Positions 1-64,000 of a stretch of 64,000 nt of DNA are shown here, in pieces. Every line of letters begins with the position of its first letter. Positions within the stretch are counted from its first letter, which is position 1. Position numbers and translations under genes: made by a program. The notes under the pieces were generated by a model that was not told the origin of the DNA, searched no databases, and worked only from the letters and a program-made list of their open reading frames with translations. This DNA is from Neoechinorhynchus agilis (taxonomy: Eukaryota > Animalia > Acanthocephala). The stretch is taken from assembly GCA_051530055.1 (NCBI GenBank), contig CM121342.1:9253480-9317479 (forward strand). The letters run 5' to 3'.

Positions 1-2650
1 CGTTGACGACTGCGTAGATAGGGATTCGGAATTCGTAAATCAAATCATTAAGGAGCAGTCTTAACTAATCAATAACGGAGTTGCGGACCTTATTCCCGTA
101 GCAGGCCCGATCCGCAGAAAATCCAAAAAGCCCAGGTAATGGTAGAGAACTTGCGCCTGTTGCAGTGGCACTGTGGGGGGGCGGCCAATCTTCCGAAAAT
201 TAATAATCTCATACCGGGAGCTTCCATCTTACTTTTACAAGAAAGCAAGAGTATTTTTAATGCCTCTCAACTTTTTAATCTCCTACCGCAGCTTGATTCT
301 CATGAATACAATTCCTTTATCTCTGATCCATTCGAACATTCGTCTCAAGGGCTAATTTCTGTCTTCAAATCCTCTCTCAATCCCTCCTTATTATCTTCCT
401 TCACGACAAATGAGCTATCCTACTCTGTCTTTAAATTTTATTTCACTCGCCGGCCTTTCACTATTGTCAATCTGTACATACGACCCGGTTTTATTCATCG
501 TCCGGCCGTTAAGAATGTCATTGAATGCCTTCTTCGTGCCAATATTGACTTCATTGTTGGTGATTTTAACGATCCCTCAATGAAATGGTCCAAAGCCATA
601 GTTAACTCCGCTAAACCTCAATACGAACTCTCCGCTCCTCTCACCCCATCCATTCAAATTCTAACTAAAAATAACACGCATTCCTTCCTGGATCTTATCA
701 TTCACAGGAATGCTTAAATCTGCTAGTTCAAGTAGATCGTCAATTTTCTCGCTTCCACCTAACGGGTCATGATATCTTAATATGGTCTATCGGCTCCAAT
801 AATACACTCAGGAGAGTCCTTCATTTGTCTCATCTGAACATCGCTTTTTTCAGAGCGGTTAGCTATCCACTTCTATCTTGTTCGGTTTTAACTAATTCTC
901 TAAATTATTCCCTACCTCAAATTAACAGTTTTATCAATACCACCGCTAATCTGTTCCTCTATCAACCACGAAGAAGTTTTTCTAGACCTTATGAAAGAAG
1001 TTCCTTCCGTTTTATTGGGCGTGAATTATATCAAGCCAAAATTCGTGGAGATACTCTTCTTGTCAAAGTGCTCTTTAGTCATTACTGGGCTGCTCGATGT
1101 CGACAACAATTGGCTTCCGACCGCGCTACCCTAAAATCCTTACAACCATTCTCATCGTCCTGGTGGAATATGGTCTCTGGGAAGAAGAGGTTTATCAGTT
1201 GGAGGTCGAAACTCACCTCATGGTTAAAAGCATCCTCTATGGATCATATTCTCTCGTCTATCTTTGACTTTCATGCCTCATCTTGCGCTAAAGGCATTAC
1301 TCCTCCAGTCATTTTTAGGAGGCTAATTCCTAATCGATCTGATTTAAATCAATCTGATATTGTCAAAGTTTGGTCCCTAAATCCAAAATTGTCCTCGTCC
1401 AATAGCAAGGGACAAAATGCCTCTCCCTGCTTTCTCGGGAGAGTGTCCTCCTCATAGCGAATCTGATGTTGAAGTGCTCCCCTTATGCCTGGAGAGATAT
1501 CAACATTTCGAGGCGCATATTTTTAGTTAAGAATGGGAGGAAGTTAGTTAAGGCTCCCAACGACCTTCGGCCGATCTCCCCGCAAAATCCCCTGGTCACC
1601 ATCTATGAACGGGCTCTAGCGCATAAACTAAATCTTTTTATCAGGGAACAAGGCAAATCTGTTCACTGAGCGCTGGCTGACATTTACTCGAATTTCGGGG
1701 ACGATGCCTTCCCTCTACGTGCTATTTTAGCAGTGGACCTGTCTCAGGCTTTTGACAAAATCTCGCTGGGCTTTATTATCGAGATGTTAGAATTTTTCAG
1801 TGTTCCACATAATCTTATTGCCAGGATTCACAATACACTGTTTTCAAAGGCCTTCTTTTTTTGACGATGACGCTAAAAAAACCTTATATTACCCTCTTAA
1901 TGGTGTCCCACAGGGATCACCTCTCTCTCCTATCTTATTCCTCTTGGCCTCTCAATATCATGTACAAAACTTCTCTTATAACGCTAACTTGATCTGCTAT
2001 GCTGATGATTTCACCTTTGTGCTGAAATCTCACAGGATCACCAGTTTAAAACTTTTAATAAACAGTCTATAGACTATCTTAACACCATGCTACCTCGCAT
2101 GAACCTCTATCTCAATTCTTCAAAAACAAAACTGATCTTCAAAACCCGTTCAAGTTGTTTACGCAAAGATCTAAAACTTTTCTTTTCCTCACTCCTTTCC
2201 AATAATTCTTCATCCTCACCTGTCGAGAATTTTATGCCCAGTAAACTGCGTATTCTCGGTCACACTCTTACGGTCAACTTGCCCCCCAGGACTGGCATTT
2301 CAAAATTGAAGAAACTTCTCAAAATAGCTAAATCAAAAGCCACTCGCGCTTACAAATTGGGACTTGACTTTCATCACGTTCGTACTATCTGGAAGTCGTG
2401 GGCCATTTCCAGCCTAGTGTTTTTCTCAAGAGGTCGCCCTCCCGAACACAAGCCACTCTTCATTCAAGAGTTCTTCAGGCACATTGATTTGCTACCAAAA
2501 TCCTGGGCTGGGTTCCTGAAGGATCTTTGCCTGCAACGGTGCAATCGTTGGACATCTTACTCATATTCCTAATTTATACTCATTGTCCATCGCACTGACT
2601 TATACTTGACTTATACTCGATATGCTGAATAAATTCTCTTTTAGTTTTAG
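1..2650 (+). mobile_element. Degenerate APE-type non-LTR retrotransposon (LINE), ORF2 endonuclease + reverse transcriptase
   Basis: Endonuclease motifs in 139-717 (LLQWHCGG, LLLQES, IVGDFND, SFLDLII). RT motifs in 1466-2572 (DLRPISP, AVDLSQAFDKI, GVPQGSPLSP, YADD, LRILG). Broken by stops and frameshifts; AATAAA near 2627. Confidence 0.85.
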
Positions 2651-3070
2651 GGTGGGAATATTCGGTCTTGGGATGTAAGGGGGGGAGTGGCAATATCCGG
2701 TCGGGCTGGAAGGTCTGTTGTCGTGGTTATTGTTTACAGGAGAGCTTGTAAAGTTGGTCTTTCCTCAGAATCACTTCAGGTTATGATATCCGAGAAGATT
2801 GGGCAGCATGGAAAATGGAGCGTAGATATAAGGAGTTGCGAGGTATAGGAGGATGAAACGAATTAGGATTTCGAGTGTTGTGCTCGTGTGAAAAGGGAGC
2901 GATATGTGGAAGAAATTGTCGTGTAAGGGTTGAGAGGCGTTTGGATTGTTTTATGAAAATTTTATTTTCTAATTGAAGTTTTTCTGGATAGGAATATTGA
3001 CGGTTAGTTTATTTGCCCTATTTTCCATTTTGCTCCTCTATTGGATATTGTAATGAAAATTTTTTCTAGA
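2650..3070 (-). mobile_element. Probable Penelope-like element remnant (post-RT region)
   Basis: Manual minus-strand translation gives YRSLFTRA followed by a helical segment resembling the PLE thumb/HTH region; many stops. Confidence 0.3.
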
Positions 3071-3289
3071 ATTTTATAGCTTTTAGCCGCACAAATCTAG
3101 GTAGCGCATTACCTCATTCTGATTATCTACAGACTTTTCTTTTGTCCCGGGTGCTTCCAAATGCTCACTCATACAAAAAACATCGCAAGAGAGAATATCT
3201 TAATAGATAGAACTAGCGAATACGACGTTGTCAATGTGCGTAATTTGAAACACAAAATTTTGGATGCTCAATCTGTCTAGAAACTCCAT

Positions 3290-3931
3290 TTAAATGTTAT
3301 CCATAATCTTCCATAATTCATCAAGTGGTATTCGCTTCTCGAAATACTCTTTCAGTATTGGCAAAGATTCTACCATTTCCTTATTTTTATCAACGAATTC
3401 ATCCTTCACTGCTTGATGACTGTATGTATGGATCATTTGGAAAAAGGCGTAAATGTAAAGGTCAACATAAGTCAAGCGGTCAGTGATTATATGACCATTT
3501 TTGCCATAAATACCAGATAAGCGGCGCAATGAATCGGTCAGAGTGGGTACTTCGTCTTTAAGAAATTCCGTCATCATCTTTTGGCGTTCCTCACGTGAAG
3601 TATGGAAAGCACGGCTGAATTTAAGAAGGTACTCATCAACCACAACTACAACTGCATCACACCTTGCAGCATCTACTTCAGTATTACCGCAAAGTCCATG
3701 TTTCGATCCAAGATATCGGATTATCGCACTAGTCTCAAAAAGCATTTCTTCGTTAACTTTCAGCACAGGAACCTTGTTCATCGGCATTTGCGACTTATAT
3801 TTGGTCGCCCACTCTTCTCGGTCGAATCGAACGTCCTCAAATGACTGACCGGCCGCATAGAGCGTTAATCGGATAACTTCAGCTCGACCAGTGAAATCGA
3901 AATAGTAAAGTTTATATTTAGGAGAAGACAT
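3290..3931 (-). CDS. GST: Glutathione S-transferase, sigma-class-like, intronless, 213 aa (start at MSSPKY)
   Basis: YKLYYFDFTGRAEVIR, VPVL, ETSAIIRYLG and LTYVDL motifs; normal length with TAA stop. Confidence 0.92.
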   Translation of the reverse strand: MSSPKYKLYYFDFTGRAEVIRLTLYAAGQSFEDVRFDREEWATKYKSQMPMNKVPVLKVNEEMLFETSAIIRYLGSKHGLCGNTEVDAARCDAVVVVVDEYLLKFSRAFHTSREERQKMMTEFLKDEVPTLTDSLRRLSGIYGKNGHIITDRLTYVDLYIYAFFQMIHTYSHQAVKDEFVDKNKEMVESLPILKEYFEKRIPLDELWKIMDNI

Positions 3932-4798
3932 ATCTGAAAAAATATTAGCGATGAAGGAAATCAATGGTTTTTAACTATTTTATTGGCAATTGTTTTTATT
4001 GATCACACGAATGGAAAATAAGTATACATAACGGTATGTTGTTACTACGAAACTATGTTGGGGCTATGAGAGCGCCCCGATGCATTAGATACTCCGAAAA
4101 CGTCGTATAGATTATTCGCCGCAAGCAATGGTTTTTCCATTCGTAATATTAGACAACGAATGAACCGCCTGATAACCGACAAAAGTAAAATCACATTTAG
4201 CTCACTCTATTCGGCAGGATAAACCCAGTCTTTTAAGTGCTAGAAAATTTCACAAACAGGAATACAGTGTTCTTTAGAATATTAAAATTGTAACATTTTT
4301 TAAAGACCTCAAGATTTATCGTATTCGTTGAAAGTTGTAATGCTCAGTGATAGTTAAATAAAATGTTATAGCCACAAAACTACTTTGATGGAAACATCAA
4401 ATGAAAAAATACGATTAGATTACGGTTAAATGGAAGATCCGCAAAAAAACTTTCAGGGGAACAACAAAAACGTTTATTGGGGAATCGCCTCTTATTCGGA
4501 TTCCTCGATCATCTTCTCCATGTTTAAAGTCATTGTTAAAATGGCTAAAGATATTGGTGAATTCAAAACAAATCGATTCTAGAAATACTAACCATTTAAG
4601 TTTACGTCGTCCCGAGTTTCTCGTGGTCGACACACTTCCGAATGGTCACGAGTGAACACCACACCCTCGTCCATGAGTTGCCATCCTCGATTGGATAAGA
4701 CATCTTTTGTTTCAACTAGATTCATATTGAGCATATTTTTTACGATATCAAATAGAATAACTAAAGAAATAAATGCAAAATGAACAAAATCAACTTAC

Positions 4799-4856
4799 AA
4801 CCCAGCCCAGAGGAAACTCGGTGCCGGTTCTAAGCCCGAATAAATGAGGAGGGTTG
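4799..4856 (+). ncRNA. Twister ribozyme-like motif (P1-type, with P3), degenerate, at the RTE 5' end
   Basis: AA-CCCA-GCC, a GAG-GAAA-CUC hairpin, then GCCGG-UUCUAAGC-CCGA-AUAAA-UGAG-GAGG-GUUG. This matches the recalled twister core GCCGGUCCCAAGCCCGGAUAAA at 19/22. Confidence 0.7.
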
Positions 4857-6925
4857 GTGTCAGGAAAGGCATCGGACCGTAAAAAACCTTGCACTAATAA
4901 AACCAAAGATGAGCAGTCCTACAAACACGCGACGTGCAGAGAACTCTTCCGATTTCTGTGAGTAAATTATCAAATGGACAAAGACCCAAACGCGAATGAA
5001 AACTGAGAAATGTATCTTTAAACGTCGGAACAATGACGGGTAAATCGATGGAAATAGTGCATATGATGAAGATAATGAGGATTGAATGTCTGTGTCCAGG
5101 AGCTGAAATGGAAAGGAGCCGAAGCACGGGATCTTGGAGACGGCTTCAAACTATTTTATAATGGTTCATCTTCTGATCGAAATGGAGTTGGAATTGTCTT
5201 GAGTGATAAACATGCAGATGGAGTCATAGAAGTCTAGGAAAAGTGATAGGATAATGTGGATGCGGATAGATCTTGGAGGGCAATGCTTGGTGATCGTTTC
5301 TTGCTATGTCCCACAAGCCGAGCTTACATAGCAGGAGAAAGACCAGTTTTGAGAAGATCTAGGTGATAAGGTCCATGAAATCAAGGAAAGATGTACAATA
5401 TGTGGAGATCTCAACGGTCATGTTGGCAAGGAAAACTGGAGCTGGTGTCAAGCACACGGTGGAAGAGAAAACATTTTGGACTTTGTGTTGGCAAATAAAC
5501 TTCGGATCACGAACACTTGCTTTAAGAAATAAGAACGACAATTTGTGACTTACAGCATCGGCGGCGAGAGGAAAACTCAAATCGATTATATCCTCTATCC
5601 GCAAGAAAAATTAAGAGAAATGAAAACCGTAAAAACAATACCTGGAGAGACGTGCGCTTCGGAATACCGTTGGTGGTGGAACGACGAGGTGCAAAGGGCG
5701 ATAGCGAACAAAAAGAATGCGAAAAAAGAAAATGGATGCAGATCAAGGAGGAATAAGAAATATATAAGAAGGCGAAAAAAAGAGCTAAGAAAACTGTGGC
5801 GATTGGGAAGTAAGAGGCAAATTCGATCTTCTATTCAAAGCTGCAAGGAGACGAAACAATGTCATATGTGTTCAAAGTGGCAAAGATGAGATATCAGGGA
5901 TCGAAGGACATTACGAGGGTAATGCAAATCAAGGACAAGGATGGGAACATTTTGAGAGAAGAAAAAGAAGTTAAAGAAGGGTGGAGAGAATACTTCGATC
6001 AACTGCTGAACAGTAAGAATGGAGCAGAAAAAGTGGAAGAGCAGGAACCTAACGAATGATTAGCCACGCAATATCAGAGGTCGAAGTTAAAACAGCACTT
6101 TCCAAGATGAAAAACTGGAAAGCGACGGGTCCAGGCGAAATACCCATACAGGTCTGGAAAGTGCTTGAAGTTGATGCTCTTAAATTATTAACAAATCTCT
6201 TCCAACGAATAAGAAAACTCTGCCCCGAGACATATCACAGCGATTCAGGACATGCACAGGCAGAGCAAAGTGAGTACAAGGACGCCAATTTGCTATACGG
6301 ATAGCTTCTCGGTGAACGTGGGATTGCATCAAGGTTCAGCTTTAAGCCTTTTTGTGCCAACTGATCAGTAAAGGTCCGCAATGGAACATGCTTTTTGCCG
6401 ACGACATCGTCCTTTCCGAACCTGAAAGTAAGAAAGAGCCTGAAAACGATAGAGCCTGGAAACGATAGAGCCGCATGACCAAGGACGATCATCCAATGGC
6501 TTAGCAGTGACTGGACAGGTCGAAACGGCACAATCAACATCAGCGTATCTATATCAAACAAAATCAGAATCAGTTGTCTATTCTGCCCAACACAACGAAG
6601 AACGTCGAAGGGAAACATCGCAAAGAATTGTGGAATTCAATTGGAAGCTACGGCTTTGGAACAACGAATTTATGGCACGTCTTCAACGGCTAACCGCGTT
6701 CGGAAACCTGAAGAAATAACCGCACGAGTGCAGCAGAAGCAAAAAGGATTGATTCAATATCAACCTGATAGACGCAAAAAGTGGAGCAAACTGTCGATCA
6801 AAGTAATAAAACAGGACATCAGGAAGCCGGGGAACGAAAACGACGTAGTGCAAGAGAAAATTTGGAATCAAATAGGCCGATCATTAAGACATCGCAAGCA
6901 AGCAAGAGATCACGATAACGGCTAA
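4799..6925 (+). mobile_element. RTE-clade non-LTR retrotransposon, degenerate and internally deleted
   Basis: Typical RTE 5' leader. Endonuclease fragments (NVGTMTGKS, GFKLFYNGSS..RNGVGIVL, YSIGGERKTQIDYIL). RT fragments (KMKNWKATGPGEIP). Many stops and frameshifts. Confidence 0.85.
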
Positions 6926-7139
6926 AACAATTTAAAGGAACGCAACATAGTGTTAGTCGGTAAACGTTGACATCGTTGAGCAACCAAAACACTGAATTAA
7001 GATTAACTGTTCTTTAATTCAACCCTTAAATCTGACTAACCAGAAGTGACATGAGGAACCTAGGAATAGTCAAATCTATTGAGATGTGCAGAGTTTGAGC
7101 GAGAATTTTACCTATACCCGCAAAACTGCATACAACAAA

Positions 7140-7375
7140 TACTTCTCATCTGTCGGCGATCAAGCGGAAAATGCATACGACACGCCGAAATGAACGCAGT
7201 TCTTAGTCGTGCCCTAAATACTGTCAATGCGTCCGACATCTAAAAGCTGAGCAATCTTTGCCGACTCAATGGCCGTAGACTGGACGGTATCACGGTATTC
7301 CCGTGGCGAATGAAGGAAAATGCCTCCTTCGAGACGCCACGTTCGTGGACACGCTCGTAGCTAGCAACATCAAAT
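7140..7375 (+). mobile_element. CRE-like (RLE) retrotransposon 3' fragment
   Basis: RHAEMNAVLSRAL...GRRLDGITVFPWR..KCLLRDATFVDTL; homologous to 15780-15900, 20386-20875 and 26450-26876. Confidence 0.75.
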
Positions 7376-7504
7376 TCGCCACTATTAAACCAGGGGAGCA
7401 GCAACCGACGATGAGGACCGCAAAAAGACCGACACTGAGACGAATCACTGGCGATCCGAGATCTCGCTATAATTTCCAATGTTTCCAGATATATAAGCTG
7501 AACG

Positions 7505-8870
7505 CCGAGTATACCAAGGTTCAACGAATGCCGGTACTCAATGGGTCAATCCCAACAAACGCCCAAAGAATATTATGGCTAAATGCAGCGAATGCCAATG
7601 AATGCTGAATTGCCGACCGATGTTCAAGGCGGATATTTTACTCGGGTGCTCAATCCACAGGGCCAATTCCAACAAACGCCCAAAGAATATTATGGCTAAA
7701 TGCAGCGAATGCTGATGCGCCGATTGGTGTTCAAGGCGGACATTTTATTCGGGTGCTCAATCCAACATCGTCAAATTCCGCTTCATCAGATGCGACCTCA
7801 ACAGTTAACAAAGGATCAACGATTGCCGGCAGGAAATGTAATGCAGGCTGCTGCCCAAGGCGGATATTGTGGGTCGGCCACGAATCCACAGGGTCAATCC
7901 CAACGAACGCTACGACCCCAACAGTTGACCAAGGTTCAACGATTGCCGGAATGAAATGCAATACAGGCTGCAGTTCAAAGCGAATATTATGGGTCGGCCA
8001 CGAATCTACAGGGTCAATCCCAACAAACGCCCAAAGAATATTGTGGCTAAATGCAGCGAATGCCAATGAATGCTGATGTGCCGATTGGTGTTCAAGGCGG
8101 ACATTTTATTCGGGTGCTCAATCCACAGGGTCAATCCCAACAAACGCCCAAAGAATATTATGGCTAAATGCAGCGAATGCCAATGAATGCTGATGCGCCG
8201 ATTGGTGTTCAAGGCGGACATTTTATTCGGGTGCTCAATCCAACATCGTCAAATTCCGCTTCATCAGATACGACCTCAACAGTTAACAAAGGATCAACGA
8301 TTGCCGGCAGGAAATGTAATGCAGGCTGCTGCCCAAGGCGGATATTGTGGGTCGGCCACGAATCCACAGGGTCAATCTCAAGAAACACCCCATGAATATT
8401 ATGGCCAAATGCAGCGAATGCCAATGAATGCTGATGTGCCGATCGATGTTCAAGGCGGATATTTTACTCGGGTGCTCAATCCACAGGGTCAATCCCAACA
8501 AACGCCCAAAGAATATTATGGCCAAATGCAGCGAATTCCAATGAATGCTGAATTGCCGACCGATGTTCAAGGCGGATATTTTACTCCTGTGCTCAATCCA
8601 CAGGGTCAATTCCAATAAACTCCCCAATGATATTATAGGCAAGTGAAAATAATAACAACGAATGCTAGAATGCCGACCACTGGTCAAGGCGGATATGTCA
8701 TGACCGGATAACGCCGTCAAATTCCCCTTTATCAGACACGACCTCAACAGTTGACCAAGGATCAACGATTGCCGGTACTAAATGTAATGCAGGCTGCAGT
8801 CCAAAGCGGATATTATGGGTCGGCCTGGAATCAACAAGGTCAAAACAAACAGTTGAATTTTGAACAGTAT
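7505..8870 (+). repeat. Composite tandem repeat: 117-bp unit A interleaved with a related unit B; Q/G/Y-rich coding potential, interrupted
   Basis: ATGCAGCGA recurs at 7583/7700, 8051/8168 and 8409/8526, each pair 117 nt apart. Unit A translates as NPQGQSQQTPKEYYGQMQRMPMNADVPIDVQGGYFTRVL (39 aa). Confidence 0.9.
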
Positions 8871-10946
8871 AGACAAGTGCAGGGAAAACCATTTAAACCC
8901 CAGGGCGCCTATATTGTCAAGAATCTTTCCATTGCAATTTCCGGATCAATAACAGGTCCTAACCCTACAATTGACACAGACAATTAATACGCCGATAAAT
9001 CTCTGAACTCCGACTCTTGGTCAAGTTTCGGTCTTTATGAGCGATCCTGTTTCGCTTCGTCGACGGATGGAGAGGAAGCGATACCTTCCAATGCAAAGGA
9101 AAGAGACCGCAGATTCCTCCTTTGAGTATCCTTATTCGCCAAAGATCCACGAGGAAACTTTAGACCCGAAGATGGACAGGCGACCAAGTGCGTTCGGATT
9201 TACTAAAGATGAGAGAAACGACACTGGAAGTCGATTTAATTTTGAATCCGTGGACGAGCTGCTGGGATATAGAGATTAGAATATCAACGCAAACTGAATA
9301 ATTTTAGTGACGCGGAAATTTTAATTAAGCTACAAATTTCATTCGGCAAAGTCCAAACGAAAAAAAATCGCAATGGACCACAAATCCTAATTTAATAAGG
9401 AAGGTAAATTGGATTACGTGGCGTGCCGACAGACGAACTTCGAACTTTTACCTTATTAATACATCCTCCTTAATTTCCGTAAATAAATTGTCCAAAAGTT
9501 CGAAATGCTCGAATTCGTTACAATTAAGCCAGAAGAAGAGCACAACGATACGATTTTTGGAGTTACGAATCAAAGATCGCAGTCAATTCGTCGCTTTGGG
9601 GTTCTTTCGTTGCGAAGACAAGAGAAACGCGCTTTTGTTTTAAATGCTTTGTCTTGTTACATCGATATTTTAAAATTTTGGTTTCTCTTCTATTTCCTAA
9701 CTAACAGCTCAGAAAGCTAAAAATAATCTTTTGTTCACAGAAAATGACGATATTTCAGACTAAAAATGTTATCTTTGGTCCACGATAAAAATCTTCTTCA
9801 TTTCTGTTTCAACCTTCATTCTTCTTAAAACATTCTTCAACGAGAACGGAAGACGTTCCTTTAAGCTCCAATCTTGATTTCATCGGAGGACTAAACAATT
9901 CCTTGCTCTGTCTTTCAAAGCATGCATTTTGGATTGAAAGAATAATACCAAATTTGGTTTTACGGATTATCTGTAAAAATCGTGGGCTTAAAAAGATTGA
10001 ATTTCTTTCAGTTATTATGTTTCGTTTCCTTATTCAAATTTTTTTGCATTTGTTGAAATGTTTATGTCAAAAATATTATGTGTTTTTTTTCTTTAGATTG
10101 AGATGAAACGAAGAAGGGAGTAGGGGCTGAGTAAGGAGCGAACTCTTAGCTCCTCTACCTTGAAAAAAACAAGAAAAATAATTTGGGGATAAAAGTCTTT
10201 TTAACTATATTAATTTTCAACAGATCCTTCACTTCAATTTTATCATTGAAGTGGTTGAAAAAGAGGAGTTTATTACCCTCCTCTACACTGCTGAAAATGG
10301 AAGGCGAAACACCAAACTGGTTGTTCGCTATGGAGGGGTTAGATCTCAAGGCTTTCAAAAGTTCGTCAGCACGGAATTTCCATCTGAACTTCTTATGCCG
10401 AAGAATGGGAATAGAGGGATCCGAAAAGGCACTAAAAGTGTGGGCATTCAGAATGGTTTCAATTACCACGGGATAAGAGACCGAACTGATCCAGTTGGAA
10501 GCTTTAGCTTTCCAACTAGTAAATTTCTTGTTAAGAATTATGTTCCAGAGTGGCTTAGAAAGGGATTTGTGCCTGGTAATAGCTTTTTTGCTTCTTTCTA
10601 TTTCCTCGTAGTGAAGAGTATAATAAAAGCGATTCATAAAAGTTTGGTGAAGGTCAGGTTGGTTCCTTAGATTGGCTATTATAGCTTGTTGATAAAATTG
10701 GTTGGCGTTTTTGGATTTTTGAGCCCTTGGTCAAAGGCTTTTTTGACCAAGCAGGATTCAGCCGAGGTTAAAATTATGTAGTTAAAATCGGAGAGGGGAA
10801 TTAGAGACTTGCTATTAAGCGAAAAGGCAATGGAATCATTGAAGGATTTTAAAGATGAACCCGTTAAAATAATACGGTGCCTTAACAGAAGACCGTGATG
10901 TTGAAATAAAATCATGTCCCATAAACTGTTGTGACTGTAATTGAAG

Positions 10947-11145
10947 GATTATGATGGTGAAATGAAGGAAAAAATTATGAATATATTAATCAGAATTTTC
11001 GACCAATGCGTTCACAGTTGAAAAAACTTGCAAACAATCACTGAAGAAGACCAACGCATTGGTCGAAAATTCTGATTAATATATTCATAATTTTTTCCTT
11101 CAGTTCACCATCATAATTAATTCCTAAATGAATATCTACACAATG
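10947..11145 (+). mobile_element. Solo Penelope-type terminal module (inverted tail + spacer + hammerhead + tail) inserted in the LINE
   Basis: About 65-bp inverted arms. From hammerhead stem II onward the sequence matches the 3' end of the PLE at about 24080-24180. Confidence 0.75.
11036..11077 (+). ncRNA. Minimal type I hammerhead ribozyme, intact
   Basis: AAUCA-CUGAAGA-A-GACCAA(CGCA)UUGGUC-GAAA-AUUC-UGAUU: 5-bp stem I, 6-bp stem II, palindromic AAUU stem III, UC cleavage site. Confidence 0.85.
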
Positions 11146-13322
11146 TAATTGAAGGGTCGGGTATAGAAAGAAGGGAAGATTTTTTTATAAAAATTCCGTC
11201 CAAGAAGGAGTGAGCGTTTTTATGAAAGCTGTGAAACGAGGGGAGCTTAGGTAATATACAATTATGAAATTTGAAGGTTTCACGGAAAGCTGTCAGATAG
11301 TTAGAATTGAAATCTCCCCCAATAATATCTGGATTCCAATTCAAAACTTTGTAGGCTTGGGATTTTAAGAATGAAGAAATTTTACGGGGATCAACGTAAA
11401 AGTTAATGATAATAAGATGAGTGTCCAAGAAAGGGAGATGGGAGTGGAGAAGATAAATAATAGAAATAATTTGGAATGCGAAATCACTGTTTTTTTTCCT
11501 GGACAAGCAATTTAGGTTGCCATTTTGTGAGAATAAAAGATTGCAAGCATCCGGAGAACCCAATGAGGTTATTCCCCCTGGATTAGAGGGGGGGGGAGAA
11601 AAAAAGATAGGTAGGAGTCAGAAGAGATTAGAAGTCTGGGACCTGATTCCTGAAAAAAGAGGATGTCTGGAATCGAATCGGAAATTGTGTTTAGAATGTG
11701 AGGGGGAAGAGAAAAAGCTCTCGATAAATTATGTGTTGTTATAGCCAACTTAAAAATTCTATTTAGTTAACCCTGCCTTTCTTATAAGAAACTCGGAAGA
11801 TGACAAGGAAGAGGGGTGTTTTTTGGGGGAGGCGATGATGATCATCTCCTCCGAGTCGAAGGGCTGCTTTGACTGTCTTTTTAAAGGCCGTAAGCAGACA
11901 TGATGCCCAGTTGACAACTAAGGGTGTTTTTCATGGGTTCCAGATCCTGCAAGAGGATCGGAATAATTGGAGGAGTTTGAGATTCTGAGGGAAATACCGG
12001 GTTTTTTTTGTTAGAGTTAGAAGTAGGGGAAACAGAACTTGAGGAGCAATGTGAGGGGAACTTTAAAAGACCACGAGAGCAGTAACGGCAAGGGCCTTCC
12101 GAATTTGAGGTAGGGGAGAGAACTTTTTGGGGGGGATGCAGAGAAGGGTGCGCCAGAATTCATATTTATGGGCCCAAGAAAGCTAGATTTGATGATGGTT
12201 TCTTTTAGGGGTTTCTTTGCCAAGGAAGAGCATTGGGCCAAGAATTGTTTAGCAGCTTGACATGATCTGGCGAAAGCAGGGTGAGGAAAAATGCAATTGG
12301 TGCATTTGACTTTTTTGGGGTCCGGACATTTATCCTTGCAGTGGTCTCCAGCGTAGAAAATACACCTATGAGTGATTTTGCATCCATGAGTCTGATGACC
12401 CCAGTGGGAGCAGTTCTGGCAAATAGTGAGATTGAAATCGTAGATCGAATCCCTATAATTGGTGAAGGATACCAAATGCGAGAACACATTTTTTTTTGGA
12501 ACCACATAAGCAATCAGCTACATCAATTGGGGCGGGGGGAGCTACTGTTTTTGCGGAATAGGTATTTTATGAGTTTGATTTTGAGATCGCTCTCAACAAT
12601 TTTTTGTTCTTCAATCGGGAGATCAAGAGGAGGACCTTTCTGGAAAGATCATCATGTTTTATTTTCATATCTGTAACCATATCTTAGAATATGAATTTTC
12701 CCTTGTTGTCGACAAAGGCAAAGAGAAAGCTGAACTTGTTGTCGAAAATTCTTTTGAAACTATAAGTGGGAAGGTTACTTTGGTGTGATGAGAGAGTATG
12801 TTTGTTGTATTTTTCCAAAATATTGTATTTGGAGTGGGAGCCCATATTTTCTTTGTGAATGCGAAGGATATAATCCTCCTTTTTGAGGGGAAGTTTGGTT
12901 ATGGGAACTTGGATGGACGAATCAGAGGGAAGGAGAGGGCAGGGAGTGAAGACACAAATACCTCATCAGTCCGAAAACCTCCGCCTTCATCTCGAAGTGG
13001 AGGATGATCAACGGCGTCCATCCGAGAGTCCGACAAGACTGAGCGATCACTTAGATCTTTAAAAACTAGCTGAGCGCAATCAATTCCTCGATCTTTAGAC
13101 TCGTTTGTCGGTGCGCAGTTTTTAACCAGAAAAATTGCGCGACGACATATTTTTCCCCTCATTTGCAGTTTATGATTCGCGTCTTTAAATTTTTTCGATG
13201 GCGCTTTATATTGAAATTACGATATGAACCGAAATTATGGTTTTCAATCGCATTGTAGAAACAAAAGCTCTGTATCAATTTATTTAAAAAGAAATAGCGA
13301 ATTTATAGAATTCGCGGGAATT

Positions 13323-13619
13323 TTACTGTTGCCATTGGTCCTCGTCTTCACCTGAGGTATTGTCTTCTTGTAGCTCATTGAAATGACTTCTAATTCGTTG
13401 ATAAAATTCTCCAAGAGCTCCTGGAATGTATTCATCATCAGGGGTCCTACTTAAAACTGCAGAAATGATTTCATCGATAACAGCTATGTGATTAGCTACT
13501 TCCATTTGTTCTGTTGTATTGTCCGGTTCATTATCCTCGTTAAAAGTGAAATCCTCCTCATCAGAAGATTCGCTGGGCCATTCATTGTTTGGTTGCTTTG
13601 GAATTGCTCTATCGCGCAT
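13323..13619 (-). CDS. Orphan acidic protein, copy 1 (98 aa, MRDRAIPKQ...)
   Basis: Open ORF, highly similar to 22212-22496 and 23718-24014, with shared flanks. The longer ORF-track start at 13727 is GTG. Confidence 0.5.
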   Translation of the reverse strand: MRDRAIPKQPNNEWPSESSDEEDFTFNEDNEPDNTTEQMEVANHIAVIDEIISAVLSRTPDDEYIPGALGEFYQRIRSHFNELQEDNTSGEDEDQWQQ

Positions 13620-14079
13620 CGTAGAATTGTTGAAAATGGGTTTTTTTGTTTTGTTGGCTGCTGTTGAAAGATTGAAAGTTGTATACTTCGTGATTAGTTT
13701 TATATACACACGAAATAGAGGGCCCACTGATTCTTGATATATAAATTATCTACAGATCATTGAAAGATCGGCGGTCATTTGACCTGTTGTTTTTATTTTT
13801 AATTTCATATCCTGTTTTCTCAGGGGAACCAATCAGCGTGCACCGTTTGATGATATGTACGGGAACGGAGATTAAATTTGCTTCTTTATCAAATCATTAG
13901 CGCTTGTGACCGTAATCATGGCTGAAATTTAGAATTACAGGAGGAATAATTCATTGACACTCAAATCAGTCGCTTGTTGGGCGCGTTTCTTCGAAGCTCG
14001 CAGGTGTAGATGTCAGAGGAGCAGTTCTTTTTTTATCATCAATGGACAGTCTCGCCAAAGATAACGAAGAAACTTTACG

Positions 14080-15900
14080 AACTCTTCGTTTCTAACATCC
14101 CAGTGGCGGCGGTCGGCAATTTTTCGTTAAATCCTCCTAGTTCGATATGGTCCCTTATGTTTTACCATCGAAATCAGAATTGAAGATGGCAGTCTCTTCT
14201 TGTGCTAGCGGATCAGCTCACGAGCTTGACGGTTTGGGGCCCCAACACCCAAAGGATATGACTTCCCTTTCGGTAGGTGATGCTGCCCAGTCGCTTGAAG
14301 ATGCATTGGCACTCCTAGTCTACCAATTTGCAAGGGAAGAGTTGATTCCGAAAGCAATTGAGTTATTTTTCGGGGCATCTTTGTGTGCCCTCGCGCGAAA
14401 AGAAGGTGATATTCGTCCCATCGCAATTGGAACAACTGTGCGCCGCTTAACAGCAAAAAATAAAAAAAAGGATCGCGGAAAAAGTAGGGATGCTGCTTCG
14501 CGCTACTCAGTTGGGCTGCTGTACACCTTGTGGCGCAGAGGCGATTGTTTATTCACTCCGCACGTTCATCACCGGAAACTCATAGCCGTGCGTGATCTTG
14601 AAATGTGATTTCGAAAATGCATTCAACACCGTTCACCGAGCAGATTTGCTCGAAGTAGTTAGAGATCTCGCACCAGAAGCATTTCGCTATTTCGTTAATG
14701 CCTATGGGATTCCGACACCCTTGTTCTTCAATAACCAGGTTTTGTGCTCAGAAAGAGGAGTTCAATAATTGGATCCTTTGGGCCCTAGGCCTTCTCACTC
14801 ACAGTCAATCTCGTCGCGCACTCTCTCCAGTCCAGCCTTAACGGCTGGTACCTGGACGATGTCACGCTCGGAGGTAACCTTTCTGTTGTACTGCGCGATT
14901 TGGAGACACTCGTGAAGTCGAGGGCGAAAATTGGCATTGAATGCTGCGAAATGCGAGATTTTAGTGATGAACGTTGAACGACCAGGCAAACTATCGTGAA
15001 ATATTTTCAGAACCTGGCCCCCGGGATAGAATTGATCACTCCAGACCGGTTGAGTCTTCTAAGGCCAATCTTCAGCCGCAACTTTCGGTGCTGTGCGAAC
15101 TAGTTGATGAATTATCTTCACCCGGGGCTCTGTTCATGATCACGAACACCCACTTTATCCAAAAACTGCTGTATAAGCTGCACACAGCACATTTTTTAGA
15201 CATAATGATAAGCTGGCAAAATTAGACGCGACGGTGAAAGCCTCCCTCGGGAAAATTTTAAGTACTCAGCTGTCGGACGATGCTTGGCGTCAAGTGTCCT
15301 TGCCTGGGTCTTCCGGCGGTTTGGGTATCCGAAAAGCAACCGATATTTCTCTGCCAGCTTATTTTGGATCGGTGAAGCAAGTCGCAAAATAGTTAAATCC
15401 GTTCTTGGCGAAAATTACACTTTGGATGAAGATTTCGTTGAGGCGCTTAATGTTTGGTATGGAGATTCAGGCATCGAGCAGGTACCCGTCAATCGTTGCA
15501 AACAATCAGTTTTGGACACCCCTGGTAACGAGAATTCATAACTCTTTAATTTCAGATTCTCGTGACCTGGTGAACCGAAATCCATTGGCGGCAGTCTCCA
15601 CAAGAGAAACGGGTGCTTTGCTCAACGCTAACCTAATCGCTTTTGTGGGTACCCCTCTCTTTGACGAGACCGTAAGAGTTCCAGTGCCCCTGAGACTTGG
15701 GGTACCGATGTGCACATCCCATCGCTGCCGTTGCGGAGCGACCGTGGAACCATCGGTACGCCATGGTTTCGTCTGTCGGCAATCTGGCGGAAGGTACTTT
15801 CGACACGCCGAAGTGAACGCAATTCTTAGCCGTGCCCCGAATACTGTGAATGCGCCCAACATCTTAGAGCCGAGCAATCTTTGACGACTCAATGGCCGTC
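14080..15900 (+). mobile_element. CRE-like (RLE) non-LTR retrotransposon, degenerate RT + CCHC/RLE start
   Basis: GDIRPIAIGTTVRRL, CDFENAFNTV, WYLDDVTLGG, MCTSHRCRCG and RHAEVNAILSRA. Confidence 0.85.
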
Positions 15901-16159
15901 ATAAATGCAAAGTAGGGCATCGGTTGCAGAAAATCTATTGACGTCCAGAAAGATGCTAGATGGATATTCGGAAAAAGACAAGACGCAAACTGTTTTTTGC
16001 TGATTTACCAGCATGAACTATATGAAATCCCGATTGACCGATTTGGATTACGTGATGTATGCAATCCAACATGTCAATAGTGAGTCGAGCCCAGAATAGC
16101 ACAAGAAATTTGGGATGCTAAAATAGGCACAAATTCAAAAGGCGTAAGACGGAATGGAT

Positions 16160-16680
16160 ACGATTCTCGAGCTTGTTGAAGAATACGATTTAACTACGAT
16201 TATTTGCAGTAGGAAGTTCGGAGACAAACAATGAAGTGGCAATCACTGTTGAGGATGCGGATCGCAAATTTCGGACCATCTTCCACGAGTACAATATCTA
16301 CAAATATACTAGTGAAGGCTTGTTCAAAACAATGATTGGTTATTTATTGGTAGACAACATAGAAATGATCTTTAAATTGTACAGTCGAACATTTAAGCAA
16401 CTGTTGCTGACCTAAAGTTGAGTACTTTACAAATGGTCAACAATCGTTACACTACGTTGAAACCAGTTCTTATGTTAGCTTTTTAATTCCTTCAACGGCT
16501 AAAATCGCTGCATTAGAAATTTCCTGTGCACCGTGACATAAAACCGGAGAATTTCGTTAGTGGATGTCGATTAAATTCGCAACAAATAATCCATTTGATT
16601 GATTTCGGTCTTGTTCGTGAGTATATTGATGTGAATTAGCACTTTCGGCGATCAGAGAAACTTTGTTTTACATCAGCGAA
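16160..16680 (+). pseudogene. Casein kinase 1 family pseudogene
   Basis: Manual translation gives EVAITVED...HEYNIYK and LLVDNIEMIFKLYSRTF, then in one frame [32 protein letters not shown] (HRD at 16529) and [15 protein letters not shown] (DFG at 16601). The VAIK lysine is mutated to T and there are in-frame stops. Confidence 0.8.
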
Positions 16681-17334
16681 GTGATGCAACCACTTAAACT
16701 CGGATGAAACGTTAAGAGTTCGTACATCTCTCCGGATCCTCAGATACCTCCAGGAGGCGGGACTCATCAGTGAGTTTCCTCCCTTCAGCGGTATTTCGTC
16801 CCCTTTGGTTGTGCTTCATTGGCGATCGTGGATTCGAACCCTTTGACCCTGAAACAGGGATATGGGGCAGGAAATAATCGACTTCTTTTCCGAGGCATCT
16901 CAGCGTTTCCAATACAGAAAAGTGGAAGAAATTTAGATAAATATTAAAATCGAAGTTTTATGCATGAATCCTCCAGGTATGTATTCTAGAATTCAATTTC
17001 TCAGTACGACTCTTAGCAAACGACTTTATTTCTTTATTTTAATATGAATAATTCAGGATCTTCAAATAGAAAAAAGATTTTATTGTGATTGAGGATGAAA
17101 CTTTAACAACGTCACTGATTAAGCTCAAGAAGAGATGAGTGATTGTCAACTGGAAGCATTTTAACACGTTTCGAGACACAACAACCGATTTGGTGATGCG
17201 CAATAGCAGTGACGACATTTTCTTGTGACGTCATTGGTTACTAAAATGAGCTTTCTTCCGGAGATTTTGATTACGTGAACACGGCCGATTGGAAGATGTA
17301 TTTGCTAAATTCTTTTTTAGGAAATTGCTGGATA

Positions 17335-18033
17335 ATGAGTGCTCCCGTGGATAAGATTGTTATGCAGTTGGTTGAAAATGAGATTGATAACGAAATTGAA
17401 CGAATGAAAAACCTTGACGATAACGAGCTCGGTATTATTCGTCAACAAAGAATAAATGAATTAAAAAGACGTCAGGCGGATAGAGAAAAATGGTTAGAAC
17501 AAGGACGCGGGAAGTTATGTGTTCTTGAACGAGAACACGATTTCTTTGAACACTGTAAACAAAACAGCCGGTCCGTGTGCTTCTTTTGGACAGATCAGAA
17601 TCCTACAACAAGTGATATGATTTTGACGAAGATGGCTAAAATAGCAAAAGACCACCCAGAAACAAAGTTCCTTCGGGCAGATCTGCTCAAATTCCCATTC
17701 TTATCGAAGAAATTGCTCATGGACGATTGTGCTTGCATAGTTGCGATCCTAAATACAAGGATAATAGGCCCTATGAAATGTGAGTTTCGCTCGATCGAGC
17801 ATACACGAATTTTTATAGAAAATTTGGTGACTCGGTTAGAAGACCATAATCTTATTGATTCCAATGCCGAAGATGCTGAGAGAAGGGCCATTTTGATGAA
17901 TTTAAGAAAAGGACGTGGTATATCGACGAAACCAATAAGAGACATGGGTGTAACCTTTACTTCAAATCTTTCCAGCGACGAGGATGACACTGAACAAAGG
18001 TCCGTTAATACTGAAAATGATCGTTTACGTTAA
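17335..18033 (+). CDS. TXNDC9: Phosducin-like thioredoxin-domain protein (PhLP3/TXNDC9-like), intronless
   Basis: IDNEIERMKNLDDNEL...REKWLEQGRG...EHDFF...HPETKFLRADLLKFPFL parallels TXNDC9/PhLP3. Likely start is MSAPVD at 17335. Confidence 0.8.
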   Translation: MSAPVDKIVMQLVENEIDNEIERMKNLDDNELGIIRQQRINELKRRQADREKWLEQGRGKLCVLEREHDFFEHCKQNSRSVCFFWTDQNPTTSDMILTKMAKIAKDHPETKFLRADLLKFPFLSKKLLMDDCACIVAILNTRIIGPMKCEFRSIEHTRIFIENLVTRLEDHNLIDSNAEDAERRAILMNLRKGRGISTKPIRDMGVTFTSNLSSDEDDTEQRSVNTENDRLR

Positions 18034-18559
18034 TCTCGGATTTGAGTTTATTTTTGAGCAACACCGTCAGCGCATTAAATCCCGCATTTGCGAATGATGT
18101 CCGATTTTTTTGAACGCACTTTTCGCAAAAAGATCGTTTGTGGTTTCTTTATTTTGATATTCTCATTGCCTTCATCCTATGATGACTTTGTTTAGGAGGT
18201 AAAAAGTGTTGGAATTGTGCTGTAAAAATGAACGTTTAATTGAAGTAACTCTGCGGCTTGCAGACTATTGCATTTTAGACAATGTTTATTGTCAAATAGC
18301 TTTCGAGGGACCAAGATGGCACCATATTTGTGGATATAACACTCACATGACCATTTTGAGAAATTAATCACTCAATGTTTATAGTTTTTGTCAGTATTTT
18401 GTCTTTATGCGGCCCTCAGCGGCGGTTGTTGCTCCCCTTTCGGTTTAAAAGTTGCGAATTTTATGTTGTTTGAAGATTGAATTGTTCATATAGGTTTTTT
18501 TCTGGCGTAGAAATTAAAATTATTTTATTTTTTAAATCCGATATTTGGGTACACTCTTG

Positions 18560-19760
18560 GGCCTTTATCAAGGTCTAAAAATTACGTGTGGAATGGATCA
18601 ATATTCGCTGTCCTAAGATTGAGTCTAAAGTCCGCGATGAATAGGGCCTCCAAAATTACACGGTATCATTTTGTTTCACTGCGTGCCAAAATGGTAGCGT
18701 TGCCAATGTCCATTAAGTGGCCCTGTTGTGCGAAATAGTTGAGTATTGCGGAACTGGCATCGGTACCTCTCCTATGAGCGCATATTTGTGTTCTTTAATT
18801 CTTCTTTGTAAATTGTTGGTTTGACCCACATATGAGTTTTCACATTCGGTGCATGGAATTTTGTACACCACTCCTTTGCATTGATGTTCTTCACGTTTCT
18901 TCGCCATGGAACTTAATTAGTTTACTTCTCTTAGTGTAGATACAACACTGGACATCTTTTGATACGCCTCCTTTGATCAGGCTGCTAATTGTAGTGAAGA
19001 ACTCGTCGACGAATGGTGCTTCTATTAAGGCTTTTTGTTTTGAATCCTGATACATAATTTTCTTTGCAGATTGGAAAGCACTTTCCTTTTAATATGCTCC
19101 ACAGAAATTCAAGTTCCGCGCTAAGTGAATCTTAGATTGAGTAATAGTTATGGGCCCGGTCAAATAGCGAGTTAATCCTCGCTATCTTGTATTTAATTCG
19201 TGCCATTGCAATGAAAGGTGAAATGTCAGTCGGTATACCAATCTTGCCGTTTAAAAGATAATTCATTGTTATTTGTTGATAGGAGAGATAAATGAAATTA
19301 ATATTTTATTGGATATTTCGATCCACTATCTCGGATCTTCTTCAGCGATTGTTTGCAAGTTTTTTTTAACTGAATGAAATATTAATTTCATTTATCTCTC
19401 CTATCAACAAATAATCTTGCTGTATACACTAGTCTCTAACTCAGCTCCTTTTCGCGTTATCGAAACGTCCTAAAAGAGATCGCATTATGATTTTCCGAGT
19501 CTACTGTCAATTGGATGTTGCTGTGCTTGGAATTCAGCATGTGAGCCAACGTTTCCGGTTCTGCGGTTTCATGAACTAAGATAAAAGTGTCATCTACGTA
19601 TCTCTGCCAGAATTTCACACCCGGTAGACCTGAAACTTTCTTAGCCTCGCAATCGCGCATGAACAATTCGGCTTGAACTGGGACAAGTGGACTGCCCATG
19701 GACAGTCCATCTACTTGATCATAGCTCTTTCCTTCGAATTTAAAATTCGTGGTCCTTAAG
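18560..19760 (-). mobile_element. Penelope-like element fragment (RT core + GIY-YIG), interrupted by a hammerhead module
   Basis: MGSPLVP..RYVDDTF (19457-19699); GVVYKIPCTECENSYVGQT..RIKEH (18713-18907). Confidence 0.85.
19306..19350 (-). ncRNA. Minimal hammerhead ribozyme motif (core intact, stem I imperfect)
   Basis: Minus strand: AAUCG-CUGAAGA-A-GAUCC(GAGAUAGU)GGAUC-GAAA-UAUC-CAAUA. Confidence 0.7.
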
Positions 19761-20385
19761 AGTTACATCTTCGGTGTAAGTCCGTTGATGGAACGGTGTT
19801 TTTGGTATATTTAGTCATCAATCCTTCTTTAGTGTAAGTAGATATTGGTTGAACATATTTTCTCGTTGTAATCTTTCAGCGGTTGCAAACAAATAAGCTT
19901 CGTAGAATCTAAAGACAAAATCAAGCCGAAGCTGGCAGCTTATGAAACCTTTTGTATGTCACCTTCAATCCCCTGGAAACAGGTAAATCACCGGGCCTAT
20001 GGAACTCTGGACCCGATAGGATATCCACAGCCAATCTATGGTAATGTTCTTCATCTACAATTCAGAATCCTCTGCCTTTGCCCAACTTGATGATACGTAT
20101 CTCCTTAATTCGGTTAAAGTTATTCATCGCTAGGATCAGTCGTTAGGGCAAGTTAGTACGTTTAATTCTGTTTCCTTTATGTAGCAATTTTCAATAATGG
20201 AATTGTAATTCCAGCAAATTCGGAGTTAGATATCATCTTCTCAATTTCAAGGGTTAATCACATGTTATTGAGTTTGCCAAAAGGAATGAAGTCCGGTCCA
20301 TACTTCGATAAAGGCACAATATCTTGCGGAAATATCTGATTTTTAAAATAAAATCATTTTAATTTCTACGCCAGAAAACAAAATT

Positions 20386-20875
20386 TTATGTTTCTGGCTG
20401 CGAGCGTATCCACGAGCGTCGCGTTCCAGCGAAGACACTTGCCTTCCCTCGCCACGGGAATACTGTGACACCGTCCGGTCTACTGCCATCGAGTCGGCAA
20501 AGATTTCTCGGCTCTAGGATGTTGGACGCATTCGCAGTATTTAGGGCACGACTAAGAGAATTGCGTTCACTTCGGCGTGTCGAAAGTACCTTCCGCGAGA
20601 TTGCCGACAGACGAGACCATGGCGTCCCGACGGTTAGACGGTCGCTCTGCAACGGCAGCGATGGGATGTGCACATCGGTACCCCAAGTCTCAGGAGCATT
20701 GCAATCCTTACTGTGTCGTCGGAGAGAAGGATAACTATGGAAACGATTGGGATAGCGTTGAGCCAAGCACCTGATTCTCCCATAGAGACTGTCGCCGTTT
20801 CTGCTTCTCGGATACTCAAACCGCCGGACGACACAGGCAGGGACGCTTGACGCCCGGCCTGGACCGACTGCTGAA
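20386..20875 (-). mobile_element. CRE-like (RLE) fragment
   Basis: LNAIPI...LRLGVPMCTSHRCRC; LSRALNTANASNILEP.NLCRLDGSRPDGVTVFPWRG. Confidence 0.8.
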
Positions 20876-20939
20876 TATTTAAAATTTTCTCGAGAGGCCA
20901 ATTGAATAGCCCAAGGAGAACACTGAACATTCTCGAAGG

Positions 20940-21200
20940 GAAAGAGGCTCCTAAAAATTGTCTGTCAATGTCTAACCTTTCCAGACCACCGCAGTGTATT
21001 TCCCTTGGATTTTCGAGCATGGAACGTGTACCCTTTTGGACCAAAACAACCACGAACGCTCTCATTGAAGAACTCGTAGCCTCAAAATTAGACAGATACG
21101 GAATTGATATTGCAGCTCTATGCGAAACAGGACTTCCAGACGAAGGATCGCTCATTGGAATCGGATACCTTTTCGAAAGAAGTGCCTCCAACAGGAAAAC
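20940..21200 (+). mobile_element. RTE (BovB-like) endonuclease N-terminal fragment
   Basis: LVASKLDRYGIDIAALCETGLPDEGSL matches the RTE endonuclease IDIAALSETRL..EG motif. Confidence 0.7.
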
Positions 21201-21299
21201 TCATACATCTGATGAGTATCATCATTATTAACGAACTTTTAAAAAAGCTTGAAATTTCACTTACATCGGTTTGAGTAGCGATTACGGGACGATTCCGGG

Positions 21300-21900
21300 A
21301 TTCGGTACAATAAGTAGACCGTTTCAATGACTGATGAGATCATTCCATTTTACTATGAAACAGATCACCCGTTGAACATAAAAACGGACAGTAAAAGCCT
21401 GCAGAGAATACTAGACACCTATGGGAAGACAGTGGATCGACAAAAAAGAACGCGAGTTCGCCCTCGAACAATCCGATCATGCCTGTCCCGAATTGTGATA
21501 AACGGTGGTTTTCCTAGTTTTAGCGAGATTCTTACGTCCAAAAAATGTGGAAATCTTGCTTATTACATTCATCGATGGTGAACTTCAAGCTAGACATAGC
21601 TTCAAGTTTATTGAGGCAATGATCATCCGTCATGACAGAACCTCATTCAACGTCAAATATAATGAGATGTTCAGTGATCTCCGATTGTACAATAGACTGT
21701 AATGACGTAGCAGACAAGTGTAATGACGTAGTGGATATCATGCTGTTAGTTTTATAATGCTGTCGTGTAAAAACTAAAATAAAATACTGTTAGTGTGTGT
21801 GTATGTTTTTACTGCTTCCCTTAAGACGGATTTGATTAAAATCCGAAATATTAGAGCAATTAAAGACTATGCAGTGTGTATATTCAAGAATTGTACTAAG
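21300..21900 (+). mobile_element. Penelope-like 3' fragment with degenerate hammerhead (about 21814-21857)
   Basis: FKFIEAMII-type GIY-YIG C-terminus, then CUUAAGA-CGGAUUU..AAAUCC-GAAA-UAU. Confidence 0.55.
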
Positions 21901-22211
21901 AAAAATTACTGTGGAGGAAAAATATATCTTCAACATGCTTATTAAGAAAGTTAAATTACTAATTTTGGAACGAGGTTTTTGAAAATTATTTTAAATTAAA
22001 CAAAATAGAACGAATTATTCAAATGTCGATTTCATCCATCAGGAAGATTTTCCCTATGATTTGATTGAATATCTCGTTTTAATAAAGAATGAAATTTAAG
22101 ATTTTTCGCTGATCAATAGATAATTTATATATCAAGAATCAATGGACCCTCTATTTCGTGTGTTTTCAGCAGCAGCCAACAAATCAAGCAAACATTTTCT
22201 ACAATTCTACG

Positions 22212-22496
22212 ATGCGCGATAGAGCAATTCCAAAGCAACCAAACAATGAATGGCCCAGCGACTCCTCTGATGAGGAGGATTTTGCTTTTAACGAGGATAA
22301 TGAACCGGACAATACAACAGAACAAATGGAAGTAGCTAATCACATAGCTGTTATCGATGAAATCATTTCTGCAGTTATAAGTGGGGCCCCTGATGATGAA
22401 TACGTTCCACGAGCTCTTGGAGAATTTTATCAAGGACTTAGAAGCCTTTTCAATGAGCTACAAGAAGACAATACCTCGGAGGAAGACGAGGAGTAA
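22212..22496 (+). CDS. Orphan acidic protein, copy 2 (94 aa; CAA>TAA four codons before the shared stop)
   Basis: Near-identical to copies 1 and 3. Confidence 0.45.
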   Translation: MRDRAIPKQPNNEWPSDSSDEEDFAFNEDNEPDNTTEQMEVANHIAVIDEIISAVISGAPDDEYVPRALGEFYQGLRSLFNELQEDNTSEEDEE

Positions 22497-23717
22497 TGGC
22501 AACAGTAAAATTTCCGCGAATTCTATAAATTCGCTATTTCTTTTTAAATAAATTGATACGGAGCTTTTGCTTCTTTAAACCTCAATTTTGGTTAATGTCG
22601 CTATTCAATCATTTAAAAAACAACAAATGAATTTTAATATCAATTAAATTAGCGCATGACAGTAATATTTGATTTTGAAGCGCTAATCGATTAGGTCAAT
22701 TTTAAACAAATTTAATACGTCACGGGATCACTAGAAACGAGAACATATTGCTCCCATCTTTGATTGATTATTGCCAGCGGAACATCTTTTGATTCAGCGT
22801 AACAATTTTTGTTGGCGTTGTTAAAAAAAATTGGAAACCATTGGATTCTACAACCGCTTTAAGTGTAAAACTTATCATAATTGTAATTTTTAATAATATA
22901 TATTGGTCCTCTAATTTGAATTCTGCTTCAAGTAGTCCCAGAACGACATAAATTCGTTCTACGCGAACTTTTCAACAACAAATTTTAAAAATAAATGCTG
23001 AAAAAACAACAAAAATCTGTTTGACGTCGAATTCCATATTTGGAATTTTCGAATTAGCGATTCTGCAAAGACAACGAATTTCTTGAATAACTAATTGTCA
23101 TGGACAAAAAATGAACATGATTTGATTTTAAGTTTTTGATGAACGTTAAGGAAAAACATATGCACAGTCGATTTATCTGTTGAACTTGATAAACATCAAT
23201 AAAAGCCTGTAAATATTGTTAATTTCAATGGCTACCTTTAATTAATTCAAAAAATGTGACTTTCAATTTTGGAACGAGTTTTTTTAAGATCATTTTAAAT
23301 TAAACAAAACTTGAACGAAATATTCAAATGTCAATTTCACCCATTAGGCAGATTTTCTATTGGAATTCGACTAAGTCATTGGTTACAAAGGATTTTGATT
23401 GTCAATGAATTATTCGACCTGTAATTCTAAATTTCTGCAATGATTACGGTCAATAGCGCAAATGATTTGATAAAACCCCTCTTTTTAATAAAGAATGAAA
23501 TTTAATCCCCCCTTCCCGTAGATATCATCAAACGGCGAACGCTAAAAACAATAGATCAAATAGTCGCCGATTTTTCGCTGATCTATAGATAATTTATATA
23601 GAGAGAATCGATGGACCCCCTATTTCGTGTGTATGTGAAACAAATCGCGCACTATACAACCATCAATCTTTCAACAGCAGCCAACAAAACAAAAAACCCA
23701 TTTTCAACAATTCTACA

Positions 23718-24014
23718 ATGCGCGATAGAGCAATACCAAAGCAACCAAACAATGAATGGCCCAGCGACTCCTCTGATGAGGAGGATTTCACTTTTAACGA
23801 GGATAATGAACCGGACAATACAACAGAACAAATGGAAGTAGCTAATCACATAGCTGTTATCGATGAAATCATTTCTGCAGTTATAAGTGGGACCCCTGAT
23901 GATGAATACGTTCCACCAGCTCTTGGAGAATTTTATCAACGAATTAGAAGTCTTTTCAATGAGCTACAAGAAGACAATAATTCAGAGGAAGACGAGGAGC
24001 AATGGCAACAGTAA
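23718..24014 (+). CDS. Orphan acidic protein, copy 3 (98 aa)
   Basis: Open ORF; upstream region 23395-23610 is homologous to 13730-13965 on the reverse strand. Confidence 0.5.
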   Translation: MRDRAIPKQPNNEWPSDSSDEEDFTFNEDNEPDNTTEQMEVANHIAVIDEIISAVISGTPDDEYVPPALGEFYQRIRSLFNELQEDNNSEEDEEQWQQ

Positions 24015-24059
24015 AATTTCCGCCAATTCTATAAATTCGCCACGATTTTTTACAGATAA

Positions 24060-26130
24060 TTTGTAAAACAAAATCGGTATTGTGTAGATATTCATTTAGG
24101 AATTAATTATGATGGTGAACTGAAGGAAAAAATTATGAATATATTAATCAGAATTTTCGACCAATGCGTTGGTCTTCTTTAGTGATCTGAAACACACATG
24201 CACATTAGTCTGGATTGAGTTTCCACCCTTTCACCACAGCTTTAAAGGGTACACGTAAATTAAGTGTGTAGTCCGCTTTGTTATGCGTGAACGTGTTGCC
24301 GTGTTCAATCATGATGGCCTCCATTGTGATTCTGTCACGTCTGTTGTCGCATCTCGCCATTATTTCAGTGGCATCAAGATCAATTCGATGTTTGTTTTCT
24401 TTAACATGATGATCTAATGCTGAGTTGAGATCGGTCAAAATGTTCGGTCAGCCTTCTTCGGATGTTATTGGTTTGTCCAATATATTATTGGTCACAATCG
24501 TTACAGGGTATCCTGTACACACACCCGGAGACCTCGTCAACCCTTCTGGGTAGGAACATGCCATCTAAGGTTCTCCCTTTTTTTGTTAAAAACCGTCACT
24601 TTTTTCTGTGAGTCCTGCTGCGTAATGAGATTTTGCATCTTCGTGTTCCACTGATCGTCTACATAAGGGATCTCAATGAATCTTTTTTGGACTGCCTCGA
24701 TATTCCGATTGTTCAATTTTATTTATTGAGTATTTCTCATCGTTTTTGCAATCAGATCTCGCAATCTCCAAATTGTGTCAAGCTCATTCTTAAGAACATC
24801 TTCATTCGAGCAATATCTGTATGCTCTCAAGAACACGGACCTCACTCTGGAGATTTTATATTTCGTCAGTTGTGCTGATATCCAAGGAACGACGTTATGT
24901 GGAACATTCTCTTTTCGATACACTGCAGTTGTGAAACCACCATCCAAATTTCTATTGATCATCACGTCGAGGAAGGGTAAACTCTTGTCGATCTCCTCTT
25001 CGCATGTCCATTTGATATGCTGGTTCATCCCGTTAAGCTCTATGTTCAACTCCGATGTAGTAGAGAGGTTGGTGTTGAGGATAATGAACGTGTCGTCGAC
25101 ATATCTAACCCATAGTTCAACTCCCTTCAATTTCGACAGATGCGTTTCCTCCCAGTACCTCATATAGAGTTCTGCTAATCAAGTCCATCTACTTGATCGA
25201 AATTCGTGCCTTCGAATTCGAAGTTTGAGAACTTAGTGCAGAAAAGCAGTAATTGACGCCACCCATTGTTAGACAGCTACGATTCTTTGCAATTCTTCAA
25301 CAGTGGAATGGCTAGTTCAATCACCTCTTCAACTGGAACCTTCGTGAACAACGATATGACATCCGCAGATACCATTTTGCAGGAGTCATTGATATTCACT
25401 TTTTTCAGTCGATCAATTAGAACCACCCCTGATGAAACAGAATGGATGGACGGGGGAAGGAATTGCTTCAGAAGACCGGCTAGAAACTTCGACAGTTTGT
25501 AGTTGTACGAAGAGTGAGCAGCTATGATCGGTCGTGCTCTTATGGGAGATTTGTGTACTTTCGCAAACATATACATTCTGGGTGTTTTTGCATTCGATGA
25601 TCGCAATCTCTTATAATGGTCTTCAGGAAGACATTTTTGTTGCATCAATTTCAAAAGAAATCCATTGAGTTCCTTTTCTCGTTTCATCGTAGGGCATCTA
25701 TCGAGTCTCTTAAATTCATCTCCTTGTAACACCTGCTCTCCGATTTGTATAAACTATTCCTCGTTAAGTACACAGTATCCATAGCCTTTATCCATTTTTA
25801 AAACCCTGAGCCCTTTAAGTGATTTGATCAATTTCAGTCCTTCAAGCATATTATCTGACATATTTGACTCTAGATTATGTCTTCTTTGAAGTCCATTTAT
25901 GTATTCTCTTTCAAACTTCCATACTGGTAGGTTATCCATCGTAACAGAAAGATCGTAAACCATCTCCTCCATCTTCATCCATGAAGATGGAGGATACGGA
26001 AAAGAAAACGTACTTGTGCAATGGGTTTCTTATGACCGTAGAAGGCATCCAGAATTTTTATAATGCCTTCGAATGTCACCGTGTCCAGCTCCGCTGATTT
26101 TCAAACGATAGACATCATCTCAGGACTCAT
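24060..26130 (-). mobile_element. Penelope-like element, near full-length but frameshifted, with 3' pLTR hammerhead (24146-24187, core mutated to CUAAAGA)
   Basis: KMDKGYG, PRMYMFAKVHK, MVSADVISLFTKVP, RYVDDTF, PFLDV and a GIY-YIG tail (TMEAIMIE). Confidence 0.9.
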
Positions 26131-26449
26131 TCATGCAATGAAAAACGACCGTTTCCTTGCATCCGATGATACATTATACGCCTCAAAATGGCATTTCAAT
26201 TGAGCTTTGTACGCTCCCCATGTTTGCGCCTATCTATCGTAGGCCCGGAAAACTGGAACTGTCCTTTCACTTTCGCTTCCAGCACCATCCTTTGGTTTCT
26301 GATTCATCGAGATCTTGTTCGCAGAGCCAGTTGTTGTCTTAAATTATTCCCTCGTAAACTAACACACCACACTATGTTTGCACCCGTAGATCCAAATACC
26401 CTACGTCACAGATAGAATCTAGAGGAAAGTTGTTCGGAAATTTTTTTCG

Positions 26450-26876
26450 GTTGCTGAAAACGGAACCCGCCCACCTCTCTAGACTAGACGGCCGTAGGCC
26501 CGATGGAATTTCGGTCTTCCCGTGGCGGGAGGGCAAATGCCTTCTCCGGGACGCCACGTGTGTGGACACCCTCGCAGCCAGCAACATCCCCTACTCCCTC
26601 GAAATCGCCGGTGGTGCCGCCAATGCAGCGGAAGGGAGGAAAATACGGAAATATAGGGATTTAGTAAGGGCTCACTATTTTGTCCCCTTTGGAGTAGAGA
26701 CCTATGGAGCGCTTTCTCAGCTCGGCACTCACTCTGCTCCAAGATCTCTCGAAGAAATTGAGGGAAACGACCGGCGACGCACGAGCAGGTGTATTCCTGC
26801 GACAAAATATCTCGCAGTACAACGAGGCAATTCGGCTAGCGTGATAGCGACAGCTGAGGAAGGAGAGAAGCTCTAA
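26450..26876 (+). mobile_element. CRE-like element 3' end with restriction-like endonuclease domain
   Basis: RPDG..FPWREGKCLLRDATCVDTLAAS...KIRKY..FVPFGVETYG...VQRGNSASV; AATAAA and a tandem duplication at about 26950-26990. Confidence 0.85.
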
Positions 26877-28730
26877 TTTTGCGGACGGTGGCGATTGCAC
26901 GTTTTGTACTTTATTATGTTATGATTTTTAAACTCGGAAAATAAAGTTTAAATTAGAAATAATTAACCATTTAGAAATAATTAACCATTAGCTTCTTTTT
27001 CGTGCTTTGTATTCATCCACTGACCTTTGTGGTATTTCAGTTGATTTTAAAATCGTGAATAAACATTGTCAGTTAGCTGCAGGGGCATTCTCCGAGCCAC
27101 TCGCAAATGCAAGCGATCCAACTTTAGTGAATTTTTCGACGGAACTGAATTGGCTGTTTATATTTTGATTTTGCCATCAAATAACGACTTCAATTTGTTA
27201 GAATTGTTATATAGTGAGCGATCGTGTCACGCACTGCGCGTCCGATCGATAATGACCAAACGATGTTTGGGGGTGTGTGCGTTTGTTTTTGGTTTTTGCA
27301 GTTGGTCAGGTTTTGAAAAAACGTTAATAAAACTTATCATGAAGAGTGAAGATACTTCAAGAGTGTGTCGCGAATCGGACAAAGACAAGTCAAATCCTTT
27401 TTTCTAATTTGCTTCTTTTGCCCGTAGTAATTTAAATTTGAGTATCGCTCAAAATCCTTCTGACGACGTTTTGCGCATGCGGGAGGCTTATTATTCGCAA
27501 TTTTCTTCTGTTTGATTCTCTGAAGGACGGATCGAGCTGCAAAGATTGCGATGCAAGGTCTAAAAAAATGAATTTCCTCGGTCCGTTTCAAATTGCATCT
27601 TTTTGACCTACGTGAGACCGTTATTTAACTATTATCAGTCTAATTTCTTCAACGATCATCATCTATTAAATATGTACCTTCCAAAAGTACTCGTGTTTTA
27701 GCTTTTCAGTACTTTGCTTTTTACCAGACGAATCTCTCTAAGCGTTTTGAACGTCAAGATTGAACTTCGAATACATTTAAAAAATTGAAAGCATTAATTT
27801 TTATTTTTAAGTTTTAATTCGTTGCCTTTGAATGAATTTAATTTTTATCTTGAAGATTTGAAAGGTCCTTTGTTATTACAAATTGTGACTAAATAACATC
27901 TTCAAATAAAGGAACCAAATGATCGTATAACTAATAAGAAACCAAAGGTTCTCAGCGACGAATAAAATTGAAAAGGTCATAATATTCCTTTGTCAACCAG
28001 TCTTTATTTTGCCGGATTCAATCATTTTGCAGGATTATCGTTATGACTTTATTAAGGCATCCAGTTGTCATTCGAACAGTACGAAAATGTTTCAATTTTG
28101 CCGCATTTTTACAAGGTCGCAATCGATATTCGATTGCAAATGATGAGAGCTTTTGAGAGCGTAATGTTTTATACGTTTACTCCATTGCGCTTATGTTCTT
28201 ATGTTTATATTGGACGTTCGCTTAAATTAAATGTCGATGGTTTTGAAAACTAAGTTGGAATCTTCTATGAATGATAAAAAATCACTTGGAGAAAATCCTT
28301 CGATGTGATAGAGTTTGAATTGTGGGGATGATAATTCGGGATAAAACATGTTTTTTAAATATATCGCCAGGAAGTCTCGCTTCATGAGCCATCTAAAAAT
28401 TTTAGTTGTTTTGTATGTCCCGGGTACGCAAGATCGTCCGATGGAGTTTTTCATTGATTTTTAACACGTCGCTGACCGGTGATTTCAAGCTAAGGTTTTG
28501 TTTCCTTCCATGGTGTGCAGAAAACGTGCAATAGAAATCTGCGCGATGTTGTAGTTTCCTGGTTATTGGATATTGCAGAAGAGTGCCGAAATCTGCCTCG
28601 GACTTGCTTGCATTATGTCTTACAAAAACAAGCCTCACGCTCTAGACTCATATAAAAAGATGCTTTGTACTCATTCAATCGGCGTCCTACATTAGTGATA
28701 CAAATAATTGTTAACAATCGCTTTTTGGAT

Positions 28731-31034
28731 TCACAAGTGCCGGTTAATTACGAAATCACATACGTTATGGAGAAATTTAGTTTCATCACTGCGTTCGAGA
28801 TCTCCAAACGCAAAGTTAAGACATTCAACAGCTTGTTCACTATAAGCCCGGCACAGATCCTTTGTTTTCGAGACAGCTTTTGTCTACAGGAGTTCCATTA
28901 AGAACGATTTTCTATTGATAGCAAATACCTTTGATAGAGTTTCCCTGACAATATCAAAGACATCTTCTCCGTTAGAAAGGAAATAATCGGTCATTTTAGG
29001 ACATTCCTTAAGTGCCAACAATGTTGGAGCTGTCCAAAGTTTTTGCTTCAAATCTGCTCCTACTCGTTTACCGAAAACGTCACTTTTTCCGTCATAGTCC
29101 AGTAAGTCATCCGCCAACTGTAATGGCCTGAATAACTATGAATTTATAAACGTTCTTACCTGAAAAGCAATTCCAATATTTCGTCCAAAACCATATACCG
29201 CATTGATCATCGAAGATGATGAATCGGCCAATATGGCACACTAAATACCTCTTATCTGAGAAAAATTGGATTTAAAGATCTTTAATTAACATACGGCCAT
29301 ACAGCTATTAGCAAATAGACTGCCGGTTTTTAAATATATGCGTTGGAAGTATTTTTGAACACGTTCACCTACGGATAATCGTTTCGACCCAGCATCTCCT
29401 GTGTCCTCAATTTGAAGAAACTCTCCATCAACGAGATCCTCGAGTACCTGCGACAAAAGCTCAACGACTCGACTGTTATTGAGACGAGCAAGCGCGTTGG
29501 ACGCTTTCGCCAAAATGAAATCGCCTACTAAAACTGCCTTTAATTTAAACAGTTTGAGGAGATATTGATTACTGAAGATATTACCTGTCGATTGCCGCAT
29601 TGAGCGCTCAATGTCTCTCGATTTCGTCTCACATAACTCCTGTCAACTGCTCATGAAGATCACGGAGTCATGAAAGTTGTTTGATATTTTTTAATTTTTG
29701 TAATATAGTTAGAAATGCGTTACAAGAATTCTATACAAACTCACTGAAATTATCATGTGGAAAAGGCAGTGTGGCAATTCTTTATTTACTGTTGTTGTCC
29801 AAAGGCGAGAATGGTTCTCACAAAAAATTAAAAAGTGTTTCTCGCTATAATATTCACTATTTAGCATATCTAAACAATATTCTGTTCAATTAATTTTTAC
29901 TAATGAAATGTCCAAGTTCAAAATGTGTTTTTCATGTTTATTAAAAGTTTATCCAGCTAAATATGGATTTTCTTCATATTCGTACCGCTCACTCGAATAT
30001 ACCTTTGATTCGTTTCTACTGAAATTTTGAAGGAGGCATTAAGTATATAAGTGCAAATGGCAAATTTCCTATCAATTTAAAGATGAGAATTTAAAAAATA
30101 GTCAAAGAATTCAATGTATATCCTTGCCATATCTTAAAATCGGTCTTTTTAAACCATTGGCCGACTGCTAGTGGAACAATAATTAAAATCCACCCAAAAA
30201 ATATGAAAAATTACTACAAATATAGAAATTGGTTCATAGACTGCCGAACGAACTTTACGTTTAAGAATTTGACGAAATTCAAAAATGGAAAGACTTGAGT
30301 AATAAAGCACATCTAAAATTCTTAGATTCAGTAAACATTCTAGTTGACATCTAACTTGTTCATGAAATAAAAAATATTGAAATAATTCTATAGACTACTT
30401 TCTGGATCCAAATTTAATGGGTTTATTAAATCTTATAATGCAAGACTTAACGGATGTTTGATCAACTTGGCGGTTTAGAAAAATATCAGAACTAGCTATA
30501 AAACAAAATCTGGAATTGCTAATTCTTTCAATTAGAGACATGCAGATTATCGATTCTTAGAGATTAGAATTCTCACTTTCAAAGAAACCCAAATAAATGA
30601 AAGTTCTGTGATCCAAATGTCCTCTACATCATCGTGAATGAGACTGGCGGTATGAATCATTTCCGTGATTTCACCAATTTTGAATAGCTTCCTTAGAAGT
30701 CTATGAAAATCGTGATGAATAAATCTCCAAGTATTGATCAAACCGGCTATCGGATCGTTGTTCCCTTGACCACAATAAAGCTCTTGCTATTGAACAGACT
30801 ATAGCGGGGCGGATCATCTTCCCGGGTGAATTGGAATAATAAGAGGCCCATTTATTGAGCTCAGGTTGCCGGGACCTCAATTCCTTCTCAGGTAAAAAGA
30901 AAATACGTCCAAGACACCCAACAAACCTCCTGTATTCCAATATTGATCAGTTTAAGGTCAGACATAACGTAAACGGGATATGGCAACTGATGATTTATAC
31001 TTTGACCCACTCTATCGATCAGCCTTCGATACAT
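28731..31034 (-). CDS. PDSS1: Polyprenyl (decaprenyl) diphosphate synthase subunit 1-like, paralog A, multi-exon
   Basis: Exon 1 at 30927-31034 (MYRRLIDR...). Then GKMIRP, EMIHTASLIHDD, SYVRRNRE, AVLVGDFIL, YLKTGSLFANSC, GIAFQ|LADDLLD. Last exon 28731-28883 ends VINRHL*. Introns are GT-AG except the junction inside HDD. Confidence 0.85.
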
Positions 31035-31315
31035 TTTGGAACAACTTTATTGATTAGATCTTTGGGCGACCCTTTTTCTCGAGTGATCGAGAAGAAAGTC
31101 TGATGAGTTGATGTTGACGCCTCCGATCGACATCTTTAATGAAAAAGATTTTATTTTAACGACATTATGGACCGTTGGACTTGTGAGACTCGCAGGTCAA
31201 AAGAATTTTGCCAATCGATTTTAAAGGTCGAGGAATATTTGAGTTACTTTGCGCTTGAAATAAGAAATAAATACGATCTTCCTTAATGCACCGTGATTAA
31301 ATCGTTTTTCATTTA

Positions 31316-33230
31316 TTTTTCATGAATCTCGTCGATCGAATGATACAAGAAAAATTGAATTTTTTCATTATCACGGGATTATAAAAAATAATTTCTTTTA
31401 ATCGACGGGCGATTTATAAAAATCAATCGAACTAAAATAAACGATAAAAAGTGAAAATAATATCAATTTTTGTAGCTAACACAAATCGCAATTTAACGAA
31501 ACTAAATTATTGGGAGAACAAAAGACATTCACTTATTTTTCATGAAAATCTCGTCAATCGAATGATACAAGAAAAATTGAATTTTTTCATTACCACAATA
31601 TTATAAAAATAATCTCTTTTAATCGACGGGCGATTTAAAAGATCAACCGAAGCAATCGGCATGTCAACGATTCCACCGCCGTGCCCTCGCTCAACTCGGG
31701 ACTTAACCATCTCACCAAACCACGATTCGCCGCATGTCGCACCGCCCACGCTCGACGCAGGCGCCTTCAACGCGCCATCTGCTGACGCACGCGGATCACG
31801 AGAGGACCGACGCTGCAAATTCACAAAATCAACTTTGGTCCGAACAACCTGTAGAGAGCAAGCGGCAAACGGAAATTTTAAAGTGTTCTGGGAGATGAGG
31901 TCAATGTTGCCCGAGATCCGAAGGTCTCACTCACGGCCCAAGGGATTCCCGATGTGTTGGTTCCGGCCTTCTGCTAGCAAACTTTGCTCCTCAGCTCAAT
32001 GAACCTCTTCAGAGCATCCAAAACATCGTCCATTGCACACCTTCGTTGCTGGAGATCGTGCGCTGCCCAGAAACATCCTGAAGCGGATCCCGTAGGGCGC
32101 TCGATTTCAGGGAGCGAAAGGTATTCAGTCCTGCTGAGCGACTGTCTCAAGACAAATACCGAAATATCTTGGAAATCTGACGTGTCCCTTGTTACCCTCA
32201 TCAAAAACCGGGTGTCCTCCTTCGACAACTCGTTTGGAGAGGTCCTACGCAAAGCGCACGTTTTTAAGGGAGATTTTTCAATGCCACCGAATTCGAGCCG
32301 AGTTTCAACCTGTTCAATGACCTAGAGAGTGTCTTCTAAACTCGCCGATGGTGATGGAGAGGCGCGGTTCGCATTATATCATCCACCAACGAATTCGCAA
32401 GAGATGATACGAAAACTCTCCAACTTCTCAGAGAGAAACATCCTCGACCCATTGGTCATCTAGAATATTCGGAGATTATCCCCTCGTGCACCCCGTTAGA
32501 ATTTTCGGTTGATGCTGTTAAGACAGCCGTTTCATTGTTCGCAAATGGGTCAGCACATTGGCTCGACGGACTTCGGCATCAGCACTTAAAGGACATAATG
32601 TCCTTCTCCGTAGGTGATCCATCCCACGTTCTCTTGAACGCCTTGACTCGGTTAGTCGGCGTTTTCTCTGGAGACAACCTGTCCCCGAAAGCGATCGAAT
32701 TGCTTTTGGGCGCTTCCTTCTGCGCTTTAGAAAAGAAGGACAGTGGGATTAGTCCCATCGCGATTGGCTCTACATTGAGACAGCTAGCAGGGAAAGTGAT
32801 TTCTAGGCGAGTCTCAAAAGGTGTTGCTGAAATTCTTCGTCCACTTCAACTAGCACATGCCTCCAATATTTTGGAACCTGCCAACCTCTGTAGGGACGAA
32901 AGGCGTAGACCTGGTGGGGTGACCGCATTTCCGTGGCGGGAGGGTAACTGCCTGAAACTTAAAATCAATAAATAAACGATAAAAAAATGTGAAAATAATA
33001 TCAACTTTTGTATCTAACACAAATCATAATTTAACGAAACTAAATTATTGGGAGAATAAAAGACATTCACTTATTTTTCATGAAAATCTCGTCAATCGAA
33101 TGATACAAGAAAAATTGAATTTTTTCATTATCACAGGATTATAAAAATAATCTCTTTTAATCGACGGGCGATTTAAAAAATCAACCGAACTAAAATAAAC
33201 GATAAAGAAAAAGTGAAAATAATATCACCT
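31316..33230. repeat. AT-rich tandem repeat of about 220 bp (about 3 units), split by a CRE-like insertion
   Basis: TTTTTCATGAA...CGAATGATACAAGAAAAATTGAATTTTTTC recurs at about 31316, 31536 and 33075. Confidence 0.85.
31651..32955 (+). mobile_element. CRE-like element with internal deletion of the RT core
   Basis: LKRIP*GAR motif; GISPIAIGSTLRQLAGK..LRPLQLA joined directly to SNILEPANLCRDERRRPGGVTAFPWREG. Confidence 0.8.
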
Positions 33231-34023
33231 TTAGCGGTCATCCTCCAACCACAAAAAGTAGATTTTGTCAAACAAATCAATCCCTTTTGTTTACTGACGG
33301 ATTATTTAGGTCAAAAATTCTTGACACGATAAAAATTTATTGATTTAATCGGCAATGTATTTTATTGTCATTTTGCTCATATCAAGAGAAAGAGTAAATA
33401 AAAATCGACGTCAGCGTTGTTGATCACTCAGCTGCCGTCTAATTGATTAGTCCAAGAATCCGCAGCATATCAATCGCAGAGGGTCTTCTTAACTTTAAAG
33501 TGAATTTTTCTTGGCGAACCGGAGTAAACGAGTATTAATATATTAAATATGCTAGGGGCGATTTTTCGGGGAGTAGCGATAGGAAATAAATTTTAGCATG
33601 CGACAGTTACCGAAATGAAAAATCGCTTTATTTTCAGGACATTTTACGAATTTTGACTTATAGTTAGAAAACAGACTGATTTGAACTAAAAAAAGGTTTT
33701 GTACCAATTATAGTTGGGTAAGTAAAAAATAAATGCATAATTCGTTTCGGAACGCTCACATTCAATGTTTCTTCGTACTGTTTACATTTACGAAAATAAT
33801 CTATTTGTGAATTTATCGTCGAGAAAGGAAATCATTGAAACTTGTTATATACTTGCTTTCAATCTGCCGATTTTTCTCCGCAAAGTGGAACGTTTTGATT
33901 TGAGTGGTTAGCCATCCGTTGCGCTTTATCAGGAAGCCTTACTCACCTGTTTCATTTTGTTTTGTTGTCACGACGTATAAAAGGTAGATGAGTTTTCGAA
34001 GTTCATTCGATCTGAACTTTTGA

Positions 34024-35593
34024 ATGTCTAGGAGCATTTATGCCAAAATTGGAAAAGTTGTCGGCTTCCGATTTTCCTACCCCGCCTACCTCAAATCTGA
34101 CCTTAAGATCGTAAATAATGGCATAATCGAGGTTAGATTAAAATGTTTGTTTACTGCATGCACAAAATGTAGGAATTGAAATCAAGACAGCCTGTGCTGG
34201 ACAAATTAGCGCATTATTACTCTGATTCGCCGGGTAAAATGATCCGTCCTGCTATTATTTGCTCGATGGCAAGGGCTATAACTAATCGGAAACAAGGTCT
34301 TGACAACGAAGGGTTAGCCTAACTGTTCAGTTTACTTAACTTTCGCATAGTACCTCCAAATTACTAAGACGCCAGTTCAAAGTTGCTGAAATCGTTGAAT
34401 TGATCCACACTGCTAGTCTTATCCATGACGATGTAGACAATGTAGAGATTATTTCTGGAGAATGGGAGTTTGATAATGCCGATTAGAAATATTATTTATA
34501 GCACTTTTAGCTGTTCTCTGCGATAACAGTCTCTTTAAAAAATGTTGAGGCTTCTTTGAGGAAACACTGCTTTTTAGCGAAACAAAATAGCCCCTTACGT
34601 AAATCCAATCTTTATTCTTATTTTTCTAATTTGATGAAAAATCTCTATAAATAGTGGATAAAAGTTTGATGCGAAGAAATAGGGAAACCCTTGGTACTAA
34701 AGCTGGAAACCGTATTGTACGTTAACCTGATTTTAGCTGTCTTATGTTCTGATCACTTATTTGGTAGGCAGTTCTCGTTGGTGACTATATTCTTGCGACA
34801 TCATGCGGCATTCTCGGTCGGCTAAAAGACGGAGATGTTATAGAACTCATGTCTCGGGTCATCGAGGATCTCGTAACTGGAGAATTTGTACAAATGGAGA
34901 ATATGGGTACTGAAAAGCTGAATGAGTTAACCGTGGGCGAATGGATTCATAAGTATTTTCAAAGGATTTATTTAAAGACCGGCAGTCTTTTCGCCAACTC
35001 ATGCAAGTCCGTAAGTATATTTCTGAACGAGAAATTCATTTAAATGATACATAAGATAACGAAACCGTTTTTAGTGTGCCATACTTGCAGAATCGCCGAT
35101 ACCAATGATCGATGCTTTATACGGATTCGGAAGGAATGTTGGAATCGCGTTTCAGGTCAATCTTAAAGATAGAGTTTTGCAATCATTTATCGGAACCATT
35201 GCAGTTGGCAGACGATATCCTCGACTATGAAGGAAAAAGTGCTGTTTTTGGTAAAAATGTAGGCGCCGATCTTAAACAGAAAGTTTGGACGGCACCGACA
35301 CTCATCGCATTGTCACAAAACCCCGAACTGAAAAGTCTATTCGAATCAAATGATGAAGATGCATTTGACCGTGTACGAAATGTTTTACTCGAGGTAATCT
35401 TCCATCTACATCTCATAGATTTCAAACACTATTTCATTAGACTAATTCCATATCGAAAACAAAATATTTATGTAAGATTTATATTGAACAAGCGGTCGAA
35501 TGTCTCAGGTTTGCATTCGGGGACATCGAAAGCAGTGATGAAACTAAATTCCTTTATAATGTATGTGATTTCGTTATTAACCGGCACTTGTAA
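34024..35593 (+). CDS. PDSS1: Polyprenyl diphosphate synthase subunit 1-like, paralog B, multi-exon
   Basis: Exon 1 at 34024-34131 (MSRSIYAK...). Introns include 34132-34172, 34313-34350, 35011-35074, 35156-35204 and 35394-35440. Motifs IHTASLIHDD, AVLVGD and QLADDILD; ends VINRHL*. Confidence 0.85.
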
Positions 35594-38500
35594 ATTCAAA
35601 AAGACGCTGTCGACAAAAATACTTTTAGTAGCGTTATATGTTTTAATAAGTATGCAGTTGGGATTCTTAGTGAATATTTTTCAATGTCATCTCTTCTTAT
35701 ATTAATGAGCGATCTTATCAGCTATATTTATTCTAACAAAAGTTCGCTGAAGTTTATGTTCTTACTTTCTGCAAAAAAGGAATCTTAAAACTAACAATTC
35801 GAAATAAAGACTAGGCGTTCTACTTGAGAAGAAGCAGTGATTATTTTTATGGAATTTCAAATTGACGATTTCAAAATTGCTGTCCAATATTGAAATTATT
35901 TCGGTGAATGGGTGAAAACATTTGGAAAATGTAAAACGCGCAAATCACTCAAAATTCAGTTAAATCCTTTTTACTTTTAAATAAATCTAATTTGAAAAGA
36001 GGACAATGAAATTTAAAACCTCTCAGGTTGAGTAATGCATCCGGTGGACTCGTTCGATCTTATAGTACGGCAGTACATTACATTTTATTAAAAGTATTCA
36101 TGAACGTGGATTGTGTATTTTGATGATGTTTTAAGTAAAGAAATTAAGCACATGTAAATCGTCTAAATATATTTTCATTTGTCAACTTACAAATGTTCTA
36201 TAATTTTCCGAAAAGGCGACTTTTTTTTCTTGGCTTTCCTAGGTGAAAACAATATTTTCTATTTTTTCTGAAATTATTCAGATTGCATCGCAACTCCAAT
36301 AGAAGTTCAATTAGCATCACAATGAATCTCCCGAATCTCCACATTAGCAAAGGGATCTACAAAATATTTTGTATTTTTAATCTTGACATCTAGATCACCG
36401 TATCGCCTTTACGAATCAGAGCATATTCCCCAAAACTATATTTGCAGTTCATCATGTACGGATTTCGACATAACTGAAGACGTTCTAGTTTAATCCCAAT
36501 TGAAAATCGACAATAATTGATACTTTTTCACAATGGAAATCGCGAAATTCTTGCAACTATTTTACCTTTTCCTGGATCATATTTTCTGATTTGATAGTTT
36601 TTAAGTACTCAAATACCCAAAAAATCGCGTTTATTAACGGTTGAATAAACAACCTATTATTCCACTCCTAAAGGAAACCGGTCATCTGTAGTATAAGCAA
36701 AATTTTAAAGGCTATGATCATTGTTCAGGCCGGATCGATTAATAAAATTAATTAGAAAAGTTTTCTTTAAAGTTATCAAGATCGAGGACTATAAGAAGTG
36801 CCCACGTATTAAATTCTGCTAAAGTTCATGTCCCTTATCTTTTACGAAACAGCAAACTCTATAAAAGACTCATAGTGTTCATTATAACTACAAATCTGTA
36901 CATTTTTGTAACCACGAACAATGAATAATAAATGAGCACATGAAGTAGTAATGCGAGTGTGTTGTTTCCAACGAATTGCTTCATAGGAGATCAAAATGTA
37001 AAACGGAGGTCAGGAACTAATGGGTTCAAAAGGTGCTTATTGCATTTAAAACTTGAATACAAACTGAGTTGAACTAGGCGACTTTTCAAGTGAGGTAAAA
37101 TTCCACATTTTTCACCTTGAAAAAATCCCGAAGACTCGGATCAATTGAGCGAAGGTAAGATTTTACACTTCAAATATTTCGTTTAATTGATTTCGGAAAT
37201 TGTGTATCCCTTTTGTTGAAATATGGTCTAATCGCCTACGCTAAGATCTTCTTTTGCACAAAATCTACACCTAAGACAAAATGCAGTTTGTTTTCTGCTA
37301 TTAGCGTTAGAACGTAACTTCGATATTCAAGACCATAAATGCTCTCTTCGTAATTTATAAAATATCGGTAATGTGAATATTTGTTGTTTGAAGCCGATAA
37401 TCGAATGGGGTTGAAAATTGGTATAAATTGTCGTGCTTGTTACTCAGGCTGCAAACCTCTACACATAATGAGCACCGCCTGTCACCATGCATCTCACAGA
37501 TCGTCCCTTGTCAAAACACAGAATAATAGTATACACCCTGTGGAATCGATTTGTTTTGTTCTATTGTTCGCTCTAAGATCCTAATAAGCTGCATGCTAGT
37601 GATCCGAGTAGATGATGAATTTATCACCGACTCTCAAGCGGATCAATAGAGATGAAAATGCACTTCGCTTTACAAGAACTGGGTTAATTGAATTCGCCTG
37701 TCAGATCTCTCTAGTTCCGATGAAATAATTCAAAGAATTTTAGCAACCATTTAAAGAACTGCATAAACCTTAGAGAATTTGAAAGCCAGTGTTTAATTTC
37801 GAAAAATCTAATCAATATGCTTTTTTCACTTTTGTATGTTGCCTAAAGCAGTTACGGAAAACTCAATGTTTTTTTGCTGGAGGGAACTTTAGACGCACAC
37901 TACTCATTATTCCGGAATTAGCTACATCGATAGAAACATACTCGGACATAGAAATCAGCGTGCGATACAGAATTGATGCGAAAATTGAGAAATATCAGTA
38001 GTTAATCTAAGCTTATAATATTAAATTTATGTTCAAATTACTCGATCTTCATTTGGCTTACCCAAAAGTACTGATAATATCAGTGGCTGTTTTTAACAGA
38101 ATTCGCGTTCATCGAATGATCAAAATGAAATGTTGCTTTCTTTGATACTGAAGGTAAAATCTTTTAAACTCATTTCAAGCCAAGAATTGACTTTTAACGG
38201 TTGAAATTTCCGGGATCTTCATCCAATTAATATCGCCTACTCGCTCGATGCTAATAGAATTTTAGGATTTGAAATTTCATTTAAAAATAATTATAGCTTT
38301 TTCAGAATGATTAATTTCGTAAGAAAGCTTAAAAGTACCTTGAACGATCATGCAATTGGCAAATTTTGCTGGAGTCGATTATTTTATCACCTAAAATACT
38401 AAATTTCCTAACCGATTTTCAACGAAATTCAAATTACGAACTCTTATTGCTTCCTTCGACGTTTACGGTCCAAAAAGTTGAAATTCCGGCTTTTTTTGCA

Positions 38501-38657
38501 CAAAATACACTTTTTCTTTCCAAAGAAACCTAAAAACTTTCCTGCTCATTTTTAAACAAAGTGCTTCATTTTCGAAGAGTTCCAAGAAGGGATAAAGTAC
38601 ATAAATTTCTTAGTCTTCAAAATAATGGTGGTTCAAGATACGGTCAAAAACTGTTAG

Positions 38658-38867
38658 GTTGAGGATTGTATTCGGGTGGTGGGATACGTTATTGTTTAGA
38701 TCGCTTGTCGACACCCGAGGGAGATCGCTAAAGACGAATATATTTCGATTAATTGAATCGGTCATTACTTACAGGCAATTGAATGGGCAATGACCGATTT
38801 AATCGGTCGAAATATATTCGTCTTTAACGATCTCCCTCGGGTGTCGACAAGCGACCTAAACAATAAC
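38658..38867. mobile_element. Palindromic insertion flanked by a 12-bp direct repeat (MITE-like or PLE-derived)
   Basis: Inverted arms of about 80 bp spanning 38688-38867; AAAAACTGTTAG at 38646-38657 and 38868-38879. Confidence 0.7.
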
Positions 38868-39308
38868 AAAAACTGTTAGTTGTTCATTTTTTGTGAAAAT
38901 TAGTGAAGCCTTCATAAACATCTTTGTATTTGAATGAATGATTATGAAGATGTTCTCCATAGATTGTTTTCATCAAGGCGAAATAAAGAAAAATGATTTA
39001 ATATTTCGCCCTTTGGGCGTGGGACTTCTTCAAAGTTGTTTTCATACCAAAATCCATTTCGCTGCTCGCCGAACATAGCTCAAAATCGGTGAGATTTTAA
39101 GTCGTGAAACTTATTTGTTTTCCCAATGGAAAACGGCGACGGTTGCGTCGGAAGAATGTTTCATTGATGAGTTTTGTGGTTGATGAATACGTGGTAGTGG
39201 GGGCGGTACAAGATTGCGTGATTTATTTTATTGTTTCAGATAATCCGGCGGCTAGTGTCTTTACTCACACAAGTTTATATTAATCAAATAGAGCATTAGT
39301 GCCCTACA

Positions 39309-41792
39309 ATGATTGTTTGTGACGACGACTGCAATAATCAAATTGATCTAAGTGATCTTTTCTTTAAACTCGAGGAGGACCGATACGCTAGAAATACTAC
39401 CGAGACTGAAGCAGTTGACGAGGTTAAAGTCCGCGTTCGGGTACCGTTCGGTCAGAAACTGATTCTGGACCGAAAAGACCTCTGGGCTGAACTTTTGTTT
39501 GTACTGAGAAGCAGGTTATCTTCGAAATACGGTCAACCACGCATTATTATTGACTACTTTACCTGCTCAATGATTCACGATTTAAATAGTGTCAAGTCTC
39601 TAAGTTGTTATGAAGATTTGAGAGAGGCGATGAGTACTGGTTGTTTGACCAGTTCGAATGTAGCCGATAGTGATTTGGTTGATGATTACTTGTTTTTTAA
39701 ATTGAAACAAAGACACCATTCGTGTGATTATTCGCCTTCGACCCCAGTGCGATCGAGCTCATATGCCGTTCGAAATAAACGTACTCATATGGAAGATTTT
39801 TATGTATCCATCGATAGAATTCGGCATCCATTCACCGGTCAACAATTGTCCATTCATTTGGTTGTGGATGGACACGGAGGAGCGGACACGGCTCTATATA
39901 CGATTCGAATGGTTCCGTTCATGATACTCGATTCTCGAGAATGCATTGACCAGTTCAAATTGAGAGAAATGTTTAAACAAATTCAGGCTTCGATTGTCCG
40001 AAGAAAGAATATCGATCGACTGGCTGGTGGATGTACGGCTAGTCTTGTGGTTGTTTGCGATGATGTCGTATATGTTTGTTGGCTCGGAGACACAGCCGTG
40101 TATGCTATTGATGAATCAGGTTTAATCAAGTTTAAAGCTAAATCTCATAAACCAGATAGGAAGGCGAGTAAGGAATCCCTTTAGTGTGTTTTATAAACAT
40201 AATTTTTTAGGACGAATTCGATCGAATAAGTCGTTTTGGAGGCGTTGTGAGTAAAAGTGGAGGTGATGTATTCAGGATCAACGGAACCATGGCAGTCTCA
40301 CGAAGCTTAGGTAAGATTTTTAAATAGAAATCAACTTAGTCGTATATGTGAGTTGATTCTTGAAAATATGAACTGTGGCTAAAATCGTGTATGAATTTAA
40401 TTTCTGAAGAAAAAAGGAGTTCCTATTCTTAGTATTGTCTCTTTTTTTTGCCTTGAAAATCTTAAGATCCTACTTTCACATTTTAGCAACAATGATCATA
40501 TCTAAAAATACGTCTAAAAAGGTTACAAGAGACAGAGTTTTTATATGTGAAATTCAGTCTCTTAAATGTCCGAAATTATTTTAAATTTCAGCAAAAGGAT
40601 TTAACTACTAGCTACTAAAAATTTACTTTTTCAAGGGGTAACGTTTAGGTTTCGACTTGCACCTTTTTAAAAGTAATATCCAGTATTATAAATGTGTGAT
40701 CGTGAGATTCAGGTTCCATTCATCCGTCTTCTTAAATTAAGGATATTTAAAACAGCGGAATGAAAATTCTTAGATTAGTCTATCACATAATGTGAGAATT
40801 CCAAAAAGCTATAAGCGAGACCATTAAATTTTTGGTAATATTAAAAGTACGGCATTCAATTAGAAAACCATAGCCTCTTTTTTTAGAAAGTAGAATTTTC
40901 AAAAGGGAGCAGCGTTTTTAAGGTTTGATATTCAATATTATAAATGTATGAGCGCGAAATTCAAATTTTATGATGGATGCGTCCTCGAGACAATGGAGGA
41001 TAAAGATATTTCCCCGTTCTCATGGTAATTTGTCAACATAAAATGGGATCTGCGCTAGAAAAAAGAATGATTTATCCATCTTATTTAAATCATGAAAACA
41101 GCGGAATGAAGATTCTTAGATTAGTCTTTCACATAATCTGAAAGTTCTAAAACGCTATAAGAGCAACCATTAATTTTTTGGTAATATTAGAAGTACGGCA
41201 TTGAATTAGAAAACCATAACCTCTTTTTTTATAGAAAGTAGGATTTCCAAAAAGGAGCAAGGTTTTTTTAAGACGTTCTTTGTTCTAATGTCGTCAATAT
41301 TAAAATCACATATATTATTGAAAAAGAGAATTTGTTATTGAAACTCATGCGCGTTTAGGCGATATTCAGCTCCATCCTTACGTGAGTAGCGATTGTGAAA
41401 TTCAAGTTCTTCGTATATCTTCGCTGAAATACATAATGATTGGTACAGACGGATTCAGTGACTATTGTAGCGATTCGGATCTTTTGAGTGCACTTTATCG
41501 GACTAATCACCAGGAGATTGGGATGGACAATTGCGTTCGGCACCTTGTATCGATTGCTCAACAAAACAAGAGCTCGGACAATATATGTCTCATTTTGGTG
41601 GACCTGAACATGAGATCCAGCAAGACATTTAGTGCAGATTCCTTAAAATCGGCGCGTACTTCATATAACCAGTCTTTTAGCACCGACGAGACTGATATCC
41701 ACCTGACCAAACAACGATCGTCGGCCATTGTTGATCGGCCTCGAATGGTTGTTTGTAACGAATCCGGCCTCCGCGGATACGTATCGGACTGA
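39309..41792 (+). CDS. PP2C (PPM) protein phosphatase, PPM1E/PPM1F-like; exons 39309-40163, 40211-40310, 41359-41792
   Basis: SSYAVRNKRTHMED, VVDGHGG, WLGDT, HKPDRK|DEFDRI..GG, MAVSRSL|GD and IGTDG. Confidence 0.9.
40748..41275. repeat. Diverged direct duplication of about 180 bp in PP2C intron 2
   Basis: AAAACAGCGGAATGAA.ATTCTTAGATTAGTCT... at about 40748 and 41095. Confidence 0.75.
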
Positions 41793-42049
41793 TTGAGCGA
41801 GCAGAATAATCAAGTAAGGCGTGAGTGTATGTGGGTTGTCATTATGAACATAACGCAAACAGTAAATCCCAATTTGTGGATTAAAAATTCAAATATCGCA
41901 AAAGCCAGCAAGAAAAATACACATTCTCTAGAGTATTAGTGCACACACATCCGTCTTTTCCGTCTAATGGCAACTTTTTATGGCGGCAGTTGTTACCGTA
42001 CTTAAAAGACGGAGGCTCCATTTTTCCATAGTCCTCCTCACCGAGAAAA

Positions 42050-42295
42050 TTGTGCATAATGATCACCGAACCCGCGCAACGAATCGGGATCGTTTTAGGT
42101 TGCGTCGCCATTATTTGGATACTGCTGATCACTGCCATGGTCTGCTTTGATGTTAAAAAGGACGCAAGAAAACATTTCAAGGATTGGCTACTTCAAAAAC
42201 TCAGAAATCTTGTCAAAAGAACAAGAAGGGGGAACGAGGATGAAGAAGCTGCCAACCGTACGAAACGAGACACTTTTCGTGTACCAAATCAATAA
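42050..42295 (+). CDS. Putative small single-pass membrane protein
   Basis: Hydrophobic stretch IGIVLGCVAIIWILLITAMVCF followed by a basic tail; a short upstream exon is possible. Confidence 0.3.
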   Translation: MCIMITEPAQRIGIVLGCVAIIWILLITAMVCFDVKKDARKHFKDWLLQKLRNLVKRTRRGNEDEEAANRTKRDTFRVPNQ

Positions 42296-42617
42296 CTATT
42301 CACTCTATGAACTTTTTAAGGGAACCACGCAAGTGTACACCAGACTAATAAAATCGAATCGCTTCTTGTCTTTTTCCGCAGGGAATTGGGGTTTCGTCTC
42401 AAAATGGTTGTTCTACTCCTTGCACAAAATGCGTGCCAAAGACTCCCAATCCCTCTGGGTGTCGGATCTTTCCAAAAAAAGAGGATCGATTAGTGCACAC
42501 ACGAAAAAGGAATTTTAAATGCTTCTTAAAAACTAATTTGAGAACTACTAGTATTGTGGCAAAGAAAACATATTTTAGAAGTGTTATTTAGGCAATAAAT
42601 CGGTAAATACTCTATTT

Positions 42618-42895
42618 AAAACGTTTCGAACCTTGTAGGGTTTATCATTAGTTTGTTATTGGAAGACGCCTAAGACTCAATCAAAGACGCTTAAAACTTC
42701 GTAGGGTTAATCATCATTTTGTTTGTTATTAAAAGAAGCCTAAGACTCTATTAAAGACCTTTTGAACATCGTCGCGTTCATCATCATTTTGTTCGAACAT
42801 CGTCGCTTTCACCATCAGTATTCTTGCTACTAAAAGACGCTTAAGACTATTAAAGACGTTTCGAACCTCGTCGCTTTCACCATCAGTTTGCTTTT
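42618..42895. repeat. Degenerate tandem repeat, unit about 65 bp, about 4 copies
   Basis: Recurring AAGACGC(C/T)TAAGACT..TAAAGAC and TTCGAAC..CGTCGC..TCA.CATCA. Confidence 0.6.
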
Positions 42896-43449
42896 TGCCG
42901 CTCTAGATCGTCCAAGAGCAAAGTGGTTAACACTGGAGCATCCTCGGACTGGTCGATAGAGCTCATTTCTTTATCTGAAGAGATTGCATTTGAAGATCAA
43001 GCACATGAGCCATATTACATGCGCTATCTAAAAACCATGAAGGTTGAGCTTTCCTTTCGTCTTCAGCAATGAATTCTCCATAGCTATTAAAGCCTTGAAT
43101 CCAAGACGCCATGGGCAAAACACCACTCGGGGTTCCACGCAGGTCATAGGGTAAAGCTCTCGATGTCCGTGAGGTACCAAGCGATAACCCCTTGGAACTT
43201 TCGAGGTGAAAAGTTGGACTGGTGAACGTAAAAAGGAGACAACTAACGTGTAACGCGTTATGATGCTTAAAAAACAGGTCGAGTTGACTTCATCACATCC
43301 CAACGGTGAAAACGGCTGTAGCCCTTTCGGAAAATCCTGATAATGCCATCGCATATTCCGACATTAAGGAAGCTAGCACGTCAACTGCTTCTTTAACCTC
43401 CGCTACTGTGGGTGCTATAGCCGCGGAGTTTAAGGAGGCAGTTGACGTG

Positions 43450-43600
43450 GGCGATTCGTCTCAATCTCTAAGACAATTGTTTTACCAGGTCCTGCGCCGC
43501 GGCACCAAACGATCCAAGTGTCTCGGCCGTTTTTTGAATACAAGGAGACTTCTAGGTGCATATTTTGTGCCGAGGAGAACACGAAATTTTTGTTTTGATC
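43450..43600 (-). mobile_element. RLE-domain remnant (CRE-like)
   Basis: Minus strand gives AETLGSFGAAAQDLVKQLS*RL, resembling the RLE ET.G..G motif. Confidence 0.4.
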
Positions 43601-44199
43601 GAATAGCAGATACTAAATGTAGTAATCGCAGGGATAATAATCTAGCTTTTTATAAGAAGTGTACCAAGGTCAAAGAGTTCTATTTATCGTGCCAAAATTC
43701 AACTTAGAAATTATGGCAGTCGGCGTCCTTAACAGGCCCTCGTTTCAGCCATCGCTCACGAGTACAAAAGGACGCAATTTACTAGCAGCGAGCTTGCTCC
43801 AAATGATTATGCCCGACTGAAATAGAAAAATTCGAAAATTGCTCCAGAACTGTAACTCTCCGAAAATAAAAGAAGCACTAAAAGAGCAAACTGAATTGTT
43901 TAAAAAATAGAGTAACTAAAATAGTTTCAGACTCTAAGAAATCAATTTAGTAATTTGGAAAATAACTCTTACCGTACAAAATTTAACAGCATCGAAACGA
44001 TGCCAAAGAACTATAATATTTTAAGCTTATTAGGAAGTTGTCTGTAACGTTATAAATGATTGAGATCTTTAAAACTTACAATTTTATATTGCCACGCATA
44101 GCCTAATCAATCTCTAGCGATGTTTAAGCGGTTATAAAAGGCAAAGAAATTTCTGTTGTGTTCTCGATGGATTTGAATAACTGGTTTTTATAATGTCAC

Positions 44200-45060
44200 A
44201 ACTACCAGCCTGCGCACCACACAAACCACGCTGCCAGCTTTAAAAATCGATTGTAAATTTTCATTCTATAAAACTTAAAATTGTCCGTAGGTCTAATAAT
44301 GAACATTTCTTATGTAAAACCTCAGTGTGATATAAATATCGATCGTCATACACTTTGATTAATGCTTTATCGATCGTACTACAAACATTAAATACTGTGA
44401 TAATCGGTTATAAAGGGCAGTATTGAAGTATTTGGTGAAAATGTCTGTATGTTTGTAGTGGTTTTTCAACTTAATAAAGATACACATTGGTTAGCTCAGA
44501 AAGCGAATAAAATCGCCGTTAATTTAAAAAGACATTAAGCAAGCAGATTACACAGCTACTTTCCACAAATTGATTTTTCAATTAAAACTGACGACAAACA
44601 TTTAAACGCGCGCCAAAACATTACAGGGAATAAAATTCTGTCGTTTTTTGATACCTTTTAAATCGCCGTCCGCTTTCAACCGCTGTAATTTCGTTTCTCG
44701 CATCGCTCTGTTTCGTTCTCCGATGAATCGAGCGACTTTGGAGCTGATGGTTGATTCTTTACCTTCGTATCGAATGCAAACGGAAGCGTCTCAATGGCCG
44801 TGAAGGATATTTTTAAGTTATTGGTCTGGCGGCGATGCGTACTAAAGATCAAGTCTTTCTTCTGCGATGATCGAATATGTGATGCACCTCCTTACTATTC
44901 ACCAGCACAAACTTCCTTCTGTTGTACGTCATGCATCCGAAAGAAGTCGTAGCCACATTGGAAACGTTGTTTTTCCGATTAATGTTCTACTTTGTGGTCA
45001 TAATTGGTGAAGTCAATTGACTCTCTCACTTGTAAGAGAATTTGTCGGGAGAGTAATGCT
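44200..45060. repeat. Diverged duplicated segment; second copy at about 50170-50680
   Basis: Shared blocks such as GACGACAAA.ATTTAAACGCGCGCCAAA and GTTCTCCGATGAATCGAGCGACTTTGGAGCT.ATGGTTGATT. Confidence 0.7.
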
Positions 45061-45440
45061 GTCGGGCAGTTGAAATCAAAATCCACTGTTTCAAACCTTA
45101 AATTGTTTTGGGCGTAAGCCATAGATTAAATTTTCCAAGATGTTAATTCTGGCTTTTTCCAAGCGTTGCTTTTTAGGGATTTTCCGTTCGCTGCGCCGAT
45201 TATAAATTTCAATATCTACAATATTTTCGCATCTGAGCATCCAGCGTTTCAGTCGATTATCACCAATTGCTTTTTTTTCATAATTCCATTTGAACTTTAT
45301 TCCAGTAGCAAAGGGTACGTCTAGTCTTCCCATCATATGCTGCAATATCGAATTCGTGATAGCTGCAATATAGGAGAACATGCTGTTGAAAATAAAATCC
45401 ATATGTTTGAGATATGGGAATTGAAGTAAGAATTAATTTA

Positions 45441-45486
45441 TTGATTGAATATTTCGATCCAAACTAGGATCTTCTTCAGCGAATTC
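45441..45486 (-). ncRNA. Minimal hammerhead motif in pLTR (left arm)
   Basis: CUGAAGA-A-GAUCC(UAGUUU)GGAUC-GAAA-UAU; stem I imperfect. Confidence 0.7.
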
Positions 45487-48016
45487 TAAAAATCACACGT
45501 TGATCTTATCGGGTGGAATCCGAAGCTTCAATCTGTAATCCGGCTTGTTTCCATCAAAAATGGATGACGACTGGATATACACAGCTTCCATGACCACACG
45601 ACTGAATCGATCGTGACTTTGTAATAACACTTGTATGTTATCAAAATCGATCTGATGTCCAGTATTCACAGCGTGTGAGACCACTGCAGAACTCATGTCA
45701 TTCTTTCTATTTATCGATCGCTTGTGCTCCTGAAATCTCCTGTTTAGATCGTTCGTTTGTCCGATGTAGACCTGATTACACTCACTACATGGAATCTTGT
45801 ATACTGATCCAGATTGAGGCTCGCACGTCCCTTCCCACAATACACATCTACCAGGGTACTGCTACTACCTGTTTGTAGTGTCCTCTGCATCTTCCTGAAC
45901 AAGGATTCATCATGGAAGGGGACCTCTAGGAAAATCTTCTCTTTCTTCACATTAGAAACCTTTCCGTGGCTGTGTCTCACTCCTTCAAGGCATCTTTTTA
46001 CCAAATGTAGAGGATAACCGAGTCTACCCGACAAGTCGAACAGGAAATTAAGCTCTTCATCCCGTATAAATTCATCACTACAGTGTGTAAAAGCTCTGTG
46101 AAATAACCATCTAATCCTAGACATTTTGTATTTTTGCGGTTGCATTGAACTCCATGGAACAAAACGATGCGGGACACCATATTTCATGTACACGCTCGTT
46201 GTGTATGAATTCTCCTTTCGTTTAATGGATACATCGAGAAACGAAAAATATCCTCGTTCCTCAATGTTCATTGTCCACTGTATGTGTTCGTCCTTACCAT
46301 TCAGCTGATTGTGAAGCTCCTCAATAGACAGGACAGAAGAGTCTAGCAATATGAAGGTATCGTTCACATATCTAACCTACAATTCGATCCCAGGGATAGC
46401 CTTTAAGAAATCAGATTCCCGTTGCCTCATATATAACTCAGCTAAGATAGGAGCTAGAGGACTTCCCATTTAGTCGCATCCCTCGAATCGAAAATTGGAA
46501 AATCTGGTACAGAACTGTAAAAGTTTTTTCCAGTCAGTCTTAGTGAGTTTCCATTCATTTTTAAGTGATAGCAAAGGAATAGCTAGATTGATTGCACGAT
46601 TCGAATGAATTTTTGTGAAGAGGGACGTAACATCAGCAGAAACCACTGTGTAAGTAGAACCCCAATTAGAGCGAAGTCTTGATATGAAATGCTCACCATT
46701 ATCAACAGTATTATCGGAAGATCCCATTATACAACGTAGCATATCTGCTATTTTTCGGGACATATCAGTACAGAATGCCGAGTGGGCAGCCACTATAGGT
46801 CGAAACTTAATAGAGTTTTTGTGTACCTTGGCGAGAAGGTATAGTCTGGGCGTTTTTGCATCAGTAGAGCGAAGTGCTTTATAATCATCAGGAGGAAGCT
46901 TCCCTTGATTTTTCAATCTCAAAATAAATGAGTTGAATTCCCTTTCACGACTTTTTGTCGGGCATGTATTGAGCTGCTCAAACTCATTACCGTTGAGGAT
47001 TTCGAGACCCGCTTCTCGATATTGTTGTGAATTCGCAATACAATATCCATACCCCTTATCGATCTTGACAAAAACTACATCATTGATGTCCCTGAGAAGG
47101 TCCATTCCACGCTGCATTCTCCGGGAGATGTTAGAGTTAACATTCTTATTTTTAATAACTGAATCATAGTACTGTTCTATCTTCCAAGTTGGTATATTCA
47201 GATTATCATATTCGAGTCGCGTTCCAAGCTTCTCTAGCTTGATTCTGTATTCAAACTTCTTAGGTGGCGTATAAGGAATGAAATCGGGACGCGCATGCTT
47301 GATAATACTATTTCATGTATGGTCGGTGCCCCGCATCGTTTTGTTCCATGGAGTTCAATGCAACCGCAAAAATACAAAATGTCTAGGATTAGATGGTTAT
47401 TTCACAGAGCTTTTACACACTGTAGTGATGAATTTATACGGGATGAAGAGCTTAATTTCCTGTTCGACTTGTCGGGTAGACTCGGTTATCCTCTACATTT
47501 GGTAAAAAGATGCCTTGAAGGAGTGAGACACAGCCACGGAAAGGTTTCTAATGTGAAGAAAGAGAAGATTTTCCTAGAGGTCCCCTTCCATGATGAATCC
47601 TTGTTCAGGAAGATGCAGAGGACACTACAAACAGGTAGTAGCAGTACCCTGGTAGATGTGTATTGTGGGAAGGGACGTGCGAGCCTCAATCTGGATCAGT
47701 ATACAAGATTCCATGTAGTGAGTGTAATCAGGTCTACATCGGACAAACGAACGATCTAAACAGGAGATTTCAGGAGCACAAGCGATCGATAAATAGAAAG
47801 AATGACATGAGTTCTGCAGTGGTCTCACACGCTGTGAATACTGGACATCAGATCGATTTTGATAACATACAAGTGTTATTACAAAGTCACGATCGATTCA
47901 GTCGTGTGGTCATGGAAGCTGTGTATATCCAGTCGTCATCCATTTTTGATGGAAACAAGCCGGATTACAGATTGAAGCTTCGGATTCCACCCGATAAGAT
48001 CAACGTGTGATTTTTA

Positions 48017-48060
48017 GAATTCGCTGAAGAAGATCCTAGTTTGGATCGAAATATTCAATC
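48017..48060 (+). ncRNA. Minimal hammerhead motif in pLTR (right arm)
   Basis: Mirror copy of 45441-45486; CTGAAGA at 48024, GAAA at 48048. Confidence 0.7.
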
Positions 48061-49209
48061 AATAAATTAATTCTTACTTCAATTCCCATATCTCAAACAT
48101 ATTAGAACATCTCCTCTTGGAAAGGTATCTGGTCGGTCGGCTCAGCTCACGACAGGTCGCTTTAAAAGCTTCTACAGCACCCTTAGCGCCAAGCTCTTCC
48201 AGGTCAAGATTAGTGAGGAGAAATGGTGCTTTGGCTGTGATGAGATACATCGTTGGAGTAGGTAAACTCCTAAAGAATGAATGATTACCTCAACCCAAGA
48301 GGGTATATCATTCTACTGGGAGATTGTCGGCCATGATTGATCTTAAACATGCTATTGTAAATGGAATCGAGGACAGAATCCAGACTAATTTAGCTAACCA
48401 ATGCACAGCACCTGCTCCACTGGAGCGAGCCAGGGAAGAGAGCAGTCAATTTGGGAAGATTCGCGGTAGCTGGAGGATTATATCTGACTGATGAAACTGG
48501 CTTGCGCTCCTTCCATTCAGTACGATACATGCCTTGGCAGCGAATCTCAGAACATGTAGGTGCTAATTTAGCGAGATAGTCTTGATATGAGATATCACCC
48601 GAGGAAACGATTTCAGACCATGCAGTGATATCTCTAGCAGTAGAATGGTAAAATGCCGCTAGTGCGCTTTCCAGCTCTGGACGTTCACGCAAAACAGCCT
48701 GTATATTGTACGAAGGGCAATCAAGGTGCCAAACCAGATTGTTAAGTGTCGAAGGACGACGATTAACGTCATACAACCACTCTGCGCCCTAGGAGAATTG
48801 CTCATCGCAATAATGATAGAGGAAATTGTACAGGGTGCAAGGCAAACCCCAGGACTTGATGTACCGAGACAACGTCCTATATAGCCCGCCGAACTCAATC
48901 GTTCTATCGCAATTAACGAAGGACTACGATCCCCCGAGCTTGACGCAGGGGTAACGATCTTGTAAGGCCGAACCCTATGACGAGCGGAAGGCTGAGAACC
49001 CTCATCAGACGGCAAAACAGCAGCCGCAGAACCATACCGCGGGCAGGCTATTGTTCTTCTGCAACGGCACCCGTTGTACCGGAAATATCCTCGACTTCCC
49101 CCCTTCCGGTCACTTGTCAAAGATTCCGGTGTTAGGGCTGACTGAGAGGCTGAACCCATTTTAGTCCATTTTGAGCCCGAGCTCAGTATTTTTTAAATTC
49201 TGTACAACC

Positions 49210-50120
49210 TTCATAAAAAACGCAATGATGACCACTGCAATTGGCACATCTCTTGGTATTCTTATTTGGACGGTTTTCTAATGAATGATCTATCTCCGCA
49301 CAATTGCTGCATTTGGCAGGGTTAAGACATTGTTAACACCAATGGCCCCATTTATGGCAGCAGTTACATTGGGGGAAGATGTAATCATCTGGGTCGCTTC
49401 CAGATTTGAGGTAGAAACGAATCTCAAAGCAATTAAAGGCACAATGCACTTTATCGCAAAATTAATCGCGAACTTGTCTCGAGCCTTCTACGATTGCTGT
49501 CGGAATCGAAAGTCCTGATCTCCGTGAGTTAAGAAAAAGTTTAACTTTAACATAAAAAAGTATTTCAAAGTATTCTTTGTCCTCTTGGCTAATACTGGGC
49601 TGTAATTCATTCGCAAAGAATTGCACTTTATGTGACGAGCATGATATCGTTGAGGTTGGCGATCGCAAATTTTTGTAGATTAATTAGCCAATTATGATTG
49701 GTCAAGTAAATTCTTAGAACATCACCGAAATATGTAACATGGTCTATACGTTTGATTCCATCATTTTTGAAAGAACGGGCCCATGGGGTGATTGTTGGTT
49801 CGATTTTATGATGATTGCATTAGGCCATCGCTTAGTAGGATAAAATAAAATAAGCTTCTTGGGAATTGATTGAAGATGTCCATTTATTAAGCTGAGGAGT
49901 AGGGTTCGAAACAGAATCAGACAGCAACGGCTCTCGCAATGCTGAGGAACCGGAATTCTTAGAGTTGGGTGCTCGCTGACCCATCACAGATCCTCCACGA
50001 TCATCGGGAGGGTCCGGGGTTTCAGAAACAGTTTTTGAACTGCTAGCGCGATTTTTCATTATAACAAAAACTGCGCATTTTCGAAACGAAAAAAAATCGC
50101 CAACTTTTTTAAACACAATG
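49210..50120 (-). mobile_element. LINE ORF1 remnant (gag-like Zn knuckles)
   Basis: N-terminal PDPPDDRGG; manual translation PQCNCCHKWGHWC*QCLNPAKCSNCAEIDH near 49290-49390. Confidence 0.7.
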
Positions 50121-52479
50121 GTTTTTAACGTTTAAATTTACGGCAATAATCGGTCCATCTTATTAAAAACGATTTTTATATGCAACCAGCTTTAAAAATC
50201 AATTAACGTAGGTTCAATAATGGACATTTTCTTGTGTAACACCTTAGAAAATGGATAAAATCGGTCTTAATTTAAAAAGACTTCAAGCAAGCAGACTACA
50301 AGGCTACTTTTCACAGATTGATTTTTCTATTAAAAATGACGACAAATATTTAAACGCGCGCCAAATTAATAAACGGATAAGAACTCTGTCGTTTCCTGAT
50401 AAATTCCAAATCGTCGTCCGTTTTCTATCGCTGCAATTTTGTTCCTCCCATCGCTTTGTTTTGTTCTCCGATGAATCGAGCGACTTTGGAGCTAATGGTT
50501 GATTTCTCACCTTCGTAACGGGGACACGTGGAGGCGCCTCAATGCACGTGAGTAATATTTTGAAATCATTGGAAACGTCGTTGTACAGTTAGTTTTCTTT
50601 GAAAAATATTTACATTGTGTCCAAATTCGTGCATTCAATGCACTTTTCGAGTTGTAAGAGAATTTATCGCGGTGGCCTTCACCAGTCGTTTTGTAGGGAA
50701 AGTGTTCTCAATATTTTCGGAATATCATACTTGTCATGCTTTGGCTTCTTGACATGAATATCTGGTTTTTTTAATATATATCGCACATACACAAAACACA
50801 CAAACGTTATATAAACGATATTGTTCAATGACGTAAATTCGTCATCACTACATTTCGACTGTATTGGTACACAGATTGAAAACACTTCGTCGCTGTTCTG
50901 CTGATCTCTTGAACCACGAACGAATTGATGAATTTTAAAGTAAAACGATTTTAGTCTCGATTCGAAGAGCTCGCGCGTGGATCTTTAAATTCACACGGTC
51001 TTCAAACATTGATCTCAGCTGCTTTTATACTCACTTGTTTATTGTTGACATTTTTTTGAAAATATTATTGCAGCTCATGCCAGTATATGTGATGTCCTCG
51101 TTTTGAGTAGTGTTTTGGCAAACGTTTTATGTCATAATCAATGACCAGGTAAATAGACGAATGCTTATATTGGCCCACCTCCATTCGCGATCCATTGCTT
51201 CAACTGCTCGATCGACAAGGATGTGCACCGTTTGAGTTTAATGAAAATTGCTGCGAATCGTTGGAATCTTCTAGTTCTCGATTGAGCTTTTGATAAAAAT
51301 TAAATTTAGAACAAAATCCAGCTCGCGAAGTAGTTTACTGCAATTTGCGCTTTTTACAGAATATTCTTGTCGAAACAACGAAATAAGTGAGTGCAAAAGC
51401 TTCCTTGTTTGCAAGGTCACTTTATCCAGGAATCTTAAGTTGGGGAAACGAAGTACTAAAAATGCAGGCATGTTCGTGCTTTGATATTCAAGATGCAGTG
51501 GTTGCCTGAACATACGATATGGAAACAAAACAGTTGGGGTATTTTGAATAAAAATACCATTTGCAAGTAGGTTTTCAACGATTAATAAATAATAAGAACG
51601 CCACTTTTGTGTTCTGAATGTTGCAATTTGTGAGTTTTTCCTCTAATGTTGAAAGTATGGACATGATTCCTAGAGTCAACCGTGTGTATAGTATCCATCT
51701 TCACTGTGACTAGTCTTTAATTTTCTTAAAATTTCATTGATAATCTCAAGATAAAACCTTTTGCTTAAAGAGGAAAGCTCGACATTGCCCAATTTGGGAA
51801 TAAAATTTTGGGAATTAGCATTTTTTCATAAGATTAACATGCAAATTATAGTCACCATTGGGGTTGGCCACAATGACCTTTTTGTATAAAAGATACGCTT
51901 CGTCGCGTACGTGTGAAAGAGAAAGCCCAGTCTTGATCAGAACCAAACCTCACAGATTCACTTTTTCGTTTACACAGAAGCGGGAAAGTACCGAGGGATT
52001 TATAGATCATTTGCCAATACGTTATTATCATTAGTGCGTGTCTTTATCCTAGTAAATTGAAATAGAGATTAAGAATTTTTAGAAATTTAGAAGGATGCAC
52101 TGCATGGATTTCCCATTCTCCATCTTTCGACGCAAACCTAATATCTATCTTCGAGATATTGAGGCTAGCATCCACGTCGATAATAATCATAATAATATCA
52201 TTCCGCGGGGTAATCTTTATTTTCTTTGGTAAGGGGATGCCTGCTGATTAACAAAAAGAGTATCCCTGTTATTTTAAAATAAAATGAAACAAATTTACAC
52301 TCCTTTTCCCGAAATAAAAGATTAGTTAATTTCATTTTTATGACGAATAATGTTAAGCATAACAATATTTTTCAAGTAGCAGAGTAACACTGTGTTACTT
52401 TTACATAGCCGCTGTCTTCTATCAAAATATTTTCAGCCTTAATATCCTTATGAACAACATTAATTCGAAAACGAGGACA

Positions 52480-53994
52480 ATCTGAGCTAGGATCAATCTA
52501 CTTTCTTCTTTACTAAATCGTCGTTTTGCACGTAAATGTTCATACAAATCATCGCTCGGTAATCCAAAATACTTGAATGAATATGGAACTCAGTATTCCT
52601 TTTTTGCAGGGTGGTCGCTTTGTTTGCCTGGTTTGGATAAGATATCTCGTTTAGGATTACATTCGGGGGGAATCTAATTTTGGTCTTCGGTGAGCTGCCA
52701 CCACCCCGAGAATTTAACATTAATTATTGAATTAAATATTTCGGAACCTGAGTTTCCTCTTCAGTAAATTATTTTTGAGTGTGCTGTGTGATTAGTGGTT
52801 TATATTGTTGAATCGACTAGGGTGCCCGAATGCGTCATGTCCGTGGGAAGAAATTCGATTTCCCTCCCCCCGAGCTTGTATAGGGCGGAGGTTCGATGTT
52901 GCTATAGTAAGGCTCCAGTGCCTTTGTTTCCTTCCATCTTGTTTGCCATCTCAATACAGTTGGTATCCTTAATGATCCGTCTTTGCCAATTGTTTTCGCG
53001 GTGTCCCACTCAGGGTAATGTTTTTGCCTTAACATTGTTTTAACCTCGTGTGTGGCGGTTACTATGTAACTTTCAATGCTGCATATATCCCTGACTCGAC
53101 CACACAGTGTTCTAGCCGCTCCAATTTTGTACTTGCTTGGACCATGGCTTTTCCAGTCCACTAATCAAATGTTGTCGGTATTCTTGACGACCATAACATC
53201 CAGGAATGGTATTTCGTGTTTGGAATTTTCGGTGGTAGTTTTCCATTGTATTGCTGGATGTAGGTCGTTTAGTTTCCTTTCGATGTCAGTGGAGGTGGGA
53301 TCCACGTTGGTGATGATGAAGGCATCGTCTTGAGATATACAGACCTGTCCCGAATCGTAGCCGCAAAGAATTCTTGAGGTCCACACCATCACAGCTTTGC
53401 AAGGTATTAATTAGCCCACTTCAGTGTTTCCCAATACGGAGAAGCAGGGTCTGGTTTCTGATAATACGGCTCTCGTGGTACACAATTTTCACCTTCGCTC
53501 AATTTAATCAATTTCTTCTCCAATCGGCGAACCTTGCGACATAAAAAGAGTTACGGATTTTCATTTGTTAAATAACGCCTAAAACCTATTAATCGGATCG
53601 TAACTTTTAAGTATTTCTTCGTGGAAGAAGCCGTAGTCCGAAGGCACTACCTAAACGTGAAGCGAAAGTATATGGAGGATTAAACGTTGACACGTTAAGA
53701 CGTTGTGGAGCGAATTATCTCTATCCGCACAGTGACGTAATTATTAACAGTGCTAATATCTTTACTTTCAAAGGTACGTTTCACGAATTCCCACAACGGC
53801 GCCAATACTCTTTTGCAATTTGCTATCCGGTTCCTCATTTCATGAATACCAGATATGATCAATTTCTTCGAAAAGAACTTCCGCAATGGGGAATCTAGAA
53901 AGCCGATGATGCCGGATTTTATTATAGCACACTTTGGAATTAATCCTTCATCTCTGCACGTTTTAAGAAATGAAACGCCCTGCGTTGCCTTCAT
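52480..53994 (-). mobile_element. Penelope-like element, internally deleted
   Basis: N-terminal FLKTCRDEGLIPK; AFII...HPAIQWK..EIPFLDV; YKIGAARTL...HYPEW. Confidence 0.75.
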
Positions 53995-54084
53995 AGCCTT
54001 TATCTCAGTAATAATCAGTTGAAAAATTATGCCTAGGCAGTTATCACATAATGCATGTTAATCATATCGAGAAAATAAATCAGG

Positions 54085-55260
54085 ATGTTAAATTTTGACT
54101 TATCTAAAAATCAATGCTTTATTAAGATCGTTTTTACCATTGCGTCTGAGATGAGTAAACTTAACGTCGAGCAATACAGGATGTTTACGGCTGACGTGAA
54201 TGCTCTCTTCACCAATGCCCCTCTGATTAAAGCAATTGAATTTTCGGCCGACTTACTTATCAAGCATTGTAATGAACCACGTTTGGACCTGGCTACTTGG
54301 CATTCACTGATCCAATGGTGCACAAGGATGACCGCGTTTGAATTCGAAGGGACATTCTGCGATCAAACAAATGGAGTAGCCATGGAATCGCCATTAGCTC
54401 CGACCTTAGGGACATCTACATGCGGGAGTGGGAGTCCACTTTCTTGGCACATCATAAGGATGTTAATCGGTGGTGGCGGTATGTGGATGATGTATTCATT
54501 ATGATTGATTCTAACCACAGCAACGAATCACTTAGGGCCGCATTGAACAGTCAAGATCCGCACATTCAGTGGACCGTTAATAACGAGAATGACAAAGGAG
54601 AGATTCCGTTCCTGGACGTCCTGATTAAACGGTCAACACAAGGCTAGGGTAAGCATTGTTGTATTTCGCAAGTCCAATGTGTCTTGGGGACCACCGTAAT
54701 GAGGCACAAGATCTCCGTGGTGTCTTCGCATTTCCGGAGAGCCTTTCTAATATCGTCCACTCGAGTTACGTGGATTAAGGAAAGGGATAGTATTGTGAGG
54801 GAATTGAGAATAAGAGGATATCTTATGTGGATAATTGACTGCGTCATTAAGAGGAGCAATCACCGAACACAGAACAAAAGATCGCTCCCAGAGTCCGAGA
54901 AAGAGTTGAATTTGTTAGTGATGCAACAAACCAAATGATCAATTCGATTATGGGGACCGAGGGAGGAGTTCGAGTGTACAATAAGAAAGGCATCACCTTC
55001 GCTAACAAGTTCAAGAGGAAGGTGCACAATAATCCGACTTGCGGGGTGTATAAAATACAGTGCACTCAATGTGACAAGGTGTACACCGGCCAAACAATGC
55101 AGGGCATTCCTAGAAGAGTCACCCAGCATAAACAAGCCTGTCGACGGTTCGATCACGCATTTGCGGTTTAAACCACCAGGAAACTGCAACATCGCGTAGA
55201 TTTTGATGACGCTGAATTTATAGAGAAGGAGCCAAATCCCGGAAGGTACCTTCTGCGGCC
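54085..55260 (+). mobile_element. Penelope-like element RT + GIY-YIG, frameshifted
   Basis: TADVNALFTNAP, QTNGVAMESPLAP, RYVDDVF, IPFLDV and CGVYKIQCTQCDKVYTGQT. Confidence 0.88.
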
Positions 55261-55653
55261 AATACAATGGAAGACAATAAGGCGAATTTCAGCTTAAAAC
55301 TACCTGCTCGTGATGTAGTTAAAATCAATAGAACACACGATACAGTGCAGGGTTTACGAGCGGGCACGCGGCCCCGAACCTTGTTGGAAGTAGCGAACCT
55401 GTGAACCCGAGCCCATTAAATAAAACATAGGAATGACAATAATCAAAAACCTTTTTTGATGATTGAGAAGGCGAGATTTCGTCGCGAAATATTTCAGAAG
55501 AATAAAATGATTTTTTACCGGGAGTGTCTTCGCCACAAGTCAAAATTTAACATAACGATGGATTTTCTCGATATTATTAATTCAACTTGATGTAAATTCG
55601 CACCACAATCTCCCATCTACGACTTAAACAGTTCGTACAAGATTTCGTTGAGT

Positions 55654-56320
55654 GTTCCATAGAGGGAACCGATGTGAACGTAACAGAATCTTTAGGGAAA
55701 CTCGGATAACTAGAATGTATCCAAGAGGCGACCCTTCAGTGATTCGCATTTGTTTTGTTAAGGTGGAGGTTCAATTAAATCGATCAATCACCCGGCGGTA
55801 TCCTGAGTTCCATAGAGGGAACCGATGCGAACGTAACAGAATCTTTAGGGAAATGCCATTTTTTAGGTTGCAAACCACATTTAAGGCTTAATATAAGTTA
55901 CTCGTATATCCGCTTTGATCCATTGCCCGAACGAACGCACCATGGTCCTGGGTGAAGTTTGAAAATATTGAAAGTTCCATTTGGGAAATAACTTTGCCTT
56001 CACGAATTCAATGTAACGATCGCAGTATCTTCGTTATTAAGCCATTATTATAATTTGTAGCGGCGAAGCCTCTTATTGCTCCACGGAGCATCCATCACCT
56101 TAATTCTGGGCTTATTAACCTCGCGTATGGTTCGCCTAGGCTAAAGCTCAATTCGTCCTCCGAAAAATCACAGTGGATGAAAAAAAAATCTATCATGTGA
56201 TTGTGGCCCTTGATCAGGATATCGCCGGGTGATTGATCGATTTAATTGAACCTCCACCTTAAGAAAACAAATGCGAATCGCTGAAGGGTCGCCTCTTGGA
56301 TACATTCTAGTTATCCGAGC
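55654..56320. repeat. Inverted repeat of about 105 bp (about 55701-55808 and 56214-56320); left arm flanked by direct repeats of about 47 bp
   Basis: GTTCCATAGAGGGAACCGATG.GAACGTAACAGAATCTTTAGGGAAA at 55654 and 55807; the arms are reverse-complementary. Confidence 0.8.
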
Positions 56321-56420
56321 AGGAACGTGCCAGTCGCATTCTCCACATAGAAGAACTCAGTGACTCCAAGCAATCGGAGTTGATGGGCAGGATGCCGAGC
56401 TAGCCCGGGAAACACCCGCA
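56050..56420 (+). mobile_element. Ty3/Gypsy-type gag N-terminal remnant
   Basis: Manual translation: WFA*AKAQFVLRKITVDE, YHVIVALDQD, LKGRLLDTF*LSEQERASRILHIEELSDSKQSELMGRM. Confidence 0.75.
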
Positions 56421-57199
56421 ATGTTTTCTATTTCTATAAATTTTCATGAAGCGGCGCGTTCCATAGCGGCGGTTGCTGCTCCATGGTTGCGAATTTTATG
56501 TTGCTGGCTACAAGCGTTAGAAACCGAACTTCCTGTCAGAAGCAATGAAAAATAAAGTTTAATAATTTATAGAAACAAACGGAATTTCGTGCAGCTAATA
56601 AGTTCTTAAATGAATGAAAGGAACCTACGTATTGGGAAATGTTTTTGTCGATATCTCAAACTCTCATCAAGATAATTAATTATGATTTACAAATCTTAAG
56701 ACCTTTAGAATGCACTTTATTTTGTCACAATCTTTTATGGATTTTAATATCATGTTGCCTAAAGTCACGTTACAAATTTCAGTTAAAGGCATGATCAAAA
56801 ATTGTATTTAATAATCTTTTTATTGTTTCGAGCCGAATGGCTGTGTAAATACTCAGCGAGCTAAAACGCTAAATTATATTTTACGGAATCACATGCATAA
56901 CAAGGCATATAAGTCGTAGAAAATCTTTATAAACCTATTTATCCATTAGACCGTTCGTTTGGGCCCCATATCAAGATAGGCAACATAATTAAATTGACTA
57001 AAATTTTATTTTGGTTCTAGAAACATTTTTTAAGTGAGGTTGAGAAATTGAGGTAAAAATGCCATAAACTGATACGACAAACGGATCTTAGTAAATAAAA
57101 TGCGAATTCTGGTCAAATAACGGTTATGATTTTACCTCTATAAAAACCGGCCACGCGGAATTTTGAAGATAAATAATAATTTCTTACAGTCAATCCGTC

Positions 57200-58650
57200 A
57201 ATCAGGTGAAAAATAAATGTTATTACTATCGAAGGGTTTCAAGTTATTTGAACGCTTTCTGATTTGCGTAATTTTAAAAAGTGAGGCTACGTGATCGCTG
57301 ATTTTCAAAAATCTTATGTCCCTATAAATCGTAAATACTCCAAGCACACAAAGAAAAATATGGGCGCTTTTGTCGATATCCAATCCCTTCATCGGCGTGG
57401 GTGATCTTCATCTTTAATAAACCATCAGTGAGATGATATCAATCAACTTGGAATGTGGATTCGTCGTCGTTTTTGCCGCCTCTTATTGGAGGATTCGTCT
57501 AGGTATTCTTCTATGTAGTCCGGGTCCGTCATTTTGTAGTAGCAGCTGATTCTGGGTAACCGTTGATGACTTCTATTAGTGTCCATTTTGCCTAGTAATT
57601 TTCAGTGTTCGGCCTCGAATTCCAGGATTTGTCAGGGCAAGAGCAATCAAATTCGGACTTGGAAAGTCTGTTCCTGATGTTTCAGCGATGCGCTTACAGG
57701 GATCGGTTACATTATTTTGCTTTATATCACAAACGAACAGGGGATGAAAATCTTAAACCCCTGCGGCCGTTACTAAGATCTGGTCGCGTGTTACTGAGAT
57801 CCTATCGGTTCATCCTAGAAATCCACACAGTCCATGGCAAAACTGGAATTTTAAAAAATGGTTAAGATTGACGATTGCAGCGGTCACCGGAGTCCCAGTC
57901 TTCGTTAATTATGGATCACCGTTGAGGACTTGTAATAAAGCTAATTTTGTCTAGTAATCTTCAGAGTTCGAAGAATTCCTGATGTTCAAACCATCACAGC
58001 TCTTCAAGATATTAACCTACTTTGGTGTTTCCCATTACTGAGAAGACGGGTTTGATTTCTGATAATAAAGTTCTCGTGGTCCACAATTTTCACCTTCGCT
58101 CAACTTTATCGGATGAACTTCATTTTAAACAGAGAAATGGCCGATTAAATACAGAACGTCGCGATTCGCCGCTTGACATAAAAAGAGTTACGGATTTTCA
58201 TTTGTTAAATAACGTATTGATCGGATCATAATTTTTAAGTATTTCTTCGAGGAAGACGCCGTCAAGAACAAAGGCAAGATTATTGCCAGTTCAGTGGACA
58301 TCTCGGTTGTCCGTCTGAATGGAAAGTATCCCAGGCGAGCTCTTATGGACGACGACTCCGATGTTGTATTGTTGAATAGTGGTGGCATTATGGGAACGGG
58401 TGATCATAACAACAATCCTTTAAATTACATACCGTTCGTACATTTAAACGGATATATTCAGCTTTCAGGGTTTTTAATACCAAGAGAATATTTGATTGGC
58501 TGCAGTATTTGTAAGTCCGAAGGTGCGACCTAAAACGTGAAGCGAAAGTATATGGAAGGGTAAATGTTGACACGTTAAGAAGTTGTGAAGCGAATGTTTG
58601 GCAAAATGATAAATCGAGAGAATTAGAAGTGACAGTGGTCAATCACGCTA
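57200..58650 (-). mobile_element. Highly decayed Penelope-like remnant
   Basis: 58040-58590 is homologous to 53450-53710; residual KTGTP and NGYPES motifs. Confidence 0.5.
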
Positions 58651-58691
58651 CGATATGTTAATTTGGATTGCCGTAGTCGAGAACGTTCAAA

Positions 58692-58982
58692 ATGAAAGTA
58701 TCGTCCCTGGTTTATGTCAGGAGAATGGATTTGGAGGAGGAAGCTGGGAACATTTGGGAGGAGTTGGCAAAATTATTCGCGGAAAAGACGGCTGGAATCA
58801 AGGGCTTTAACATGAAATTACACTTATCGAATGAAACTAATCCAATACGATGTCCAGCGAGACGAACTCGTAAACAAAATATTCGGAGATTGATGAAACA
58901 GGAAATTCTGGAAAGTGTGGATATAACAGAGGAAGAAGTCGAATGGGTGACTAGACGTGATCAACCCGTTTTAAAGGACTGA
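58692..58982 (+). mobile_element. Gypsy pol fragment (protease-RT linker)
   Basis: LFAEKTAGIKGFNMKLHL..ETNPIRCPARR...RLMKQEILESV..EWVT. Confidence 0.7.
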
Positions 58983-59049
58983 CAGCTATCAGATCCGCAG
59001 ATGGAACAATTTTATGAAAAACTTAGGTGGTCTCAAATATTCCATTATA

Positions 59050-59540
59050 GACTATGCACATTTACAATTGGTGGTGGTACCCAAAGGAACATAAATCTCC
59101 CTTATTTCCACCCGAATTTACCCAAACCCGTAATTCCCTTCTTAACCGTAATCTACTCCAGCGCTCGAAGATTCCTCCCTAAACTAGATGAAATATCACT
59201 TATTTCATCTATGAAATCAACATTCTAAAAACAATGATTGGGGATACCTATCAACTCTTTATCTACGAAACCATATCTCCAAAGCGGGAATTCTTATACC
59301 AATCTCTTAGCTCGTTGAAATTACCAGCAAATATGGTTTATAAAATTTACAATCCTTTGGAAACAAAATCTTTTTACTTACAAGTAGACTCTGACTGCAC
59401 TTATTTCTACACTAAGTACGGAGTCCCTCAAGATTCACCTCTCTCCCTAACGCTCTTCACGTTAATCACGATGTCCATATTCAGAAAAATGAACAATCGG
59501 AAGTTTAGATCGATGTTCGGACATCTAACCTTATCATAAT
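59050..59540 (+). mobile_element. LINE RT remnant
   Basis: YGVPQDSPLSLTLF, similar to the GVPQGSPLSP region of 1800-2072. Confidence 0.6.
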
Positions 59541-59656
59541 ATAAATGGAGGTAATTTCTAAAAAAAATCCCATTGTGGTCTCGCGTAAATGTCAAATTAA
59601 AATTAAGGACATCCTAAACAAAGTTTATCATCTACATTTTTTAAGTAAAGTTTTTA

Positions 59657-60034
59657 AATGTCATTGAAGATGAACAAGGAGTCATCGAAAAGCTACATCA
59701 TTCTGAACTCTATTGTAAACTTTATAATGCCGAACTCACCAATCATGATCATACGACAATGCATATGAACGGCCGTAAATACAAACAAAACGCCAGGAAG
59801 GCCGGTGAACAAGTGAACGTATAACTGGACTGCGACCTGGATGCATTTGCTATTCCGGACGATAAGAAGAAAGATACTCCGCCTATGCCTTCCGGTCAAA
59901 CTCTGGTTTTCGATCGGTATTGCAAACATTACGATAAATTCCTGTCAGGGAGGTCCCAAGTCCTTTTGCATATTAAGAGTCAGAAGCATCGTATGAAGGT
60001 AATTGAAGAAATCCCGGAGTGTAACGTGAAATAG
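59657..60034 (+). pseudogene. U1-type/matrin (zf-met/JAZ-like) tandem zinc-finger pseudogene
   Basis: Manual translation: YCKLYNAELTNHDHTTMHMNGRKYK, in-frame TAA at 59822, then YCKHYDKFLSGRSQVLLHIKSQKHR. Confidence 0.7.
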
Positions 60035-60674
60035 CAAAAAAGTCTCGCTATAAATAATTGATTATAATCTTTAATATTTGTGTTCGCGTAAAAGAATGCA
60101 GTTTTCTAGTCCGAACTTATTTTAAACACAAAGCAGCGCGATTTTAAATTTCTTAGGGCGATCGCATTTAAGTGTGACTGTTCGACTTTCTAGGAATTGG
60201 GTAATAGATTGTCTCTTAAATCGTAAATAAAACTACATTTTTTATACAATGTTTTTCTAAGTAGAGATTTAAAAAGAGTGACTTTAAGTATACGATAAAC
60301 GCAAAATGGAAATGTTTCTGTATAAATATTTGGATAAACACATTATCGTATTTGTAGAAAAAGGAACGTTCTAGCCCTTAACGCCAAATATTTTGTTCCT
60401 AATAAAGTTTCCGAATATGTACCATTTCCGTCGATACTCACGTCCACAAAATCATACTGATTCTTTTCATCGATGAAAACACGAAAATGATCGCCGCTCT
60501 TTATTCAGAAACTTGAGCGACGTCCCCATTTTTGTTTGTTAACGACGTCAAAACCTTGTTGGTGTTTTGCGGGTCTTCAGGAACCAAAGACATTATCGGT
60601 GAATGCAACGCACTGCTGCTCAACGGAAAGATTCCTCGACTATATTATAGTATTGCAATGTTCGAAATTCATTA

Positions 60675-61602
60675 TCAAGGACTGCGTTCGGGATAAAAAC
60701 TCTTGTTATCGTCATTCTTGTGATTTCGACCCCTTCGTACTGGTCTCAACGTAGGATGTTCATCGATCGGACTTGTCGTGTAGACAAAAAATGGCACATC
60801 CGGTTCATTCATCCCAATATACACTGGAGGTGGGTTGCTCAATCGTTTCTGGATCATTTACTCGATAGATTAGATGGTTACTACTCGCTTCTTAATCCGA
60901 TCAACCGATCATTTCCATGATCAGATTACTGGCTGTAGTGAATAAAACTCGATAGAGGATAATATTAGCTATTAGAACTAGCCATAATTCCATAAACATA
61001 ATTCGTATTTTCGCTACCCGTTGGCTTTTAGAAATAGGTAACATCACATCATGCAGTAAACCAATACAGAGTAAGGAAAGAACGAATGCTATCAGTATCA
61101 AACTGATGAACCCATTGTAGATTCCATTGACTTTTAGATTTTTAGGCGTCCTCGTGAAGAAGACCTGTAGGTTTTTAAAAGAAATACGCAGATCAATTTA
61201 AGAGTGAAGGTGATGCAATTGATAAGGAACCAAAACAAGAACGTTACACGACTTTGTTCAAATTTTATTCTCGATTTCTCCTCGCTCGGAACATACCTTC
61301 GGCTACCCAAAAGTGCAAACCCTGCCATTATACTTACAATTCCATGAACTACAGCAGATGAAAACAATAGGCTATACCAATTCCGTCCACGCATTATTGC
61401 TTGAAATAGCTTTTTGCAATAATAGTTGTAAATAGAAACAAAGAAAGTACGCATACTCGTGATCCATCGACGATTCAATCACATACAACCAAGTAACGAT
61501 GCTGAATGTCAAACCCTTTCTCCAAGAATTTTTTGCCCGCTTCTCGATATTCATGAGTCGTAAAATATGAAAGCTAAGCCTCTTACCTCGCTCGGAAAGC
61601 AT
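60675..61602 (-). CDS. Putative multi-pass membrane protein (exon structure unresolved)
   Basis: Consecutive hydrophobic ORFs 61134-61478 and 60901-61101, then a PPPVY-containing hydrophilic ORF 60675-60857. Confidence 0.3.
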
Positions 61603-62256
61603 AAGAAATCGAATTGCTTGGACATGGAATTGTTCATGCCATTTTATATGGCGGAACCTAATAAATTACTTCATTTTTTTGCAAACGTAAAAAAGAAATC
61701 GAATTCATCAGGATCGACTTTTTAAACGAAAAAATTTATCCGGTTGGGTAGTATACTGGTAAAGCGTTTCTTTTATGATTTAGGAAACTCATTTCTAAAG
61801 TTAACGAACAAAAATTTCCGGTTTGCTTGTATGTGATGAAATATCGAACTTATGATAAGTTACTGTAATTTTTTCGCAACATAAGAAAGGAATTGTAAAT
61901 AAATTATTCATTATGGAGTTTGTAGTCAGCTTTGTTGCCAACAAAAATACTTGCTTGCTGGATCATAATGGCTTCCATAGTCAGATTCCATGTTCGAATT
62001 GCTGTCTGTAATATGTGGGATAAACGAACAATCTAAAAAGAAGGATTGCTGAGCACAGAAGAGCAGCTATCAAAAGTCTGACGTGAGCTCGGCAATAGTG
62101 TCTCACATCAATGGCAGTGGGCATGAAATCAATTTTGATGGCGTCGAGGTTCTTGCGAGGAGTAATGTAAGACACGACAGAGTGAAGCTGACTACAAACT
62201 CGGTCTGCGAGTCCCGCCGGATAAACTATTTAACCATGCTTCTTTTAAATTGTAGA

Positions 62257-62296
62257 TTGACTGAAGAAGGCCAACGAAAACACCGAAAATTTTCAA
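62257..62296 (+). ncRNA. Minimal hammerhead, stem II damaged
   Basis: UUGA-CUGAAGA-A-GGCC..CACC-GAAA-AUUU-UCAA. Confidence 0.6.
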
Positions 62297-62560
62297 GATA
62301 AATATATTTTCTGAATCAAACATCGCTAACTGAAACTGAAAATAAAAAAGGAAATCGAATTCATTATGATCAGCTTTTCTAATTGAAAAAACTTGTCCGG
62401 TTGGATAATAAACTGGTAAAACGTTTCTTAACTGATTTAGGAAACTCTTGCCCAAAGATTACGAAGGCGCCAGGGCCTCAGTTGCCTCCAAATTAGCATG
62501 CCTGATCGAGCGCATCCTACGTGATTCAACTATTTGACAATGCTTCTTTTAAATTGTAGA

Positions 62561-62600
62561 TTGACTGAAGAAGGCCAACGAAAAGGCCGAAAATTTTCAA
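62561..62600 (+). ncRNA. Minimal hammerhead, stems intact
   Basis: UUGA-CUGAAGA-A-GGCC(AACGAAAA)GGCC-GAAA-AUUU-UCAA. Confidence 0.78.
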
Positions 62601-62784
62601 GATAAATATATTTTCTGAATCAAGCATCGCTAATTGAAACTGAAACTGTAATGAATAATTTCTTTACAATAACCAAACAGATCTATAGCGAGTCTGCTTT
62701 ACACCAACTGCGTCTAATGGAGAAATTGTTCTTGAGAATAGTCCGCAACAAAAATGCATCGGAATTCCTAGAAAGTTGTAAACT

Positions 62785-63333
62785 GTGACCCCAAGAATCG
62801 GAGCCCTGCAGTTTAGAACTAAGATGGAGGAGTTATTGTATGACTTATCGATTAGAATTAAGAATGTTCCATTAGGGGAGCTTGAAGGAAGTTACAATAG
62901 GGCGATTTTGAAGGGAAGAAATCGGGTTTCGAATGTAACAGATACGATGTTTGTTAGACTCAAAGAGATCAACGCACGACTAAAAATCGATAAAGGACAT
63001 CGATTTTGTGTGATAAACAAAGAACAGTTCAAACAACTGGGTGAAGAAATTCTCTAAGCGAATGAATTCAAGAGGTTAGATGTTTGTCCCATAGAAAAAC
63101 GTGAGAATGAACTTAACAGATTGCTTCTGAAATTAGTGAAACAGAAATGTTTACCAGAAGAGGAATATAGAAGAATACGATCTGTGAATGTAAAGACGCC
63201 AAAAATTTATTTATTGGCAAAGATCCACAGAACACCCATCAAAGAGCGACCGATCATCGCTGCACACTCTTCCTATAATTATAAGTTTCCAAAGAAATTA
63301 TCTAGTTTTATTAAACAGCTCCTAACCCCATAA
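62785..63333 (+). mobile_element. Penelope-like RT N-terminal fragment, related to 25277-25978
   Basis: KIDKGH, TPKIYLLAKIHRTPIKERPIIAAHSSYNYK. Confidence 0.85.
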
Positions 63334-63339
63334 CATAAC

Positions 63340-64000
63340 ATGATTTATTCATCGTAAATTATTATTATTACAATAGTAAGATTCTAATTCCTGTTAATTC
63401 GTCCATTTCTCGAGCCTTATAAGGAAGAAGTCTCTTAGCTCTCCAGCCCAGGTAAGAGGCAACGAGTCTAGATGCTTCAAAAAGGCGTTAATGAACTGTA
63501 GTTTCTGTTCTGGAGGGCGACCTCTGGAAAAAATACCAGGCTAGAGATTGCCCGAGTATTCTAAATGGATTCGATTTGCTTAAGACTCAATCCAAGATTA
63601 CAGGCCCGTCTGGCTTTAGATTTGGCAATTTTCAAAAGTTTTCTCGTTCTGGTAATATCAGGTCTAACAGAGAGATTAGCATTAAAAGTATGTCCTAAAA
63701 TTCGCAGATTGATAGGGGAATTTGAATCTATTTGTGGAGGGTTTAGATTAGGGTTAACAATTTTATCTAAGAAAGTTTTAAGGTTTTTGCGAAGACGACT
63801 AGACCGTATTTTGAAAATACATTTCGTTTTCGATAAGTTCAAAGAAAGGTTCATTTTTGTCAAGATGGAGTTGAGGTAGTCCAAAGATTGCTTTTCTCTA
63901 CTCTGTGAGCGTCGAAGACAAATGTGATGTCATCTGCATAACAAGTTAAAGAAGCTTTAACTTTGAAATTTTGAACAATGTATTGTGAGGTCATTAAAAA
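63340..64000 (-). mobile_element. LINE RT C-terminus and 3' end, same family as 1-2650
   Basis: YADD on the minus strand near 63935; LNLSKTKCIFK, LRILGHTF, KLLKIAKSKA; AATAAA plus a short TGTTA tail near 63335. Confidence 0.85.

Follow-up and report, generated by a model that had tools for sequence, protein, structure and literature searches.

A decayed twister-type ribozyme at the probable 5' end of a fragmentary RTE retrotransposon in the acanthocephalan Neoechinorhynchus agilis

In Schistosoma mansoni, the RTE-clade element Perere-3 carries a twister 'T-variant' at its 5' end, and its copies start at the AA of that ribozyme (Liu et al. 2021; PMC8501958). De la Pena et al. 2020, citing unpublished work, describe 'truncated but catalytically competent' twisters as conserved at the 5' ends of the RTE superfamily (PMC7761336), and R2, RTE, baggins and L1Tc elements carry 5'-terminal ribozymes of the HDV-like class (Ruminski et al. 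2011; reviewed in PMC6765202). Both the arrangement and its proposed role, in which RNA is released from read-through transcripts and copies consequently start at AA, are therefore already published, and what we describe here is a new example from a new phylum. The locus lies in a window of 64,000 nucleotides (the whole stretch of DNA that was analysed) of contig CM121342.1 of Neoechinorhynchus agilis (assembly GCA_051530055.1), in which a first-pass annotation had claimed a twister-like fold just upstream of an RTE endonuclease, invoking the Perere-3 precedent, which is real. On our reading, positions 4799-4857 are a mutated twister relic and probably the extreme 5' terminus of an RTE copy that is dead, carries internal deletions and lacks its 3' end.

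All of the listed features of the claimed fold are present on the plus strand (Table 1), where 4799-4857 reads AA CCCA GCC C-AGAG-GAAA-CUCG-GU-G CCGG UUCUAAGC CCGA AUAAA UGAG GAGGG UUGG. Relative to the twister consensus, the AA, GCC, UAAA and GAGGG elements are intact and L4 keeps 8 of its 10 bases, with C4829U and C4831U as the differences. Departures from the consensus number four, the same count as in the first-pass annotation, and every one is a transition (G>A or C>U). According to the sequence and the covariance-model alignment, pseudoknot T2 (GC/GC) is intact and T1 consists of U.G, C-G and U.G, two of its pairs being wobbles because of the two C>U changes in L4; this T1/T2 pairing scheme is that of published twister structures. 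Before the AA, the unrelated flank offers a weak P1, CUUA (4794-4797) against UUGG (C-G, U.G, U.U, A-U), and the chance of at least three of four such pairs was estimated at ~0.15; the pairing is accidental, and a genuine P1 is missing. Position -1 is occupied by C instead of U.

Table 1. Features of the twister motif and of the adjoining RTE remnant, in positions of the window
Feature	Position	Strand	Remark
AT-rich flank upstream of RTE remnant	4740-4798	+	without similarity to relatives
Decayed twister-P1-type ribozyme, without own P1 5' strand	4799-4857	+	Rfam 38.7 bits; model R1 59.2 bits
Twister AA	4799-4800	+	read from sequence
Twister P2	CCCA 4801-4804 / UGAG 4845-4848	+	3/4 pairs, C4802.A4847 mismatch
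Twister GCC	4805-4807	+	read from sequence
Twister P3 hairpin GAG-GAAA-CUC	4810-4819 (P3 4807-4823)	+	closing pair C4807-G4823
Twister P4	CCG 4824-4826 / CGA 4837-4839	+	2/3 pairs, C4824.A4839 mismatch
Twister L4 GUUCUAAGCC	4827-4836	+	consensus GUCCCAAGCC
Twister UAAA	4841-4844	+	
Twister GAGGG	4849-4853	+	
Twister UUGG	4854-4857	+	
Remainder of conserved RTE 5' UTR, to putative start codon	4858-4908	+	similarity to relatives
Conserved stem-loop GUC-A-GG [AAAGGCAU] C-GGAC	4859-4877	+	alignments with relatives; one C deleted
Putative ATG (MSSPTNT...)	4909-4911	+	frame closes after 18 codons in window copy
Apurinic-type endonuclease domain remnant	5000-5670	+	three frames, stops
Linker and reverse-transcriptase remnant	5671-6465	+	deletions of ~82 aa (at ~5670) and ~120 aa (~6217-6231)

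The Rfam model twister-P1 (RF03160), reportedly the class of Roth et al. 2014, matches 4794-4857 of the plus strand over its full length at 38.7 bits (E 4.2e-7 in a 401-nt search, E 6.7e-5 over both strands of the 64-kb window). A search with this model had been proposed in the first-pass annotation, and it bears out the motif, though with a score under the gathering score of 67.2 bits; for that reason a default Rfam scan at the gathering threshold lists nothing, and the match appears only with E-value reporting. RTE-borne twisters of clean appearance also fall below the gathering score (36-66 bits in the Rfam search, 13 loci) because they are without a real P1, so that this threshold is not decisive for the P1-less subclass. 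A second covariance model, R1, was built from six related 5' UTRs (L045, L063, L004, L085, L086 and L087) with the window left out, and its sole match in the 64 kb is the twister site, at 59.2 bits and E 5.9e-14. A chance resemblance, not derived from a twister, would be in keeping with the sub-threshold Rfam score and with an unremarkable minimum-free-energy folding of the region (z = +0.8), which is uninformative, as would be expected of a pseudoknotted fold. Against it stand the E-values of both models and the colinearity of the site with the twister and 5' UTR found in many RTE relatives, both its strand and its distance from the endonuclease being the right ones; homology to these 5' UTRs and the R1 results effectively rule chance out, and the twister-type motif at 4799-4857 is real.

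The position claimed for the motif, just upstream of an RTE endonuclease, is also borne out. The twister lies on the coding strand less than 100 nt upstream of the putative start codon, with ~50 nt between its end at 4857 and the ATG at 4909, and in the interval 4823-4888 the window is 83% identical to L045 (66 nt). Coding similarity is confined to 5000-6465 and comes in colinear tblastn pieces spread over three frames with many stops. When these are stitched together, with an X placed at each stop, the best protein match has E 2e-86 at 44% identity, none exceeding 49%; the relatives are RTE-type proteins ('craniofacial development protein 2-like') of insects, plants, nematodes and metagenomes, and carry the Pfam domains PF03372 and PF00078. 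On the stitched protein itself the Pfam endonuclease matches are weak and below the cut-off (E 1e-4 and 4e-4), and Pfam returns no match to the reverse-transcriptase piece. Judged from these coding remnants, the element is an RTE-clade non-LTR retrotransposon with a predicted APE-type endonuclease followed by a reverse transcriptase.

The description of the copy as full-length does not hold. Compared with a relative of ~1049 aa, residues ~328-409, ~600-719 and ~806-1049 are missing, that is, two internal segments and the last ~245 codons, and the 3' UTR is gone as well; a search throughout the window for the C-terminal reverse transcriptase or the 3' end found nothing recognisable past 6465. 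Comparison of the 5' flank with 6300-9800 for a target-site duplication gave only 7-10-mers at chance level. About 1.7 kb is kept of an element of roughly 3.3 kb (a complete RTE measures ~3.2-3.4 kb), so the copy is not full-length. No second copy of the element was found in the window by self-BLAST of 4600-9500 against it. Apart from another repeat family, this self-BLAST showed only a 117-nt tandem array. A GST gene in the window has a 59%-identical paralogue on CM121342.1.

The window copy is a dead remnant that is unlikely to have a function and shows no sign of a present one. It is nevertheless worth weighing whether the ribozyme might still be active or might have been co-opted by the host, for example in processing a host transcript, since T1 could form through its G.U wobbles. 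Twisters tolerate many single changes, according to published mutational scans. Here, however, four departures occur at once, P2 and P4 each contain a mismatch, a real P1 is missing and the surrounding element is thoroughly degraded, and we regard persisting activity or co-option as very unlikely. Inactivity of the ribozyme in this copy is plausible from its sequence.

A twister followed by a downstream stem-loop stands at the head of related RTEs in ~32 loci, drawn from metagenome contigs, a single psyllid genome and contigs that contaminate bacterial assemblies. The metagenome scaffold L003 (3.2 kb) has its twister at the start, with a score of 62.2 bits, and in the psyllid locus (L004) the twister precedes the gene by 40 nt. 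A protein-guided scan of metagenome contigs yielded 80 RTE loci, ~30 of them with the core CCGGTCCCAAGCCCGG shortly before the endonuclease, and a pattern scan of contigs from prokaryote genomes added four more, which are evidently eukaryotic contaminants. R1 matches 47 of 90 related loci, each time on the coding strand and ahead of the endonuclease. Among the six closest 5' UTRs, helices P2 and P3 covary: 95% of the cells pair, nine pairs change on both sides, and none of 500 shuffles reaches this level. Nearly all of the related twisters that were parsed have the form AA-P2-GCC; their P2 pairs completely and their P3 spans 14-44 nt. Every type is followed immediately on its 3' side by the same stem-loop, GYC-A-GG[8 nt]CC-GRC, of which the window copy is one C short. 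No twister was found at E < 1 in the RTE relative from C. angaria (L002), and the Type-A 5'-UTR pattern had no matches in viral contigs. For L045, L004 and L063, the upstream GCCUG had been considered as a P1 strand that pairs with GUCAGG; the covariance model and the covariation show it to be GCC together with the 5' strand of P3. Comparison across these loci assigns the twister to the RTE element.

Copies of the related elements allow the start point to be located from their boundaries. Pairs of copies share 75-99% identity across the first 150 nt that follow the AA, and identity drops to random level in the 30 nt that precede it, as in L015/L057 (99% after, 17% before) and L006/L054 (95% after, 17% before). 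Homology between related copies ends at the cleavage-site AA, which reproduces the Perere-3 finding outside Schistosoma. For the window copy we place the junction within 4792-4799 and, with moderate confidence, at C4798|A4799 as its most probable position. In the Rfam model the 5' segment (P1, CAA, P2 and GCC) is worth 8.3 bits over an alignment cut at its 5' side (38.7 against 30.4), and the homologous loop segment of L045 adds no bits, the model preferring truncation there. The P3 hairpin with its GAAA loop is well placed, and an equally good fold arises in only 2.6-4.5% of sequences that are shuffled or random; at 16 nt, the window P3 is within the span of the relatives (14-44 nt), some of which have 14-18 nt. 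GCC follows P2 in the window, whereas the corresponding loops of the six closest relatives go on with CA, UG or GA. Furthermore, L091 has P2 = GCCA, then GCC, and P2' = UGGG, so that the window pair CCCA/UGAG is one G>A change from a perfect P2. If the copy does start at AA 4799, other copies of the same family would begin at AACCCAGCC beside unrelated flanks.

A different picture emerges from the alignment with the six closest 5' UTRs, in which the site U|AA-P2-GCC lies ~20 nt further 5' than the aligned window AA. MAFFT places the window segment CUUACAACCCAGC, within 4794-4806, on the P3-loop motif C-A-A-.-C-C-A-G, and CAACCCAGC aligns with the same motif (CAA.CCAG), which is invariant in six of six relatives. 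Since C|AA-NCCA-G thus aligns with a loop motif, the copy may be truncated 15-20 nt inside the ribozyme. It would then begin in the P3 loop at ~4794 and descend from an ancestor built like the six, U|AA-P2-GCC-P3 5' strand-[loop CAA.CCAG]-P3 3' strand-P4; the cleavage site, the 5' strand of P2, the T2-forming GC and the 5' strand of P3 would be absent from it, and AA-CCCA-GCC would be the loop motif plus a 5-nt duplication of CCCAG (4801-4810). Consistent with this, removal of one CCCAG brings the spacing between motif and P4 to 11-13 nt, as in the relatives; L087, whose P2' is UGAG as in the window, has its true P2, CUCA, 20 nt further 5'; and Rfam produces a 'pseudo-site' alignment of the same type on the loop motif of L004, at 35.4 bits. 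Model R1 decides neither for the start at AA 4799 nor for truncation, because it gives 59.2 bits to the former and 57.1 bits to the 5'-truncated alignment (model positions 23-108). Internal truncation, however, needs several coincidences, namely a GCC after the motif, the GAAA hairpin and the pair C4801-G4848, and it must contend with the bits gained by the window's 5' segment and not by the L045 loop, with the exact start of most related copies at AA, and with a protein that is no nearer to these six than to the families with a short P3. It had been taken as settled after the MAFFT alignment, and was withdrawn in the light of L091, of the shuffle test on the hairpin and of the controls for truncation; we now consider it unlikely, although by no means negligible.

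The same stretch also accommodates a start slightly further upstream, at a cleavage-site AA in 4792-4793, with CUUA (4794-4797) as a P2 that forms all four pairs with UGAG and with a later deletion of ~14 nt that removed GCC and the 5' strand of P3 (compare AACUCA|GCCACUGGGGUGUU|CAAGCCAG in L087). AACTTA followed directly by CAACCCAG does match AACTCA...CAAGCCAG of L087 with a single transition, and the window copy has other internal deletions. An AA with a compatible 4-mer is, however, not rare in an A-rich flank (1-17% by estimate, depending on the positions allowed), the GCC and the hairpin would again have to be coincidental, and both the Rfam and R1 models take CUUA merely as a weak P1, all of which makes this start improbable. 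The exact 5' end at AA 4799 that the first-pass annotation proposed is therefore the likeliest one, given the 5'-segment score, the P3 hairpin, the GCC and L091, but stops short of proof in view of the loop-motif alignment and the 57.1-bit truncated alignment.

Under the preferred start at AA 4799, the history of the copy may be pictured as follows. In the living element, transcription would have entered from upstream host sequence, and the twister would have cut itself just 5' of the AA, as Liu et al. 2021 and the relatives suggest; the cleaved RNA (AA-P2-GCC...) would have been translated and then copied into DNA by target-primed reverse transcription. Since the cleaved RNA starts with AA and is what is reverse-transcribed, new copies would begin at AA, and the 5' strand of P1 would be whatever the target site supplies. 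Decay after insertion would account for the G>A changes that disrupt a pair in P2 and another in P4, for the two C>U changes that make T1 pairs wobbles, and for the shattered reading frame. As regards the window copy, self-cleavage, its role and the exact junction are inferred.

With Neoechinorhynchus agilis, Acanthocephala joins the hosts of twister-capped RTE elements. The twister and its downstream stem-loop form a 5'-UTR cassette that is conserved across distant hosts, can aid the annotation of RTE 5' ends, and helps to explain why many eukaryotic twisters are P1-less and score below the Rfam threshold. We would tentatively go further, in what is a rather doubtful extrapolation, and suggest that twister-capped RTEs are an old lineage present in very different hosts (so far a flatworm, an acanthocephalan, a psyllid and the sources of many metagenome contigs), with a modular 5' UTR in which the stem-loop module, GYC-A-GG[8 nt]CC-GRC and then YAAAA, stands behind an exchangeable self-cleaving unit. 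Growth of the twister in some relatives by tandem duplication of a ~20-nt 5'-terminal unit would fit such modularity, and such a duplication would leave behind C|AA-NCCA-G in the P3 loop as the relic of a cleavage site; were the 5' UTR modular in this manner, the window copy would keep the unduplicated form. Also in keeping with modularity, the place of the twister in L090, L048, L062, L036 and more loci is taken by a structured RNA without a match to any Rfam family, and L090 and L062 have a CAGGAAGGGCAUCC module; the structured RNA could be an undescribed or an HDV-like ribozyme.

Compared with the described systems, the window locus is closest to Perere-3, with which it shares the order AA-P2-GCC-P3-P4/L4-UAAA-P2'-GAGGG-UUGG directly upstream of an APE and reverse-transcriptase frame, an identical 3' end, GAGGG-UUGG, a P1 5' strand supplied by the flank and, in the related copies, a start at AA. 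It differs in its host, which belongs to another phylum, in its P2 (CCCA/UGAG against CUCC/GGAG) and its short GAAA hairpin in P3, and in being a mutated copy of a fragmentary element. With respect to RF03160, the window copy aligns along the entire model, keeps GCC, UAAA and GAGGG unchanged and conserves 8 of the 10 L4 bases. It departs from the model in score (38.7 against 67.2 bits), in the absence of a genuine P1, in the C at -1 instead of U, in a single mismatch in each of P2 and P4, and in the two C>U changes of the T1 strand. The arrangement given in the passage of de la Pena et al. 2020 is exactly that of the window and of the ~32 RTE loci (PMC7761336). The HDV-like ribozymes have, in the passage that treats them, the same proposed role, the 5' processing of a read-through transcript that frees the retrotransposon RNA (PMC6765202), but they are another class, which cuts at its own 5' edge and is kept whole, whereas a P1-type twister loses the 5' strand of its P1.

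Directly 3' of the twister, the RTE 5' UTRs carry a stem-loop that is kept across all 5'-UTR types (columns 86–104 of A4, the alignment of these UTRs). A C-G pair of this stem-loop in type A is replaced in A4 by U-A in the AACUCCGCC-type family, which has CUCC/GGAG as its P2 helix and occurs more often than any other type in the metagenome contigs. Possible roles of the stem-loop include translation start and protein binding.

Ahead of the twister, a 5'-terminal unit of ~20 nt comprising the AA-P2-GCC-P3 strand (for example, AATCTAGCCACAGGAGATCA) occurs at some loci in two to three tandem copies. The invariant motif of the P3 loop, C|AA-NCCA-G, resembles a degenerate version of this unit and, taken together with the tandem copies, suggests that the RTE 5' end grew by terminal duplication. 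A different feature 5' of the cleavage site is a stretch of ~36 nt common to two loci, L045 and L063, whose elements have diverged to 65% identity across 2.7 kb; this shared stretch represents either a 5' leader present on both copies or a common repeat surrounding them.

Eukaryotic RTE 5' ends were also encountered on L085, L086, L087 and L088, contigs from bacterial assemblies listed as a Brevinema MAG (JBOFNI010000316.1), Alcanivorax profundi (NZ_QYYA01000013.1), a Breoghania MAG (NZ_JASJAV010000043.1) and Thalassococcus profundi (NZ_QPMK01000052.1). These contigs are probably contamination; L086 holds two copies of the twister-containing 5' UTR, spaced 869 nt apart.

Within the window, a dispersed repeat family adjoins the stretch 3' of the RTE remnant. 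Two segments match the C-terminus of protein P0019, and the repeats are therefore probably another transposable element. In another region, weak reverse-transcriptase-like similarity is seen to several RTE proteins, in their C-terminal portions (E 0.02–0.06); this region may represent another, older remnant of a non-LTR element. The window also contains a tandem array of ~117-nt units (75–88% matches), in which both strands bear long open frames that overlap, and an intronless sigma-class GST gene of 213 aa. This gene has two N. agilis paralogues (each 59% identical), one of which shares its chromosome. Scored against the MIR6149 model from plants, whose gathering score is 100, a near-perfect 94-nt hairpin reaches 42 bits; its likeliest identity is a MITE-like inverted repeat, not a MIR6149 miRNA.

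Coordinates of the features, local to each locus or in the window
Feature	Location	Strand
Stem-loop	window 4859-4877	
Repeated 5'-terminal unit	L086 1791-1936	-
	L088 694-839	+
	L087 5914-6059	-
Shared upstream sequence	L045 46-81	
	L063 738-770	
Dispersed repeat family	window 7144-7376	
	window 20382-20616	-
	window 15769-15899	
	window 26482-26588	
P0019 C-terminus similarity	window 15486-15776 and 20607-20804	
Reverse-transcriptase-like	window 1547-2054	+
Tandem array	window 7543-8850	
GST gene	window 3290-3931	-
Hairpin	window 38732-38825	
Twister-less structured region	L090 26-193	
	L048 1-95	
	L062 1-115	
	L036 2182-2349	

In a set of RTE relatives, which includes the four loci at the foot of the table and L046, L064, L067, L077, L052, L080 and L084, the twister is absent before the CAGGAAGGGCAUCCGG stem-loop module and the module itself is retained. 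In place of the twister, these relatives have a structured region, with covariation (for example, GUGGGU/ACCCAC in L090 versus CUGUGGA/UCCACAG in L062) and a GUCG-UAAGAG-CGAC hairpin. An Rfam search of the region returned no family at E <= 1; it could be an HDV-like ribozyme or one of an undescribed kind.
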